IMG/VR virus record: IMGVR_UViG_3300043568_000079
Location: 1-64,000 of that record
DNA: 64,000 nucleotides
Origin: an uncultured virus (IMG/VR IMGVR_UViG_3300043568_000079)
Lineage: Duplodnaviria; Heunggongvirae; Uroviricota; Caudoviricetes
Strand: one strand, 5' to 3'
Shown here piece by piece: positions 1 to 64,000 of the stretch. How positions within the stretch are numbered: position 1 is the stretch's first letter; the number at the start of each line of letters is the position of its first letter. The notes under the pieces were generated by a model. It was not told the DNA's origin. It searched no databases and saw only the letters and a program-made list of their open reading frames with translations. The position numbers were made by a program, and so were the translations under genes.

Positions 1-1
1 T

Positions 2-607
2 GATATTGAAATGGACACCGCTACTCTTGCTCAAATGCTGCCACAATTTGATAGTATGCTACAGGCAGGCAAACTTGATAAATTACAAAACCGAATGGCT
101 TCTCGTGGCGAACTTGAAATAGGCGAGTCTAATCAAGGTGTGGCGGAAGGCGTTGAGGACAGAACAAGTTATCAAGTTGCTAAAATTCTATCAAATCGTG
201 GAATCAAATACGATCCTGCACAAGAAAATGAATTAATCAATGCAATAGGCATGGTACTGGTAAAAGAATTAAACATGAGTCCAAAGCAGGCAAGGAATTT
301 GATCAGTTATGATGAAGACTTTGTTTCCGACACAATGGGCGAGTTGAGAGGTATGGAACAGTCAGTATCCGAAGTTGATGTATATATGGAAAGTCTTGCC
401 CACTCATTGCAACAGGTCCTGAGTGAAAAAGCAGTGAGCAAGAAGCAACAAAAGTTTATGGGCATGGTTCATGCTGCACAGAAAGGTGAAAAGCCTGCCA
501 GCAAAGAAGTTGCCAAGACAGCCAAGGACATGGGCAAGAAAGATGCCAGGGACTTTGCATCAACTAAGCACAAAGGTCTTCCTGAAAAGAAGAAATCAAA
601 AAAGTAA
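2..607 (+). CDS. Hypothetical, probably head-internal, protein with a C-terminal DUF3008-like segment; 5' end probably outside the window
   Basis: The frame is open to the window edge (GAT ATT GAA ATG). The C-terminus KAVSKKQQKFMG...DFASTKHKGLPEKK resembles DUF3008. Confidence 0.55.
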   Translation, partial: DIEMDTATLAQMLPQFDSMLQAGKLDKLQNRMASRGELEIGESNQGVAEGVEDRTSYQVAKILSNRGIKYDPAQENELINAIGMVLVKELNMSPKQARNLISYDEDFVSDTMGELRGMEQSVSEVDVYMESLAHSLQQVLSEKAVSKKQQKFMGMVHAAQKGEKPASKEVAKTAKDMGKKDARDFASTKHKGLPEKKKSKK

Positions 608-621
608 TTGAGCAGGAACCG

Positions 622-831
622 GTGGCACCGACAGAGGAGCCTGCTCAACAAACTAAGCCAGTCGGACCACAGCCTAAACTAAGGCCCGATATGCCTATTG
701 ACTATTGGAAACAACGTTTTCAAACTGCTGACCCAAATCAATATCGTCAATTTAAAAACAAAGATCCAGAAAAGAAAGATCGTATGGCTATAGCAGCCTA
801 CTACGATGCAAAGCAGCCCACAAAAAAATAA
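622..831 (+). CDS. Hypothetical protein
   Basis: 69-aa ORF, GTG start after AGGA, tightly packed between neighbours. Confidence 0.55.
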   Translation: MAPTEEPAQQTKPVGPQPKLRPDMPIDYWKQRFQTADPNQYRQFKNKDPEKKDRMAIAAYYDAKQPTKK

Positions 832-834
832 AAC

Positions 835-1464
835 ATGTTTAAAAGATTTGATGTACCGGTAGTATCAAATCCTGTCTGTAGTGAGCCCATCTACAATGTT
901 GTTGCAGAAGATTTTAAATTCTATGACAAAGACGGATTTGAATTAAATCAAGCAGAACAGAAATATTACGGGATGATGCACCATCCTATAGACCATCCTA
1001 TACTTAATCATCGCTGCTGGCAAGAACCTTGGTTTGCTCTAGAATATAACGATATAGGTCTAATACTAGATCACTCATTGATCCTGCATCGTTGCAGATA
1101 CGAGGACTACGCAGAACATCAACTAAGAAAAATAAAAAAGGATATTCCCGAGGCAGAGTGGTTATTGAAAACTCCACAGAAATGGGGATTTGATTTTGCA
1201 TTAGATGCTGTAGATCAAAATGGTAATATATACGAAGTCCTGCACGTAGAGTATGACAACTACGATTACGATAGTTTTGTAAAAGCCATGCAGTTATTTG
1301 ATTTCAAAGTTAGACATACTGATTGGCGACATGCTGCCAAACAGGTATTGGTTAAACAGGACGAGTGGTGTCATCTTAAAGGATTTGCTCAAAATGATTG
1401 GAAAGCAAGTTTCCTTTTAGGCTGGAACCGAGCAGAATATACAGAAAAAAGTTTGACCTTGTAA
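835..1464 (+). CDS. Hypothetical protein
   Basis: 209-aa ORF in operon context; no family motif recognised. Confidence 0.7.
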   Translation: MFKRFDVPVVSNPVCSEPIYNVVAEDFKFYDKDGFELNQAEQKYYGMMHHPIDHPILNHRCWQEPWFALEYNDIGLILDHSLILHRCRYEDYAEHQLRKIKKDIPEAEWLLKTPQKWGFDFALDAVDQNGNIYEVLHVEYDNYDYDSFVKAMQLFDFKVRHTDWRHAAKQVLVKQDEWCHLKGFAQNDWKASFLLGWNRAEYTEKSLTL

Positions 1465-1481
1465 CTGTAACCCTATATACT
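1453..1481 (+). promoter_or_regulatory. Sigma70-type early promoter
   Basis: TTGACC (1453-1458), 17 bp, TATACT (1476-1481); then SD AGGAG and ATG at 1502. Confidence 0.65.
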
Positions 1482-1501
1482 ATATACTTATAGGAGACAT
1501 T

Positions 1502-1771
1502 ATGGGCAAAGCATTTGGCGCACCAGAACAGGCAAAAATTAAACAGATCGTATCCGAAGGTATGACTGTTATGCAGGAAATTCAAGACCTTACCGAAGGA
1601 TTGAATGAAACTATCAAAGCCGTAGCAGAAGAACTAGAGGTAAAACCTAGTGTCATTCGCAAGGCAATCAAAATCGCACAGAAAGATCAATGGGATCAAG
1701 TGTTCCGTGAGTTCGACGATCTCGAAACTATTGTCGATATTGCAGGCCACGCTAATCGTCGTGAAGACTGA
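1502..1771 (+). CDS. T4 DsbA-like double-stranded DNA-binding protein
   Basis: 89-aa helical protein; pattern EIQDLTEGLNETIKAVAEELEVKPSVIRKAIKIA resembles phage DsbA/GapR-like proteins. Confidence 0.55.
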   Translation: MGKAFGAPEQAKIKQIVSEGMTVMQEIQDLTEGLNETIKAVAEELEVKPSVIRKAIKIAQKDQWDQVFREFDDLETIVDIAGHANRRED

Positions 1772-2058
1772 TGAACTTTATACGCAATGTATATAACTGG
1801 GCCAGAAACGATTATCGAGAATGGCCTACTAGATTTTCATTAGAAATCTCAGCATGGTTGATGAGTTTAGGCTGCTCTCTAACACTAGCAGCAGGTGCAA
1901 CTGATCCGCTGTTTTTCTATTTGTATCCAATATTCATTTTGCAGTGTGCAATATTTGCATGGGCTTCATGGACTCGTAAAAGTACAGGTATGGTAGCCAA
2001 CTACCTACTGTTAGTCACTATCGATATCATTGGCTACATTAGATTGTTAAATATGTAA
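1771..2058 (+). CDS. Small membrane protein
   Basis: 95 aa with about three hydrophobic segments; TGATG coupling to the upstream gene. Confidence 0.6.
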   Translation: MNFIRNVYNWARNDYREWPTRFSLEISAWLMSLGCSLTLAAGATDPLFFYLYPIFILQCAIFAWASWTRKSTGMVANYLLLVTIDIIGYIRLLNM

Positions 2059-2062
2059 GAGA

Positions 2063-2121
2063 AAGGTTCGATCAGCCATAACTGATCACAAAGAAGGTTG
2101 CCGGCCATAAGCGGTAAGGAG
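2063..2121 (+). promoter_or_regulatory. Tandem stem-loops sharing a CCAUAA loop next to the polymerase SD; putative translational operator
   Basis: GATCAG-CCATAA-CTGATC (2070-2087) and TTGCCG-GCCATAAG-CGGTAA (2098-2117), each associated with AAGGTT; SD AGGAG at 2117-2121. Confidence 0.6.
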
Positions 2122-2127
2122 AACTAT

Positions 2128-4800
2128 ATGAGCTACGTCGATGCCATGTGGGATCGAGACAAGGACATTGTGCATGTCGTTGAGCGTGATCCGAAGAAAG
2201 GCAGAATCTTTCAGGAGTTTCCTGCAAGATACACATTTTATTACCCCGACCAAAGGGGCAAATACAAGTCAATATACGGTGAAAACCTAAGCAAAGTTGT
2301 TACTAGATCCTATAAGGATTTTCAGAAAGAACAACGGATTCACAGCAGTCACAAGCTATACGAATCTGATATCAATACAGTATTCAAAACTCTAGAAGAA
2401 AACTATCTCAATCACGAACCGCCTAAACTAAATGTGGCGTTCTTCGACATTGAGGTGGACTTCGATCCTGAAAGAGGCTACAGCACCCCCGAGGATGCTT
2501 TCATGCCTATTACATCGATCGCTGTTCACCTACAATGGTTAGATACACTGGTCTGCTTTGCTGTTCCCCCAAAGACACTGACAATGGAGCAGGCAACGGA
2601 ACTGGTTAAGGACTTTCCTAATACACATCTGTTTGAAACTGAAGCAGAGATGTTAGATGCGTTCTTAGATCTGATTCAAGATGCTGACATTCTCAGTGGC
2701 TGGAACAGTGAAGGTTATGATATTCCATACACCGTTAACAGAGTTATTAAAGCACTGAGCAAAGAAGACACTCGTAGATTCTGTCTGTGGGGTCAATTTC
2801 CCAAGAAGAGAGAGTACGAAAAATATGGAAAAGCGGCTGTTACTTATGATCTGGTTGGTCGTGTTCATCTGGACAGTCTCGAGCTGTACCGCAAATACAC
2901 ATATGAAGAGCGACACACTTACCGACTGGATGCCATTGGAGAAATGGAAGTAGGCGAGAGCAAGACTCACTATGAAGGTACACTTGATCAGTTATACAAC
3001 AATGACTTTCGTAAGTTCATTGAATACAACAGACAGGATACTGCACTGTTAGACAAGTTGGATAAGAAACTAAAGTTTATCGATCTTGCTAACACACTGG
3101 CACACGAATGTACGGTGCTATTGCAGACCACAATGGGCGCGGTTGCTGTAACTGAACAGGCTATTGTAAACGAAGCTCACCACCGTGGACTTATTGTGCC
3201 TAATCGTGCCAAGCGCGATGAGGATGCAAACAATCAGGCAGCAGGTGCTTATGTTGCATATCCTAAAAAAGGTATCCACGACTGGATTGGATCTATTGAC
3301 ATTAACTCATTGTATCCGTCAGCTATTCGTGCGCTCAACATGGGTCCAGAAACTATCATCGGTCAGTTACGTCAGGACAGGACAGATCAACATATCGATG
3401 AACAAATGATGGTTCATAAAAAATCATTTGCGGCGGCTTGGGAAGGTATGTTTGGTAGCCTAGAGTACGAAGCAGTTATGCGACAGGACCGTGCATTTGA
3501 AATCACAGTTGATTGGGAAAACGATCAAAGTGATATCATGAGTGCAGCCGAAGCATATAAATTAATCTTTGACAGTAATCAACCTTGGATGTTAAGCGCC
3601 AACGGCACTATCTTTACCTATGAACATGAAGGCATTATTCCCGGACTGTTAAAGCGTTGGTATGCTGAACGTAAAGACATGCAGAAGAAGCTCAAGGCAG
3701 CTATTGAAGCAGGTAACAAGATTGAAGAAGAATACTGGGACAAGCGACAGTTGGTCAAGAAGATTAACTTGAACAGTTTGTATGGTGCTATTCTTAATGC
3801 AGGTTGCAGATTCTTCGACAAGCGTATTGGTCAGTCAACTACTCTAGTAGGTCGCCAGATTGCCAAGCACATGGCTGGTAAAGTCAATGAAATGATTACC
3901 GGTGAGTTTGATCACGTAGGTAAGAGTATTATCTACGGTGATACTGACTCGTGCTACTTCTCAGCTTACAATACGCTAAAGACTGACATTAACAAGAAGC
4001 TGATCCCTTGGGATAGAGATGTTGTTATTCAGTTGTATGATCAAATTGCCGAAGGCGTAAATGCAACATTCCCACAGTTCATGTTGGATGCATTTCACTG
4101 CCCAAAGAGTCGAGGCGAAGTTATCAAAGGTGGTCGAGAAATTGTTGCGGTTAAAGGCCTGTTCATTACCAAGAAGCGTTATGCAGTATTGTATTACGAT
4201 AAAGACGGTAAGAGACAGGACACAGACGGCAAGCCAGGTAAGATCAAAGCTATGGGCCTGGATCTCAAGCGTAGTGATACTCCGGAATTTATGCAGAAGT
4301 TTCTAGAAGAAGTTCTGACCAAAGTACTAAATGGTGCAGAGGAACAAGAGATTTTGGAAATGATCAGTGCATTCCGAACTGAGTTTAAGGCCCGTCCAGG
4401 TTGGGAGAAGGGTAGTCCCAAACGAGCTAACAACATCACAGAGTATCAAGCCAAGGAAGCTAAACAAGGCAAGGCTAATATGCCAGGGCATGTCCGTGCT
4501 GCTATTAACTGGAATACGCTAAAACGCATGAACGGTGACAAATACTCAATGGGCATTGTTGACGGCATGAAGGTCATTGTTTGTAAAGTTAAAGACAATC
4601 CATTGGGATACACATCCATTGCTTATCCGGTCGATGAGATGCGATTACCTAAATGGTTCCAAGACCTGCCATTCGATCACAGCGAAATGGAAACTGCTAT
4701 CATTAACAACAAACTGGACAACCTCATCGGTGTGCTGGATTGGGATTTAGAATCAACTACCCAAGACAATACCTTTGGCAAATTATTTTCCTTTGATTGA
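2128..4800 (+). CDS. Family B DNA polymerase (T4 gp43-like) with 3'-5' exonuclease
   Basis: Exo motifs FFDIE, GWNSEGYD, YNRQD; Pol motifs DINSLYPS, KINLNSLYG, YGDTDS, KKRYA. Start moved to ATG 2128, behind AGGAG. Confidence 0.97.
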   Translation: MSYVDAMWDRDKDIVHVVERDPKKGRIFQEFPARYTFYYPDQRGKYKSIYGENLSKVVTRSYKDFQKEQRIHSSHKLYESDINTVFKTLEENYLNHEPPKLNVAFFDIEVDFDPERGYSTPEDAFMPITSIAVHLQWLDTLVCFAVPPKTLTMEQATELVKDFPNTHLFETEAEMLDAFLDLIQDADILSGWNSEGYDIPYTVNRVIKALSKEDTRRFCLWGQFPKKREYEKYGKAAVTYDLVGRVHLDSLELYRKYTYEERHTYRLDAIGEMEVGESKTHYEGTLDQLYNNDFRKFIEYNRQDTALLDKLDKKLKFIDLANTLAHECTVLLQTTMGAVAVTEQAIVNEAHHRGLIVPNRAKRDEDANNQAAGAYVAYPKKGIHDWIGSIDINSLYPSAIRALNMGPETIIGQLRQDRTDQHIDEQMMVHKKSFAAAWEGMFGSLEYEAVMRQDRAFEITVDWENDQSDIMSAAEAYKLIFDSNQPWMLSANGTIFTYEHEGIIPGLLKRWYAERKDMQKKLKAAIEAGNKIEEEYWDKRQLVKKINLNSLYGAILNAGCRFFDKRIGQSTTLVGRQIAKHMAGKVNEMITGEFDHVGKSIIYGDTDSCYFSAYNTLKTDINKKLIPWDRDVVIQLYDQIAEGVNATFPQFMLDAFHCPKSRGEVIKGGREIVAVKGLFITKKRYAVLYYDKDGKRQDTDGKPGKIKAMGLDLKRSDTPEFMQKFLEEVLTKVLNGAEEQEILEMISAFRTEFKARPGWEKGSPKRANNITEYQAKEAKQGKANMPGHVRAAINWNTLKRMNGDKYSMGIVDGMKVIVCKVKDNPLGYTSIAYPVDEMRLPKWFQDLPFDHSEMETAIINNKLDNLIGVLDWDLESTTQDNTFGKLFSFD

Positions 4801-4809
4801 AAATAATCA

Positions 4810-4838
4810 TTGACTTTACTCGCAAATCTAAATAAACT
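4810..4838 (+). promoter_or_regulatory. Sigma70-type promoter overlapping a late-type CTAAATA
   Basis: TTGACT (4810-4815), 17 bp, TAAACT (4833-4838); CTAAATA at 4828-4834. Confidence 0.55.
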
Positions 4839-4855
4839 AAACAAAAGGAATTAAT

Positions 4856-5590
4856 ATGAAAGACATTCTACAAGACATCGTAAGCCACACACATAGCCTG
4901 GGCTTCTTAAACATCGTTAAAATTACAGGCGACGATAAAAAGACCACTATCGACAGTATGGCCGATGACCGTACAGTTATTATGTATGGTGAAACTGCTA
5001 GCCCGCAAGCAGACATGACTGGCGTTTTTGGTATGCCGCAAATGAACAAATTAAAGTATTTGCTAGATTGCCCAGAATACAAAGAAGATGCAAAGATTGA
5101 AGTTGTTAAACAAGATCGCAACGGTGAAGAAATTCCAACAGGCCTACACTTTGAAAACAAAGGGGGCGACTTTAAGAATGACTACCGCTTTATGAACACT
5201 GAAATCATTAACGAAAAGTTAAAGACTGTTAAGTTCCGTGGTGTTAAGTGGGATGTTGAAGTTGCTCCAAGTTTAGCTAGTGTGCAAAGATTTGCGTTTC
5301 AAGCAGCCGCTAACAATGAGCACACAACTTTCTTGGCTAAGACAGATGGTGACAAGTTGAAGTTTACTTTTGGTGATCAAGCAAGCCACGGTGGTGAATT
5401 TATTTTTGCTACAGGTGTCACCGGCAACCTAAATAAAGGATGGACTTGGCCTGTTGCTCCCGTACTTGCAATTCTTAAAGCATCAGATGTTAATAATACT
5501 ATGATGAGTTTAAGCAACGAAGGTGCTCTACAGATTACACTTGACAGCGGTTTAGCTACTTACAAGTATATCATTCCTGCACAGACATGA
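4856..5590 (+). CDS. Putative sliding clamp (T4 gp45-like)
   Basis: 244 aa directly downstream of PolB; size and alpha/beta pattern fit a clamp subunit. Confidence 0.6.
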   Translation: MKDILQDIVSHTHSLGFLNIVKITGDDKKTTIDSMADDRTVIMYGETASPQADMTGVFGMPQMNKLKYLLDCPEYKEDAKIEVVKQDRNGEEIPTGLHFENKGGDFKNDYRFMNTEIINEKLKTVKFRGVKWDVEVAPSLASVQRFAFQAAANNEHTTFLAKTDGDKLKFTFGDQASHGGEFIFATGVTGNLNKGWTWPVAPVLAILKASDVNNTMMSLSNEGALQITLDSGLATYKYIIPAQT

Positions 5591-5958
5591 TAAAAGGAAT
5601 AGCTCATTCAGGTCGATATCTCCAGGTACAAGGAGGTAGTCCAATGAATCCGTACATTTCTTCCGGTGGGCAATCTGCGGGAATGTTGCGCTATAATACA
5701 AATATCAATACCATAGAAGTATACGACGGGCAAGTTTGGAAAGAAGTATCTTCAAACTTTGCCAATGTAGCATTAACTAGTGAGGCAGAAGCATTACTTG
5801 ACTGGGCACGAAAAAAGCGTGACGAAGAATTGCAGCTCGAAGTATTGGCTAAAGAACACCCTGCTATTAACATTGCCTTGGGTAATTTAAAGAAAGCCAA
5901 GATACAACTAGATGCTACAATAATATTAAGTAAAGAACATGACGAAACAACAAGTTAA
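5587..5958 (+). CDS. Hypothetical protein
   Basis: 123 aa, ATGA overlap; contains GMLRYNT...EVYDGQVW. Confidence 0.65.
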   Translation: MIKGIAHSGRYLQVQGGSPMNPYISSGGQSAGMLRYNTNINTIEVYDGQVWKEVSSNFANVALTSEAEALLDWARKKRDEELQLEVLAKEHPAINIALGNLKKAKIQLDATIILSKEHDETTS

Positions 5959-7597
5959 CCTAACACCATTACAGAAAGACTATGCAGTCTATTTGCCTGC
6001 AATTAGTAGTTTCTACAGTACCTATGTTGCTAAACAACGACTAGGTGAATTCGTACCAACAGATCGTATTCCTGCAGGTTTTGATCGTGGTATCGAAGGT
6101 ATGAACTTTTTAAATCCTGAACAAGGATACTTTACTTACAAATACGGTCTGTACTCTGCGGGTCATGCACAATTAGATCTTACTAAGAGTTTAGAACAAG
6201 AGTCCATGATTCAACAGCGTGATCGTAATAACACTATGATCTTAGGCGACTCAGGTGGATACCAGATTGGTAAGGGTGTTCTTAAGTTTGACTGGTTAGA
6301 CTTTGAAGGCAAGGAAGCTACTAAGACTCGTCAGAAGATTCTCGAGTGGCTCGAAGTCACAGCCGATTGGTCAATGATGCTAGACGTTCCAACATGGGCA
6401 TGTGATCACATTCACAGTCCTAAAACTGGACTAAAGACATTTGATGACTGCTTAGATAAGACTCGATACAATAACGATTACTTTTTGATGAACAGAATGG
6501 GTCAAACTAAATGGCTCAACGTTCTGCAAGGTAGTGATTGGGACACTGCTGAAAAGTGGTATGCAGGTGTAAAAGAATTTAGCGACCCGGCAGGTAAGTA
6601 TGCAGGGCGTGAAGCAGAAGGTTGGGCCTTTGGTGGTGCTAACATGTGCAAGATGGATATTACTCTCAAGCGTTTAATGACACTTAGAGAAGATGGTTTG
6701 CTGAAGGGCAAAAACTGGATCCACTTCTTGGGTACAGCGCAACTTGACTGGAGTTGCTACTTAACTTTAATTCAAAGACAAATCAGGAAACACATCAATG
6801 AAGAAATTACCATATCTTTTGACTGCGCCTCACCGTTCATTGCAACAGCGCACGGACTTGTCTACACAAACGCAGTCCACACGCCAAAAAGGTGGAGTGT
6901 TATTATGGACAAGGCACCAGATAACAAAGCACTATCAGGATCAGATATCCCGTTCCCTTTCGAATCGTCAATCGGTCGCAGACTAACAATGGCTGACATT
7001 GCCTACTACGATTTAGGCGTTCGTAAAACAGACGAAGAATTAGGTTTTGGTCCACGTGGTGGAAAAATTGAATTTAACCATTTAGAACCAGAACACTACC
7101 ATGTTGTACCTAGACTTAACAAATTAGGTAAGATTCCAAATAGAACAAGTTGGGATAGCTTTGCCTATGCATTGATGATGGGACATAATGTCGAATGTCA
7201 TATTGTTGCTGTTCAACGTGCTCAACAATTAATGGACATTGAGATTGCTAAATCTAAAGACAAGCTGACTTGGAAGCAATGGAAGAAAGTCAAGGGACAG
7301 GATATGAGCGATGAGTTTAGTGATTGGGTTCCCCGTAATATCTTATACTTCAACAGCTTTGTTGAAGACTTATTTAATACTGCTACTAAAGCAGATGCAT
7401 TTGCAATGATCGAACAAGCTGGTCCATTCCTGCGTAGTTTAGAAGGTGCTCGACTACAAGGCGGTCCTGCTCAAAACAAGTTTAATAACTTGTTCGAAAT
7501 TGAAGAAGTTACTAAGGTTGAAGAAATTGATCTTGCTAACCCAGATGACGACGAACTACGAAAACTTGAAGAAGGCACATTAGGAGATATAGAATGA
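5939..7597 (+). CDS. dpdA: DpdA-like (TGT-family) DNA guanine transglycosylase
   Basis: TGT-fold motifs in order: ILGDSGGYQ, MMLDVP, NVLQG, GWAFGG, WIHFLG, ISFDCAS; clustered with queE and a T-fold gene. Confidence 0.8.
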   Translation: MTKQQVNLTPLQKDYAVYLPAISSFYSTYVAKQRLGEFVPTDRIPAGFDRGIEGMNFLNPEQGYFTYKYGLYSAGHAQLDLTKSLEQESMIQQRDRNNTMILGDSGGYQIGKGVLKFDWLDFEGKEATKTRQKILEWLEVTADWSMMLDVPTWACDHIHSPKTGLKTFDDCLDKTRYNNDYFLMNRMGQTKWLNVLQGSDWDTAEKWYAGVKEFSDPAGKYAGREAEGWAFGGANMCKMDITLKRLMTLREDGLLKGKNWIHFLGTAQLDWSCYLTLIQRQIRKHINEEITISFDCASPFIATAHGLVYTNAVHTPKRWSVIMDKAPDNKALSGSDIPFPFESSIGRRLTMADIAYYDLGVRKTDEELGFGPRGGKIEFNHLEPEHYHVVPRLNKLGKIPNRTSWDSFAYALMMGHNVECHIVAVQRAQQLMDIEIAKSKDKLTWKQWKKVKGQDMSDEFSDWVPRNILYFNSFVEDLFNTATKADAFAMIEQAGPFLRSLEGARLQGGPAQNKFNNLFEIEEVTKVEEIDLANPDDDELRKLEEGTLGDIE

Positions 7598-7797
7598 GAC
7601 AAGAAATTATTAGCGTATTAAAACACCATTTTAAAGCACACATTTTCAAGCACAAAATGAATGTAGACATTATGTTGAGCAATCCCATGGCACTACATGA
7701 CCATACTGACTTAATGGATGCTATTGAAAAAGAAGTAGCATTGATTGCTGAATATCAAGACAAGTTGGACATAATGGAAAGTTATTTTAAGGAATAA
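7594..7797 (+). CDS. Hypothetical protein
   Basis: 67 aa, SD AGGAG, overlaps the dpdA stop. Confidence 0.7.
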   Translation: MRQEIISVLKHHFKAHIFKHKMNVDIMLSNPMALHDHTDLMDAIEKEVALIAEYQDKLDIMESYFKE

Positions 7798-7798
7798 T

Positions 7799-8083
7799 AT
7801 GGCAACAGGTAAAAAGAAAACAGACATTATTATGTCTGCCGAAATATCAGAGTCTATGGAAATGCCCGGTACTATTGGCAGTGCTAGATTAACATTTCCA
7901 AATGATCCCACTGTGGTAAAAGGCAGTCATTTAACTGTTACTACATTTCCAGACGGTAAAACTGTTTTAGAATGGGACGATGAGGCATTACTCAGAGATG
8001 TCCAAAAAGCCTTGACAGAGTACGAGAATTCTGTTAAAGTTAATACTACTAAAACTAAACGTAAGAAGAAAAATGAAGCGTGA
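7799..8083 (+). CDS. Hypothetical protein
   Basis: 94 aa, SD AAGGA. Confidence 0.65.
   Translation: MATGKKKTDIIMSAEISESMEMPGTIGSARLTFPNDPTVVKGSHLTVTTFPDGKTVLEWDDEALLRDVQKALTEYENSVKVNTTKTKRKKKNEA
8012..8040 (+). promoter_or_regulatory. Internal sigma70-type promoter
   Basis: TTGACA (8012-8017), 17 bp, extended TG, TAAAGT (8035-8040), upstream of ORF 8073. Confidence 0.5.
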
Positions 8084-8585
8084 TTACGATACAGGTATTA
8101 GTGAAGATGTAATTTTCTTTACTGGTACTGAAGTTGAGCACACTCCTGCATACGGCATGAAAACATTGTTTGTTACAGGAGTTCAATCTAGCGAGCATAT
8201 TGCACTAAACTTGCAAGGTTGCGAGCATATTTTCTTTGGCGCAAATCATAGTTATAATCCACAAACTTACGAAGAACACAAAGTCTGGGAAGAAATGATT
8301 ATGTTCTTCCTTGATAAAGAATACCTGTGTTCATTGGATATTCCAATTCACCAAGTAGAAGAATTCCACGAAGGCGGGCTTTGCGAGCGTGATAATTTTA
8401 TTCCACAAATTCGTGTACCTATTCCTTACATTCGTCTTTGGAACTATAACACTATGTTAAAGATTGACGACAAAGATTTTAAGGCAACTAATCCCGGTGT
8501 ATGGTCCCACAGTCTACACACACTAATGGATCGTAGTAAGTTTACAGACTGGGCACAATATAAAAACGACAAGGTAATAAAATGA
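8073..8585 (+). CDS. Hypothetical protein within the deazaguanine island
   Basis: 170 aa, enzyme-like motifs GTEVEHT, HIFFGANHS, TNPGVW. Confidence 0.7.
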   Translation: MKRDYDTGISEDVIFFTGTEVEHTPAYGMKTLFVTGVQSSEHIALNLQGCEHIFFGANHSYNPQTYEEHKVWEEMIMFFLDKEYLCSLDIPIHQVEEFHEGGLCERDNFIPQIRVPIPYIRLWNYNTMLKIDDKDFKATNPGVWSHSLHTLMDRSKFTDWAQYKNDKVIK

Positions 8586-8755
8586 TTAACTCTAAAGTTA
8601 CAAAACAAGCAAATCAACAAAGTTCAGAAGAAAAATTATTTAAATTGCTCGAAAGCATTGACTGGAAGTTATGGGAAATCTATAATATGATGAAAGATAA
8701 TCTTCCTGAAAAATCGGCACCCGCTAAAAAAACCACAAAGGTTAAAGCACAGTAA
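8582..8755 (+). CDS. Small hypothetical protein (below the ORF-track cutoff)
   Basis: 57 aa MINSKVTK...LESIDWKLWEIY...KAQ; ATGA overlap upstream and TAATG coupling downstream. Confidence 0.6.
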   Translation: MINSKVTKQANQQSSEEKLFKLLESIDWKLWEIYNMMKDNLPEKSAPAKKTTKVKAQ

Positions 8756-9156
8756 TGAATCAAGAACTTAATATGATTTGGGTCACCTTTCGTAAGGAGG
8801 GTGTTCATATGTATCCGGCTGCGGCTACAGACCCCAAACTTGCCACAGGCAACATGTACGATGTTAGTTTCCTCGGTACTCCGCACCGTCACATTTTCCA
8901 TTTTAAAATCTATATTCAAGTATTTCACGATGATCGTGATATTGAGTTTATTCAGTTTAAGCGTTGGTTAGAGCACTGCTATGCAGATGGTACACTCGAA
9001 CTTAACCACAAATCCTGTGAAATGATAAGCCGTGATCTTCATGGAACCATTTCGGCAAGATATCCAGGTCGTGAGATCTGGATTGACGTAAGTGAAGACG
9101 GCGAGAATGGCTGCTTCATTAAATTTCCTCAACCCTTTAATACTACACAAAGGTAA
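8755..9156 (+). CDS. QueD-like T-fold protein, probably a DpdL-type CDG decarboxylase
   Basis: LGTPHRHIF replaces the QueD CxxxHGH motif; also SCEMI and a C-terminal VSEDGENG typical of PTPS/T-fold proteins. Confidence 0.7.
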   Translation: MNQELNMIWVTFRKEGVHMYPAAATDPKLATGNMYDVSFLGTPHRHIFHFKIYIQVFHDDRDIEFIQFKRWLEHCYADGTLELNHKSCEMISRDLHGTISARYPGREIWIDVSEDGENGCFIKFPQPFNTTQR

Positions 9157-9162
9157 AACATT

Positions 9163-9405
9163 ATGGCACAACCTGCCTACATTCAGAAAACTCTTCGTAT
9201 GAAACCCGAAGTTGAAAAGATCTTTGATGATCTCGATGCTTGGTTAGATCATTGCAGATTTAACCTCCTTCCTTATAACCCTTCAGACTTGTATAGGTCA
9301 CAGGAATACAGGTATTTTTCTCGTCCTCCTTATCAGGGCGATCGTAAAAACTACCGCAAGGATTATAAGCCTAGAGGCCAAAACAATGACAATTTTTCTC
9401 GTTGA
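9163..9405 (+). CDS. Hypothetical protein
   Basis: 80 aa in operon. Confidence 0.6.
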   Translation: MAQPAYIQKTLRMKPEVEKIFDDLDAWLDHCRFNLLPYNPSDLYRSQEYRYFSRPPYQGDRKNYRKDYKPRGQNNDNFSR

Positions 9406-10459
9406 TTTAGAATCTGTCGAGACAAGGTATACGGGTCAATGGAAGACTCATGTACCTGATCTACTTAAAAAGGCAGGACACAATGTTCAAATTATCTCTG
9501 GTCCCACAGATATTCCTAGTGCTACTACCCCTGGGGCTTTTCTTAATTTTGGCGGCACAAACATCTACAAAGCTCGGCAGGTTGAGCAGATGGGTCGGCT
9601 ATTTTGCGACGGAGCCGTTCATGCAGGTGATCATTTTATATTTACTGATGCTTGGCACCCTGGTATCATCAATCTCAAGTATATGAGTGAGTTGCTGGGT
9701 ATTCCAGTAACAACACATGGACTATGGCACGCCGGTAGTTATGACCCTCAAGACTTCCTAGGTCGTCTTGTTGGCAACAGGCCCTGGGTTAGACACGCCG
9801 AAAAGAGTTTCTTCCACGCATTTGATCACAACTATTTTGCAACAAAATTTCATATTGAAATGTTTATGGAAAATTTGTTAGGTATTGATTTCCGAACAGG
9901 TTCTATGCGTTATATGCAGGACAAGCAAATTGTTCGTACAGGGTGGCCCATGGAATATATGGCTGATACCTTAGAGAACTATAACACCAGTTCCAAGCAT
10001 GATCTTATCTTGTTCCCACATCGTATTGCTCCAGAGAAACAGGTTGAAATTTTCCGTGACTTGGCTACACACTTACCACAATATGAATTTATTGTGTGTC
10101 AAGATACGCAGTTGGACAAGCATGAATATCACAAGTTGCTAGGTCGTGCTAAGATTATTTTCAGTGCAAATTTGCAAGAGACACTGGGTATTAGTTGCTA
10201 CGAAGGTGCATTAGTAGATGCTATACCTATGGTGCCGGATAGATTAAGTTATAGTGAAATGTATTATGAAGGATTCAAATATCCTAGTGAGTGGACTAAG
10301 GACTGGAACAGTTACCTAGCACATAGACAAGAATTATGTCATCACATTATTGTTACTATGTCTCATTATGACAAGCGGGTGCCGCAGGTTCGCAAGCAGG
10401 CAGCTGATTTAACAGAACTATTCTTTAGTGCAAATAAATTACTGGAGATGATCAAATGA
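9386..10459 (+). CDS. GT-B (family 4/group 1-like) glycosyltransferase
   Basis: FPHRIAPEKQ and SANLQETLGISCYEG...PMVPD match the GT-B nucleotide-sugar-binding Ex7E motif. Confidence 0.85.
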   Translation: MTIFLVDLESVETRYTGQWKTHVPDLLKKAGHNVQIISGPTDIPSATTPGAFLNFGGTNIYKARQVEQMGRLFCDGAVHAGDHFIFTDAWHPGIINLKYMSELLGIPVTTHGLWHAGSYDPQDFLGRLVGNRPWVRHAEKSFFHAFDHNYFATKFHIEMFMENLLGIDFRTGSMRYMQDKQIVRTGWPMEYMADTLENYNTSSKHDLILFPHRIAPEKQVEIFRDLATHLPQYEFIVCQDTQLDKHEYHKLLGRAKIIFSANLQETLGISCYEGALVDAIPMVPDRLSYSEMYYEGFKYPSEWTKDWNSYLAHRQELCHHIIVTMSHYDKRVPQVRKQAADLTELFFSANKLLEMIK

Positions 10460-10914
10460 AATGGTTTCTAAACTTTTTAGAACGTGTTGGTCGCAAAAGA
10501 ATTGTAATGGATAGACAAAATAATGAACCTTACCTCGAACGCTACTACATTTTTCTTAAAGACAGAAAGCATTTCCCCTTTAATGTGTTCATTCACAAGT
10601 TTCTTAAGTCAGACCCCGATGATGTACATGATCATCCATGGTCTTACGCTACACTTATCTTAAAAGGCGGTTATTATGAATGGACTCCTAACTTTGATTC
10701 ACAAGGTGCCAAGATCAGTGAAACACGGCATTGGCGTGGTCCTGGGCACTGCCGTATTTGCCCTGCTAATAGCTATCACCGTGTTGAGCTTAAAGAAGGA
10801 ACAGACTGTTGGACAATGTTCATGCCTGGTCCACAAAAACGAGAATGGGGTTTTCTTGTAAAGAATAAGTGGATCCATAATACAGAATATCTAGAAGAAA
10901 AGGCAGTAAAATGA
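10456..10914 (+). CDS. Cupin-fold metalloprotein (possible dioxygenase/hydroxylase)
   Basis: HDHPW...LKGGYYE and YHRVEL...WTMF fit cupin metal-binding motifs 1 and 2. Confidence 0.7.
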   Translation: MKWFLNFLERVGRKRIVMDRQNNEPYLERYYIFLKDRKHFPFNVFIHKFLKSDPDDVHDHPWSYATLILKGGYYEWTPNFDSQGAKISETRHWRGPGHCRICPANSYHRVELKEGTDCWTMFMPGPQKREWGFLVKNKWIHNTEYLEEKAVK

Positions 10915-11087
10915 AAATTGGAAGTGTCTGGCAATCGGCTGATAGAACAACATTTATTATCAAAAATATAGAAATTATCAACGAGCAAACTTGGATCTTT
11001 TATGTAAACTCAAAGACACAACAAAAATACTCATGCCTAAAAGATGCATTTACTAGCAGATTCCAAGAACAACTCAATAACGGATAA
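10911..11087 (+). CDS. Small hypothetical protein (below the ORF-track cutoff)
   Basis: 58 aa MKIGSVWQS...YSCLKDAFTSRF; ATGA overlap; fills the gap exactly. Confidence 0.6.
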   Translation: MKIGSVWQSADRTTFIIKNIEIINEQTWIFYVNSKTQQKYSCLKDAFTSRFQEQLNNG

Positions 11088-11092
11088 TATAA

Positions 11093-11368
11093 ATGAACAG
11101 TCAAACTAAAGAAGTGATGGACATTCTACAAGAAGAATGTGCTGAAGTAATTCAAGCAGTAAGTAAGATTAGTCGATTCGGTATTGACAACTTCAAGCCA
11201 GGTAAGTCCAAAACTAATCGAGAACACCTTGAAGAAGAATTAGGCGATATGTTAGCAATGATCGATATTATGTTGGAAAAGAATGTAATATCGTTAGAGC
11301 ACTTAGAAGTTGCAAAAGCTGCTAAGATTGAAAAATTAAAACAATGGTCTAATATTTTTAATACTTAA
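11093..11368 (+). CDS. MazG-like nucleotide pyrophosphohydrolase
   Basis: ILQEECAEVIQA...LEEELGDML (ExxE...EExGD) motifs. Confidence 0.85.
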   Translation: MNSQTKEVMDILQEECAEVIQAVSKISRFGIDNFKPGKSKTNREHLEEELGDMLAMIDIMLEKNVISLEHLEVAKAAKIEKLKQWSNIFNT

Positions 11369-12216
11369 AATTTTGTTATAAGTTGATCTGCGGACGAAAT
11401 GCAGGCTTGCATTTTACAAATTTGAGGAGTAGATGGTAGTTCTAAACTACCATCAAATATATTTCCCAAAGGCGAATTATTACAATCGCTTCCTCGGACC
11501 CAACCTTCTCCACTTATATTAATTCTTTCTATACCTGTATTACATAGTTTGCCTGTAAAGACAGGATTAGACTGCACACTCTCTGCAGATCTTTCTTCAA
11601 AAGTTTTGTTAACACTGACATGATTGTTTAAAACCCATTCTTCCCCAAACAAATATATCAACTGGTCTTTGGTATAGTTTAATCTTCCTAGATAGTTGCT
11701 AGCCTGTACATATAATAATTCTTTTCCAACTTTAATTCCTAGTGAAGATTCGAGCTCATCTATGCGGTTAAGATCTTCATCAAAAAAATCAGGTCGAATA
11801 GGAACACCTAAATGAAATGGTTTATATTTTTTTTGAAATGCTTTTACAATAAATTTAATAAGATTTAAATTTTGCCAAGAGTGGCATGTAAGATTTAAAA
11901 AATCTACATGAGGTTCTATAGCCCACCAATCCATCCAAAGTTTTCCTCCGGCAGTATGTAGTGTAGTATTTCCGCCATTTTCTTTACATAGTTTTAACAG
12001 TGCAGGGAAATCAAAAAATTCCAACGGATCGCCACCATTAAATATCCAGTCAATATGTCTTCCTAATTTTTTATCATAATGGTCTATAAATGTGTTTGCT
12101 ACTGCTAGATATTCATCTACGTGTCTAGGTTTGTCACCTCCCCAAAATGTTTTTGGACAATATTCGCAGCCGCCTGTGCAATAATTATGTATCTGCCAGA
12201 TTACTACTGTTTTCAT
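11365..12216 (-). CDS. Radical SAM enzyme with C-terminal SPASM/twitch-like Cys cluster
   Basis: CTGGCEYC (CxxxCxxC), FNGGDP, C-terminal CNTG...SDC...LGNI...C...C. Confidence 0.85.
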   Translation of the reverse strand: MKTVVIWQIHNYCTGGCEYCPKTFWGGDKPRHVDEYLAVANTFIDHYDKKLGRHIDWIFNGGDPLEFFDFPALLKLCKENGGNTTLHTAGGKLWMDWWAIEPHVDFLNLTCHSWQNLNLIKFIVKAFQKKYKPFHLGVPIRPDFFDEDLNRIDELESSLGIKVGKELLYVQASNYLGRLNYTKDQLIYLFGEEWVLNNHVSVNKTFEERSAESVQSNPVFTGKLCNTGIERINISGEGWVRGSDCNNSPLGNIFDGSLELPSTPQICKMQACISSADQLITKF

Positions 12217-12234
12217 TTATTTTTACCTTTATAG

Positions 12235-12262
12235 TTGACACGCCTAAATAATAATGTATAAT
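12235..12262 (+). promoter_or_regulatory. Consensus sigma70 promoter for queE
   Basis: TTGACA (12235-12240), 16 bp, TATAAT (12257-12262); CTAAATA lies in the spacer. Confidence 0.7.
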
Positions 12263-12292
12263 TACTTATCACCTCTCTTAAAGGTCTATTAA

Positions 12293-13141
12293 ATGAGCAA
12301 AATTAAAGTATCCGAACTATTCTATTCAATCCAAGGAGAAGGGCGTTATATGGGCGTCCCTTCTGTATTCTTACGTACATATGGCTGCAACTTTACCTGT
12401 CAAGGTTTTGGTATGCCACGCGGTGAACTGAGCGCAGAAGCAGATAAAATTGCAGAACGTGCTGTTGAATTTGCAGAATACAAATCACTTCCGCTAGTTA
12501 GCACAGGCTGCGACAGTTATGCAAGTTGGCATCCTGCATTTAAAGACCTAAGCCCGATGATCGAAACTGAAGGTCTTGCTAAGGCTGTAGTTGATACATT
12601 GCCGTTTAAAGAATGGCGTGACGAACATCTTGTTATCACGGGTGGTGAGCCGTTGTTGGGGTGGCAAAAGGCCTATCCAGATTTGCTGAATCAACCTTGC
12701 ATGAAAGGTCTTAAAGAAATTACTTTTGAAACTAACGGTACAATGCGTTTAACTGAAAAGTTTAAAGAATATCTAACAGACTGGACATTCGGCGGAGATG
12801 ATAGAGAGATTACATTTAGCGTAAGTGCTAAACTGCCGGCAAGCGGCGAGCCCTGGAAAGATGCTATTAAACCCAAAGTTGTTTGCGACTATGAGAATTA
12901 TGGAACAGCATATTTGAAGTTTGTTGTAGAAACAGAACAAGATATCGAAGATGCACTAAGGGCTACAGAAGAATTCCGCGCTGAAGGATTTACTGGCCAT
13001 GTATATTTGATGCCGGTAGGTGGAGTAGAGAGTGTTTACGCATTAAATAATAAAACAGTAGCAATAGCCGCTATGAAAAACGGACTCCGTTATAGCGATA
13101 GATTGCAAGTTCCATTGTTTAAGAACGAATGGGGTACTTGA
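12293..13141 (+). CDS. queE: 7-carboxy-7-deazaguanine synthase QueE
   Basis: ELFYSIQGEG, VFLRTYGCNFTC...GCDS, VITGGEP, FETNG, SxK, YLMP, RLQV motifs. Confidence 0.9.
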   Translation: MSKIKVSELFYSIQGEGRYMGVPSVFLRTYGCNFTCQGFGMPRGELSAEADKIAERAVEFAEYKSLPLVSTGCDSYASWHPAFKDLSPMIETEGLAKAVVDTLPFKEWRDEHLVITGGEPLLGWQKAYPDLLNQPCMKGLKEITFETNGTMRLTEKFKEYLTDWTFGGDDREITFSVSAKLPASGEPWKDAIKPKVVCDYENYGTAYLKFVVETEQDIEDALRATEEFRAEGFTGHVYLMPVGGVESVYALNNKTVAIAAMKNGLRYSDRLQVPLFKNEWGT

Positions 13142-13142
13142 T

Positions 13143-13610
13143 ATGAACAAATTTATTAAAAAACTTTTTGGCATTGATAAGATCGAAAAAGCTATTTCCG
13201 ATGCCGAGACTAGAATGAGTCAAGCAGTAGACGAAACGGCGGCTCAACAAAGAGAAGCGGAACGAGCAAGACAGGCAGCAGTACAAGCACAAGAAGAAGA
13301 AAGACTTGCGAAGCTTGGACCAAAGGCGCTTGCTACTGAAAAAAAAGAACCTTGGGTGGCGGTACTGGATACTCATGTAAACAAGGACAATATCCGCAAT
13401 GGTTTTTTTGAGCTTGACTGGAATGAATACTTTGTGTTACAGTTAAAAGAAGCTGGTTACAAAGGCGAAACAGAAGAGGCAGTTGTTGATCAGTGGTTCC
13501 AAGAACTTTGCAAAGGTGTTGGGTCAGAATCTGGCGTTGACATGGATCGTAGAGGTAGTGGATTTATTAACGTAAACAATTTAGGCGACGGTAAGTCGGA
13601 AGTATTTTAA
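13143..13610 (+). CDS. Hypothetical protein
   Basis: 155 aa; coiled-coil N-terminus followed by a GFFELDWN domain. Confidence 0.7.
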   Translation: MNKFIKKLFGIDKIEKAISDAETRMSQAVDETAAQQREAERARQAAVQAQEEERLAKLGPKALATEKKEPWVAVLDTHVNKDNIRNGFFELDWNEYFVLQLKEAGYKGETEEAVVDQWFQELCKGVGSESGVDMDRRGSGFINVNNLGDGKSEVF

Positions 13611-14602
13611 TGTCAAAAACATATATCCTTGTGGATACAGCAAACACGTTCTTTCGGGCACGTCACGTAGTTCGTGGCAGCATCGAAGACAAAGTAGGTA
13701 TGAGTATCTCTACTGTATTGAGCAGTGTTCGCAAGGCGTGGCGAGAATTTAATGGTAACCATGTTATCTTTTTCTTAGAGGGGCGTAGCTGGCGCAAGGA
13801 CTATTATGCTCCCTATAAGCGGCAGCGTACAGAAGCCCGGGCAGCTCAGAGTCCACGCGAACAAGAAGAGGATCGAGTGTTTTGGGAAACGTTTGATCAG
13901 TTTAAAGATTTTGTTACCAACAAGACTAATTGTACTGTTTTACAACATCCGCAGCTCGAAGCTGATGATTTAATTGCAGGCTGGATTCAAAGTCATCCAG
14001 CTGACAGCCATGTGATTATTTCGACAGACGGCGACTTCGCACAATTAATTGCACCAAATGTAAAACAGTATAACGGAGTAATGCAAGTTACTACAACGCA
14101 CCAGGGCTACTTTGATGAAAAAGGTAAACGTGTAATCGACAAGAAAACACTGTTGCCGAAACCCGAACCTGATCCTATTTGGTTGTTGTTTGAAAAATGT
14201 ATGCGTGGCGATACAAGCGACAACATCTTCAGTGCATATCCCGGTGTCCGTGAAAAGGGTACAAAGAACAAAATTGGACTTCGTGAAGCATTTGCAGACC
14301 GCGATAGCAAAGGCTACAATTGGAACAATATGATGTTGCAGAAGTGGACTGATCACGAAGGTGTCGAGCATCGTGTATTGGATGATTATAATCGAAATGT
14401 AGTGTTGTGCGATCTTACCGCACAGCCCAATAATATTAAGTTGTTAATTACAGAAACAATCACTGGTGCAACCACTGCAAATAAGAATATTCCACAAGTC
14501 GGTGTACGACTATTAAAATACTGTGCAGAATACGATCTGCCTAAGATTGGCGAGCAGGTTACTAGTTATGCAGAACCTCTTAATGCTCGTTACTCAGCAT
14601 GA
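13610..14602 (+). CDS. rnh: 5'-3' exonuclease / RNase H (T4 rnh, FEN-like)
   Basis: ILVD, WRK..Y..YK..R, LEADDLIA, ISTDGDFAQL, GDTSDNI motifs. Confidence 0.92.
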   Translation: MSKTYILVDTANTFFRARHVVRGSIEDKVGMSISTVLSSVRKAWREFNGNHVIFFLEGRSWRKDYYAPYKRQRTEARAAQSPREQEEDRVFWETFDQFKDFVTNKTNCTVLQHPQLEADDLIAGWIQSHPADSHVIISTDGDFAQLIAPNVKQYNGVMQVTTTHQGYFDEKGKRVIDKKTLLPKPEPDPIWLLFEKCMRGDTSDNIFSAYPGVREKGTKNKIGLREAFADRDSKGYNWNNMMLQKWTDHEGVEHRVLDDYNRNVVLCDLTAQPNNIKLLITETITGATTANKNIPQVGVRLLKYCAEYDLPKIGEQVTSYAEPLNARYSA

Positions 14603-14622
14603 ATATCAGCAAGGAAGATAAT

Positions 14623-15096
14623 ATGAATGTAATTTCAAAAGTATTAGTACCAAATAAAGAATGGCTTATTAAGGACGAAGACAAAAAAATAGGGTCCATT
14701 GCTAAACATAAAAAAGGTTACGAATTTTTACGCAAAGGACAAAAGTTTGAATTTAAAAATTTAGATGAACTTAAACAAGAGTTAGGAATTACCTTAAGTG
14801 ATTCTGTTAAAAAATCTAACGAACCAGAATCTGTAACATTTTCCATATATGATTATCCTTGCGGATCTAAACCATACGATCCTATGTATAACGTAAAGAA
14901 AAAGTTACCGTTATTTGCTAAAAGTGATAAAAGTAAAAGTCAATATTGTGCAGGTTACTATGTTATTAAATTCCGTAAAGGGTGGGTTAAAAGTTTTTGT
15001 CCTAAATTAATTACTCTTGAAAGGTATCCCTTTCATGGGCCTTACAAAACAGAATCCGAAATGAAAGCTGCACTAAACACAGTTAACAAACAATGA
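14623..15096 (+). CDS. Hypothetical protein
   Basis: ORF with AAGGA before ATG 14623; YCAGYY and SFCPKLITL segments. Confidence 0.7.
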   Translation: MNVISKVLVPNKEWLIKDEDKKIGSIAKHKKGYEFLRKGQKFEFKNLDELKQELGITLSDSVKKSNEPESVTFSIYDYPCGSKPYDPMYNVKKKLPLFAKSDKSKSQYCAGYYVIKFRKGWVKSFCPKLITLERYPFHGPYKTESEMKAALNTVNKQ

Positions 15097-15314
15097 AACA
15101 ACTCAATACATTACCGATTGAAGACTTTTTAAATAAAGCTAGAATTGCAATTAAAAGTAATCAAAATTCAGTTACTTTAAGCATAAAAGAGGTTACAGAT
15201 TTGCAAAATAGTCTTAGTATTGTAATGACTAGGCTTGCAGGCGAGTTAGATGTAATAGCAAAAAATCAAAATAATGATGTAATCCAGATTAAAATGGATG
15301 GTGGTAAATTTTAA
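15093..15314 (+). CDS. Hypothetical protein
   Basis: 73 aa, ATGA overlap, ends in MDGGKF. Confidence 0.65.
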   Translation: MKQLNTLPIEDFLNKARIAIKSNQNSVTLSIKEVTDLQNSLSIVMTRLAGELDVIAKNQNNDVIQIKMDGGKF

Positions 15315-15322
15315 ATACCCTG

Positions 15323-15358
15323 CTAAATATATACGCACTTTTCGGAGACGTATGTATG
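15323..15358 (+). promoter_or_regulatory. Late-type promoter (CTAAATA) overlapping a hairpin that sequesters the SD and ATG
   Basis: ATATATACG (15327-15335) pairs with CGTATGTAT (15349-15357); inner CTT-TTCG-GAG holds the SD. Confidence 0.6.
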
Positions 15359-15655
15359 AGCAGACCAAAACCAAATATTTTATTAGAGATTACAAATAAA
15401 AAGAATTACAAAACTGATCAGGTTTTGGAAGCTGATGCTATCTGGGCTGTATTCTACAAAGACAAACCTATCAATTTAAAAACCAGCAGTGTAGTAGCAC
15501 AACAACTAGGTCCAAAGTATAAAAAAGTAAGTTTTTCAAATAGTGGACATGCGTTTAATCTATCCGAAAAACTAAACAAAACTTTCAATACAACAGACTT
15601 TTCCGTGTATAAGTTGACTACCGGAGAAAAAGTCGAAAATGAATCCGAAGCATGA
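15356..15655 (+). CDS. Hypothetical protein
   Basis: 99 aa; MSRPKP...YKKVSFSNSGHA. Confidence 0.7.
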   Translation: MSRPKPNILLEITNKKNYKTDQVLEADAIWAVFYKDKPINLKTSSVVAQQLGPKYKKVSFSNSGHAFNLSEKLNKTFNTTDFSVYKLTTGEKVENESEA

Positions 15656-16028
15656 AATAACCAAAGCTGTCCTGGAGTCATTAGGATTGCCCGCCGACGA
15701 ACAAAGGATCAAAAAAACTATTCCTACCTGGTGGGTTAACACCAGAAACAAGCTCAAAGGTGGGCTACGCCTAACTGAGCAAGGGTTCGAATGTCTCCAG
15801 AAAGCAGATATTAAATGTTATGAGATAAAATTTGAAGAACCCATTTTATTCACTAATGAATTAGCCATTTGGATAGATCAAAATATTGATTGCCCGTTTT
15901 ACTTAACTGCTCGAAAAATATGGGTTTTTGGTGAGAAAACCGCAGTACAATTAGTGTTGTTTTCTGGCAACATAGCTAAATTTCATAGAGCCCAAAAAAG
16001 ATTTACAGAAAAACAGAAAACATCTTGA
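15639..16028 (+). CDS. Hypothetical protein
   Basis: 129 aa; WWVN...GGLRLTEQG. Confidence 0.7.
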   Translation: MNPKHEITKAVLESLGLPADEQRIKKTIPTWWVNTRNKLKGGLRLTEQGFECLQKADIKCYEIKFEEPILFTNELAIWIDQNIDCPFYLTARKIWVFGEKTAVQLVLFSGNIAKFHRAQKRFTEKQKTS

Positions 16029-16053
16029 CAAGACCGCAGATCTTTGCTACAAT
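16025..16053 (+). promoter_or_regulatory. Sigma70-type promoter
   Basis: TTGACA (16025-16030), 17 bp with extended TG, TACAAT (16048-16053). Confidence 0.7.
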
Positions 16054-16103
16054 AGTGACACTGTAAACAATTTACTTTAACAGTTTTTTAAAGAAAGCGC
16101 ACT

Positions 16104-17186
16104 ATGTCAAAAGAAATTTCCGCAAATCGCACAGTTGGTCCAAACGAAGCTAAGGCAGCTATCCGTAAATGCTTGAAAAAGCAACGTCCGGTTTTTATGT
16201 GGGGTCCCCCCGGTATTGGTAAATCCGATATTGTTAAACAACTAGGCGATGAGTCAGATCGCGAAGTCATCGACGTTCGTTTGAGTTTATGGGAACCTAC
16301 TGACATTAAAGGTATTCCGTATTACAATTCTACTTCCAATACAATGACTTGGGCACCTCCTGCAGAACTGCCTACAGATCCAGAGTCTACTGCTATTCTG
16401 TTTTTGGATGAATTGAACTCTGCGGCTCCTGCTACACAGGCAGCGGCTTTCCAGTTAGTATTGAATCGTCGTGTTGGTACTTATCAATTGCCAAAAGGTG
16501 TTAGCATTGTTGCCGCAGGTAACCGTGAAACTGACAAGGGTGTTACTTATCGTATGCCTGCTCCGTTGGCTAACCGTTTCCTGCATTTGGAACTCCGTAC
16601 AGATTTTGAAGACTGGCATCAGTGGGCAGTTAACAATAGAATTCACGAACAGGTTGTCGGTTATATTGGTTTTGCCAAGCAGGACTTGTATGACTTTGAT
16701 CCAAAGTCTAGCTCACGCTCATTTGCTACTCCTCGCTCGTGGTCATTTGTATCCGAATTGTTGGAGGAAGATGATGTTCCAGAAAACACATTAACTGATT
16801 TGATTGCAGGTGCTATCGGTGAGGGCCTTGCTGTTAAATTTATGGCACACCGCAAGGTTGCTAAACAGATGCCGAAACCAGAAGATATCTTAGCAGGTAA
16901 GATTAAGAAATCGGATATCAAAGAAATCTCTGCTATGTATTCGTTGACTATTAGCCTGTGCTACGAGCTCCAAGAAGCTGATAAAAAGAAAGCTAAGAAC
17001 TGGGATGAAATGGCAGACAACTTCTTTGGATTCATGATGGATAACTTCCCAACTGAATTAGTTGTTATGGGTGCAAAGGTTGCGTTGACTAACTATCAAC
17101 TGCCGTTTGATGCTAGCAAATTGAAGAACTTTGACAAGTTCCACGATAAGTACGGCAAGTACATTATCCAGGCAATGGAAGGTTAA
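16104..17186 (+). CDS. MoxR/dynein-related AAA+ ATPase
   Basis: Walker A GPPGIGKS, Walker B LFLDE, AAGN, PLANRF, TPRSW. Confidence 0.92.
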   Translation: MSKEISANRTVGPNEAKAAIRKCLKKQRPVFMWGPPGIGKSDIVKQLGDESDREVIDVRLSLWEPTDIKGIPYYNSTSNTMTWAPPAELPTDPESTAILFLDELNSAAPATQAAAFQLVLNRRVGTYQLPKGVSIVAAGNRETDKGVTYRMPAPLANRFLHLELRTDFEDWHQWAVNNRIHEQVVGYIGFAKQDLYDFDPKSSSRSFATPRSWSFVSELLEEDDVPENTLTDLIAGAIGEGLAVKFMAHRKVAKQMPKPEDILAGKIKKSDIKEISAMYSLTISLCYELQEADKKKAKNWDEMADNFFGFMMDNFPTELVVMGAKVALTNYQLPFDASKLKNFDKFHDKYGKYIIQAMEG

Positions 17187-17190
17187 AATT

Positions 17191-17209
17191 GGCCCTTAGG
17201 GGCCTTTTT
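17191..17209 (+). terminator. Rho-independent terminator
   Basis: GGCCC-TTAG-GGGCC followed by TTTTT, just after the AAA gene stop. Confidence 0.75.
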
Positions 17210-17211
17210 AC

Positions 17212-17240
17212 TTGCTCTTTTGATAAATTGAATGTATAAT
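17212..17240 (+). promoter_or_regulatory. Sigma70-type promoter
   Basis: TTGCTC (17212-17217), 17 bp, TATAAT (17235-17240); SD AGGAG before ATG 17267. Confidence 0.6.
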
Positions 17241-17266
17241 AGTACTATCGCAACTAGGAGTAATAA

Positions 17267-18535
17267 ATGTCCGCAGTAATGAAACAAGAAAAACAAAAGA
17301 AACAAGATTGGTTAGGTAAAACTTTTAGCGAAAGTGAAAAAGCTAAAATTCTCGATAAACTAATTACCGCACGAGTTGGGCTCTTGCTCCGCCATCCGTT
17401 TTTTGGTAATCTTGCTACCCGAATGAAAATGGTAGAGGCTAGCGACTGGTGTCAAACCCTTGCAACAGATGGTCGCAATTTTTATTTTAATTTAGGATTT
17501 GTAAATAAACTTACTCCTAAGGAAGCAGAGTTTGGCTTTGCACACGAGGTCCTCCATAATGTATTTGATCATATGGGTCGGCGAGACGGGCGCGACCCTC
17601 AACTGTCAAACATTGCCGCAGACTATGCCGCTAACCAAATTCTTAAAGACGAACGTATCGGTACAGTTCCTAGCTTTATTAAGATTTTCCAGGACGACAA
17701 ATATCGCGGATGGAGTTACGAGCAGATTTATCAGGACCTTTACGACAAGGCTGAAAAGATTGATATTTCCCAATTAGGGGAATTGCTCGACGAACACCTA
17801 GATGGTGAGGGTGAAGATGGGGAAGGTGAAGGCAAAGATGGAGAAGAAATTGACGGAAGTAGTAAGGGCCGGCCACGTTTGACTGCAGAAGAAAAGAAAC
17901 AAATCCGTGATGAGATCAAAGAAGCTATGGTAGCGGCTGCTCAATCAGCAGGTGCAGGTAAAGTGCCTGCAGGTATTGCTAGAATGATCAAAGACTTTAC
18001 TGAGCCAAAGATGGACTGGCGACAACTGTTGCGCATGAATATCCAAAGTATTCTTAAAAGCAATTTTAGCTTTGCTCGCCCTAACCGCAAGAGTCAACAA
18101 TGTGGCGCTATCTTGCCAGGTATGATGAATGAAGAAACTATTGACGTATCTGTAGCAATCGATATGTCTGGTAGTATTTCAGATGCTATGGCTAAAGATT
18201 TCTTGTCAGAAGTCAAAGGTATTATGGATGAGTACAAGGACTTTAAATTAGATTTGTGGTGTTTTGATACTAACGTATACGGTTACAAACAATTTACCGG
18301 AGATACTGCTGATGATATTAACGAGTACGATTGCCAAGGTGGCGGTGGTACTGATTTTGATGCAAACTGGGAATTCATGAAGTACAATGATATTCAACCC
18401 AAGAAGTTTATTATGTTTACTGACGGTTATCCCTGCGGTAGCTGGGGAGATGAAGATTATTGTGATACTATCTTTATTATTCACGGTAACGATGCCATAA
18501 TTTCTCCATTCGGCCAGACCGCGCATTATAAATAA
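17267..18535 (+). CDS. Metallopeptidase-like plus vWA domain protein (DUF2201-like), MoxR partner
   Basis: ATDG, HEVLH (HExxH), acidic linker, MIDAS DMSGS, GGGGTDF, FTDG. Confidence 0.88.
   Translation: MSAVMKQEKQKKQDWLGKTFSESEKAKILDKLITARVGLLLRHPFFGNLATRMKMVEASDWCQTLATDGRNFYFNLGFVNKLTPKEAEFGFAHEVLHNVFDHMGRRDGRDPQLSNIAADYAANQILKDERIGTVPSFIKIFQDDKYRGWSYEQIYQDLYDKAEKIDISQLGELLDEHLDGEGEDGEGEGKDGEEIDGSSKGRPRLTAEEKKQIRDEIKEAMVAAAQSAGAGKVPAGIARMIKDFTEPKMDWRQLLRMNIQSILKSNFSFARPNRKSQQCGAILPGMMNEETIDVSVAIDMSGSISDAMAKDFLSEVKGIMDEYKDFKLDLWCFDTNVYGYKQFTGDTADDINEYDCQGGGGTDFDANWEFMKYNDIQPKKFIMFTDGYPCGSWGDEDYCDTIFIIHGNDAIISPFGQTAHYK
18527..18534 (+). promoter_or_regulatory. T4-type late promoter
   Basis: Exact TATAAATA, 13 nt before ATG 18548. 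Confidence 0.6.
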
Positions 18536-18547
18536 TATAGGTAGATT

Positions 18548-18838
18548 ATGGCATTAAATAGAGGAACGGTAAATGCTTTAAATGTTCTAGGATTTAGAAA
18601 ACTATCTTTTATTCCAGAACATTTTTCCAAAATCTCTATTGATTCAAAGTTTGATACCAAAATTATAGAACAATGGATCGAATATAATTTAAATAGCAGA
18701 TACGCTATACAAGGAAAATATAGTTTAGATGCAAATAGGAAAATGATTTCTGTTATTGAAATAGGAATCGAGGATCCTAAAGAACTAACTATGTTATCAT
18801 TAGGATGTCAACATTTACATAAAAAAGGAATTAATTAA
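18548..18838 (+). CDS. Hypothetical protein
   Basis: 96-aa ORF. Confidence 0.65.
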   Translation: MALNRGTVNALNVLGFRKLSFIPEHFSKISIDSKFDTKIIEQWIEYNLNSRYAIQGKYSLDANRKMISVIEIGIEDPKELTMLSLGCQHLHKKGIN

Positions 18839-19081
18839 ATGGAAAATCAAGAAACAGTTCAAGACGCTAGTCAAGTAACTCCAGAGGCTGCGCCACCGCA
18901 ACAACCAGATCTTACAATCACTGATCTAACAAATATCCGTGCGATCATTGATGTTGCAGTTCGTAGAGGGGCATTTGGAGCTTCGGAAGCGTCCGGAGTA
19001 GGCACAGTATTTGATAAACTAAACGCATTCTTAAATGCTGTTGCACCTCCTAAGTCAGACGACAAAGCACCAAAACAATAA
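18839..19081 (+). CDS. Hypothetical protein
   Basis: 80 aa; LTITDL...IIDVAVRRGAF. Confidence 0.7.
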   Translation: MENQETVQDASQVTPEAAPPQQPDLTITDLTNIRAIIDVAVRRGAFGASEASGVGTVFDKLNAFLNAVAPPKSDDKAPKQ

Positions 19082-19093
19082 AAGGAGATTCAC

Positions 19094-19699
19094 ATGAAAC
19101 ATGTGGGAAAAATGAAAAATAATGCTGCTCGAGTAGCAGTAGTTTATAGGACTGTTCCGGGAGAGCCCAACAACGCATTAGTAGTTGGGACTAGTGGCTT
19201 GCCAGATGCTAATCACGATGCTTTGATGAGCGTTATTCAAAGTGAATCCGGTCAACAAGCAAACGAGTTAGCTGACATCTTAGCAACACGCCGATTCCCA
19301 GACGGTGATGTAATGCTAAGTTGGTTACACGCCCGTGGACAACTTAAAAAAGTTCCCACTAATCTCGTGTTAATGACTCCCAATACTCAAACACAAATTC
19401 CATTGAATGAACTCAATGAAATGATTGCAACTCAGAAAGGAATCACTGTTGAGGATTTGGCTGTTAGTGATGGTCAGAAAAAATCTACCGTTACTAAAAA
19501 AGAAGCCAAGGAAGAAATTATTGTCGATGATATTATTGTCGACACTGCTCCTACAATTGCAGAAGCACCAGTTACTGCATCTGACTTGCGGTCAATGGCA
19601 GACAAACTTTCTAAGCAGGCAGCAGAGATGCGCCGCAAAGCAGACGAAATGTCTCCGCCAGTTAAGAAGACGGCTAAGGCAACAAAAGCCGAAGCTTAA
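19094..19699 (+). CDS. Hypothetical protein
   Basis: 201 aa, SD AGGAG, MKHVGK start, basic tail. Confidence 0.75.
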   Translation: MKHVGKMKNNAARVAVVYRTVPGEPNNALVVGTSGLPDANHDALMSVIQSESGQQANELADILATRRFPDGDVMLSWLHARGQLKKVPTNLVLMTPNTQTQIPLNELNEMIATQKGITVEDLAVSDGQKKSTVTKKEAKEEIIVDDIIVDTAPTIAEAPVTASDLRSMADKLSKQAAEMRRKADEMSPPVKKTAKATKAEA

Positions 19700-20175
19700 T
19701 GATTAACTGTTTAGTTGCAGTTGAACGAAACCAGGGCATAGGATTTAATGGTCAAATGCCCTGGCCTCACCTTAGGGGTGATATGCAGTGGTTTAAACAA
19801 ATGACAACTAATCAAGTTGTTATTATGGGTTCAACCACATATGATAGTTTGGGTAAATCTTTACCTAATAGAATTAATGTAGTGATAAGCAGAAAGAGAG
19901 TGCTAGGTGATCACACCTTTGACGACTGCGGTGCTGCCTTAGATTTTTGTTCTGTAGAATACCCTGATAAGGAAATTTTCATTATCGGCGGAAGTGCCGT
20001 TTATGAACAATATCTCGATATTATTGACAGATTTTATATTACCGAAATAGATGCAGACTATGAGTGTGATAAGTTTTTTGACCTTACCTATGTAAAAGAA
20101 CACTTTACAAAGGTTAAAGAACACGCTATACTTAATGACCCGATAAAATATACAATAAAAGAATACAACTTATGA
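19699..20175 (+). CDS. folA: Dihydrofolate reductase
   Basis: GIGFNGQMPW, DMQWFKQMT, IMG, LPNRINVV, IIGG, CDKFF. Confidence 0.95.
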   Translation: MINCLVAVERNQGIGFNGQMPWPHLRGDMQWFKQMTTNQVVIMGSTTYDSLGKSLPNRINVVISRKRVLGDHTFDDCGAALDFCSVEYPDKEIFIIGGSAVYEQYLDIIDRFYITEIDADYECDKFFDLTYVKEHFTKVKEHAILNDPIKYTIKEYNL

Positions 20176-21056
20176 CACATCCAGAACAAGCATATCTCAA
20201 TGCACTTAAAGACATTTTAGCAACAGGTGAACAGCGACCCGATAGAACTGGAGTCGGGACTATTAGTAAGTTCGGTGTACAATTGCGATTTGATCTGCAG
20301 AAAGGATTTCCTGCTGTTACTACTAAGAAGCTAGCATGGCGTGCCTGTGTTAGCGAACTGCTTTGGTTTATTGAAGGCAGTGGTGATGAGAATCGCTTAA
20401 AGGAAATCCTACACGGTGAGCGTTATACCGATAAGAAAACTATATGGTCAGATAATGCCACAGCACCTTACTGGACAAACAAACGACTCCAGCGGCATGC
20501 AGGTGATCTCGGTCGTGTCTACGGCGTGCAATGGCGAAAGTGGCGTGCTCCGTTAGTTCGTATTAACAAAGTTGTCCTACAAAATTGCGACCAGTTGCTT
20601 AATTTAATTGACGGCTTAAAGAAAGACCCTTACGGTCGTAGACATATCATTACTGCATGGAATCCAGGCGAACTAGAACTAATGGCATTACCTCCGTGCC
20701 ATATGATGAGTCAATTCTACGTAAGCAACGGGAAACTAAGTTGTTCAATGTATCAACGTAGTGCAGACATGTTCCTCGGAGTACCGTTTAACATTGCCAG
20801 CTATGCACTGTTCACACATATGATTGCACAAGCCTGTGAATTAGAAGTCGGCGAACTTATTATTACCCTAGGTGACGCTCATATCTACACCAATCATGTT
20901 GATCAGGTTAACGAGCAATTAGCACGTAAGCCATTACCGTTGCCAGAGTTAAAACTAAACCCTGCTGTCAAAAACATCACAGGGTTTACAATGGACGATA
21001 TTGAATTGGTAAATTATACTAGTCACGATGCTATTAAAGCACCAATGGCTGTTTAA
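20172..21056 (+). CDS. thyA: Thymidylate synthase ThyA
   Basis: DRTGVGT, TTKK, ELLWF, MALPPCH, YQRSADMFLGVPFN, GDAHIY. Confidence 0.97.
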   Translation: MTHPEQAYLNALKDILATGEQRPDRTGVGTISKFGVQLRFDLQKGFPAVTTKKLAWRACVSELLWFIEGSGDENRLKEILHGERYTDKKTIWSDNATAPYWTNKRLQRHAGDLGRVYGVQWRKWRAPLVRINKVVLQNCDQLLNLIDGLKKDPYGRRHIITAWNPGELELMALPPCHMMSQFYVSNGKLSCSMYQRSADMFLGVPFNIASYALFTHMIAQACELEVGELIITLGDAHIYTNHVDQVNEQLARKPLPLPELKLNPAVKNITGFTMDDIELVNYTSHDAIKAPMAV

Positions 21057-22321
21057 ACTTTAATTTCTATTACACCAAAAGAGCCTTCGAAATCTTCGAG
21101 GGCTTTTCCTATTACAGCATCCGAACTGTCATGATCCTGTTTCTTAGTAGCATATCCCTGTTTATATCCACTGGTAACTAATAGGTCGCCCTTCTTAACG
21201 GGGCCACAAATCTTGCAAGGAACACGACCTTTTAAGGCAATATAGGGGTGAGTTTCGTCGGTTCCTGCCTCGGAATTCATCATATATGCCGGATTTTTAC
21301 TCACTACTCCTGCAACCGTTGTCGTTGCCTGTAATGTAGCAAGAGTAACTTCTTTTTCTCCGCCTAACATTAGTACAGTTCCAAATTCATATGCCGCATC
21401 TGCGGCATAGCGTTCAGCAATGTCAGCATAATATGCACTGGTTGCAACGCCTTTAAAAATATCAGCTTTAACACTTTTATCAAATGGATTATAATAAAAC
21501 GATGAAGTAGTGTAGATTGCGTCTGTTTTGGTATAAGTTGTGCCAGTTGTAAACGGAATAGGAAATGTACCTACACTCGGCGGAATATCTGTAACAAGTC
21601 CGATTGCAGTGGTTGCAGTATTTGCATTAACTGCATGCCTTGCACTTCCCCAAAAGTAAATTCCCTGAGACGCTGATTCACCTGTTGAGTAGTTTGCACC
21701 TCTTAAAGTAATACCTTTACTGATCGTTGATGTAGAACCTGAATCATAGATAGGATATTTTGGTAGTGGTGGTTGATCTGCTTGAGTTACTGTATATGTT
21801 TCTGCAGAAACCATAGCAACTACTTCATCATTTGCTCCTACAATAGCTTTAATATTGTATTTTGGTGTACCAGTATCTTCTTGTGCGTATTCGACATCGC
21901 CTTTCCATTGAGCTCTGGTGTCGGCGCCGCTAGGAGGACCTATTAAAACAAAATTCTCACCATTGTAGGCATAAAGTTGTTCTTCTCTACTATCAAACCA
22001 TAGATCGCCTGATTCGTAGATTTTAGTATTGTTAGGATTTTCAGTATTAACATCTAAATTGGAAATGCTTTTCCAATTTGCGCCATCAAACACATTGAGT
22101 CTTTTGTTTGCAGTATCATACCAAAGTTGACCATCAATCGGTTTAGATGGAGGAATAGTATTTGAAAAATTCTCAAGCAATTTTAAAAAGTTTTCATTTT
22201 GCCATTCACCGTAACCTGCATAGTTTCTTCCAACAAAAATTAAATCAGTTGTGAGATCCAACGAAGCATCTTGTACTATCGTAATCTGTGTTCCATCTGT
22301 TTTATTGAGAATGTAAGGCAT
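21053..22321 (-). CDS. Tail fibre/baseplate-associated protein with C-terminal peptidase-G2-like (chaperone/autocleavage) domain
   Basis: Shared N-terminal module (GYGE..NENFLKLLENF..GQLWYD); C-terminal YADIAERY...GVVS...ALKGRVPCK...KGDLLVTS...IGKALE. Confidence 0.65.
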   Translation of the reverse strand: MPYILNKTDGTQITIVQDASLDLTTDLIFVGRNYAGYGEWQNENFLKLLENFSNTIPPSKPIDGQLWYDTANKRLNVFDGANWKSISNLDVNTENPNNTKIYESGDLWFDSREEQLYAYNGENFVLIGPPSGADTRAQWKGDVEYAQEDTGTPKYNIKAIVGANDEVVAMVSAETYTVTQADQPPLPKYPIYDSGSTSTISKGITLRGANYSTGESASQGIYFWGSARHAVNANTATTAIGLVTDIPPSVGTFPIPFTTGTTYTKTDAIYTTSSFYYNPFDKSVKADIFKGVATSAYYADIAERYAADAAYEFGTVLMLGGEKEVTLATLQATTTVAGVVSKNPAYMMNSEAGTDETHPYIALKGRVPCKICGPVKKGDLLVTSGYKQGYATKKQDHDSSDAVIGKALEDFEGSFGVIEIKV

Positions 22322-22323
22322 AA

Positions 22324-23292
22324 TTATTCCTGATATGTAATGTTATTGTTAAAAGTGGTAAAAGAATTATAATATGCATCTACAGTATCCCAGCGAGCAA
22401 GTCCTCCTACATTTGTTAATGTAAAGTGTCTAACAGAAAGAAGAGCATTGTAATTACACAGCACTTTAGCCTGAGATCCTATAACATAGGTTGCGGTACT
22501 AAACAAATTAGGCAATGCTTTTAATCTTAAAGCATTGTTTCCATCATTGATGTTTGTTAGATTTGTTCCAGTTGTGCCAGTTTTTGTATCACCGTATGTG
22601 GTAATATCAAATGCAGTTGTTAAATTCTTATCATAAACTGTATTACCCCTTACATATAAATTTCCTTTTACATCAAGGTCATCTAAAATTGTAATACCGT
22701 TAACAACATTAGTTGCTGTTGTCTGTCCAAAGTACACTGTTGAGCTAGAAGCACTCATTGTAAAGGATGCAGTAGTCACTAACGCAGTCGGAGCACCGTA
22801 AGAATACAGCACTGAAACATTTTGTTTTTGGTTAAACGTATTCTCTAAAATATTTACAGGAGGAACCATAACTCCCATTTTACCATTTTGTAGATCTACT
22901 CTAGGATCAACAAGGAACCATTGATTTAAAGGATATCCTTGCCAGATTTTAAATTCACCATTAGTGCTATTGTACCACAAATCTCCTGTACTTGTTGTTA
23001 CGGGTTGCGTACCACTGATAGTTGCGCCGTATGTAGGATTAAACTCTACACCATCATAGACTGTTAATTTACTGTTAATTGTGTCGTACCACAACTGACC
23101 AACTTGTGCTTGTAAAGGTTGATTAGGAGAAGCAAAATTAGTCAACAGTTTTACAAAATTATTGTTTACATACTGTCCGTACTTGTTAACATTCTTACCT
23201 ATTAAATCTAAACTAGTGGTGATAGAATCTACATCTCCATCTGCCATGGTTAACAATACTGTACCGTCACTTCTATATATGATATATGCCAT
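22324..23292 (-). CDS. Tail fibre/baseplate-associated protein (paralog)
   Basis: Same N-terminal module (TSLDLIGKN..YG..NNNFVKLLTNFA..GQLWYD). Confidence 0.65.
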   Translation of the reverse strand: MAYIIYRSDGTVLLTMADGDVDSITTSLDLIGKNVNKYGQYVNNNFVKLLTNFASPNQPLQAQVGQLWYDTINSKLTVYDGVEFNPTYGATISGTQPVTTSTGDLWYNSTNGEFKIWQGYPLNQWFLVDPRVDLQNGKMGVMVPPVNILENTFNQKQNVSVLYSYGAPTALVTTASFTMSASSSTVYFGQTTATNVVNGITILDDLDVKGNLYVRGNTVYDKNLTTAFDITTYGDTKTGTTGTNLTNINDGNNALRLKALPNLFSTATYVIGSQAKVLCNYNALLSVRHFTLTNVGGLARWDTVDAYYNSFTTFNNNITYQE

Positions 23293-23296
23293 GTTA

Positions 23297-25117
23297 TTAT
23301 GTCTTTATAATATAGTTCATTGTAACTGGTACAATGTTTGTAGTGGTAGTAGCATATCTCAAATCCGGAACACTAAAGCTACCACTTGCTCCACCAAATG
23401 TATAACCAATTACACCAAATAAATCTCCCTGTAACACGGTAGATGTAGACCCGCCATTGCATAAAATCCATGTAGGCTGACCGTCTGGCTTAACCGCTGA
23501 GGGAGGTGTTGAAGTTGGCCACGGAATAATCATCCCTGGCTGCATTACCATGTCGTAAACATCTGATAAGAAATCTGCCTTGCTGATTTGTCTTACACCT
23601 TGCTCTATAGTTGTAGATGTTGCGGTGTCAACTACTAACAACGTCTGAGTAGCAGTGGTCGATGTAACTGTTGACTGTGCTGTAATTAAAGCTGTGGTAG
23701 CAGTAGTATTAAGAGCTACATTACCTAATCCATTAAATGATACAGATCCGGTTGTTGCAAACTGTCCAATAACACTAAATTGTCGAGAAGCTTCTAATTG
23801 AACAGCCTGTGAAGCAACTCCGTATATTGTAAGTGTAGATCCAGTTGAACCAATTTGTGATGTATAAATTCTACGAAATGCTCTAGTTGGAGATCCTAAT
23901 TCATATGAATTGTTTTCTGCTGGTTGTAAAATAGTGCCGCTTCCGCCGGGCTGACCTATTGTAATTAGCCCAACCATTGAAGAAGTTGTTACTACAGTTA
24001 ATGTGTTTGCTTCTAAAGTTCTTCCAAACGACCCGCCACCGGAAACATCTAGAGCAGAATCGGTATTAGAAGTAATTGTTACATCATCTGAAAACTTACC
24101 GCTACCTGTAACATCTAATGTTTTGGTAGGAATAGGATTATTAACTCCCACAAATCCTGCAGACGTGAGCTTTAAATAAGACTTGTCAAAGAAACTATCA
24201 GAAATACCTATCTTCATTCCAGAAGAGCTAGTGTTAGCGTAGGTAACAAATGCCTCAGATGCAGTACTATATATTTTAATAGCTTTTGCAGTTGTATCTT
24301 TTTTAATTTGAATACCGCCAGATGACTCAACTACAAAGGTACCTGTATGAATCTGAGGTGCAAGTATAGATTTATTTCTTAATACATCAGATGCTTTAAC
24401 GGTTACACCCGAACTGAGATATAAAGATGCAGCACTTTCTGCTACTCCGTTGTATCTTGTAGGAATTCTGGAAGTTAAATTTGTTCCTGCCTTAATAACA
24501 GTAAAACCATCAATAACACTTCTAGGAGTAAATTCATTATAAGAGATAATTTCAACTACTTTGCCGTTTGCCCAGTTTAAAATAACAGGATACTCTACTT
24601 TATTAGCAACGGTACTAGTATTAGTTTCAATGACTCTAACTTCTGCTCCGGACTTTGAAGTACCAGATAAGCTACTAGGACCAACAAGAGTCCATCCATC
24701 GGCATCACGTATGTTTAATTGATTCGAAACCGTATCAACCCAGATGTCTCCAATTGTTACTCCAGAACTATAACTTAAACTAGGATCAGAATTTTGTTGA
24801 TAGATTCCGCTAGCAGCTGGCCATCGATTACTTGTAATGTCACCATTATTAACTCTTAAAACTTTTCTGTTAGGATTGCTAGTATCATACCATAGTTGTC
24901 CCTTAATTGAATTAATAGGAGGGTTAGGTCCTGCAAAATTTTCCAACAATTTTAAAAAATTTTGTGTAGTATCAAGACCGTAATTAGTATATCCTGGCCC
25001 GACTAGATCAAGACTGGTACTATAATTGTTCTTTCCAGGACCTAATGTTGTTCCTAATACCTGCACTGTGCCAGTGTTTGTAGGGTCTGAGAATCGAAGT
25101 GTATATGAATTAGCCAT
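23297..25117 (-). CDS. Short tail fibre-like protein with C-terminal tail collar domain
   Basis: Same N-terminal module; PGMIIPW...WILCNG...LFGVIGYTFGG...FSVPDLR collar motif. Confidence 0.75.
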   Translation of the reverse strand: MANSYTLRFSDPTNTGTVQVLGTTLGPGKNNYSTSLDLVGPGYTNYGLDTTQNFLKLLENFAGPNPPINSIKGQLWYDTSNPNRKVLRVNNGDITSNRWPAASGIYQQNSDPSLSYSSGVTIGDIWVDTVSNQLNIRDADGWTLVGPSSLSGTSKSGAEVRVIETNTSTVANKVEYPVILNWANGKVVEIISYNEFTPRSVIDGFTVIKAGTNLTSRIPTRYNGVAESAASLYLSSGVTVKASDVLRNKSILAPQIHTGTFVVESSGGIQIKKDTTAKAIKIYSTASEAFVTYANTSSSGMKIGISDSFFDKSYLKLTSAGFVGVNNPIPTKTLDVTGSGKFSDDVTITSNTDSALDVSGGGSFGRTLEANTLTVVTTSSMVGLITIGQPGGSGTILQPAENNSYELGSPTRAFRRIYTSQIGSTGSTLTIYGVASQAVQLEASRQFSVIGQFATTGSVSFNGLGNVALNTTATTALITAQSTVTSTTATQTLLVVDTATSTTIEQGVRQISKADFLSDVYDMVMQPGMIIPWPTSTPPSAVKPDGQPTWILCNGGSTSTVLQGDLFGVIGYTFGGASGSFSVPDLRYATTTTNIVPVTMNYIIKT

Positions 25118-25120
25118 GTT

Positions 25121-25750
25121 TTAAACTCCGGTGCTCAAACTTTGGATCCTAATTGTATAATCTACCTGAATCATCCTGTTTAATGATTTCTGAACAGGGT
25201 GGAAGATAACATGTGTTAATAACATTCCTGTATTCGGACCTTCTGGATTAAAGGATCTCAATCCTAATTCATCAAACACAAAATTAGATTCAGTGTTTGT
25301 TTCTGTATCAAATGCGGCTTGACCGCTCGGCTCACCAAAATCAAGCAAACAACTTACTAGCACGTCAGTATAAACTGTGCCAGCAATGTGTCTAGTTTCC
25401 ATAAAATTACGTGCAGGATCTAACGAGTATGAACTTTTCGAATCAACAGTTTTATAATAAGTTTGATTATATAGGCTAGCACTTGTTCCTACACTGTTAG
25501 GTGTAAGGTAAGTAATGATTCCTGTACTATCAACTCTGCTTCCTCCGTTGCCGAACACCATCTCGGCAATGGGTCCTTCGCCTTGATTTGCTATACTCTG
25601 TGCCAATGCTATGGAAAAATTCTCATAATGAATAGCGTTTCTTTTATTAATAAAGACTTCTTGAGAGATAGGATCGTAGATTTTAATATGACCCTGGATG
25701 CCTATTGCTCCAGCTTCATTCGGTAAATTGTTCATGTTTCTGTTATCCAT
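25121..25750 (-). CDS. Virion structural protein (baseplate/fibre attachment candidate)
   Basis: 209 aa in the tail module; FDELGL...LLTHVIFHPVQKS. Confidence 0.6.
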   Translation of the reverse strand: MDNRNMNNLPNEAGAIGIQGHIKIYDPISQEVFINKRNAIHYENFSIALAQSIANQGEGPIAEMVFGNGGSRVDSTGIITYLTPNSVGTSASLYNQTYYKTVDSKSSYSLDPARNFMETRHIAGTVYTDVLVSCLLDFGEPSGQAAFDTETNTESNFVFDELGLRSFNPEGPNTGMLLTHVIFHPVQKSLNRMIQVDYTIRIQSLSTGV

Positions 25751-25755
25751 AATGA

Positions 25756-25763
25756 TATTTATC
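25756..25763 (-). promoter_or_regulatory. Late-type promoter GATAAATA
   Basis: 5 nt upstream of ATG 25750 on the - strand. Confidence 0.55.
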
Positions 25764-25782
25764 CATCTAAATTATAAGCGGT

Positions 25783-27450
25783 TTATCTTCCGTATCGGTA
25801 GATTTTAGTTCTAGGCCATATGTGCCCTGTACTAGATCGATTACCTTGATTAACTTTGGGACCAACCATACCTTGATCTAGGCGTTCTTTATTGTAGTAT
25901 AGGAATCTATTTGTAGACCCTTGCAAGTCTGTATAGTCACCTATACCGCCTGTAGTAGCAGTAATTTGCCCTATTTTAGCTTTATTTCTAATGTAATCCC
26001 TAGCCTGTGATTGTTTCATAGTAGGCCATTGCTCTGCAAGACAGGCTAGAACTCCAGCAACTTGTGGGCTAGACATACTGGTTCCAGATTTTTTAGTCAC
26101 TCTATACGCAGAGTTTCTACTATCTCCAGTTGTAACTTCAGTAGTTGAGTTTACTCCGCCAATAATCCAACTTCCCGGAGCATACAGATCTACCCTAGGT
26201 CCGCAATTACTGTAAATCATTTTTGTTTCAGCTGTATTTGCGTCTACACCTCCTACACAAATTGATCCGGTTGCTGCTCCTAATGGGCCTCTGTTATAGT
26301 AATAAGTAAACACATCACCCTGAACAATGTAATTATTATAGTCATCACCAGTGTCAACTGTGAAGTTAGAAATTTTTGTATAATCGTTTCCTGCGGCTCC
26401 GACAACGATAATCCCTTCGTTCATCGCATCTATTAAATCTTCCTCGTATGCAACGCTTCTTATTGGAAATGCTACGTTTCCTGCACTTATAACCAATCCA
26501 TAATTGGTTAATTCTGATTCTGTAAAAGGACCACTAAACTCTGTGCCTTGAAATCTAACAATAGTAATTTCAGAAATAGGCACTTCAATAGATACTCCAT
26601 AACTGTGATTAGTAACCGTAGGATTACGTCTACCTGTGGCAGGATTAATAGGCTTAGTTCTATGCCACTCTCTGATATAATCTATTGTCCGTGCCCCTGT
26701 ATTAGATGGATTTGTTGAATACGGACTTATATTATAAATGTTTGCATCTCTTGCCCATCCGTAGGTGTTACCACATGCTGTAGAAGCAACATGTGTTCCG
26801 TGATCACCGTCTACTGTTCTGTCAGATATTCCGTCAAGATTGTTATCTGGGTATGAAGGATCGATATATGGAGTATAAGCATATGTGCCGGCTGAGGTTC
26901 CTAAAACAGCCGGATTATGTTGTAGCCAGTTATATTGCACTACTCTAGTCCCACCCGTGCCGTCTGCATTAACTGCAAACTCGGGATGTAGGGGATTAAA
27001 ATGCCCGTCTACTATAACCACATCAACATATTTTCCGCTTGAAGTTGTATTAACTGTTCCGGATACACTAGTAGTTCCGTTTATTCCCCATCCACTTCTT
27101 TGTACTCCCTCAACAGATCGTAATATTCCCCAGTTTCTATGAGACGAACTGTAAGAATTAGACTTGTTCCATAGCGTACTAGTTTGTGTCCAAAATGGTT
27201 TAAACTTTAAACCTTGTTCCTCGAGAGTTAATTCAACATGTAATACTCTGGGATCGTTTTTAATAAGCTCAACTTCAGATGCATATAACTTATAGTGAGT
27301 ATTCCTACTAGTCGGTCTTCTATCTTTTATTGGAATAGGACGGTGAGGAATAAATTTTGCGCCGCCAGAAGTCTCCATATCATCATAGAAAGATTCAAGA
27401 TCTTCTTTATTTTTTAAAGTTATAATGTACTCTCTAGCGTTAGAACTCAT
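25783..27450 (-). CDS. Subtilisin-like (S8) serine protease
   Basis: Catalytic D (VVIVDG), H (DHGTHVAS), oxyanion N (AAGN), S (SGTSMSSPQVAG); N-terminal prodomain-like region. Confidence 0.92.
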   Translation of the reverse strand: MSSNAREYIITLKNKEDLESFYDDMETSGGAKFIPHRPIPIKDRRPTSRNTHYKLYASEVELIKNDPRVLHVELTLEEQGLKFKPFWTQTSTLWNKSNSYSSSHRNWGILRSVEGVQRSGWGINGTTSVSGTVNTTSSGKYVDVVIVDGHFNPLHPEFAVNADGTGGTRVVQYNWLQHNPAVLGTSAGTYAYTPYIDPSYPDNNLDGISDRTVDGDHGTHVASTACGNTYGWARDANIYNISPYSTNPSNTGARTIDYIREWHRTKPINPATGRRNPTVTNHSYGVSIEVPISEITIVRFQGTEFSGPFTESELTNYGLVISAGNVAFPIRSVAYEEDLIDAMNEGIIVVGAAGNDYTKISNFTVDTGDDYNNYIVQGDVFTYYYNRGPLGAATGSICVGGVDANTAETKMIYSNCGPRVDLYAPGSWIIGGVNSTTEVTTGDSRNSAYRVTKKSGTSMSSPQVAGVLACLAEQWPTMKQSQARDYIRNKAKIGQITATTGGIGDYTDLQGSTNRFLYYNKERLDQGMVGPKVNQGNRSSTGHIWPRTKIYRYGR

Positions 27451-27451
27451 A

Positions 27452-28168
27452 TTAAGACTCCAATTGTAATAAAGTTAATGTAACATCGATTGCTCTGGAT
27501 ACTGTGTCTTTATTTGTTACAGCTAGATAAACCGTAGTAGTTGTAGCCACATCATTATTAAACCCTATAACTCCAGGAGTTATTAATTGAGTTAAAGAGG
27601 ATGCAGTTGTAATAACTTCCGCAATAACTCCGCTGCCTGGCAACGGATCATTGCCTTCAGTCCTTGCTGCATCATTGGTTCTACTTGTACTGTCTGAGTA
27701 AATTCGAACCCATGCAGCATGAGAAGTTTGTACCTTTGACAACATATAAGTTTTAAAACCAGTTGCTTCTGCATTTCCACTAGCATTAGCAGCAAGAGCT
27801 GCCGTTGTTCCTGTGGTCAATACTCTTGAAGATAGGCCAACTCCGCCACCACCTGACACAGTTCCCCACCCGTAATTATAGTTTTGGTCTGAAAGTTTAA
27901 TCAGTGCCTGCCCAATAGATCCACCATCTGGTAGACCCGGTCCAGTTGGTCCAGTTGGGCCTGGGACCACACTCGAACCTGCTGGTCCAGTCGGTCCTTT
28001 AGGACCCGCAGGCCCTGTGGGACCAGTAAATTCGGCGGCACCTATTTCTGTAACAACTTGATCAACTAAGTCAGTGTAACGGATTCTTCTCGGTAGTATC
28101 TCATCAACTATTACAAAACTTGTAACAGTTGTACCTGAAGTTATAAATGGTAATTGATTAATTTTCAT
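27452..28168 (-). CDS. Collagen-like (Gly-X-Y) fibre protein
   Basis: GPTGPAGPKGPTGPAG...GPTGPTGPG repeats; GGSIGQALIK motif. Confidence 0.75.
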   Translation of the reverse strand: MKINQLPFITSGTTVTSFVIVDEILPRRIRYTDLVDQVVTEIGAAEFTGPTGPAGPKGPTGPAGSSVVPGPTGPTGPGLPDGGSIGQALIKLSDQNYNYGWGTVSGGGGVGLSSRVLTTGTTAALAANASGNAEATGFKTYMLSKVQTSHAAWVRIYSDSTSRTNDAARTEGNDPLPGSGVIAEVITTASSLTQLITPGVIGFNNDVATTTTVYLAVTNKDTVSRAIDVTLTLLQLES

Positions 28169-28171
28169 CTT

Positions 28172-31100
28172 TTAATATCCCTCTATCGGATTGTTATTGT
28201 CGTCTGTCAATTCAAAATTATTATTGTCTGTTAGAGTAGGATCTCCACCATAATAATAATAATCAGGTAATTCTGTTGTTTTCTGTTGTATAAACATAGC
28301 CTGCGGTGTTACAGCAGTCAATAACGAAGATTTAATTACCCACTCATTAGCAGATACTTCTTCAATCGGTTGCCAGAACTGACCAGTTCTTTGTTCAATT
28401 TCTAATCTCACTCCGGAAACAAATCCCTCAATATTTAATTTTAATTCATGATTGTTAGTCAACGAATTATAAACTACAGTAAATTCAGAATCCAGTGTTA
28501 CTAAACTTGTTGAAGTCGTATCATAGGCTCTTCTAGAATCATGTACCAAGGTACTTGTTTTGCGAAGTGTCCTTCCACCGTACTTAATAGTTACCTGATT
28601 AGTTGCATCAGTCGATGTAGAAAGAGTAATTCCGTCACACACAAACTGGTATGGGCCCACGTCAGTGGAATAACTGGAAGTGCTAATAACAAATGTGTAT
28701 GTGTTGAACGAGTTAGTTACAGTACTTAATACTCGAGCATTTGTTGTGCTGGTAGTAATATGATATTGCTTCTTAATTACATCACTGTAGGGAACTTGTT
28801 GTTGTGTACTTTGATCCATTAGTTTAGTTCCAACTTCAGAAAACAATGCGGGTGCTGTGCCGTGAGTGCTTCTTCGTAAATTGCTTAATGTATTACTGGC
28901 TTTTTCAAAGAACTCAATACGTTCGCTGTCAACAAATACTACTCCTGGAATATTTCTAATAGGATTAGGAGGAATCAATCTGCTAGAATCTTCAACGTGA
29001 ATTTCAGTATCAGTGAGCGTTAACTCTTTAGTTAAACGTGTACTGTAAAAATCTGATAATCGAGTATATGATGTTCTATCAAAAATATCTTTAAAAATTC
29101 TATAACCTAAAGTAACGTTATTTCTTAATGGTGAATTAATAGAGGTAATCATAATGTCGTTTGACGTATTGACAAATATCCATTCACTAAGTTGAATAGT
29201 TCGTTGATCTGGAAGAAGTCCAAAGTCATATCCAGGTATTAACGGTGCTCCGTCTACATAGACCCAGACATACTCTGCACTAATAACAGGTAAGCTAAGA
29301 GTAAATCTACGCATAGAATTACCCGAGAAACGTTCTGTTCTAATCAACATGCCATCATGGTCTGTAAACGTAGTTACTTTTACAGATCCGGATGTAAGAG
29401 GAGTTGATAAAATAACCGTGTTACCAGACACTATATAATCATAATCAATAAGGCTTTCGATTGCAATTGCATCACCGTTTACAAGTAATCCGGTAGGGAA
29501 AGTAATTGTACTGTTACTTACGGATAGCGTATAATCAAAGCCCGATCTTAGTAAGAAGCCATTTAAGTAAACATGCACTGTTTCAATAGAATATGTACCT
29601 GATGGTCTAGGCTTATTGTCAATATTGAATGTAAGTTGAGTTCCATCAAATTTATAATAAGTCACATCAGGAGGAGAAAGTCTTCTTCTGCCTGCTCCAG
29701 CCAATGCTTCATATTCTACTAATACTTGAGCACTAATCGGTTCTATATTAGCAATAGGCTTTGTTAAATTCAACACAGTAGTAGTTGTAGTAATGTTGAA
29801 ATATTCTGTCCAAACTCCGTTAAACTCAGGATAGTTAGTTTCAAAAAACCATGCTTGAATCACGTTAGTACCAGCAGGAATATTGTAAACTGTAACTGCC
29901 GCTCTATTATTTTCAATACCAGTAGGAGATACCATATAACCATATGATGAAGTTGATAGTGTTTCAAAAATTTGAGTACCATTAACTGTTACATAAACAG
30001 AACGAACATCGTCTATACTAGCTAAACTAGGAATTAATACAGATGATTGATCACTAACTGATACTAGGTTACTATCTAAAAGATAATCGCCTCCCATGGT
30101 CATTAATGTATAACCTGCTCTACCAGTTGTTGTCTGAGGAGCAATGTACAAAGTTCGATCATAGATAAAGAACTGATTTCTTGCTGTAAAGTTATACGGT
30201 TCTTTATTAGGATCAAAACTTCCTTGTCCTGCATACTGCCAGTTTCCGCCCTCCGAAGTACTATAGAATACATGACTGGTATTGTTTTGTATAGAAGTAT
30301 ACGGCACCTGAACGGCATTAGCGCCATTTTGATTAGAAATACCTGTTATAAATCCGCCATTTGGAACAGAAGATGAAGCGTTTAAAGGATCATACTCGCG
30401 CCATGTGTTTTCATAAATCATTTCTACATACTGATTCACTCCATCAGAATATAATCCGAGTTCATACTGGTACGCAGGTAACACTCCAGGTTCATCTCTT
30501 TTCTGGTAATGACTACCTTGAAAGCGCAATCTCCAGTAATTAAATTGAGTAGTTGTTCCTGAAATCGTACCGGTATCGAACCATAGCCCAGGAAGTTGTC
30601 CGTTTTCTAATAGTTGTCCGCTTTCTCCTATTGCCTGCCATAAGTCGCAGAACATCACCATAATTGATGGATTTTCAAGAGCGTCGATATTTAAAGGCGT
30701 GTACTCAGTATCTCCTCCGCCAAACGTTACATAACCATTTGTGCCAACGTACACTTCAGTGTACACTGTACCAAACATGTTCCAATTAAACCCTAGCGAA
30801 TAGGGTCCAGTAAATTCATCGTCACCGGCAGAGGCTCCGATAGGTGCCCCAGAAACGCCGATTGGCGTAGCAAGAGAAGAGCTAAAATAAGGACCTATTG
30901 TACCAGGATCAGGTGGAGTATCTAATCTATCAAAAATTAATCCTTTATATTCTACCTGAACACCTACGGATTCTGTAACAGGATGTGGCAATGTAGTAAC
31001 AGAAACTCTACCGCTGACTACAGGAACAGCGCCTGAAATTACTAGAGGAGATGAGTTATTTTCTTGTGTATAGACATTAATACTAACACTATCAAATGTC

Positions 31101-34100
31101 TGTCCTTTAACATGCTCTTCGGGAGCATACCCTAATTGAGCATTTAAGAAGCCGCTGCCATTGACTGTTAAGTCTGTAGGATTTACTCCTAGTGCTCCAA
31201 CAAAGTTGCCAGCACTGTCCCAGGATCCTGCTGTAAGTTCTGTGTCAACTCCGTTAACATTAAAATTATCTTTCCAAAATTCTAATTTTGGATATCCGTA
31301 AATATCAACATCAATATGATGACCACTTAGGCCTAGCCCACGAATAGTAAGAGCAAGTGTTCCGCTAGAAGTAGCAGTTGTTTCAACATATTCAGCCAAT
31401 GAACTTGTTTGCAACGGCAAAGTAGAATAATCTAAGTAAACAGATGATGTTGAAACATCTTGAATAGAAATTAAAGTATCATAATAAACTGTTGTAGTGT
31501 TTATGATATCATCAGCAAAAGAATATATCTTATAAGTTGATGTAACTTCGTAGTCTCTTAACATTGATGGAATACGAACTGTTGTGCCTGCTGGAGCAGA
31601 ACGCACAGTCGATGTCGACAACACACTAGACCAGTGTGTGCCCGTTCCGATTGCAGTAAATCTATCTGTACCAACTCCAGTTACTTGATATCTACCGTCG
31701 AAGCCAGTAAGTGTTCCGCCTTCGCCTCCATTAATTCCCCAAATTTCTGCGTAGTCTCCTACTCTAATATCGCCGCCGAAATCTTCAACTGTGTAGAATA
31801 CTAAAGTTCCTCTGGTAGTTAGGCTGTCAGACCAAACACGTTTAATTTGAAATTCATAATTACTAACTTCAATCGAGTTGGCGCCAGTGTTAACAGAAAC
31901 AACTACAGTATCTGTCCTTAGATAATTTAAGGCAGTGTTCGTTAAGATAATTTTCTGCCCTGGAGAAATTCCTTCAGTGGTACTTAATACTAGTGTACCT
32001 GTATTGTAAAGCGCATCTGCTACTAATTTTGCAGAAGCATAGTAATCAGTTAAGTCAGACCATGCAGAATTGTTGTCGTATGCTCCGTGGCCCCAAGGTG
32101 GAGAATAATCAAATCTTAAACCTTGCAGTTGAGTCTCACCAAATTCTGCACCAGACATTAATAGAGGCAATTCTAGTCCAGGCATGCTGTCTGTAGGTTC
32201 GTAATAATTATGAATTCTATCAACTGCTGTATAAAGGTTGATATTTTTATTATATGTAATTTTAAATATCTGTCCTTCACCAGGAACATAGTTTAAAAAT
32301 ACAAACCTAGAATATTTCTTAGTGTAATTATTATATGTTTCTGTATAATATTCAATAGTATAGTCAGTAGCAAGCACCAACTTACCATCTACTAATGGAG
32401 TAATATTAGACTTGTTAGGTTCAGCTAACCAGCTAAGTACAAACTTATTTGCATCTCCTGAACAGACGAACGTTTCAGTTACTGTAGTATCACCTAATTC
32501 GTAGCCTGTACCAACTCTGTCAAATTTAATACCAACAGTGTTTTTTCTAATTGTGTCATTACCCATTACAACTGATACAGTTGCAGTTGATGTCACGTAC
32601 TGGCCGCCGCCAGTAATTGTAACTAGAGGAGGAGTAACATATCCAGAACCAGGATGAGTAACTAGAACTTTATATAGTTCACCGTTTCTAATATAGGCTT
32701 CTGCTTTAGCGCCGGCGCCGCTATCTCCTAGAGCAGTAGTAATTTGGACGTTAGGTCGTTGAGTGTACCCTGCACCTTTATTTCCAACTTCAATAGATTT
32801 AACATAATATTTGTAGTTGTCATTCCAAGACTTTCTAGGATACTCATCTAGCAATGTATTACCTAACTGCACAACTTCAAACTTTCCAGTAGAAGAGTTA
32901 TAATAAGAAGGCAAATCAAAATCTGTCAAATATACAGATCCTTGGTCAACGTTATTATTATAGATAGATGTGTAAGATCTAATCTTTGTTCTATAAGGTT
33001 TTACTTCTTTAATATAATCTTCAAAGTATTGTTCATTTTCCAATTGATAAACAGATCTTTGATCTAAACTGCCTATGTTGTTTTTGACATTAATGAAAGA
33101 AGTTTTAAATGCCCAATCGAGCAACTTCTGTTCAGTTAGTGCATATTTGACTGCCTTAAAGAATAATAGATTCCAGTTGATTTTTAAATCTCTAACAAAG
33201 ATATCGTCTTTAAGTGCTGTTAAAATATAGAATAGCTCTAGATCAGGAATTTGATCATACAGAGTTTCCTCTAATGTTGCAACATCATAGGCATAGTTAC
33301 TGTCCGAGTAGTTCCAAATAGTGTCCAGAATTTGAACAGTTCCATTTTGTCTATAAATGATATCGTAAGACGTTGAAAAATCACCTATTTCAGTGTCGGT
33401 TAACTTTTCTAAAATAATGTAATTACCATCTCCGGCATTTTTAATTTTTACGTAATCACCAGGTACTGTGTCATTTAGTGTTGCTACTTCATATGTATCA
33501 TTAACAACATATTTGTAATCTTTAAATCCGTCATAAGTAGACTTTACCCAATCAGCATATTTCCAGTACAATGGAGTATTATATGTTTGAGTTTTAATTC
33601 TTAACCATGTTTTGTACAAATAGTCGTAGATATGTTTTGTCCAGCGATTTCCGTATTCAGTGTTAACCTGTACAATCACTGTATGTGGTCTGACTACTAC
33701 TACAGGACTTTCTTCAACGTAATTTGATCCAGGTGCAGTAACAACAGCATTAATTACTCGACCATTTACATCAATTTCTGTTTCAATAACTGCACCGATA
33801 CCTGTTGTAGCGTTAACATTAACTTTTGGAGGTAATGCATATCCGAAGCCAGGATCTGTAACTACTGCACTAATTACTTTGCCGTTCAAAGTGAAACATT
33901 CAATGTATGCTTGTTTAAAAGTTGATGTATCGACCTCAGTTAACTCTTCTAGATCTTCAACAATTAAATCATACTCCCTATCTAATGCATCTGGAATTTC
34001 TTCCTTACGTTCTAAATTAGAAAAAGAATAATTACCTGTAATTCTACTGTCAATTAATACAGAATTAGCAAACTCAACAATATTTCTTAATGCTTGCAGT

Positions 34101-37100
34101 CTGTCTTTGAACAGAGTCTGTTGAGGTCTAATTCCAATTCCGTATTTGTTTCTATATGACAAATTGATGTCGGGTACTAGATTTCCTAATGCATCACGAC
34201 CCAATAGACTGTCAAATAGTTTTTTATTCAACATTGTATTTGGCATACTTGATGCTGAACCTTCTTCTAACAACAACCATTCTGTATGTCTAGGGATAGA
34301 ATTTTTTATTTCATCTGTAGAAATATTTGCATTAATATAATTTCCTATTAGCATAGGTTGAATATTTGCAAAAGCAACCGAGTCAGAAGATAAAATTTCA
34401 GCAAATTTCAAACCATTCGATACTGGATCCGCAATCAAACTCGAAACTTGATATGCACTGATTCTTCTATTTTTAGCATCAGGAATTAATACTTTATTCT
34501 TAACCCAGAAGAAAAAGACATTTTCAAATGAATTTGTTACAGTGTTCCAAACTTGCTTAACAGAAACAATACTGTTATCAGGATACTTAGGCTGACCACT
34601 GATACCATTAGTTAATCCTTCCGAAGTATCTGCTTGTGATGCCCATTCGGTAGGTAGTAAATTAGATTTGACCCATTCATAAACATCAATAGTTGCACCC
34701 GGGAATAGTTTACCCCAGTTATTTTTTCTAAAGATGTCATCGCCCTGTTCGTACCATACATACTTAGCGGTACTTAGATCCCACCACAATTCGCCAACGT
34801 GTTCGTCAATCCAGTTAGTTTCAGAATCGTTGATTGTACCAATAGTACCTATAGAATATGTTGCAGGATCGGAAGCAGACTTATATTTTAACTCTTGTTC
34901 GGCAATTCCTGCAATTTTTCCTTTTAAAGGATCAATTACATCTAAGTATTCAATTACTTCTTCATTTACAGAATCAATTAAAACAATTCTCTTTACAGTA
35001 TCAATTTCAACTAGGTCTGGTTGCTCTCTCAGTAACGACCAGCTATTTTTTGTGTTGTCAATCTTATTGAACTGAAAGAATGTAGAGCCGTCTGCTTCAG
35101 ATGCAGAAACATACCACGGGGCTCCTACATAAACTGCATCATTTGTTGCAACAACAGATGTTCCATAACGACTACCTTCAATAAAGTCAGCATCGTTTAA
35201 TTCTTCAGCCTGAATAAAATAATCACCCAGGTTGTTATAAACATAGACTGCACCAGCATCTGAAATAGGAGATATAAAACGTGTAGTTCCCTGGTCAAAT
35301 GTAGTTTCACCAAATCGAGTTCCTTCATCAAATCCGTAAATCTTAGATCTATTTTTTCCTAAAGAACTAACTGTTAATACTGTTTCGTTCTTGCTCAATG
35401 AAATAGCCTGACCAAATTTAAGATCGTTAGTAAGAACAGGATTGTCAATAACTTGACGAAGTATATATGTACCTGTAGATGTTAAGTTAGTAGCCGTGTA
35501 AACTGCAACTTTACCAAAACCTTCACCGATCAGTTTTGTATTAACTGACGAGATGAACATAAATTTGCCAGAAGCAGATACGTATACATCGTCGCCAAAT
35601 ATATCAGTTGTTCCAAACGGTGAAACAATAGTTTGCTTCCAGTTTAAACTATTGTCAAAAATTTGAACAATACCCGAAGTGGAAGATGTAGTGTAGCCAG
35701 GAGCACTGATAGCAATAAATTTGCCAGCATAATCTCCTGCAATCTTATGTCCCCATTGCATTTGAGAATTTTGTGTAATTCCTTCAGGTCTTAAAGATAT
35801 GCCATCTTCTAAGTTAGAAGATAAGTGTTGTGTAATGCTAACAAGATTTGTTGCAGAAGTAGTTGTACTTAGGTAATAGGCATATACATGACCAGTTCCT
35901 GTATTGTTCACGCCATCCCCTGGAGCACTAACAAGAAGTGTTGAAGAACTAGTAGAAACAACTTGATTTAAGTATATAGAATGACCAAATCTAGCATAGC
36001 TAGAAGTTGAATAAGTTACTGTGTCGTTGTAGTTAGGTCTTACTAAAACTTTCTGTGTTATTTCTTCATTAACTAAAGGTCTCTTTGAACTAATCTTTAC
36101 AAGACCTTCAGAAACAAAAGACTTTGCATATCCACTGCCTGTGCTGAATAATATAGCACTTGTACCAGTAGAACGTACATTTGTTGCTTCAGGAGCTCCT
36201 GTAAAAATTAATTCTTTACTGTTGTCATAATTTAAAGAATAACCAAATCCAGTAGATAAAGATACGTCACAGTATATTTTATCGTTACTGTTCATTATAT
36301 ATTCAAACTGCTTGTCTAATGTTAGTCTGTTCTTTTCTAATACCGAAACTCGGCCAGTACTGTCGTAACTAGGAAAATCCCATGTAGGAGCAGAAACGAT
36401 AACCAACGGAATATCATCCGAAGCATAGATTGAGAAACCTAACTGCTGTGCAATAGGAGATGCAGATGAATTAATTCCTATACCTGTATCATAATTTTTT
36501 ATCTTTTGATAGACTGCCCACTTGTCAGGTGCATTGTCAATCCATATTTTTTCACCTGTTTTAAGTTTACGTAGGTCAGGAACATTTTTTAATTCTTCAA
36601 AATTCTGATAACGAACATCATCAAATTTAAACAATGCGCCGAACGCTAATAAGTCATCATTAACAATAGTTGTTAAACCAGATGCAACAGTAAATTGATT
36701 TAGTTCTGGAATTTCAGTAACAATGTAGACACCATTCACTTGATCATTAAATTTAACAACTGAAACAATATCACCCACTGCAAGACTGTGATGTATGTCA
36801 GTAGTAAAGGTAATAGCGGTTGCTGGCGCACTTACATACACTCCAGAAACTTTTGCAGTTTGTCTAGAATATCTATAAACATCCCAGTCACCATTCTCTA
36901 AGAACCCCATCCAAATAGTGTCGCCTTCTTGAATAGAAGAATTGTTTGCAATGTCTAATAAACTATTTTTATTATATGCTGTAGATGTAACGTCATCTAA
37001 TCTAACATATCCAACAGTGGTTAAATCAATATTTGTATCTTCATAGCCTGTGCTATTGTATACTTTAAATGTCTGTGCAGGATTGTATCCCGATGGAGAA

Positions 37101-40100
37101 ATTAATAAATTTGTAGAAGATGTATAGTTAATTAAATTGCTGGCATTTGAAGGCATCTCAGAAATAAATTTAACAACATAAGGATTTTCAATTGCTGTAC
37201 CTTCTTCTAGTTTAAATTCAATTTCTTTATATGTTTCAAATCCGCCAAAATGTCCTACTCTAAAAGCCCAATCTTCATTAAAAGAAACGTCACCTTTACG
37301 TGCAAAGGTTCCTGCTTTTACAATTTTATCAATTGCATTTCGAGTACCTTTTTCACGAATAAATCCTTGATAGAACTTATACTGTGCTGTAGCATTAGTA
37401 AAAATATTATTTAGATATGTACGAGGAGTATAACCAATTAAATGCTGTGCTAACTGTTGCTGTCCATAATCAAAGTTATCAATATCTAGGCTATAGAAAT
37501 CTTCAAACTGATTAATCTTATAATCAAAGTTAGGTAACAGATCGGGTGTAGGTTTGTTAGATAGTTTAACCCATTTATTGAAATCAAAAGTTTCATCTCC
37601 GTTTACACGCACTGAAGATTCGTAATAGGCACCGTTGTATCTAACAACTTTTCCAGGAAGATAGATGCCAAATGATTTCCAGTCTGAGATTTCAACAGCA
37701 TCGTAAATGAACCCGGGACTGAATAAATCACCATTCCAGTTTGCAGTTCTAAAACCGGTAATCTTAACTCTACGTTGACGATATCCAGATTCAATGTCAT
37801 AGATAGTATCGTTGAAGATAGTAGTGTTATTAAACACAATTGCATGTTCTTTCTGAACAGAATTTAGTGTTGCAAAGAAAATACCTTCTTCTGTATTAAG
37901 TGTATTAATTGTACAAACACCATCTTGCCTACTAAGATTAAAATTACTAATAGGAAAAGATTTCCCATCTGCTTTTAACAAACTGTACTCGTAATTTCCT
38001 GAGGCAATATTATCTACAATAGAGTCTACAAATTTATATCTTAATGTGTTAGCAAAAGGACTTAGAGTAATTAAATTTCCATCGGCCCAGTTTTGTGTGG
38101 TCCAAAATAAGAATTCTTTTCCTGTAAATTGCCAGTCTAAAATTTCTTTTAGATCAGTACTGTATTGATCAAATAAGAATCCTTGTTTTTCTAAGTATGC
38201 TCCGTAACCTACAATTAAGTCATATACTTCTTGAATAGTGTTATACTCAGTCCCATAAGGAACTTCAGTTACTGCTGTTTCAAATTTTGTTGCCTGTTGT
38301 GCTGTTGCGCCCCCGGTCATAGGCAACGAAGACATCTGTTGAAAATAAGTTTCATCAAATGTACTGGTAGCAACATGTCCTATTTTAACTCGATAAAAAC
38401 GACTATTGTATCGAACAATTTGTCCTTGCTTATAATATCGAGATGTGTTAGTTTCAACTGATGTAAGATCTGTTTCGCTTATTCCTGTGGTTCCATTATT
38501 AGTAACAGAAGTCCATTCTGTAAACGGAGAAGACACTCCGCCTACTGTAACTGCTCCCGAAGTTGCAGTCTTAATGGGTTTTAAAATTTCAAAATACGGA
38601 TTACTTCTGTCATAGCCCTTGACAACAAATTTGCCATTTGACTTTTGAACAATGATTCCCGAGATATTAGCAGACTTAACAGGATTACTAATATTTAAAA
38701 TAAATGCACAGTCTTCAGGGGGTAAAACTGCACCCTGGCTTGTTGACACAGGGTCAATACTGTCAATGATAATTTGCAATTTTTCTTTGCTTGCAAATCC
38801 GCCTAATTTGTGAAATAGGTTGAAATCTAAGTAAGAAAGATCTTGCTGAAACTTAGCTACATATCCTAAATCAGTTTGTTTTCCTTTTTCAATTATTAAC
38901 GAACCAACTCCAGAAATTTGATAATCACCTTCAACTAATAATTTTTTAGGATTTAAGTATAAGTCGCCCGCATAGACTAATTGATTAGATTGATTAAATG
39001 TTGTTCTGCTGACATCATACATAGACGATGTATAGTTACAAGGTTCTAACAATGCCGCCATTGCATTAACTGCAAACGGCCAATAACTACTGCGATGCCA
39101 GGCGGTTTCTGCAGGATTGCGGTCGCCAAATGCCCATGTAAATTTTTTATCAGAGTAAGCATTCTCTGAAACTAAAAACTGATCAGGTGCTTTTAAATTA
39201 CCACTGGTATCAACAGGGATGATTGTTAATAACTGCGAACGAGCATACTCTGTTTTGTATGTACCAGTTCCTCTTACATAACCATTCTTCAAATCGGTCC
39301 ACATGAGTGTATTTGAAGAAGTATACGGCGCAGGCCCATACTCAATTGCCCACCAAGTAGGTTTAGTTGTAAATCCTAACATTTCCCATGGGTGGCTATG
39401 AGGGCGGTCTGTGTCATAGAAATATTGATATATTCCTCTCCAATATCCAGGAACAGTGTTAAAAAAGACAGAGTCTATGCTACCTTTATAATTCCAGGTA
39501 AACGAATTGTTTTCATCAAATGTAGAATTTGCAGAAACATCGACATTATACATTCCTGCCCAACGCATATAATCTTTTCTTAAAATTCTATTTGCATCAT
39601 CTAACGTATACTTAGAATTTCTAAATGCACCGGGTATTGTAGATTTTACATCAAATATTTCAGTATTATAGATTACTTTAATGTTATTATAAACACGCTT
39701 TTCAAATTCAAGAATAATTTCATCTCGATAATCGCCATACGCCTGCATTACACTGCCGTCGTGACCCCTAATCATAGAAACATTGCCGCTAGTATAAGAA
39801 GTATCTATATATAATTCAGGTTCATATTTTGGATACAGTCCTAGCTTAGACGGTGTTGGTGGTACAAAACAACCCAGTGTATCGAGATAAGTTACAATCT
39901 TAATCACATCGTCTTTAACTAAAGAAGAAATTACAGTAACGGTACCGTCGATACTATCTATCTCGTAATCTTTTCCATAGATTAATTGTACATCGTTTAG
40001 ATATATTAAAATAGATTTAAAACTTAGTATTGTTGGATCAAATTCTATCCCTAATGGATACACATAACTTGGAATAATTCCTACTGTATATTCTTTTACA

Positions 40101-42370
40101 GTGTTATCAGCACCATAAGGAAGCATATCTGATCTATAGTATGCAGACTTATTGTCTTTATGGTTGTTGATAAGTTTTAAAACATAGTCAAGCGCATCAG
40201 CAGGTGTTAGTTGACTGTCAACTGAAACTGACAATCTTAACAGATTCATCTTAAACTGATTATACTGTTCTGCACCAAATCGCAATGCATCTACGACATT
40301 GTGTTCTTTTTTACCCAAGAACATCATAGCAAATGCAATAGGATTAGAGTTAATAACTAATCTTGTTCCGTATTTTGTATAATCTGAAACATCTCTTAAA
40401 TTGCTAGTTCCAGGAAATTTTCCCGTGAACTCAGCTGCAGACGAAACCATAGTTGACAAGTGGTCTTCCAACTCACTCAATGTCATGTCTGAAACATCGC
40501 TGTTTAGCGGATTGTTTGTTAAACTTAGAGGAGTTTCATAATAACCATTTTCGTTAGGTGTTTGTTCAGTAGTAATTTTTAATTGAACAACATCGTTAAC
40601 CGAAAGAGTTCTATTAAATGTAACAGAAATATCACTGCCTGTATTAACTGTGGATGTAGTTTGTACATTGTTGATATAGGAAACAATTGATGAAGGTGTG
40701 CTATATGGTCTATCTAAAGAAGTTATAAAAATTGTATTGGTGTTTTCTTCAACTACCTGTGTTTCAATAATAGGTATTTGATATGACTCAGCATTTTTCC
40801 AAACATTAACCAATGATGTTGTTCCGTCTGCATTATTAGATTTAATATATCCAATACCAGTTTTAACAAAAGAACTTACATTATCTACAGTTGAAGAAAT
40901 TACATCTGTCATGAAATAGTTACTAAACAGATAACTACCTATTCCTACACTATTTTGATATCGAAGTGCAAATCCTAGAACAGAATCAGGTGTACCTGTT
41001 CCTACAGCATAACCAAATAATTTACTTCCTGCAAAGTCATTTATATTTGCAGACTGTGTATAACTAACGCCGTCTGCGTCAAACAAGTCAAACAGGGGGG
41101 CTTGATTTAAAACTGTTCGTTGCTGAGATAATACCCACACTTGTTGGGATGTAGAATAGTAAAAACTCTTTCCTGAATTAACTATTCCGTAATTAACTGA
41201 GATAGAATTTAAGTCTTCAAGGGTATCTACTAATGTTAGATGTAAAACAGGAGATTCACTATTTGTATAAGCTACCTGATAAATTTTTCCTCTAACATTT
41301 TCATTTAAGTCAGCATTAAAGATAATCCGTTGCCCGTGTTCAAGCAATACGCCATCAATGTAGTAACCAAAAGACCCGTCTACTGTTTCAAATGCATTTT
41401 GTGTATCTGTATCAATTAAGTCAATATTTTGAATACCGGTTACACCAAAGTTATAAAGTTGCAGGTTAGGCTTAAATTCTACAATAGGTCTTTTTGCTTT
41501 AGCAGTTACTGGATATAATGCTGTTTGATTATTAATCTCAGCAGTAACTCTAATAACTTCTTTGTGCGTCCATCTATTGTAACGAGACCAAGGATTTAAA
41601 TCTTGACTAGATTTATTGATTGTGATATATTCAGGAGTTATAGGAAGTTTTTTATCTCCATCAAACGGAAAATCATCAAACACTGTACTGTCAAAAGTTT
41701 CGTTATATCCTTGTGCTAGGGATTCGTTAACTTCTAACTTGTCAAAATCAACCAACTTGATTGCTTCGCCGACGCCTTCAACAATATATTCCTTACCTTG
41801 AATAATAGTTCCTGTTGTGCCAACTGTGGAAGTAGAGAATACCAACTTCATACCATTAGACACACTATAACCATTATCCATTAGATAATTAGGTTGACCT
41901 AACATTGATACTACTAGATTAGTTCCAGTATTATCAATTAAAATAGGTTCTGGTCCTGTAGGTAACCAGTAATATTCACTGTAATTAACTAACTTGTCCC
42001 AATCTATTAACGGATCGTAAGAATAAAAATTAGATCTAAAAAGTCTGTCTAAGTCTTCAGTACGGCCACCCTGAATAGAAAGTTCGTTAATAATATCATC
42101 ATACCCAATGACATCGGTAATATTAGAAATAGAATCTCTTAAAACTAATGCAGGTTCTAACTGATAATTTTTACGAAGAGGCAAATCTTCTTTTAGATAA
42201 ACATCATTTGCCGGATCATAGTTAGGAGTAACTTTAGACCCTATAAATCCATCAATCCTCTCTAACTGTGGAGTTTGAATTAATTGATCAATAGTACTAG
42301 ATAAAAATTTATCGTTCTTATTTGATCTTAAGTATTCCGGTAATAAATTTACTGATTTTTTATCCGCCAT
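28172..42370 (-). CDS. Giant 4732-aa virion structural protein (baseplate wedge gp7-like position)
   Basis: Uninterrupted 14.2-kb ORF right after gp6; FG-GAP-like repeats (FGYS...GAP) and GxGYxxxPxV Ig-like repeats. Confidence 0.8.
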   Translation of the reverse strand: MADKKSVNLLPEYLRSNKNDKFLSSTIDQLIQTPQLERIDGFIGSKVTPNYDPANDVYLKEDLPLRKNYQLEPALVLRDSISNITDVIGYDDIINELSIQGGRTEDLDRLFRSNFYSYDPLIDWDKLVNYSEYYWLPTGPEPILIDNTGTNLVVSMLGQPNYLMDNGYSVSNGMKLVFSTSTVGTTGTIIQGKEYIVEGVGEAIKLVDFDKLEVNESLAQGYNETFDSTVFDDFPFDGDKKLPITPEYITINKSSQDLNPWSRYNRWTHKEVIRVTAEINNQTALYPVTAKAKRPIVEFKPNLQLYNFGVTGIQNIDLIDTDTQNAFETVDGSFGYYIDGVLLEHGQRIIFNADLNENVRGKIYQVAYTNSESPVLHLTLVDTLEDLNSISVNYGIVNSGKSFYYSTSQQVWVLSQQRTVLNQAPLFDLFDADGVSYTQSANINDFAGSKLFGYAVGTGTPDSVLGFALRYQNSVGIGSYLFSNYFMTDVISSTVDNVSSFVKTGIGYIKSNNADGTTSLVNVWKNAESYQIPIIETQVVEENTNTIFITSLDRPYSTPSSIVSYINNVQTTSTVNTGSDISVTFNRTLSVNDVVQLKITTEQTPNENGYYETPLSLTNNPLNSDVSDMTLSELEDHLSTMVSSAAEFTGKFPGTSNLRDVSDYTKYGTRLVINSNPIAFAMMFLGKKEHNVVDALRFGAEQYNQFKMNLLRLSVSVDSQLTPADALDYVLKLINNHKDNKSAYYRSDMLPYGADNTVKEYTVGIIPSYVYPLGIEFDPTILSFKSILIYLNDVQLIYGKDYEIDSIDGTVTVISSLVKDDVIKIVTYLDTLGCFVPPTPSKLGLYPKYEPELYIDTSYTSGNVSMIRGHDGSVMQAYGDYRDEIILEFEKRVYNNIKVIYNTEIFDVKSTIPGAFRNSKYTLDDANRILRKDYMRWAGMYNVDVSANSTFDENNSFTWNYKGSIDSVFFNTVPGYWRGIYQYFYDTDRPHSHPWEMLGFTTKPTWWAIEYGPAPYTSSNTLMWTDLKNGYVRGTGTYKTEYARSQLLTIIPVDTSGNLKAPDQFLVSENAYSDKKFTWAFGDRNPAETAWHRSSYWPFAVNAMAALLEPCNYTSSMYDVSRTTFNQSNQLVYAGDLYLNPKKLLVEGDYQISGVGSLIIEKGKQTDLGYVAKFQQDLSYLDFNLFHKLGGFASKEKLQIIIDSIDPVSTSQGAVLPPEDCAFILNISNPVKSANISGIIVQKSNGKFVVKGYDRSNPYFEILKPIKTATSGAVTVGGVSSPFTEWTSVTNNGTTGISETDLTSVETNTSRYYKQGQIVRYNSRFYRVKIGHVATSTFDETYFQQMSSLPMTGGATAQQATKFETAVTEVPYGTEYNTIQEVYDLIVGYGAYLEKQGFLFDQYSTDLKEILDWQFTGKEFLFWTTQNWADGNLITLSPFANTLRYKFVDSIVDNIASGNYEYSLLKADGKSFPISNFNLSRQDGVCTINTLNTEEGIFFATLNSVQKEHAIVFNNTTIFNDTIYDIESGYRQRRVKITGFRTANWNGDLFSPGFIYDAVEISDWKSFGIYLPGKVVRYNGAYYESSVRVNGDETFDFNKWVKLSNKPTPDLLPNFDYKINQFEDFYSLDIDNFDYGQQQLAQHLIGYTPRTYLNNIFTNATAQYKFYQGFIREKGTRNAIDKIVKAGTFARKGDVSFNEDWAFRVGHFGGFETYKEIEFKLEEGTAIENPYVVKFISEMPSNASNLINYTSSTNLLISPSGYNPAQTFKVYNSTGYEDTNIDLTTVGYVRLDDVTSTAYNKNSLLDIANNSSIQEGDTIWMGFLENGDWDVYRYSRQTAKVSGVYVSAPATAITFTTDIHHSLAVGDIVSVVKFNDQVNGVYIVTEIPELNQFTVASGLTTIVNDDLLAFGALFKFDDVRYQNFEELKNVPDLRKLKTGEKIWIDNAPDKWAVYQKIKNYDTGIGINSSASPIAQQLGFSIYASDDIPLVIVSAPTWDFPSYDSTGRVSVLEKNRLTLDKQFEYIMNSNDKIYCDVSLSTGFGYSLNYDNSKELIFTGAPEATNVRSTGTSAILFSTGSGYAKSFVSEGLVKISSKRPLVNEEITQKVLVRPNYNDTVTYSTSSYARFGHSIYLNQVVSTSSSTLLVSAPGDGVNNTGTGHVYAYYLSTTTSATNLVSITQHLSSNLEDGISLRPEGITQNSQMQWGHKIAGDYAGKFIAISAPGYTTSSTSGIVQIFDNSLNWKQTIVSPFGTTDIFGDDVYVSASGKFMFISSVNTKLIGEGFGKVAVYTATNLTSTGTYILRQVIDNPVLTNDLKFGQAISLSKNETVLTVSSLGKNRSKIYGFDEGTRFGETTFDQGTTRFISPISDAGAVYVYNNLGDYFIQAEELNDADFIEGSRYGTSVVATNDAVYVGAPWYVSASEADGSTFFQFNKIDNTKNSWSLLREQPDLVEIDTVKRIVLIDSVNEEVIEYLDVIDPLKGKIAGIAEQELKYKSASDPATYSIGTIGTINDSETNWIDEHVGELWWDLSTAKYVWYEQGDDIFRKNNWGKLFPGATIDVYEWVKSNLLPTEWASQADTSEGLTNGISGQPKYPDNSIVSVKQVWNTVTNSFENVFFFWVKNKVLIPDAKNRRISAYQVSSLIADPVSNGLKFAEILSSDSVAFANIQPMLIGNYINANISTDEIKNSIPRHTEWLLLEEGSASSMPNTMLNKKLFDSLLGRDALGNLVPDINLSYRNKYGIGIRPQQTLFKDRLQALRNIVEFANSVLIDSRITGNYSFSNLERKEEIPDALDREYDLIVEDLEELTEVDTSTFKQAYIECFTLNGKVISAVVTDPGFGYALPPKVNVNATTGIGAVIETEIDVNGRVINAVVTAPGSNYVEESPVVVVRPHTVIVQVNTEYGNRWTKHIYDYLYKTWLRIKTQTYNTPLYWKYADWVKSTYDGFKDYKYVVNDTYEVATLNDTVPGDYVKIKNAGDGNYIILEKLTDTEIGDFSTSYDIIYRQNGTVQILDTIWNYSDSNYAYDVATLEETLYDQIPDLELFYILTALKDDIFVRDLKINWNLLFFKAVKYALTEQKLLDWAFKTSFINVKNNIGSLDQRSVYQLENEQYFEDYIKEVKPYRTKIRSYTSIYNNNVDQGSVYLTDFDLPSYYNSSTGKFEVVQLGNTLLDEYPRKSWNDNYKYYVKSIEVGNKGAGYTQRPNVQITTALGDSGAGAKAEAYIRNGELYKVLVTHPGSGYVTPPLVTITGGGQYVTSTATVSVVMGNDTIRKNTVGIKFDRVGTGYELGDTTVTETFVCSGDANKFVLSWLAEPNKSNITPLVDGKLVLATDYTIEYYTETYNNYTKKYSRFVFLNYVPGEGQIFKITYNKNINLYTAVDRIHNYYEPTDSMPGLELPLLMSGAEFGETQLQGLRFDYSPPWGHGAYDNNSAWSDLTDYYASAKLVADALYNTGTLVLSTTEGISPGQKIILTNTALNYLRTDTVVVSVNTGANSIEVSNYEFQIKRVWSDSLTTRGTLVFYTVEDFGGDIRVGDYAEIWGINGGEGGTLTGFDGRYQVTGVGTDRFTAIGTGTHWSSVLSTSTVRSAPAGTTVRIPSMLRDYEVTSTYKIYSFADDIINTTTVYYDTLISIQDVSTSSVYLDYSTLPLQTSSLAEYVETTATSSGTLALTIRGLGLSGHHIDVDIYGYPKLEFWKDNFNVNGVDTELTAGSWDSAGNFVGALGVNPTDLTVNGSGFLNAQLGYAPEEHVKGQTFDSVSINVYTQENNSSPLVISGAVPVVSGRVSVTTLPHPVTESVGVQVEYKGLIFDRLDTPPDPGTIGPYFSSSLATPIGVSGAPIGASAGDDEFTGPYSLGFNWNMFGTVYTEVYVGTNGYVTFGGGDTEYTPLNIDALENPSIMVMFCDLWQAIGESGQLLENGQLPGLWFDTGTISGTTTQFNYWRLRFQGSHYQKRDEPGVLPAYQYELGLYSDGVNQYVEMIYENTWREYDPLNASSSVPNGGFITGISNQNGANAVQVPYTSIQNNTSHVFYSTSEGGNWQYAGQGSFDPNKEPYNFTARNQFFIYDRTLYIAPQTTTGRAGYTLMTMGGDYLLDSNLVSVSDQSSVLIPSLASIDDVRSVYVTVNGTQIFETLSTSSYGYMVSPTGIENNRAAVTVYNIPAGTNVIQAWFFETNYPEFNGVWTEYFNITTTTTVLNLTKPIANIEPISAQVLVEYEALAGAGRRRLSPPDVTYYKFDGTQLTFNIDNKPRPSGTYSIETVHVYLNGFLLRSGFDYTLSVSNSTITFPTGLLVNGDAIAIESLIDYDYIVSGNTVILSTPLTSGSVKVTTFTDHDGMLIRTERFSGNSMRRFTLSLPVISAEYVWVYVDGAPLIPGYDFGLLPDQRTIQLSEWIFVNTSNDIMITSINSPLRNNVTLGYRIFKDIFDRTSYTRLSDFYSTRLTKELTLTDTEIHVEDSSRLIPPNPIRNIPGVVFVDSERIEFFEKASNTLSNLRRSTHGTAPALFSEVGTKLMDQSTQQQVPYSDVIKKQYHITTSTTNARVLSTVTNSFNTYTFVISTSSYSTDVGPYQFVCDGITLSTSTDATNQVTIKYGGRTLRKTSTLVHDSRRAYDTTSTSLVTLDSEFTVVYNSLTNNHELKLNIEGFVSGVRLEIEQRTGQFWQPIEEVSANEWVIKSSLLTAVTPQAMFIQQKTTELPDYYYYGGDPTLTDNNNFELTDDNNNPIEGY

Positions 42371-42371
42371 T

Positions 42372-45300
42372 TCATGTTCCGCTAGTTGTTACGATTGAAG
42401 ATGATGCTTTCAATTGTGATGCTGTGATGCCGTCGATAATTTCAATGTCATTAATAGTTACGCCGCTGATAAAAATTTCATCAGACTGACATGCAACTTC
42501 GTATAGACTTCCAAAACTAGTATCATTTTTTGGTACAATTACAAAGTTACTAATATCAGGTGTCAAGCTGTTCATGACATACGCAGACAATTCACTAAAA
42601 TAAAACGTTTGACCAAATTCCCAGTTTTCTAAAGCAAAAAATTCATTGATTGCTGTTAATATTCTTGTTTTAATATCATTGTCTGTAGTTGCTTTATTAG
42701 AATTCTTAACAGCTTTAAAAACTGCCCGTAAATTAGAATCTGCTTTACTACCAAACAATACTTTATATTTTACAGGGTGAAAAATAATTTCATCGCTGAT
42801 TGCCTTAATAGGTTCTAATTTTTCTCTATAATTTTGTTCTAGACTTTGACTTGTAGGAGCAAACGGTTCTCTAGTTGTGTTTCCTGCAATCCAACTTCTA
42901 AACTCATTATCATATGACAATGTTAAAACATACACGTCAATTAAATTTGTCTTGCTAGGATCAATTCTTTTTTCATCACCGCTATTATGTACATACTGGA
43001 ATTTTAAATCAGAGCGGCCAACTCTTCCATAGTATTCGTCTGTGAATAAAAGAGAGTTAGTCCCCGAAGACCAGTACTTAACTACATCTTCGTCTGGTGA
43101 ATAGAAATAAAACAAATCGCCGTTTTCAATAGGTTGGTTTAATTGTAACTGATTATATTTGTAAGTATTCCAACTTGTTTCAGATTCGATTGAATCTCTA
43201 ATATCAGTTGACAGATTGTATCTTAGCCCGTCTGCTTGTTTTTTAAAATAGATATAATTATCGCCAACAAGTTTTGTAAATGCTTCCGGATCTGCTATAT
43301 AACCAGTATTATTATAATCATAAAAACTAACACGAACTTTTTTAGGATCGACATAACCGTCTGACTCTATAACAGCTCCGTCAATTTGCCATGAGTAATC
43401 TAAACCTAACTGTCCCGAAATGTTAGAACTTTGACTCCAAATTCCAGATTCATTTTTAAAGATTTTATTAGTTGCAGTGTTTAGATAAAAGTCGCCCGAA
43501 CTACCTATTGATGATGTAGGATTGGATCCGCCACCGTACCACGTAACTGATTCAACGGGTTGAGTATTAACTGACAACACATCAATTTTATCTTTAATAA
43601 CAGTATTAGATACAAAATCGTAGTTAACTGACGTATCGTCTATGAAAAACCCTGTTTCATTTTCACTTTCAAAAATGTGATTTAATGTTCTAAACTTAAC
43701 TCTATATTTCTTTCCTGTCCAAATAAATGCAATAATCCAGCTAGAGTCTAATCCTAGATCTTCGACATTATTTTGTGTTGCAAGATTAAATGCATTCGTT
43801 GTATTCAAATTTGAATTTAAGATGATGCTCCAGGTTCTTGAACCTGCATCAATAGTTAGACCAAAATTTCTCTGCGTCATGCAAATGTTTGCAATTTCAT
43901 TTTCGATAGAAAAACTTAAAATACTACTGTATTTCGGAAGAACTTCAACAGGTATAGCACTCAAGGCCACTGTTCCGTTTCCAGGAACCCGTGTTGAGAA
44001 AATAACAGGACCTGTTCCGTCATCCAGTGTGCCCGATCCTGAATTAGCACCATCACCTATAACTTGACTAACTCCTGCCCAGAAATAAGTTTTTCCATTT
44101 GTAGGAATTACATTGTTAGCAGGAATAGATTTTAAATTATTGTTTTCGTCAAAGTATTTTTCAGATGGTGCAACAAATTTTACAGATGCTCCTGCTTCAA
44201 CATATTTTAAATTGCTGTCTGAATACAAACCAACAGACTGAGGGCCAGATGAATTTTTAAAATAACCTCTGCTTTGTCCAGGTGTTTTATTAACTTCAAC
44301 CCATGTCAAACTTAGAGAAGTTATACTTGCTCTTTCATAGTTGTCAAAGTAAAAAGATCTTAAATTAGGTTGTGCAACAATAGGTGCTAACTGATTTTTA
44401 ATAACCGATAGCACTTGATTTCTACTAGAAAACTCAAATTCAAAAAATTCTTCTTTTAGTTCTTTATATAATAAACCGTCAGTGGCAAAAATATTTGTAT
44501 TACTATAACGTCCGCTAACATCTGCAATATCAAAATATTTGCTTAGTCCACTTGAAATTCTATTGATACTCTTAACTTTAAGAATATCAGATCCTGCGGT
44601 TAAAGGCCCGATGTTATAATCTTCGCCTGTGATCATTCTATTTTGAAGATAGTATGCTTGAGGCGCCTTTGTTTGTATGCTAGAATTTGACTCTGGTCCG
44701 GCACTATTTGTAACAGTGTACTGCAAACTCATAGTAACTTGCAGAGTATGGCTTTGACCCGAAGCACTAACATAAGGAATTGAAATAACAACTCCGCTCA
44801 TTTGCTCAGGTTTAACAACATAATTAAGACCGTTACTCTGTCTATAAAATAGTCTAAAGTCACCCTTGGGTAAGTCTCCGAATACTCCGTCGGCAAAGTT
44901 TAAATCAATCTGATCTTCATCTCTTGTAGATATAGCGTATATAGTTCTTAGATCTTGATTCAAACTGTTATAAACAACATTGTTGCCTATTAAGCTAGGA
45001 ACACCAGTCCATAATGTATCAAATCCACCATTCTTATCTAATTGCCATAACCAAACATCAGTGTTGTTAATGTCGGGTGTATTGACTCCTACAATTTCGT
45101 TAGGAACAGGATTATCAAGGCCGAATTTAGCCATGCTTAGTGTACCTTGACGGAAGTGAGCAAAGAATCCTGTGTTTACACTGGATGATCCTTGATTATC
45201 ATTTTTATAAATGATGCTAAAGGCACCTGCTGGTTCCGGAGCTTCTTCATAGATGTATGTTTTTCGCGAGAATGTACAGGGTACAATCTCGAAACTCATA

Positions 45301-45917
45301 GGCGTGCCGTTGATGTTTTTGCTAAAATTATAGATAGGAACATCTGTGTTTGCACTATTGATACGATACTGTTCTGTGCTAATACCGCTGATTGTATCTC
45401 TATCTGCTGGATTTCCAAAATTAGAAGTCATAGCAGAGTTCATAATATTAATGAACTGCTGGTACCAGTCTGGGTTAGTAGGATCGTTCCAACCTATTGT
45501 AGTGTTTGCTAAATTTGTACCGTTAGAATCATAAACATTGTCGGATGTTTGTACCGCAGTTACTTTTAAGAAGCCGTTAGCAGGCATATTTCTTGCAGGA
45601 TTATAACTAACCAATTGAGCTAAACGTAGAATACTATCTCGGCGCTGTGCAGTTTCTAAGAAGTTTTCACGAGCATTTAAATCAATGCGGAAACTTAGAT
45701 TCTGACCTAGATAAGCAATGAGATCGATAAGAGCAACGTACTCACTGCTGTCAATAAAATCGTTAAATTCTTCAGGATAATTTTCCTGAAGATAAGAAAT
45801 CATAGTGCGGCGGAGTGTTTCAAAATCGTAACTTTTGAAGTCAGCGTTTCTGAAAGACTGGTAGATTTTTTTCCAATCTTCACTTACTAATATTTTTGAA
45901 TTTGTTGCTGGAATCAT
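42372..45917 (-). CDS. Baseplate wedge subunit (T4 gp6-like)
   Basis: DFKSYDFETLR, FNDFIDSS, ENFLETAQRRDSILRLA..YNP, FADGVFG, QNRMITGEDY. Confidence 0.88.
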   Translation of the reverse strand: MIPATNSKILVSEDWKKIYQSFRNADFKSYDFETLRRTMISYLQENYPEEFNDFIDSSEYVALIDLIAYLGQNLSFRIDLNARENFLETAQRRDSILRLAQLVSYNPARNMPANGFLKVTAVQTSDNVYDSNGTNLANTTIGWNDPTNPDWYQQFINIMNSAMTSNFGNPADRDTISGISTEQYRINSANTDVPIYNFSKNINGTPMSFEIVPCTFSRKTYIYEEAPEPAGAFSIIYKNDNQGSSSVNTGFFAHFRQGTLSMAKFGLDNPVPNEIVGVNTPDINNTDVWLWQLDKNGGFDTLWTGVPSLIGNNVVYNSLNQDLRTIYAISTRDEDQIDLNFADGVFGDLPKGDFRLFYRQSNGLNYVVKPEQMSGVVISIPYVSASGQSHTLQVTMSLQYTVTNSAGPESNSSIQTKAPQAYYLQNRMITGEDYNIGPLTAGSDILKVKSINRISSGLSKYFDIADVSGRYSNTNIFATDGLLYKELKEEFFEFEFSSRNQVLSVIKNQLAPIVAQPNLRSFYFDNYERASITSLSLTWVEVNKTPGQSRGYFKNSSGPQSVGLYSDSNLKYVEAGASVKFVAPSEKYFDENNNLKSIPANNVIPTNGKTYFWAGVSQVIGDGANSGSGTLDDGTGPVIFSTRVPGNGTVALSAIPVEVLPKYSSILSFSIENEIANICMTQRNFGLTIDAGSRTWSIILNSNLNTTNAFNLATQNNVEDLGLDSSWIIAFIWTGKKYRVKFRTLNHIFESENETGFFIDDTSVNYDFVSNTVIKDKIDVLSVNTQPVESVTWYGGGSNPTSSIGSSGDFYLNTATNKIFKNESGIWSQSSNISGQLGLDYSWQIDGAVIESDGYVDPKKVRVSFYDYNNTGYIADPEAFTKLVGDNYIYFKKQADGLRYNLSTDIRDSIESETSWNTYKYNQLQLNQPIENGDLFYFYSPDEDVVKYWSSGTNSLLFTDEYYGRVGRSDLKFQYVHNSGDEKRIDPSKTNLIDVYVLTLSYDNEFRSWIAGNTTREPFAPTSQSLEQNYREKLEPIKAISDEIIFHPVKYKVLFGSKADSNLRAVFKAVKNSNKATTDNDIKTRILTAINEFFALENWEFGQTFYFSELSAYVMNSLTPDISNFVIVPKNDTSFGSLYEVACQSDEIFISGVTINDIEIIDGITASQLKASSSIVTTSGT

Positions 45918-45938
45918 GATTTTTACTATTCGATACCG

Positions 45939-45946
45939 TATTTATT
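45939..45946 (-). promoter_or_regulatory. Late-type promoter AATAAATA
   Basis: In the 49-bp gap upstream of gp6. Confidence 0.5.
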
Positions 45947-45966
45947 TGAAAAATTATCAGGGTATA

Positions 45967-46404
45967 TTATTGTGCTGTTAGCCCTAGCTTCTGATCAAAC
46001 ACTAACTTCATCGTAGTTGATTCGTCTGTGTTCCTCATGGCTAAAGTAATTTCAACAAGATACCCCTGCTCATATTCACTGATATCTATCTGAATTGGAT
46101 AAGCTCTAGGATCAAAGCTACAGATAGCCTCTATGTCTTGTTGTAATAGTTCTCTGACGTGTTCGGTTAACGGTTCCATTATTAAGTCCCAGACAATGGT
46201 TCCGAACGTAGGATTCATAACCCTACTTCCTTTACGTGTGTTAAAATGATTTAAGATGTCTTGTTTGATTAAATCAAAGTCGTACAACTTAGATCCGTAG
46301 TTTGTAGAATCTACCGTACTGAAGCCGCGATAAAACTGACTTAGTCGGTTAGTATGCTGACTATTGTAATTAGAAACGTTAATTTCAAGGTTCTTGTAAG
46401 GCAT
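45967..46404 (-). CDS. Baseplate wedge protein (gp25-like)
   Basis: LIKQDILNHFNTRKGSRVMNPTFG...EP...DPR. Confidence 0.88.
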   Translation of the reverse strand: MPYKNLEINVSNYNSQHTNRLSQFYRGFSTVDSTNYGSKLYDFDLIKQDILNHFNTRKGSRVMNPTFGTIVWDLIMEPLTEHVRELLQQDIEAICSFDPRAYPIQIDISEYEQGYLVEITLAMRNTDESTTMKLVFDQKLGLTAQ

Positions 46405-46408
46405 ACTA

Positions 46409-46416
46409 TATTTATT
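46409..46416 (-). promoter_or_regulatory. Late-type promoter AATAAATA
   Basis: 4 nt upstream of ATG 46404. Confidence 0.5.
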
Positions 46417-48703
46417 AGCCGCCAGAACCAGTCTTTATAGGGTTCCCAGAACCATCAGTTACAATGCCGCCTGTGCCAGATTGTACAGTTGCTCCTTGCA
46501 ATTGCCCTAAGAAACACTCGTAATAACCCTTCTTTTTAGCTTTAATATCGGCTGTGTTAAATCCAACAGACTTACAGGCAGCTTCAAAATAGTTAGGATC
46601 TGTTTGTGCAACTTTGCATCTGTCAAGCATATACTTGACACTGACTTCGGCTGCTATAGCAGGATTAGAAAGCAAGGACGGATTGCCTAAAAGATCCTGT
46701 CCTACCATAGTTCCGTATTTAGAATAGTTTGCTCGACCAGTTAATTGAATGTAGCCGCGTCCAATATATTTTCCGCCGTCGCCGGCTTGTGTATTGCCTA
46801 GACCTTTACCTTTGGCAGTTGTATAACCGTATAGAAACTCAGGTAAACTATTATTAGGATTGCCTGCATATTGTTGAGCAAGAGCTTTATCGCCTTTAAA
46901 CACACTAGGGAATACTTGTAACAATCTATCTGCTGAATAATTAAACCCTTCATTAACTAACTTCCATCGACATTCACCGCCTGCGATACCTAACAAAGAT
47001 GCTACTGCATACGGACTTGTTAAACCATATTTTGCGCAGGCTGCTTTAAGAGCTGCAATACCCGGAGCCGAAGAACTAGCATTGATATCTTTAGCATACT
47101 CTGGACTACATGTTCCTGCTACTACTTCTTCTTGGTTTGCAGGCTCTTGACTTCCTGTGGCAGGATTTGGTGCTACACCGCCTGCACTCCTGTCTGCAAG
47201 AGTTGCATCAGTTGCCGCAGGTGTAAATTTAGAAGGGTTAATATTTTCGTGCTGATCCCACGGCTCATGTGTAGGAACTCGTTGCATAATACTCTTAATG
47301 CTATTCCCCTTATAGAATACACTATTTGCCCAACCAGCGGCGGCACTTCTATTAGGTAATGTAAACAATGGTAGGTCTGGTGGTGTTTCTGCAGTATCTG
47401 CAGGTGTAGGTGCGGCGGCGGATGGACCGTTTAAGTGAATTGCCGAACCGGATGCTATAATATTTCCATTAGCTCCCAGGTTTAATTGCCCCGCTGTGCC
47501 TATGCTAATAGTGCCCTCTGCCCCAAAATTTATTGTTGCACCTGCACTGGATTTAATATCGTTTGCTACATTAAGATTGTAAGAATTTGCAATGCTTACT
47601 TTTGTAAGACCGCCAATAGTTTCATCGTGGGTACCTCTAACAGATATCTTTTGATCTTGATCAACTGTTAGATAATTGTATCCTGTGATATTAGTTTCCA
47701 TGTTCTTGCCGGCACGCACATGAATATTACGACCTGCTTCTATGTTAATATCACGGTCGGCTCGGAAGTTAAAATCTTGTTCACTGTGAATGCTAACGCT
47801 GTCTGCTGCATATATATCAATCTTACCATTGCTGGTCATTTCAATCCATGCTGTACCTTTACTATTAGCAATGTAGATTAGGTCTTGACTGTTGTGCATC
47901 AAGATTTGATGTCCAGTTCTTGTACGCAATCTAACTAATTCATTTTGTCCATTAACATCCCCGTCATCCATAACAAAGGTAGTTCCTCCGAGTCTGCTTA
48001 CAGGTGCTTGAGCATTACCTTCATAACCAATTCTACCTCGACGGGCTCCGGGACTATCATCTAATGGACCAGGTGTGCTAATGCCAAATACTCCGCTAGG
48101 TACTTCTCGGCGAGCACTACTCGACGTAACACCGCGAATTGTATCTAGCAATAATCCTTGTTGTAATAACCTATCGGCAAAAGGATGCACAGGTTTTGCA
48201 AAACGATCAGGATTAGGGTTTTCTAATTTTTTAGAACTCTTGTGAAACTCTGCAACTGGCAGATAATCAGTTCCGTACTTTCTTCTTTGTTCATCTGTTA
48301 GTGCAGTTTGCTTTGTGGCTGCAATTCCCGGAGTCATGTGATTCTGGAATATGTCTTGTACGCATCCAAAAAAGTAACCTTGATTAGGGTCTCCGTCTAT
48401 GAACAGGACCATAACTGTTGTTCCAACATCCGGCGGAACCATCCACATTCCGTAACTTTTTTGTACATCATTAAAGTCACTGCTGTTAGTACCTTCGTAT
48501 CTAATAGATGTTGTTCCTGCAAAGGGACTTAGATATCTAACTACATAAGTTTCGCCCTTTTCTTTAGTGGAACTGGGCATGCCTTTTAAAAGTGCAACTT
48601 CAAGACAGCCCATGTATGTAGGGTCAAGGTGGTTTGTTACTTCTGCTAGGAAAGGACCTGGGGAAGGCAACGGTGACCGCGATCTGGTTTCAAAAGACGC
48701 CAT
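46415..48703 (-). CDS. Baseplate hub/spike (gp5/VgrG-like) with C-terminal GH19 peptidoglycan hydrolase
   Basis: OB-fold motifs (DP..MG.L.V; PPDVGT.V.V.F), beta-helix repeats, GH19 motif GRGYIQLTGRANY. Confidence 0.85.
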   Translation of the reverse strand: MASFETRSRSPLPSPGPFLAEVTNHLDPTYMGCLEVALLKGMPSSTKEKGETYVVRYLSPFAGTTSIRYEGTNSSDFNDVQKSYGMWMVPPDVGTTVMVLFIDGDPNQGYFFGCVQDIFQNHMTPGIAATKQTALTDEQRRKYGTDYLPVAEFHKSSKKLENPNPDRFAKPVHPFADRLLQQGLLLDTIRGVTSSSARREVPSGVFGISTPGPLDDSPGARRGRIGYEGNAQAPVSRLGGTTFVMDDGDVNGQNELVRLRTRTGHQILMHNSQDLIYIANSKGTAWIEMTSNGKIDIYAADSVSIHSEQDFNFRADRDINIEAGRNIHVRAGKNMETNITGYNYLTVDQDQKISVRGTHDETIGGLTKVSIANSYNLNVANDIKSSAGATINFGAEGTISIGTAGQLNLGANGNIIASGSAIHLNGPSAAAPTPADTAETPPDLPLFTLPNRSAAAGWANSVFYKGNSIKSIMQRVPTHEPWDQHENINPSKFTPAATDATLADRSAGGVAPNPATGSQEPANQEEVVAGTCSPEYAKDINASSSAPGIAALKAACAKYGLTSPYAVASLLGIAGGECRWKLVNEGFNYSADRLLQVFPSVFKGDKALAQQYAGNPNNSLPEFLYGYTTAKGKGLGNTQAGDGGKYIGRGYIQLTGRANYSKYGTMVGQDLLGNPSLLSNPAIAAEVSVKYMLDRCKVAQTDPNYFEAACKSVGFNTADIKAKKKGYYECFLGQLQGATVQSGTGGIVTDGSGNPIKTGSGG

Positions 48704-48707
48704 ATTC

Positions 48708-51700
48708 TTATCCCAATGTATTCCTATTAATTAATTTGTCTAACGGACTGTTGCCAGCTGAAATACTGCCAAATTTACTTGTAACGGAATCAACTAGTCC
48801 TTGACCCGGAACTAACGATTGTCCAGTAACATTTGCAATCTGTGATCTTGCAGTTAAGACTTTGTCAGCTGATATATTTGTATCAATGCTATTTAATCTT
48901 CCTGTGAACCCAGACAAAGGATTATACTGTGCAGCAAATTCTTTGACAGCAGATAAATTCGGACTAGGTGCAACTGAGTATGGAGACGTTGCAGGCAAAT
49001 TAGAAATTTTTGCAGATGGAATATAATCTAATACAACACCAGAATCAACTGCTTGACTTAGATTAACATCGGCAGGAGCTTTACTGATCATGTTTTTAAC
49101 TTGATCGAGAGACTTACTGGATAGATTTGGACTCAGTCCAGATAATGCAGATGCGCTCAATCCCAGTGCTGCGCCCAGGGCCGCAGGATCAGCAGGTGTT
49201 CCGGATAATGATTTTACCTTGTCTCCTATGCCAGACGCATATTCTCCAGCTTTCTTTCCTAGTCCAACTACGGTGTCTACTGCATTTGTTCCTAGAGATT
49301 TTAATGTACCTAAAGAATCTGAAATACTGCCAACTGGAAGTGCAGCTGAATTAATGGTATTCCCATATTGTATATCTTGAGCAGTCGGATCAACGGGTAA
49401 AGAAGATACTTTAGGAATAGAAACTGTTGCTCCTTCTCCTATACCAGAACCTTGATTTGATTTTTTTAATAACGAAGCAATTGCAGTTCCTGCGGCTGCT
49501 CCTGCTAGAACCCCTACAGCACGTTTAATAGGAACATTACCAGTTACCACATTTGCAGCAACCGCTAACATAGCAGCCGTTCCTAAATTATTTTGACCCA
49601 GTGCAGTTAATCCAGATGAATTTAATCTAACATTTGACAACATATCTGTAGGCAATGGACTTCCTATAATAGAATTTCCTCTGCTAACTAAGCCCATTGT
49701 TTGATTTAACAAGTTAGGTGAAGCTCCACTAAGTCCGCCTGGTGAATTTGTAAAGTTGCTTGGCTGGTTAGGTAATCCCGGAGAAGGAATTCCCCTGTCT
49801 AGTTGTTCATACAAATTCGTATCTAGTCGTTGAGAAGGCGACCTTGCAGTCGAAGTATCTTCTTTAACTCCGTCTTCTGGATCAGGTGTTGATGTTAGAT
49901 ACACTGAAGGATCAGTTGCCTTCACGCTGTAATCTAAAACTTGCCCAGGAACTCTAATTACGTTTAATCTCTGTTTAAATGCACCTTCTTTAAAAGTATG
50001 AGTAGCTTGAGTTACCATGTATACTCCGCTGAACGGAATTCTATTTGCATCAAAAAACATCATACCGCCTTGTTCAAAAGGCATTATGTCAATAGGATTT
50101 CTAAAGTTGATAGTAATCATCAACTGTCCCTGATTAAACGCTGCTTCTCCACCCTTTAACGAACCGTTGCCTACAGGAGCAGGATTGTAACTACCCATGC
50201 CTCCTGTAACAAGATAGAACGGATCTCCTAGAATTTCTAATTCTCCGGTTAACATACTAGCCTGACTGTTTACCACGGCGTTGTGCATGTTTCTTGCTAA
50301 TATACTATAAGGATCATCTAATGGCTGACTAGCATTGCCTCCGTAAGATTGTAACTGTGTAGTGACAACTTTTTTAGGATGCATCGGAACTTGAAGTTTT
50401 GAAGCATCTTCATTGCTAGGACTAGCCTGACTGGTTTTTACATTATTGTCATTGCCGGCTGCTGTTTTTGCTTCAACTGAATCTTTATTTCCCATTGCTG
50501 CTGGAACAGCTTCAAAAAATAACGTATTAAAATTCAACTTAAATGATATAACATCTACATTTTGTCCTGTGTAGATATAGTTGTATTCTCGACGGCTTAA
50601 TTTTTTTAATTCCTTTTCTTCAATAAAGTTATCAGATAAGTTTGGAATCTTTGTATAATGAACTTTATAAGGAGCAACAATATAATTAATTTTTTGAACA
50701 GGTTTCTTTGTTTCAGTGTTTATTACATCTGTATTTTCTACTTCGATACGTACTGTAAAATATTCAATCATTCCGTACGAATCAATATGTTTTTTGATAT
50801 CTTTTAAGATATTTCTAGTATATTCACTGTCTCGTATAACTGCGGTAATAACTTCGTGAATGTTCATTCCTTCTCCAAACTGAACAACGGTCTTAGAAGG
50901 ATTGTATTTTATACTTTCAGGTTTTTTAGCCTGCTCTTGTGCTGTGGGCTGTTTGCTACCATTAGTTTTATACGCATTTGGTTTATCAGTAGAGCTAGGA
51001 TCTGTTAGACCATATAACGCATTGTCTTTCATTAGTTCTACTAATTTTTCTTTAGAGATCTTATTGTCAGTATCGTATGCCCAGCCTTTGACTTCGTCCC
51101 ATACTGGAAATTTAATTGAATAAAAATCAACTTGAGTTGCATTTCCATCTTTACGAGAATCTTTATGTTCTTTCAATGTCTGATCATTGATACTTTTCAT
51201 GAAGTTTTCAAGAATTTCTTTTACAGTCTGACCTTCCATCTTAATGGGTTTTTTAACTGTGTTAGGTTGGCCAAATGCTCGTTCATTGTACGGAACTGCG
51301 TCAACTCTATAGCGTGTTCCTTTTTCAGAAACATCCACTTCAATGTTGGTAAGACCTATGGGGAAATATCTTTCAGCGTTAGGAATTTTAATCGGATCTT
51401 TGAATTCATCAGTATCGTCATCTGGGTATCCCCAAAATTCAATTTTTAAAACAAACGATGCTTGTAGATAGCTAGGATATCCTGCCGCCAGAGCTGCAAC
51501 ATATAGAGCTTCAATAAACCCATTCATGCTATATGGCTCAACAACATCAAATTTTATTTTAGTAGGTAGACTTAGATTAGATTCTTTACTAAACGACATT
51601 ACTGATTCTATTTCTACATTGTCCATAAAGAAATCAAATCGTCCTGGACTTTCAGAATTAAATTTATCTAAGAATTCAGCTGCATAATTTCTATTAACAT

Positions 51701-52082
51701 ATCCGCTGCCTCTTCCTCCGCCAGCAGTAGTACTAGGTGTTGTTATACCCGAAGTTAAAAAAGAAGAAGTTAATGCAATGCCGTCTGTTCCTTTACCGCC
51801 AGATTTTAAAATTACAAGATCTAATTCACTTTCTCTAAGTTTTTTAGGATCTTTAAGATATTCTTTGTTTAAACCTGCAAGAGTAAAGTTATAGGTTACA
51901 GACCTAAATCCATTCAATACATTTTTTTCGCCAGTTTGTTCTACAAGCTGAGAGGCTTCTTTTTGAAACTTAGACTCACCTGTGTCAGATTTGTTTTCTT
52001 TTTTGTTTGTTTTATTTTCTACCTCAGGAGAAGACCCGCTACCTGTTGCAACCATAATATCGTAACCAGAAAACTCTCCCAT
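48708..52082 (-). CDS. Large baseplate hub-associated protein
   Basis: 1124 aa between gp53-like and gp5-like genes; LEILGDP and SGVYMVT..H.F..G.F.Q.L hub-type motifs; low-complexity C-terminal third. Confidence 0.6.
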   Translation of the reverse strand: MGEFSGYDIMVATGSGSSPEVENKTNKKENKSDTGESKFQKEASQLVEQTGEKNVLNGFRSVTYNFTLAGLNKEYLKDPKKLRESELDLVILKSGGKGTDGIALTSSFLTSGITTPSTTAGGGRGSGYVNRNYAAEFLDKFNSESPGRFDFFMDNVEIESVMSFSKESNLSLPTKIKFDVVEPYSMNGFIEALYVAALAAGYPSYLQASFVLKIEFWGYPDDDTDEFKDPIKIPNAERYFPIGLTNIEVDVSEKGTRYRVDAVPYNERAFGQPNTVKKPIKMEGQTVKEILENFMKSINDQTLKEHKDSRKDGNATQVDFYSIKFPVWDEVKGWAYDTDNKISKEKLVELMKDNALYGLTDPSSTDKPNAYKTNGSKQPTAQEQAKKPESIKYNPSKTVVQFGEGMNIHEVITAVIRDSEYTRNILKDIKKHIDSYGMIEYFTVRIEVENTDVINTETKKPVQKINYIVAPYKVHYTKIPNLSDNFIEEKELKKLSRREYNYIYTGQNVDVISFKLNFNTLFFEAVPAAMGNKDSVEAKTAAGNDNNVKTSQASPSNEDASKLQVPMHPKKVVTTQLQSYGGNASQPLDDPYSILARNMHNAVVNSQASMLTGELEILGDPFYLVTGGMGSYNPAPVGNGSLKGGEAAFNQGQLMITINFRNPIDIMPFEQGGMMFFDANRIPFSGVYMVTQATHTFKEGAFKQRLNVIRVPGQVLDYSVKATDPSVYLTSTPDPEDGVKEDTSTARSPSQRLDTNLYEQLDRGIPSPGLPNQPSNFTNSPGGLSGASPNLLNQTMGLVSRGNSIIGSPLPTDMLSNVRLNSSGLTALGQNNLGTAAMLAVAANVVTGNVPIKRAVGVLAGAAAGTAIASLLKKSNQGSGIGEGATVSIPKVSSLPVDPTAQDIQYGNTINSAALPVGSISDSLGTLKSLGTNAVDTVVGLGKKAGEYASGIGDKVKSLSGTPADPAALGAALGLSASALSGLSPNLSSKSLDQVKNMISKAPADVNLSQAVDSGVVLDYIPSAKISNLPATSPYSVAPSPNLSAVKEFAAQYNPLSGFTGRLNSIDTNISADKVLTARSQIANVTGQSLVPGQGLVDSVTSKFGSISAGNSPLDKLINRNTLG

Positions 52083-52083
52083 A

Positions 52084-52380
52084 TTATATTCCTAATACTT
52101 TTTTAATAGTAGTCATTTTAGGAAGATAGATTTTTGTTCCGGCTTTCATATCATATATTGGATCTTTTAATTTATTTTTGTTTCTAATTGAAAATACCCA
52201 CCACAATCTAGCGTCCTGGTAAAGATCATATGCAAGTAGGTCAGGACGATTCTCATATGTATTTGTAATTTCAAAAAGAATGTCGTCTTTTTCATTAGGA
52301 AGATCCCTGAGACTCATAACATCCAAGTAACCGTTTACAATCTCAGTTCTAAAATATGGACTTTCTTTACTATACGCCAT
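52084..52380 (-). CDS. Baseplate wedge protein (gp53-like, LysM-like)
   Basis: RPDLLAYDLYQDARLWWVF...N...DP. Confidence 0.8.
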   Translation of the reverse strand: MAYSKESPYFRTEIVNGYLDVMSLRDLPNEKDDILFEITNTYENRPDLLAYDLYQDARLWWVFSIRNKNKLKDPIYDMKAGTKIYLPKMTTIKKVLGI

Positions 52381-53204
52381 TATAGATATCCTCGTTTATT
52401 AAAGCCATTGTTATTACTTAGATAATCAGTGACATTAAATCGTTGCATTTCGTTTCTGCTGTACATAGGCAAGCATGTTATGCTTATAGTTGACATAATA
52501 GGAACCGAAGTTGTTCCATATACACTATTTTCAGGCATAGTAAAATAGTCAACCGTATCAGGAAGCTCTACTCTAAAATTAGTAATTGCTACAGGAACAT
52601 TATTAAACATCCATTCTCCATGAGCAAACAATCTACATACCGGTGGCGGAGCTCCGCTATCAAAGTCTCCGGACCTTGCTCCCCCAGATCTCATTTTAGT
52701 CAATGCCTTTAATAAATGAACTGTTGCAATATACATTGCCGCATCATCAGAATTTGAAACAGAAAACTTTCCTGCAATAGAGATACTTCCTATTGACGAC
52801 TTTTGATAAAAATTTATAGGAAAATTAGCATGAAGTGGTGTTTGAGAAGTGTATTCTGCTTTGTACTCTACATTAATTGAAGGTGTGTAGGGGAAAATTA
52901 TACCGTGTAAGTTTGAAACGCCCATCTCATTATTAAGACCTATAGTCTTATTAGTAAGATAGATCGGGGGAACTTTAATTCTAACTCTTAGATCTTTTCC
53001 TAATTTGTTACCATTAACATCTACTATATTAGTTATAACTTTAGGATCAGCAGGTTTGATAGCTCCCGGGGACACTCTGGAAACTATTCGTTTGCCGAAG
53101 CCAGCAGACAATGAACCAAACTGATCGGTGGCGGACAATGAACCAAACTGATCGGTGGCGGCTTGTTGGGTATTTCCTATAATTGATGGAAGGTTAAATG
53201 ACAT
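52380..53204 (-). CDS. Tail tube initiator/baseplate protein (gp48/gp54-like)
   Basis: IFPYTP, GAPPPVCRL, VPVAITNF.V.LP motifs; first gene of the baseplate operon. Confidence 0.6.
   Translation of the reverse strand: MSFNLPSIIGNTQQAATDQFGSLSATDQFGSLSAGFGKRIVSRVSPGAIKPADPKVITNIVDVNGNKLGKDLRVRIKVPPIYLTNKTIGLNNEMGVSNLHGIIFPYTPSINVEYKAEYTSQTPLHANFPINFYQKSSIGSISIAGKFSVSNSDDAAMYIATVHLLKALTKMRSGGARSGDFDSGAPPPVCRLFAHGEWMFNNVPVAITNFRVELPDTVDYFTMPENSVYGTTSVPIMSTISITCLPMYSRNEMQRFNVTDYLSNNNGFNKRGYL
53107..53160. repeat. Perfect 27-bp tandem duplication (2 copies)
   Basis: GACAATGAACCAAACTGATCGGTGGCG at 53107-53133 and 53134-53160; encodes ATDQFGSLS twice. Confidence 0.95.
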
Positions 53205-53225
53205 TTGTATTTTTCCTATGTATGG

Positions 53226-53241
53226 TATTTACCAATAAATA
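53226..53241. promoter_or_regulatory. Back-to-back late-type promoters
   Basis: GGTAAATA on - (53226-53233) abuts AATAAATA on + (53234-53241). Confidence 0.5.
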
Positions 53242-53258
53242 AAACACTCTTATAATGG

Positions 53259-53288
53259 TTGACATTGCCGTTTCGTACCTGCTACAAT
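53259..53288 (+). promoter_or_regulatory. Sigma70-type promoter for the late sigma gene
   Basis: TTGACA (53259-53264), 18 bp with extended TG, TACAAT (53283-53288). Confidence 0.6.
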
Positions 53289-53313
53289 GTCTTATCAAGG
53301 ATTCATAAAAATA

Positions 53314-54228
53314 ATGACAACAACATTGACCCCTAACGGAAAAAAGGTAAAATACTTAAACAACAGAGACTTATTATCAGAAATACATAGAAGTAAGTGT
53401 TCGTTTTCAAGTTTTACCAAAAAAGAATACAGTCAACACGATATAATTCTATCAAATTTAGATAAAATTAACATACGGACTGTTGCAGATGCAAAGAGGA
53501 ATAAGGCAAAGCGAATGGGACTAGAAGCATTTACGGCTGCTCGTCTATCAGGTGATAAAAAAATTAAACTAGCAGAGTGTACTCCAGACTACACAACTAT
53601 TGCTAAAACTGATTTAGTGTTTCGAATTATGACATTTGAACACATTCCCCTAGCACCGGGCCGCAAGAAGACTACTAAAACAACTGCGGACAGTCATGAT
53701 AAAGTAAATTTTCCGCCATTTCAGCATTGGAAATTTAATGATGGCGGCGAATTAGAATGTGTGGGCAAAAGTCATTGGAAAGGTCCATTAGACACTGGTA
53801 GGTTTAGCAAAGATCACGGACGCATAACTGAAAACTTAGGCAAGATGTTTATCAAACTGAGTGAACGTTATGCTCAAAGATCTAATTGGCGTGGTTATAC
53901 CTATGTTGAAGAAATGCGTGGACAAGCTATTTTACAATTAAGTCAAATTGGTCTACAGTTTGATGAAAGTAAATCAGAAAACCCATTCGCTTATTATACA
54001 GCCGCAGTGACCAACAGCTTTACTCGAGTGCTTAATATTGAAAAGAAAAACCAAAATATCCGTGATGACATGTTAGAATCGCACGGATTGACTCCTAGTT
54101 TAACTAGACAAAATCAACAGGTGTACGCAGAAGAAACTGCTCGTCAGGCTGAATTGTATAAAAACTTTCGTATGCCAAAGAGTGAGGAAGATCCTATTGA
54201 AGGTGAATCTGAAGAAACTGATGTTTGA
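53314..54228 (+). CDS. Late transcription sigma factor (T4 gp55-like)
   Basis: YLNNRDLL; LGKMFIKLSERY...NWRGYTY.EEM...FDESKSENPFAYYT...F...EKK. Start set at 53314 because ATG 53287 overlaps the -10 box. Confidence 0.85.
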   Translation: MTTTLTPNGKKVKYLNNRDLLSEIHRSKCSFSSFTKKEYSQHDIILSNLDKINIRTVADAKRNKAKRMGLEAFTAARLSGDKKIKLAECTPDYTTIAKTDLVFRIMTFEHIPLAPGRKKTTKTTADSHDKVNFPPFQHWKFNDGGELECVGKSHWKGPLDTGRFSKDHGRITENLGKMFIKLSERYAQRSNWRGYTYVEEMRGQAILQLSQIGLQFDESKSENPFAYYTAAVTNSFTRVLNIEKKNQNIRDDMLESHGLTPSLTRQNQQVYAEETARQAELYKNFRMPKSEEDPIEGESEETDV

Positions 54229-54253
54229 CTTTGCTTGAACAAATCTATACACT
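54225..54253 (+). promoter_or_regulatory. Sigma70-type promoter
   Basis: TTGACT (54225-54230), 17 bp, TACACT (54248-54253); SD AGGAG before 54275. Confidence 0.55.
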
Positions 54254-54274
54254 GTTAGATAGGAGAACAACAAT

Positions 54275-55288
54275 ATGAACCTTTTTAAAAAAGTAGCCTG
54301 TTTTACTGACATACATTTTGGACTCAAGTCTAACAGTAGTACTCATTTACGAGATTGTGAAGAATTTGTAGATTGGTATATCGAAAACGCTAAAAAAGAA
54401 GGGTGCGATACTGGAATCTTTTTAGGAGACTGGTCACATAATCGAAATAGTCTCAACTTGATCACGCTGGATACCAGTATCCGATGCTTGGAAAAACTAG
54501 GAGCTGCTTTTGAGCAGTTCTTCTGGTTTCCGGGCAATCACGATTTGTTTTACAAAGATAAAAGAGATATCCATAGTAGTGCATTTGGAAAACACATTCC
54601 CGGAATGACCGTAATCGACGGCGTAACAACTATCGGCGATGTTACACTTGTGCCGTGGTTGGTAGGTGAAGAGTGGAAAACTATCAGTCAAGTTAAGAGC
54701 AAATACATGTTCGGACACTTTGAATTGCCCTTATTCTATATGAATGCTATGGTACAGATGCCTGATCATGGTGAATTGCAAGCTAGTCACTTCAAACATC
54801 AAGACTATGTGTTCAGCGGACACTTCCATAAGCGTCAACAGCGTGATAAAATTGTCTACATTGGTAATGCTTTTCCACATAACTTTGCAGATACAGGCGA
54901 TGATGCCCGAGGTATGATGGTTATGGATTGGGGTGGGGAACCTAAATTCATCGACTGGCCTAACTGTCCTAAGTATCGTCATGTTAAACTAAGCGACTTA
55001 ATTGACAAGAAGGACGATATCATGAAGGGCAAGATGCACCTTAAAGTCAGTCTTGACATCGATATCAGTTACGAAGAAGCAAACTTTATCAAAGAAACCT
55101 TTACTCAAGAGTATGACATCAGAGAAATCAGTCTTATTCAAGATAAAATTAACTTAGAAGGCAACATTGATGACAATCCGGACACTAAATTTGAAAGTGT
55201 GGACCAGATTGTATCAGAACAACTAGTTAATATTGAATCTGACCAATTCGATAAGGCAGTTTTACTAGACATTTATAATAATCTATGA
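54275..55288 (+). CDS. Recombination nuclease (T4 gp47 / Mre11-SbcD)
   Basis: Metallophosphoesterase motifs TDIHFG, LGD, GNHD, GHFE, SGHFH. Confidence 0.93.
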   Translation: MNLFKKVACFTDIHFGLKSNSSTHLRDCEEFVDWYIENAKKEGCDTGIFLGDWSHNRNSLNLITLDTSIRCLEKLGAAFEQFFWFPGNHDLFYKDKRDIHSSAFGKHIPGMTVIDGVTTIGDVTLVPWLVGEEWKTISQVKSKYMFGHFELPLFYMNAMVQMPDHGELQASHFKHQDYVFSGHFHKRQQRDKIVYIGNAFPHNFADTGDDARGMMVMDWGGEPKFIDWPNCPKYRHVKLSDLIDKKDDIMKGKMHLKVSLDIDISYEEANFIKETFTQEYDIREISLIQDKINLEGNIDDNPDTKFESVDQIVSEQLVNIESDQFDKAVLLDIYNNL

Positions 55289-57063
55289 GTTTTAAAATCC
55301 GTAATATCACCGTGAAAAATTTTCTATCAGTAGGAAATCAAACACAAGCCGTTGACTTTGACAAAGAACTTTTAACTTTAGTGCTGGGCTCTAATCACGA
55401 TCTAGGTGGGGACGACACAGGATCTCGTAACGGCACAGGCAAGACCACCATTGTCAATGCATTGTCGTATGCATTATACGGTCAAGCACTGACCAACATC
55501 AAAAAAGAAAACCTGATCAACAAGACCAACGGCAAAGGCATGTTAGTTACTGTTGAGTTTGAAAAATCTAGTGTTAAGTATCGTATTGAGCGGGGCCGTA
55601 AGCCCAATGTACTGAAATTGTTCGTTAATGATCAAGAATTAAAGAGCAAAGACGAAGATGAAGCACAAGGTGACAGCCGTGAAACACAGAAAAGCATTGA
55701 ACAGATGTTGGCAATGTCCCACACTATGTTCAAACACCTAGTTGCACTCAACACCTACACAGAACCCTTCTTGAGTATGAAGGCTGCTGAACAACGAGAA
55801 GTAATTGAACAGTTGTTGGGCATTACTCAACTGAGTGAAAAGGCAGAAGCACTAAAGCTATTGATCAAAGAAACTAAAGACAGCATCACCGCTGCACAGT
55901 TTAAGATTGAAGGTATTAAGAGTGCTAACGAAAATGTTCAAAAGAGCATCAACAGTTTGCAACTCAAGAGCAGTGCTTGGGAATCTAAGAAAGAAACTGA
56001 AATAGAAGGACTAGGTAAAGCCATTGTTAATCTAGAATCAGTTGATATAGATGCAGAACTAGCAGCTCATGTTGCATTAAAAGCATGGGATGAAGAGAAT
56101 GCTCGCATTCGCAGTCTTAACAAACAACGTGCTACTCTAGAGTCAGCAGTGATTCAAGCGGAACGCACACTAAACAGATATACTAAAGAGATTAAATTAC
56201 TCGATGATAAGAAGTGCCCTGCTTGCGAACAGGATCTACATGATCATAAGCATGATGAAATGCTGGCAACCGCTGCTAACAATTTATTAGATGCACAAAC
56301 TTACTTTGATAAAGTAAGTGCTGACTATACCAAAATTGTAGAAGAAATAGGAACTGGTGAGCAACCACATAGACCCAACACCTATTACGATACAGAAGCA
56401 GAAGCACTAGGTCATAAAAACAATCTTGCCAGTTTAGAGCGCACATTAACACAGAAGATCGACGAAGCTAATCCTTATGAAGAGCAAATCGAAGATCTAA
56501 AGAACACTGCGATTCAAGAAATCAACTGGGATCAAGTGAACGCTCTTGCCAAAGTTAGAGATCATCAAGAATTCCTTTACAAACTGCTGACAAACAAGGA
56601 CAGTTTTGTTCGTAAGAAGATTATCGATCAGAACTTAACCTACTTGAACAAGCGATTGACCTACTATATTGACAAACTAGGACTACCGCACAAGGTAGTA
56701 TTCCTAAATGATCTTACTATTGAGATTACTCAGTTAGGTCAAGACCTAGACTTTGACAACTTATCTAGAGGTGAACGTAATCGTTTAATCCTGTCCATGA
56801 GCTTTGCATTCCGTGATGTATGGGAAGGTCTGTATCAGAATATTAACTTGTTGTTTGTTGACGAGCTTATGGATGCAGGGATGGATGCAGCAGGTGTCGA
56901 AGCAGGTCTTGCGGTTCTAAAAAAGATGGCACGGGAACGCAATAAGAATATATACTTGATAAGTCATAAAGATGAATTAGTAGGTCGTGTAAACAACGTC
57001 CTTAGAGTTATCAAAGAAAATGGATTTACCAGTTACTCAAACGATGTCGACTATGTTGAATGA
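55285..57063 (+). CDS. Recombination ATPase (T4 gp46 / Rad50-SbcC)
   Basis: KNFLS, Walker A NGTGKT, coiled coil with zinc hook CPAC, LSRGE, LFVDE, ISH. Confidence 0.95.
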   Translation: MSFKIRNITVKNFLSVGNQTQAVDFDKELLTLVLGSNHDLGGDDTGSRNGTGKTTIVNALSYALYGQALTNIKKENLINKTNGKGMLVTVEFEKSSVKYRIERGRKPNVLKLFVNDQELKSKDEDEAQGDSRETQKSIEQMLAMSHTMFKHLVALNTYTEPFLSMKAAEQREVIEQLLGITQLSEKAEALKLLIKETKDSITAAQFKIEGIKSANENVQKSINSLQLKSSAWESKKETEIEGLGKAIVNLESVDIDAELAAHVALKAWDEENARIRSLNKQRATLESAVIQAERTLNRYTKEIKLLDDKKCPACEQDLHDHKHDEMLATAANNLLDAQTYFDKVSADYTKIVEEIGTGEQPHRPNTYYDTEAEALGHKNNLASLERTLTQKIDEANPYEEQIEDLKNTAIQEINWDQVNALAKVRDHQEFLYKLLTNKDSFVRKKIIDQNLTYLNKRLTYYIDKLGLPHKVVFLNDLTIEITQLGQDLDFDNLSRGERNRLILSMSFAFRDVWEGLYQNINLLFVDELMDAGMDAAGVEAGLAVLKKMARERNKNIYLISHKDELVGRVNNVLRVIKENGFTSYSNDVDYVE

Positions 57064-57370
57064 AGAGATAAACAAGTATACAGAAATGTATTCTCAGCTG
57101 ATTACTGAATTTGCAGGTCTGCATAACACACATATGTCGTTTGTAAAATACATTGGCAGAGAAACAGGATTTGCCACTAGAAAACACCTACATCAAATAT
57201 GTGTTATTGCCAACGACATGAGAAGACAGGGTCAAAAGATCCGTAGAGAAAGCATTGCAGCTAAACGAACTGCAATAAAAGAAGCAAAAGCAGAAAAAGC
57301 CAGGCTCAAAGCTATACCAAAAAAGCGTGGGCGCAAAACAAAAGGAAATAAAAATGACAACAATCAATGA
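57053..57370 (+). CDS. Basic helical protein, possibly a divergent Hc1-like paralog
   Basis: ETGFATRKHL lines up loosely with AAGTRSRKAL of the next gene; Lys/Arg-rich tail. Confidence 0.5.
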   Translation: MLNEEINKYTEMYSQLITEFAGLHNTHMSFVKYIGRETGFATRKHLHQICVIANDMRRQGQKIRRESIAAKRTAIKEAKAEKARLKAIPKKRGRKTKGNKNDNNQ

Positions 57371-57551
57371 ACAATTACAAGCACAGTTTGCAGAATTTCT
57401 AGCAGAGGATGCAAAATTTACAGGCGGCAATAGTGCAGCCGGAACTCGCAGTCGCAAGGCTCTTGGAGAGTTAAGTAAGCTAGTAAAAGCAAGACGCAAT
57501 GAAATTACAGCAGAAAAGAACGCTCGCAAAGAAGCTAAGGCAGCAAAATAA
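57354..57551 (+). CDS. Histone H1-like (Hc1-family) nucleoid protein
   Basis: KFTGGNSAAGTRSRKALGELSKLVKARR motif; SD AAGGA. Confidence 0.75.
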   Translation: MTTINEQLQAQFAEFLAEDAKFTGGNSAAGTRSRKALGELSKLVKARRNEITAEKNARKEAKAAK

Positions 57552-57983
57552 TTGAACAACTGGACTTATCAAGGTTCAGTAGTCGAAGAGCTACCCGAAG
57601 ACTGTATAGGTTTTGTATATTGCATTACCAATACTGTCTCGGGTCGCAAATATATTGGCAAAAAATTAGCAAAATTTAGTAAAACGACCTACAAGACTGT
57701 AAAGTTAAAGAACGGCACAAAGAAAAAGAAAAAGATCCGCAGCAAAATTGCTTCGGATTGGCAAGAATATTACGGCTCCAGTGTTGAGCTGACAAAAGAC
57801 ATAGACACCTTGGGCAAACAAAACTTCTCCCGCGAAATATTATATTACTGCAAAAGTAAATCAGAAACATCTTACATTGAGGCCCGCGAACAATTCGACC
57901 GCAAAGTATTAGAATCCGACGAATACTATAACGGACACATACAAGTCCGTGTCCATGGCTCTCACATTAAAACAAAAATTTAA
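57552..57983 (+). CDS. GIY-YIG endonuclease-family protein
   Basis: GFVYCIT...RKYIGKK, YYGSS, REIL, E.REQ, YYN; TTG start right after the previous stop. Confidence 0.85.
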   Translation: MNNWTYQGSVVEELPEDCIGFVYCITNTVSGRKYIGKKLAKFSKTTYKTVKLKNGTKKKKKIRSKIASDWQEYYGSSVELTKDIDTLGKQNFSREILYYCKSKSETSYIEAREQFDRKVLESDEYYNGHIQVRVHGSHIKTKI

Positions 57984-57987
57984 AATC

Positions 57988-58269
57988 ATGACGAAGCTAA
58001 ATTACTCTAAGACAAATAAAAGCGATACAGCGTTTTTAAATGATCCTTATTGGACTAAGCCGAAAACTGGATTTGACAAGACATGGCATACTCAAAGAGA
58101 CAATCTCAAGCAACACCTAGGCATTCACAAAGAACATAACTGGGAAATCATCAACGAACCTACAGGTCCACACGCAGGTAAAGTGGTCTGTGATACTTGC
58201 AAAACTAAAAAAGGCAAAAGTATGTTTGTTTCATGGCTTCCTAAAGGTTACATATTACCTAACACCTAA
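57988..58269 (+). CDS. Small putative zinc-binding protein
   Basis: H..H...GPHAGKVVCDTC...FVSWL. Confidence 0.6.
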   Translation: MTKLNYSKTNKSDTAFLNDPYWTKPKTGFDKTWHTQRDNLKQHLGIHKEHNWEIINEPTGPHAGKVVCDTCKTKKGKSMFVSWLPKGYILPNT

Positions 58270-58271
58270 GG

Positions 58272-58650
58272 TTGGCGGGCCAGTTTAATAATACCGCTGT
58301 GGAAAAACCGGGGAATAACCGGACACGTAACATATTGAGACACTCCCGTGGGTATATCCCACTAGCCTGAAAAATCGGCAGCGAGTCTGAGAGCGCGAAC
58401 CCTAATGCTCGACGTATTGATATAGTATGAATGTTAGCATACGAAATCACCGGCTAAGAAAACTTAGACACTAGGAACGAGGTCTAAGACGCATTATGCG
58501 AGTCGATGTAGGTTGGGAAAGATCAGAGCCCATTAGCTTACGGTGAATAAAAATACCTACTTCCAATGTCTCGGCTGTGTGCAACTCACATGAAGACAAA
58601 AGATGGAACCGCAGCAAAACGGTTCCGTCTGACCGAAGCAATCTACATGA
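58272..58650 (+). ncRNA. Putative large structured ncRNA of unknown class (strand inferred)
   Basis: Lies in a ~500-bp gap with no credible ORF; many hairpins plus long-range helices 58335-42/58567-74, 58447-57/58533-46 and 58506-15/58639-48, some with G-U pairs that form on the + strand. Confidence 0.6.
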
Positions 58651-58728
58651 ATTTAATTAGCTTCGCTTAAATAGTGCTTCAAGTAAGAGCGTAAGCGATT
58701 ACGAAGAAGCAAATGAGCGTCAGCTCAT

Positions 58729-58736
58729 TATAAATA
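58729..58736 (+). promoter_or_regulatory. T4-type late promoter
   Basis: Exact TATAAATA upstream of ORF 58766. Confidence 0.6.
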
Positions 58737-58765
58737 AAAGAAATACTTTTTAGGATTTCCTTGAT

Positions 58766-59317
58766 ATGCGTATAAATGAGTTAATTGTTAAACAACAACT
58801 AGATGAATTAAGCCTAGCCGGGGCTCTAGGATCAGCAGCAAGAGGTACTGCAAATGTTGTAGGCGGTACTAGAGGTGCTATAGCAGGCGCTAAAGATGTG
58901 TTTAATCAACGAGCAGATCGAGTTGCTAATGTTGCTCAGAGACGTGTTCAACAAGCTGGAGGTTATAAAGCCCCACCAGCTCCTACGACTACTGTGGCAC
59001 CTCCAGCTACTACAGCTCAAACTAATACAGCACCTGCTACCGGAACCACCGCTCCCGCTAATACAGCACCTGCTACAAATGCAGCTAGTCAAGGAAAAGT
59101 GGGCGAACCAGCAGGAACAACACCTGCCACTACAGCAAACACAGGAAAAGTAGGTGAACCTGCAGGTCGTCAAGCAATTGACAATGCAATTGCTACCATT
59201 AAGGCAGTTAGGGGTGATCGCAGACCTCAAGTAGTTGCATACGGAATACAACAATTAGGTACCGTAAAAGAATCTAACCTAATATTTCACAGCAATTTCT
59301 TAGGTAAAGATATTTAA
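58766..59317 (+). CDS. Ala/Thr/Pro-rich late protein (head-internal protein candidate)
   Basis: MRINEL...LDE start, low-complexity middle with GKVGEPAG twice; late promoter upstream. Confidence 0.6.
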   Translation: MRINELIVKQQLDELSLAGALGSAARGTANVVGGTRGAIAGAKDVFNQRADRVANVAQRRVQQAGGYKAPPAPTTTVAPPATTAQTNTAPATGTTAPANTAPATNAASQGKVGEPAGTTPATTANTGKVGEPAGRQAIDNAIATIKAVRGDRRPQVVAYGIQQLGTVKESNLIFHSNFLGKDI

Positions 59318-59532
59318 AAGAACGGTAATTGCGTTTCTTTTGTCAATTCTAAGTTTCCTTCGATAATCTTATTCAGCAAATCTCGATCTTCGGGCGTTAA
59401 CAAAAATGCTTCGGAGAACGAAAGTCCTCCTCTCATATACCAACTAAATCTAAAAAGTTCTTCTCTTAAGGCTTTTGTATCAACTTCATATTCGGTAACA
59501 AGTTTATTGATACCATCGGTATCAAGATACAA
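59314..59532 (-). CDS. gp51-like / tail assembly chaperone C-terminal ORF, probably expressed by -1 frameshift
   Basis: WYMRGGLSFSEAFLLTPEDR; weak TTG start; in the -1 frame of the upstream gene. Confidence 0.65.
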   Translation of the reverse strand: MYLDTDGINKLVTEYEVDTKALREELFRFSWYMRGGLSFSEAFLLTPEDRDLLNKIIEGNLELTKETQLPFF

Positions 59533-59537
59533 AAGCC

Positions 59538-60410
59538 TTATACGAAAAAAGTTGCAGGATCAAACACCAACGGCACATCAACTGTGTCTCCAGTAATTCC
59601 CTTTTCTCGCATTTCATCAGTAACTGTTACTGTGACTGGTTTTAATTCGTTGATGCTTTTTAACGCATCTAGATGCGTTTGAACGATATTAAAAATATCT
59701 TTATCGGCATTTTCAATAAATTCTTTAATGTGCTTGAGATTTTCAGTACTTCCATTAGAACTGTCAATTTTAAATATACTTTTTTCAACAACGCCAATAG
59801 TAACATCTGTTAGTTTACTGAAGCTTTCTTTAAACGCAGCAACTTTGTCAGCTTCATTCATTTCATTATTATTTGCAATTTGTAAAATCTTTTGAGTTTC
59901 AAATGTTTTTACTGCACTGTCACTGAGTTGTTTATATGTCATGGGGCGCACAAATATTGTTAAATCTTCATTAATGGGTACAATAGGATCCCATTTTATT
60001 TGATACATCAATGTGTCCATTACTTGTTTTAAGTCGACACTATACTCCATCTCTAAGTCGTCACCGAACGTAATGGGAGTTGTCATCTTTTCCCCGTAGG
60101 TTGCAAGTCTGATTGCAATTAAAATAACATCTAAATCAATACTGGGAATTGACCATGCGTTCTTTATGTTGGGCATACAATGCTGTACAACGTCCACAAC
60201 CGCCTGACCGCTCATAATAGCATCGGGGATTTTAAGCATTAGTTCGTCTTTGGCAGTCATTGAGAACACAGGAAACTCACCTGTTTCAGTTTGCTCAAGA
60301 CTTCCAGCAGGCCAGAATTCTCCTCCGCTGGGCAAGCGAATATATATTTTAGGCTGTCGCATAAATCCAGAAAGTGGATTTGCATGTATTTGTTGTGGAT
60401 TTGAAACCAT
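59538..60410 (-). CDS. gp26-like baseplate hub / tail assembly chaperone
   Basis: NPLSGFMRQPKIYIRLPS.G, MTAKDEL.LK.PD, DLD.ILIAIRLATYG. Confidence 0.75.
   Translation of the reverse strand: MVSNPQQIHANPLSGFMRQPKIYIRLPSGGEFWPAGSLEQTETGEFPVFSMTAKDELMLKIPDAIMSGQAVVDVVQHCMPNIKNAWSIPSIDLDVILIAIRLATYGEKMTTPITFGDDLEMEYSVDLKQVMDTLMYQIKWDPIVPINEDLTIFVRPMTYKQLSDSAVKTFETQKILQIANNNEMNEADKVAAFKESFSKLTDVTIGVVEKSIFKIDSSNGSTENLKHIKEFIENADKDIFNIVQTHLDALKSINELKPVTVTVTDEMREKGITGDTVDVPLVFDPATFFV
59544..59550 (-). promoter_or_regulatory. -1 ribosomal slippery heptamer T TTT TTC
   Basis: ACT TTT TTC GTA TAA; the -1 frame reads TTT TTT CGT ATA AGG CTT TTG TAT CTT GAT into ORF 59314-59532. Confidence 0.7.
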
Positions 60411-60420
60411 ATGTGTCTCC

Positions 60421-60457
60421 GATAAATAAACTATGTGAAATAGATAAAGTATTTATC
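60421..60457. promoter_or_regulatory. Face-to-face pair of late-type promoters (GATAAATA on each strand)
   Basis: + strand 60421-60428 and - strand 60450-60457, between divergent genes. Confidence 0.6.
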
Positions 60458-60481
60458 TACGCAGATAACCCCTAAAATACA

Positions 60482-62584
60482 ATGGCAGACGTAACAGGAT
60501 CAATTGGTAATGAATATGTAGAGCTGAATAACGCAGCTACCGAAGCAACCTTACGTCTACTACTTCAAGCAACATTAGCAACTACTAAAGCGCAAAAAGA
60601 CGCTATTAAAGATCTAGCAACAAAAGCAGGGTTAGATCCAGCAGTCGTTGCTGCAATGAATACTAATGTTAAGCAATCAGCTGGAATATTTAGTACATTA
60701 GCTACAGTAGGCACTGCAACCGCAAATAAAATTAGAATTCTAGACAGTAGCATCAGTCCGTTGATTAAAAGTTTAACAGACGGATCTGCACAAGTTAGCA
60801 ATGTATTTGGGGCATTTGAAGCAATGCCAGGGATTCTGGGAGTTGTAGCCACGGGCTTTAGACGACTAGCCGAGTTTCAAGAAAAGAATTTAGACATGTA
60901 CCAGCAGGTGAGCACTGCTGGTGTTAACTTTGGTGGAAGTTTAACTACCCTTAGACAATCTGCATTAAACACCTACATGACATTAGATCAATTTACAAAT
61001 CTAATGAAAACAAATGGCGAGACATTTTCAAAGTTGGGCGGGACTGCAAATGACGGAGCAAAAGCATTTGTTAAAGCAAGTAATAGTTTATTGTCGAGCG
61101 ATGCTGGAACAAAATTAAGAGCGTTGGGTTTTACTACTGAAGAAGTTAATCAAGGGATGCTAAACTATCTTTCTATAACAGGAGGTAGGAGTAGAGCCGA
61201 GCTACAAGATACAGCAGCATTAACAAAAAGTACCACAGTGTATTTGCAAGAGCTAGATCAGTTGGCTGCAATTACAGGCAAGAGTAGAGAAGAACAACAG
61301 AAAAAAGTAAAAGCAGAAATGGAAGAAGCAGAATTCCAACTGTTTCTTGCCAGTAAGTCAAAACCAGAACGAGAATTAATTGAACAAAATGTCAAACGTG
61401 CTACTGTACTTTACGGTAAAGGCGGAGCTGATATTGCCAAAGCCAGTGCTATGGGAGTTGCGGTTCAAGGTGATGCTGGTAAACGATTAACAGCGACTAG
61501 TGCTAGTACCGCTGAAGCTATCCAAAGAGACCTAGCATTAAGAAGACAATTTGGAGCTCAAAGCAAAGAAGTATATGACAATGAAATTAAAGGCAGACAG
61601 TCAAACGCAAGAGATCTAGGAAGGCTAGCCGGGCCAGTAGGGTCGTTTAGTGGTGTATTGAAAGGCAATGAAGAAGCAGTTCTATTAGCTGCTCGTGATC
61701 GAGTTGCAGGAGAAAAAGAAGTAGCCGAACAATACTCAACGGCCGCAAGAGAACGAGCAGAACGAGAAGCATCGCAGGCTAAGGCCGCAGTTGAAGCACA
61801 AAAAGCTGTTCAAGAATTTGGACAAGCTATTAATAATCTATTAGGACCTATTGTTACATTGTTAACTCCTGTTATTAACGGACTGGCAACAGGAATATCT
61901 AAACTTGTTAAAGGATTCGATGCAATTACTTTTGGTTTTGGAGGAATTGCTTTAGCGGCAGGGGCAGCGGTATTGGCTTTGAGAAAGTTAGCGGCTACTA
62001 GCGCCGCAAGTGATGCTGGCGGCACCGGCGGAGGTGGTGCAGGTGGCGGAAAAGGGATCACCGGTTCACTGGTTAAAAAATTAGGAATTGCTGGAACTGT
62101 AATCGGAGGATTAATGCTAGCAGGTGAGTTAAGTGGTATAAACGATCAAGAAAAAGCAGGATCAATTTCAGCAGGTGATGCATCAACTCAACGTGGTGGA
62201 GCAATAGGAGAAGCCGCAGGAGGATTTACTGGAGCACTTGCCGGTGCTGCTGCTGGAGGATTAATGGGTGGTCCATTGGGTGCGTTAATAGGTGGATTGA
62301 TCGGCGGCTTCGGTGGCGGAACTGCTGGAAGAATGGGCGGAGAAGCATTTGCAGGTCCAAAGGCAGCAGCTGGCGCAATAATTGAATCTCCTATGAATAT
62401 TAAAGTTGGAGAAGAAGAACCTGAATTAATATCACCTATTCGGTACTTTAATAATTTGCAGTCCGAGCTATCGACGTTAAATAAGCAGACTGCTGACATG
62501 ATTAGATACCTTAAAGAAACTGCTGAATACAGTAAACGTAATGTAGATGCAACTAAATCTCTAAGCGGCAACCTTTTTAGATAA
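60482..62584 (+). CDS. Tape measure-like protein (T4 gp29-like)
   Basis: 700 aa, Ala/Gly-rich helical protein with hydrophobic Gly-rich C-terminal segments; next to the chaperone pair. Confidence 0.7.
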   Translation: MADVTGSIGNEYVELNNAATEATLRLLLQATLATTKAQKDAIKDLATKAGLDPAVVAAMNTNVKQSAGIFSTLATVGTATANKIRILDSSISPLIKSLTDGSAQVSNVFGAFEAMPGILGVVATGFRRLAEFQEKNLDMYQQVSTAGVNFGGSLTTLRQSALNTYMTLDQFTNLMKTNGETFSKLGGTANDGAKAFVKASNSLLSSDAGTKLRALGFTTEEVNQGMLNYLSITGGRSRAELQDTAALTKSTTVYLQELDQLAAITGKSREEQQKKVKAEMEEAEFQLFLASKSKPERELIEQNVKRATVLYGKGGADIAKASAMGVAVQGDAGKRLTATSASTAEAIQRDLALRRQFGAQSKEVYDNEIKGRQSNARDLGRLAGPVGSFSGVLKGNEEAVLLAARDRVAGEKEVAEQYSTAARERAEREASQAKAAVEAQKAVQEFGQAINNLLGPIVTLLTPVINGLATGISKLVKGFDAITFGFGGIALAAGAAVLALRKLAATSAASDAGGTGGGGAGGGKGITGSLVKKLGIAGTVIGGLMLAGELSGINDQEKAGSISAGDASTQRGGAIGEAAGGFTGALAGAAAGGLMGGPLGALIGGLIGGFGGGTAGRMGGEAFAGPKAAAGAIIESPMNIKVGEEEPELISPIRYFNNLQSELSTLNKQTADMIRYLKETAEYSKRNVDATKSLSGNLFR

Positions 62585-62590
62585 CAAATT

Positions 62591-64000
62591 ATGAGCTGGA
62601 AAAAATACTTCACCCCTGTTAATGCTTCAGGAACCCTAAGTCCTATTAGTGGTGCTCGCGGCTCTGATATGTCCAATCCTACACATAGGAATTATTCGAG
62701 TTTCTTACCTGATGTTTATTCTGGACATCCAAATCGTTTAGAACGATACGGTCAGTATGATACTATGGATGCAGACAGCGAAGTTAATGCCGCCTTGGAT
62801 ATTTTAGCAGAATTCTGTACACAGCAAAACGAAGAAAATGGAACACCATTTCGTGTGTTCTTCAAAGAACAAGCAACATCGACTGAAGTAAAAGTTATTA
62901 GAAAACTCATGCAACAGTGGACTAAACTAAACAAATTTCAAACAAGAATGTTTAAGATTGTTCGCAACAGTTTCAAATACGGTGATGTTTTCTTCGTACG
63001 TGATCCGGAAACACAAGCATGGATGTATATCGATCCATCTAAAGTTGATAAGATTATTGTTAACGAATCAGAAGGCAAAAAGCCAGAACAATATATTATC
63101 CGTGACTTCAACCCAAACTTAGAAACACTGTCAACAACTGCTATTAGTCCTACTAACATTACAGGCGGCGGTACACATTATAATAACAATTCCGGAACAG
63201 GCATGAGTCGTGGAATGACTGGTAGTTTTCCTAATACTACTGGAGGAAGTCGATTTCAACAGAATGAAAATCAATATGCAATAGATGCAAACCATGTGAT
63301 TCATATTAGCATGAGCGAAGGAATGGATAACAATCATCCATTTGGAAACAGTTTGTTAGAATCAATTTTTAAAGTTTACAAGCAGAAAGAATTGCTTGAA
63401 GATGCTATCATTATCTATCGTATTCAACGTGCTCCAGAACGCCGTGTATTCTATATTGACGTAGGTAATATGCCAAGCCACTTGGCTATGGGCTTTGTTG
63501 AGCGAGTTAAAAATGAAGTAAATCAAAGACGCATTCCAAGCGTTACTGGCGGAAGTCAAAGTGTTATTGATGCCGGATATAATCCTTTATCTATCAACGA
63601 AGATTACTTCTTTCCACAGACAGCTGAAGGTCGAGGCAGTAAAGTTGAAGTACTACCAGGCGGTACTAACCTAGGAGAGATTGATGATCTTAAATATTTT
63701 ACTAATAAGTTGTTTAGGGCTTTACGCATTCCTAGCAGTTATCTACCTACTGGTTCCGACGACGGAGGATCTAACTTTAATGATGGTCGAGTTGGAACAG
63801 CCTATATACAAGAGTTACGATTTAACAAATACTGCGAACGACTACAAAGTTTAATGAATGAACATTTTGATACAGAATTTAAACTGTATCTGCATAACAA
63901 AGGCATCAATGTAGACAGTAATATATTTGAAGTTAAGTTCAACCCTCCACAAAACTTTGCTGCTTATCGTCAAACAGAAATGGATACTGCTCGTGTAACT
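62591..64000 (+). CDS. Portal vertex protein (T4 gp20-like); runs off the 3' end and is missing from the ORF track
   Basis: My translation from ATG 62591: MSWKKYF...EVNAALD...LLEDAIIIYRIQRAPERRVFYIDVGNMP...EDYFFP...GRGSKVEVLPGG.NLGEIDD. Confidence 0.93.
   Translation, partial: MSWKKYFTPVNASGTLSPISGARGSDMSNPTHRNYSSFLPDVYSGHPNRLERYGQYDTMDADSEVNAALDILAEFCTQQNEENGTPFRVFFKEQATSTEVKVIRKLMQQWTKLNKFQTRMFKIVRNSFKYGDVFFVRDPETQAWMYIDPSKVDKIIVNESEGKKPEQYIIRDFNPNLETLSTTAISPTNITGGGTHYNNNSGTGMSRGMTGSFPNTTGGSRFQQNENQYAIDANHVIHISMSEGMDNNHPFGNSLLESIFKVYKQKELLEDAIIIYRIQRAPERRVFYIDVGNMPSHLAMGFVERVKNEVNQRRIPSVTGGSQSVIDAGYNPLSINEDYFFPQTAEGRGSKVEVLPGGTNLGEIDDLKYFTNKLFRALRIPSSYLPTGSDDGGSNFNDGRVGTAYIQELRFNKYCERLQSLMNEHFDTEFKLYLHNKGINVDSNIFEVKFNPPQNFAAYRQTEMDTARVT

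Follow-up and report, generated by a model that had tools for sequence, protein, structure and literature searches.

Large, highly structured RNAs without an assigned function are rare, and several of them proved to be new molecular machines. The antitoxin RNAs of type III toxin-antitoxin systems (ToxI type) are cut out of repeats, and the T4 proteins SegB and SegE are free-standing GIY-YIG homing endonucleases encoded beside stable-RNA genes. Among phage-associated RNAs, GOLLD and ROOL are described as large and "ornate" (Kretsch et al. 2024, 10.1101/2024.12.08.627333). The Polynucleobacter-1 motif (RF01718) is marked "cis-reg? y" in Table 1 of Weinberg 2010 (PMC2864571), and the literature that we found on this motif consists of that paper and two genome-annotation papers.

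The RNA described here, encoded by an uncultured T4-like phage, represents a widespread class of large RNAs that is new and has no catalogue entry among Rfam 15. We found no description of it in the literature; the supplement of PMC10690425, with its ~10,000 candidates, may include it, and the terms searched for are absent from the main text of that article.

The locus and its neighbouring genes

The window (the whole stretch of DNA analysed, 64,000 nt) is part of a 74-kb viral record that is a fragment put at 21% complete. Its largest internal stretch without an open reading frame (ORF) of at least 75 amino acids lies between positions 58270 and 58765 (496 nt), as had been noticed when the sequence alone was read, and has a G+C content of 0.459, compared with 0.381 for the whole window. 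The gp47-like and gp46-like subunits of a recombination nuclease are encoded upstream (54275-57063, + strand, from the ORF list and Pfam). The gp46-like gene is followed by a histone-Hc1-like gene, a gene for a SegE-type GIY-YIG nuclease of 143 amino acids (57552..57983, + strand) and an ORF of 106 amino acids, ORF106 (57949..58269, + strand, from the ORF list), whose last codons and stop overlap the leader of the RNA. The SegE-type protein matches Pfam PF19835 (E 3.2e-33) over residues 4-130 of 143; ORF106 has no Pfam match above threshold and is assigned to no family by Pfam. On the other side, the downstream gene (58766-59317, + strand) begins after TATAAATA (58729..58736, + strand), a sequence kept in most tails of the RNA, which we take to be a T4-type late-promoter consensus and which stands between the RNA and that gene. 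The slot of the RNA is fixed: it follows the gp47/gp46/segE block and precedes the gene with the late promoter. The sequence beyond it is less constant: similarity between the window and two relatives, L002 and L006, ends at ~58748, about 20 nt before the start of the next gene, and a third relative, L012, carries extra DNA ahead of the next shared block.

The genes immediately upstream were compared in 79 loci with at least 100 nt of upstream DNA (100-462 nt). In 56 of them the adjacent upstream gene, read in the same direction, was a segE homologue, and an ORF106 homologue, which is confined to a subset of relatives, lay upstream in 13; one or the other preceded the RNA in 62 loci, among freshwater and marine variants alike, and neither was present within these 100-462 nt in 17. 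ORF106 is absent from relatives L064 and L031, where the segE stop codon abuts the RNA. SegE homologues are contained in 484 GenBank phage records, and in both SegE loci inspected there (Melnitz-3 and BUCT-ZZ01) the twin-box module described below is absent. Since there are RNAs without the nuclease and nucleases without the module, the two are frequent neighbours and not an obligate pair; the SegE-type gene is not part of the RNA. Given its presence upstream in 56 of 79 loci, segE may still be linked to the RNA in function.

Homologues and extent of the RNA

An exact 30-base probe retrieved six viral contigs, four of them identical to the window. Relatives L002 and L006 are 83-86% identical to the window over a wider region, with zero substitutions between positions 58421 and 58633. 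Eighty loci of gp46 relatives and 32 viral-contig stretches carrying a conserved 19-mer yielded 18 distinct full-length copies, plus partial ones. A metagenome scan with an invariant hairpin of the RNA returned at least 120 stretches, and 117 of the 120 among the metagenome matches listed were homologous by nhmmer. The homologues come from freshwater, estuarine and marine phage DNA. A covariance model of the RNA, R1, found it in all 100 chosen phage and metagenome sources, with scores of 49-478 bits. The hairpin pattern also matched 46 stretches in representative prokaryote genomes, which we attribute to chance since none of the 46 matched R1. No match was found by blastn with the window RNA and a marine variant in 50,697 GenBank phage records.

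The window matches R1 from end to end at positions 58268..58653 (+ strand), the body of a structured RNA of ~386 nt; the score of 452 bits is that of a sequence belonging to the seed of the model. The body is directly preceded by a conserved leader, CUAACACCU (58259..58267, + strand). In unique upstream stretches from 66 loci, the leader has the consensus "..A.C.AACAC.U" before AAGG, and it is conserved both where it is coding, as in the window (ORF106), and where it is non-coding, as in loci of the L064 type. The body consists of a 5′ domain (58268..58445), which holds a variable insert (58342..58413), a conserved pseudoknotted core (58446..58583) and a twin-box module (58584..58652), all on the + strand. 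It is followed by a tail of three hairpins (58659..58728, + strand), formed by positions 58659-61/58665-67, 58676-80/58706-10 and 58713-18/58723-28. The middle hairpin has an inner GAGYG..ARCGA motif; the last stem, which directly precedes TATAAATA, occurs in at least nine fully complementary variants among 51 tails, as read by eye from the sequences. The sequence-only reading had placed a non-coding RNA of ~380 nt at 58272..58650. The RNA in the gap is real, and it is longer at both ends.

The window contains no Rfam 15 match at gathering scores (4227 families), and inside the RNA no match appeared at E up to 10 when region 57900-59000 was scanned. The families without a match include GOLLD, ROOL, HEARO, OLE, raiA, group I and II introns, RNase P RNA and 6S; the known ribozyme models likewise gave none, either at gathering scores or at E up to 10 in region 57900-59000. 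Rfam searches of 40 divergent homologous loci returned nothing relevant, and ARAGORN found no tRNA or tmRNA gene in the window. The RNA therefore belongs to no class recognised by Rfam 15 or ARAGORN; the initial reading, too, had recognised no class. A short ORF of 34 amino acids (58566-58670) was rejected as a coding candidate, as one-base insertions or deletions break its frame in relatives. Folded by itself, the sequence has no noteworthy energy in either orientation (z = -1.9 on the + strand and -1.5 on the - strand), so that the case for the RNA rests on its relatives.

Structure supported by covariation

Model R1 was built from 15 sequences and given only nine local hairpins as structure, to keep the later assessment of long-range helices unbiased. 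An R1 alignment of 100 sequences was then subjected to mutual-information analysis and a formal pair count, which support 19 helices with 86 proposed pairs. Standard pairs fill 93.6% of the 6947 cells, compared with 32.7-41.4% when the partners are slid by 1-3 columns. Changes on both sides are seen in 61 of the 86 pairs, and the number of cells with such changes is 1005, versus 70-137 in the slid controls; none of 500 shuffles matched the observed value on any of five measures. Across the 100 homologues, covariation was thus far above both controls, and helices P2, P4, P6, P7 and P10-P12 co-vary even though they had been left out of the search model.

All helices are read on the + strand. The 5′ domain is formed by P1 (58274-78/58294-98), P2 (58299-301/58324-26), P3 (58308-11/58319-22), P4 (58332-38/58417-23 with 58340-41/58414-15) and P6 (58425-29/58438-42). 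An example of covariation is P4 pair 58333/58422 (UA 54, CG 24). P4 closes the variable insert, whose four co-varying helices (58342-45/58383-86, 58348-52/58358-62, 58365-67/58377-79 and 58391-94/58407-10) are 95-100% paired with 50-66 rows gapped; the insert is missing from many marine homologues, being a gap in most marine rows. The core is composed of P7 (58453-56/58534-37), P8 (58463-69/58482-88), P9 (58490-92/58498-500), P10 (58505-07/58522-24), P11 (58508-13/58555-60, GUAGGU with ACCUAC) and P12 (58514-17/58529-32). Here, pair 58509/58559 of P11 is UA 89 and CG 10, and pair 58507/58522 of P10 is CG 55, UA 20, UG 13 and GC 6. Two weaker small helices from the same count (58563-65/58572-74 and 58577-79/58587-89) lie between the core helices and P13 (58601-10/58621-30, AGATGGAACC/GGTTCCGTCT), the GGAACC/GGTTCC part of which is invariant. 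That invariance is partly built in, as the metagenome scan selected for the hairpin; the same part is also invariant in 20 viral-contig sequences found with another pattern. An additional pairing of 58567-72 with 58594-600 is a candidate only: the duplex energy is -5.8 kcal/mol, while shuffles give -3.4 kcal/mol, and among 79 pairs there are 22 that do better than 95% of shuffles, which is no more than suggestive.

Since P10 crosses both P11 and P12, and P7 crosses P11, the RNA is pseudoknotted. Several pairs are dominated by G-U (GU 69/79, UG 63/80 and UG 66/100) and would become A-C mismatches on the other strand, which identifies the + strand as the one that is folded; in the sequence-only reading, too, G-U pairs had been taken to favour this strand. 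Taken with the full-length match to R1, the co-varying helices P1-P13 across 100 sequences place the RNA in the window subtype. We conclude with high confidence that positions 58268-58653 encode a real, independent structured RNA of the twin-box family.

The more specific structural proposals of the sequence-only reading fared unevenly. Its eight local hairpins are all present in the sequence; in the 100-sequence alignment, seven of them co-vary (P1, P3, 58348-52/58358-62, 58391-94/58407-10, P6, P8 and P9) and the eighth is invariant. In the hairpin at 58385-413, it is the inner part (58391-94/58407-10) that co-varies, and the outer GTC/GAC overlaps the supported helix 58342-45/58383-86. Three of the four long-range helices that it had put forward are without support. 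No covariation is seen in the family alignment for either TTGAGACA/TGTCTCGG or ATGTAGGTTG/CAATCTACAT. Of the helix TCACCG-GCTAA/TTAGC..CGGTGA, the GCTAA/TTAGC part stands as P7, and the TCACCG/CGGTGA part is poorly paired, at 29-74% across the family, depending on which of its three sub-helices is considered. Pooled, the four long-range helices tested reach 78.0% pairing, against 77.3% on average for shuffles, and double changes are not in excess; 64 of 98 sequences have a mismatch at pair 58507/58647, and the partner of U58507 is A58522, in P10, not A58647. We therefore rejected TTGAGACA/TGTCTCGG, ATGTAGGTTG/CAATCTACAT and TCACCG/CGGTGA as conserved helices. A further complementarity, TCAGA/TCTGA, is conserved and never co-varies. 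Pseudoknots, which had been expected from these helices, do exist, but they are different ones, formed by P7, P10, P11 and P12. The general picture of a large, pseudoknotted non-coding RNA on the + strand is thus borne out by covariation over 100 homologues, which extends to crossing helices outside the model.

The twin boxes

The module at 58584..58652 is composed, in this order, of ACUC, box 1 (58588-94, + strand, ACAUGAA), a spacer, hairpin P13, GUCUGAC, 6 nt, AAUCU and box 2 (58645-51, + strand, ACAUGAA). The spacer, P13 and the invariant GUCUGAC thus lie between the boxes, and P13 together with GUCUGAC is the most conserved part of the RNA. The slightly longer segments UCACAUGAAG (58586-95) and CUACAUGAAU (58643-52) co-vary by identity and not by complementarity. 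The two 7-nt boxes are identical to each other in 89 of 96 window-type sequences, in which 12 variants occur, ACAUGAA, ACAUGAU, GCAUGAA, ACGUGAA, GGAUAAU, AGAUGAA, ACAGAAA and ACAUCAA among them. In each box column, both boxes have the same letter in 0.94-0.98 of the sequences; of the seven exceptions, four have a single-base difference and three come from shifts in the alignment. To our knowledge, no other structured RNA shows such co-variation by identity. The core that is common to the whole family can be written as ACUC-box ... hairpin-GUNUGAC ... AUCU-box; the module pattern is found once in the window, at 58584-58652, and nowhere in 501 kb of unrelated control loci.

The boxes are A-rich and lie outside the supported helices, except where box 1 begins, in a weak helix of 3 bp (58577-79/58587-89) that is 78.5% paired. 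A search for sequences complementary to the boxes gave no candidates: the reverse complement of the 7-mer was not found beside any of the RNAs, in flanks of up to 1.2-1.5 kb and often of a few hundred bases, the complementary 10-mer TTCATGTRRR does not occur on the + strand of the 64-kb window, and apart from pair 58577/58589 no column of the alignment co-varies with the boxes in a complementary manner. Nor is any third copy of the box conserved; a same-sense copy at position 19089 of the window is at chance level. Pairing of the two boxes with each other through their palindromic part (CAUG/CAUG) was considered and rejected, as it fails for the variants ACAGAAA, ACAGGAA and ACAUCAA.

Relation to Polynucleobacter-1

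At gathering score (37 bits), RF01718 does not match the window RNA, and no match appears at E up to 10. The relatives that bear RF01718 were recognised because they match only the last ~130 nt of the profile of the window RNA. In all 33 such relatives scanned, RF01718 (71-120 bits) occupies the same slot, just after segE, and the tail of a segE gene precedes nearly all of the aligned Polynucleobacter-1-type RNAs. The 141-nt motif is followed there by ~250 nt of further conserved non-coding sequence, which ends with ACUC and a box, a hairpin, GUGUGAC, and AUCU and the same box. The module was present, with the two boxes identical, in 34 of 34 distinct loci of the Polynucleobacter-1 type, in seven box variants. 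Both types of RNA have the three tail hairpins and TATAAATA, and the middle tail hairpin is 93.0% paired across both, compared with 30-47% in slid controls. Their first hairpins are also alike (GGYURGCG..GGCCA); beyond that, the 5′ and central domains of the two RNAs are not alignable. The exchange is sharp when close relatives are compared: the window and L009, whose gp46 is 98% identical, align at 87% as far as 57983 and at 77% from 58669 onwards, the RNA that separates these two blocks being unrelated.

Since the module and the tail follow RF01718 in the same slot, the motif is the 5′ domain of a larger RNA of ~380 nt, and the window RNA is a sister of that RNA with a different 5′ and central part. 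The link between them is that of slot, module and tail: R1 matched none of 28 Polynucleobacter-1-type loci, and the two types are not joined in one model.

Expression

No σ70-like promoter was found just upstream of the RNA. Contigs from three RNA-labelled sequencing runs, belonging to three studies, cover parts of the RNA or of closely related RNAs (58129-58401, 58268-58434, 58310-58574 and, free of mismatches, 58502-58656), and one of them begins at 58268. They point weakly to expression, since contigs do not allow ends, strand or level to be read, flanking coding DNA is present as well, and DNA carry-over is possible.

Proposed function and alternatives

The reading that we prefer, with a probability of roughly 0.6, is that of a stand-alone gene for a multiply pseudoknotted non-coding RNA of ~386 nt, which is a member of a twin-box family, so far uncatalogued, from uncultured T4-like phages of aquatic habitats and probably acts in trans. 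Given that no promoter was found for it alone, the RNA would probably be transcribed as an extension, at the 3′ end, of the message of the upstream genes and be trimmed afterwards. It would probably act as a folded RNA or as an RNA-protein particle, with the scaffold provided by the 5′ and central domains and the working face by the twin boxes together with the invariant hairpin. These boxes would probably be two copies of one lineage-specific recognition sequence that a single partner reads in both places; the partner, a protein with sequence specificity or a nucleic acid complementary to the boxes, would be encoded at another site in the phage or in the host. We advance this dual recognition tentatively, as one possible mechanism; the boxes could also be identical through mechanisms that involve no shared partner. 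The pattern points to a specific partner, which should be findable in principle.

One such mechanism is twin processing: a single endonuclease would cut at both boxes and release a hairpin RNA of ~57 nt (58588-58644), the large RNA being both its precursor and the chaperone of its folding, and the small product a possible decoy or antidote, in the manner of ToxI-type antitoxin RNAs. Identical borders of one unit would suit a repeat-processing enzyme, the boxes are A-rich and mostly outside supported helices, and what they enclose, the hairpin with GUCUGAC, is the most conserved part. Yet the repeat is only 7-10 nt long and not a whole unit of 34-36 nt, the only nuclease gene that co-occurs with any consistency is of the segE type, a family of DNA nucleases, and one would expect constancy in a site that a protein recognises and cuts, whereas the boxes exist in 12 variants. 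In addition, an RNA-library contig crosses box 2 unbroken, although contigs cannot reveal ends. On balance, we find processing unlikely. The variation between lineages looks like that of a guide, and the nuclease encoded directly upstream could then be the protein that the RNA directs to a target: a segE or ORF106 homologue is present there on the same strand in 62 of the 79 loci, a segE tail precedes nearly all aligned Polynucleobacter-1-type RNAs, the 3′ end of the gene abuts or overlaps the RNA leader, and a Pfam match that takes up residues 4-130 of 143 leaves little room for a DNA-binding domain. Against such a partnership stand the 17 of 79 RNAs without either homologue in the upstream 100-462 nt, the homologues of the nuclease in 484 phage records of a collection in which blastn finds no such RNA, the two out of two nuclease loci without the module, and the length of the boxes, only 7 nt, for which no target was found beside the RNAs or in the window. 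Neither an obligate pairing of RNA and nuclease nor guide complementarity was found, and we regard this alternative as very unlikely. The same low standing is given to a wider idea, a programmable adaptor in which a duplicated and freely evolving specificity element of 7-10 nt would sit on a conserved pseudoknotted scaffold and bring a partner to a nucleic-acid target that varies between lineages. The partner of such an adaptor could be the bare GIY-YIG nuclease usually encoded just upstream, and Polynucleobacter-1 would, if the idea were true, be one of several interchangeable scaffold heads.

A role in cis, as a leader of the downstream gene or a 3′ UTR of the upstream genes, would agree with the "cis-reg? 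y" entry for Polynucleobacter-1 in the table of Weinberg 2010 (PMC2864571), with the invariable position of the RNA between same-strand genes, and with its probable co-transcription with the upstream gene, no promoter of its own having been found. However, three hairpins and a late-promoter consensus separate the RNA from the next gene, the sequence beyond it is not constant (it changes from ~58748 in L002 and L006, and L012 has extra DNA), and the gene upstream may be segE, ORF106 or neither. A length of ~390 nt with several pseudoknots also far exceeds the needs of known leaders of this kind, and the finding that the motif makes up no more than one third, the 5′ one, of a larger RNA of phages also argues against the proposed cis-regulatory role, to which we assign a small likelihood, marginally below that of the nuclease partnership. 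Least credible of all is an element that works at the level of DNA, such as an origin of replication, a site of recombination whose crossover cores are identical, or a homing site for the nuclease encoded next to it. Direct repeats around an inverted repeat do resemble recombination or origin sites, and the RNA cassette is swapped exactly beside segE between the window and L009; but compensatory changes in 61 of 86 pairs and strand-specific G-U pairs would be needless in duplex DNA, the pseudoknotted helices span 100 nt, and the swap fits equally an RNA gene that is the cargo or the target of homing.

Comparison with known systems

Polynucleobacter-1 is the closest of these. It is like the window RNA in its slot, a similar total length, the module, the tail hairpins and a function that is unassigned; it differs in that RF01718 describes 141 nt only and was proposed to be a cis-regulator (the 'cis-reg?' entry in Table 1 of PMC2864571). 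A motif that has been an orphan for 16 years is thereby explained in part: it covers just the first third, at the 5′ end, of a larger RNA. The likeness to T4 SegB and SegE is one of neighbourhood and not of RNA function: here, too, a small GIY-YIG nuclease gene adjoins a highly conserved RNA gene, and in phages that are otherwise nearly identical the RNA cassettes diverge precisely where the nuclease gene ends, whereas the nuclease family is widespread without the RNA. What the RNA shares with ToxI is a small structured unit that is bounded on either side by one and the same short sequence; there, however, whole units of 34-36 nt stand in tandem beside a ToxN-type gene, while here the repeat is 7-10 nt within a 390-nt fold and the ORF list and Pfam show no ToxN-type gene nearby. 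As for GOLLD and ROOL, we know of no twin-box identity repeat in either, and the window RNA is smaller, ~390 nt, and matches neither of their Rfam models. It resembles them in being large and phage-borne, in having an intricate fold with many co-varying helices, in having been found by comparative genomics, and in its function being unassigned.

Pairing in the core and tail of the twin-box RNA

In the pseudoknotted core of the twin-box RNA, a structured non-coding RNA of ~386 nt (58268-58653, + strand), the GUAGGU strand of helix P11 (58508-13) has three similar segments as possible partners, namely ACCUAC (58555-60), AACUCAC (58583-89) and AAUCUAC (58640-46). Of these, only ACCUAC co-varies with GUAGGU. 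Pairing of GUAGGU with AACUCAC or AAUCUAC could, judging by complementarity, give rise to an alternative conformer. The 7-nt box that occurs twice in the RNA (58588-94 and 58645-51) was also found, with a pyrimidine lead and in the same sense, as a third copy, TTCACATGAA, at 19089-19098 (+); three such copies in the 64-kb window correspond to the level expected by chance.

Hairpin P13 (58601-10/58621-30), which separates the two boxes, followed by ATCTTTTGTC, was scored as terminator-like when read on the minus strand (58605-58626). Since the G-U evidence places the RNA on the plus strand, this score is probably incidental. In the middle hairpin of the tail (58676-58710), the inner motif GAGYG..ARCGA is conserved among 45 aligned tails, with Y and R co-varying. 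The motif resembles a pair of tandem sheared G-A pairs at the base of a small loop, and the hairpin could be a protein-binding site.

Sequences and genes upstream of the RNA

Inspection of the 70 nt upstream of the RNA revealed AAGGCAAAAC 5′ of the conserved leader (58259-58267 in the window) in many loci. Some marine loci, including L130, L135 and L179, have three to four AGGCA repeats directly before the RNA begins. A 106-aa ORF with a CxxC motif (57949-58269, +) runs through the leader with its final codons. No family was assigned to it by a Pfam search, and a homologue between segE and the RNA is present in some relatives only (13 of the 79 loci with at least 100 nt upstream of the RNA).

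The segE gene itself (57552..57983, +) codes for a 143-aa SegE-type GIY-YIG nuclease. In GenBank, small homologues of this type are labeled “NAD synthetase” in many records of cyanophages and of Stenotrophomonas, Acidovorax and Sinorhizobium phages, which looks like a propagated misannotation. A 74-aa ORF at 57327-57551 (+), located within the replication/recombination block of this T4-like phage, matches Pfam Hc1 (E-value 1.4e-12), the chlamydial histone H1-like protein.
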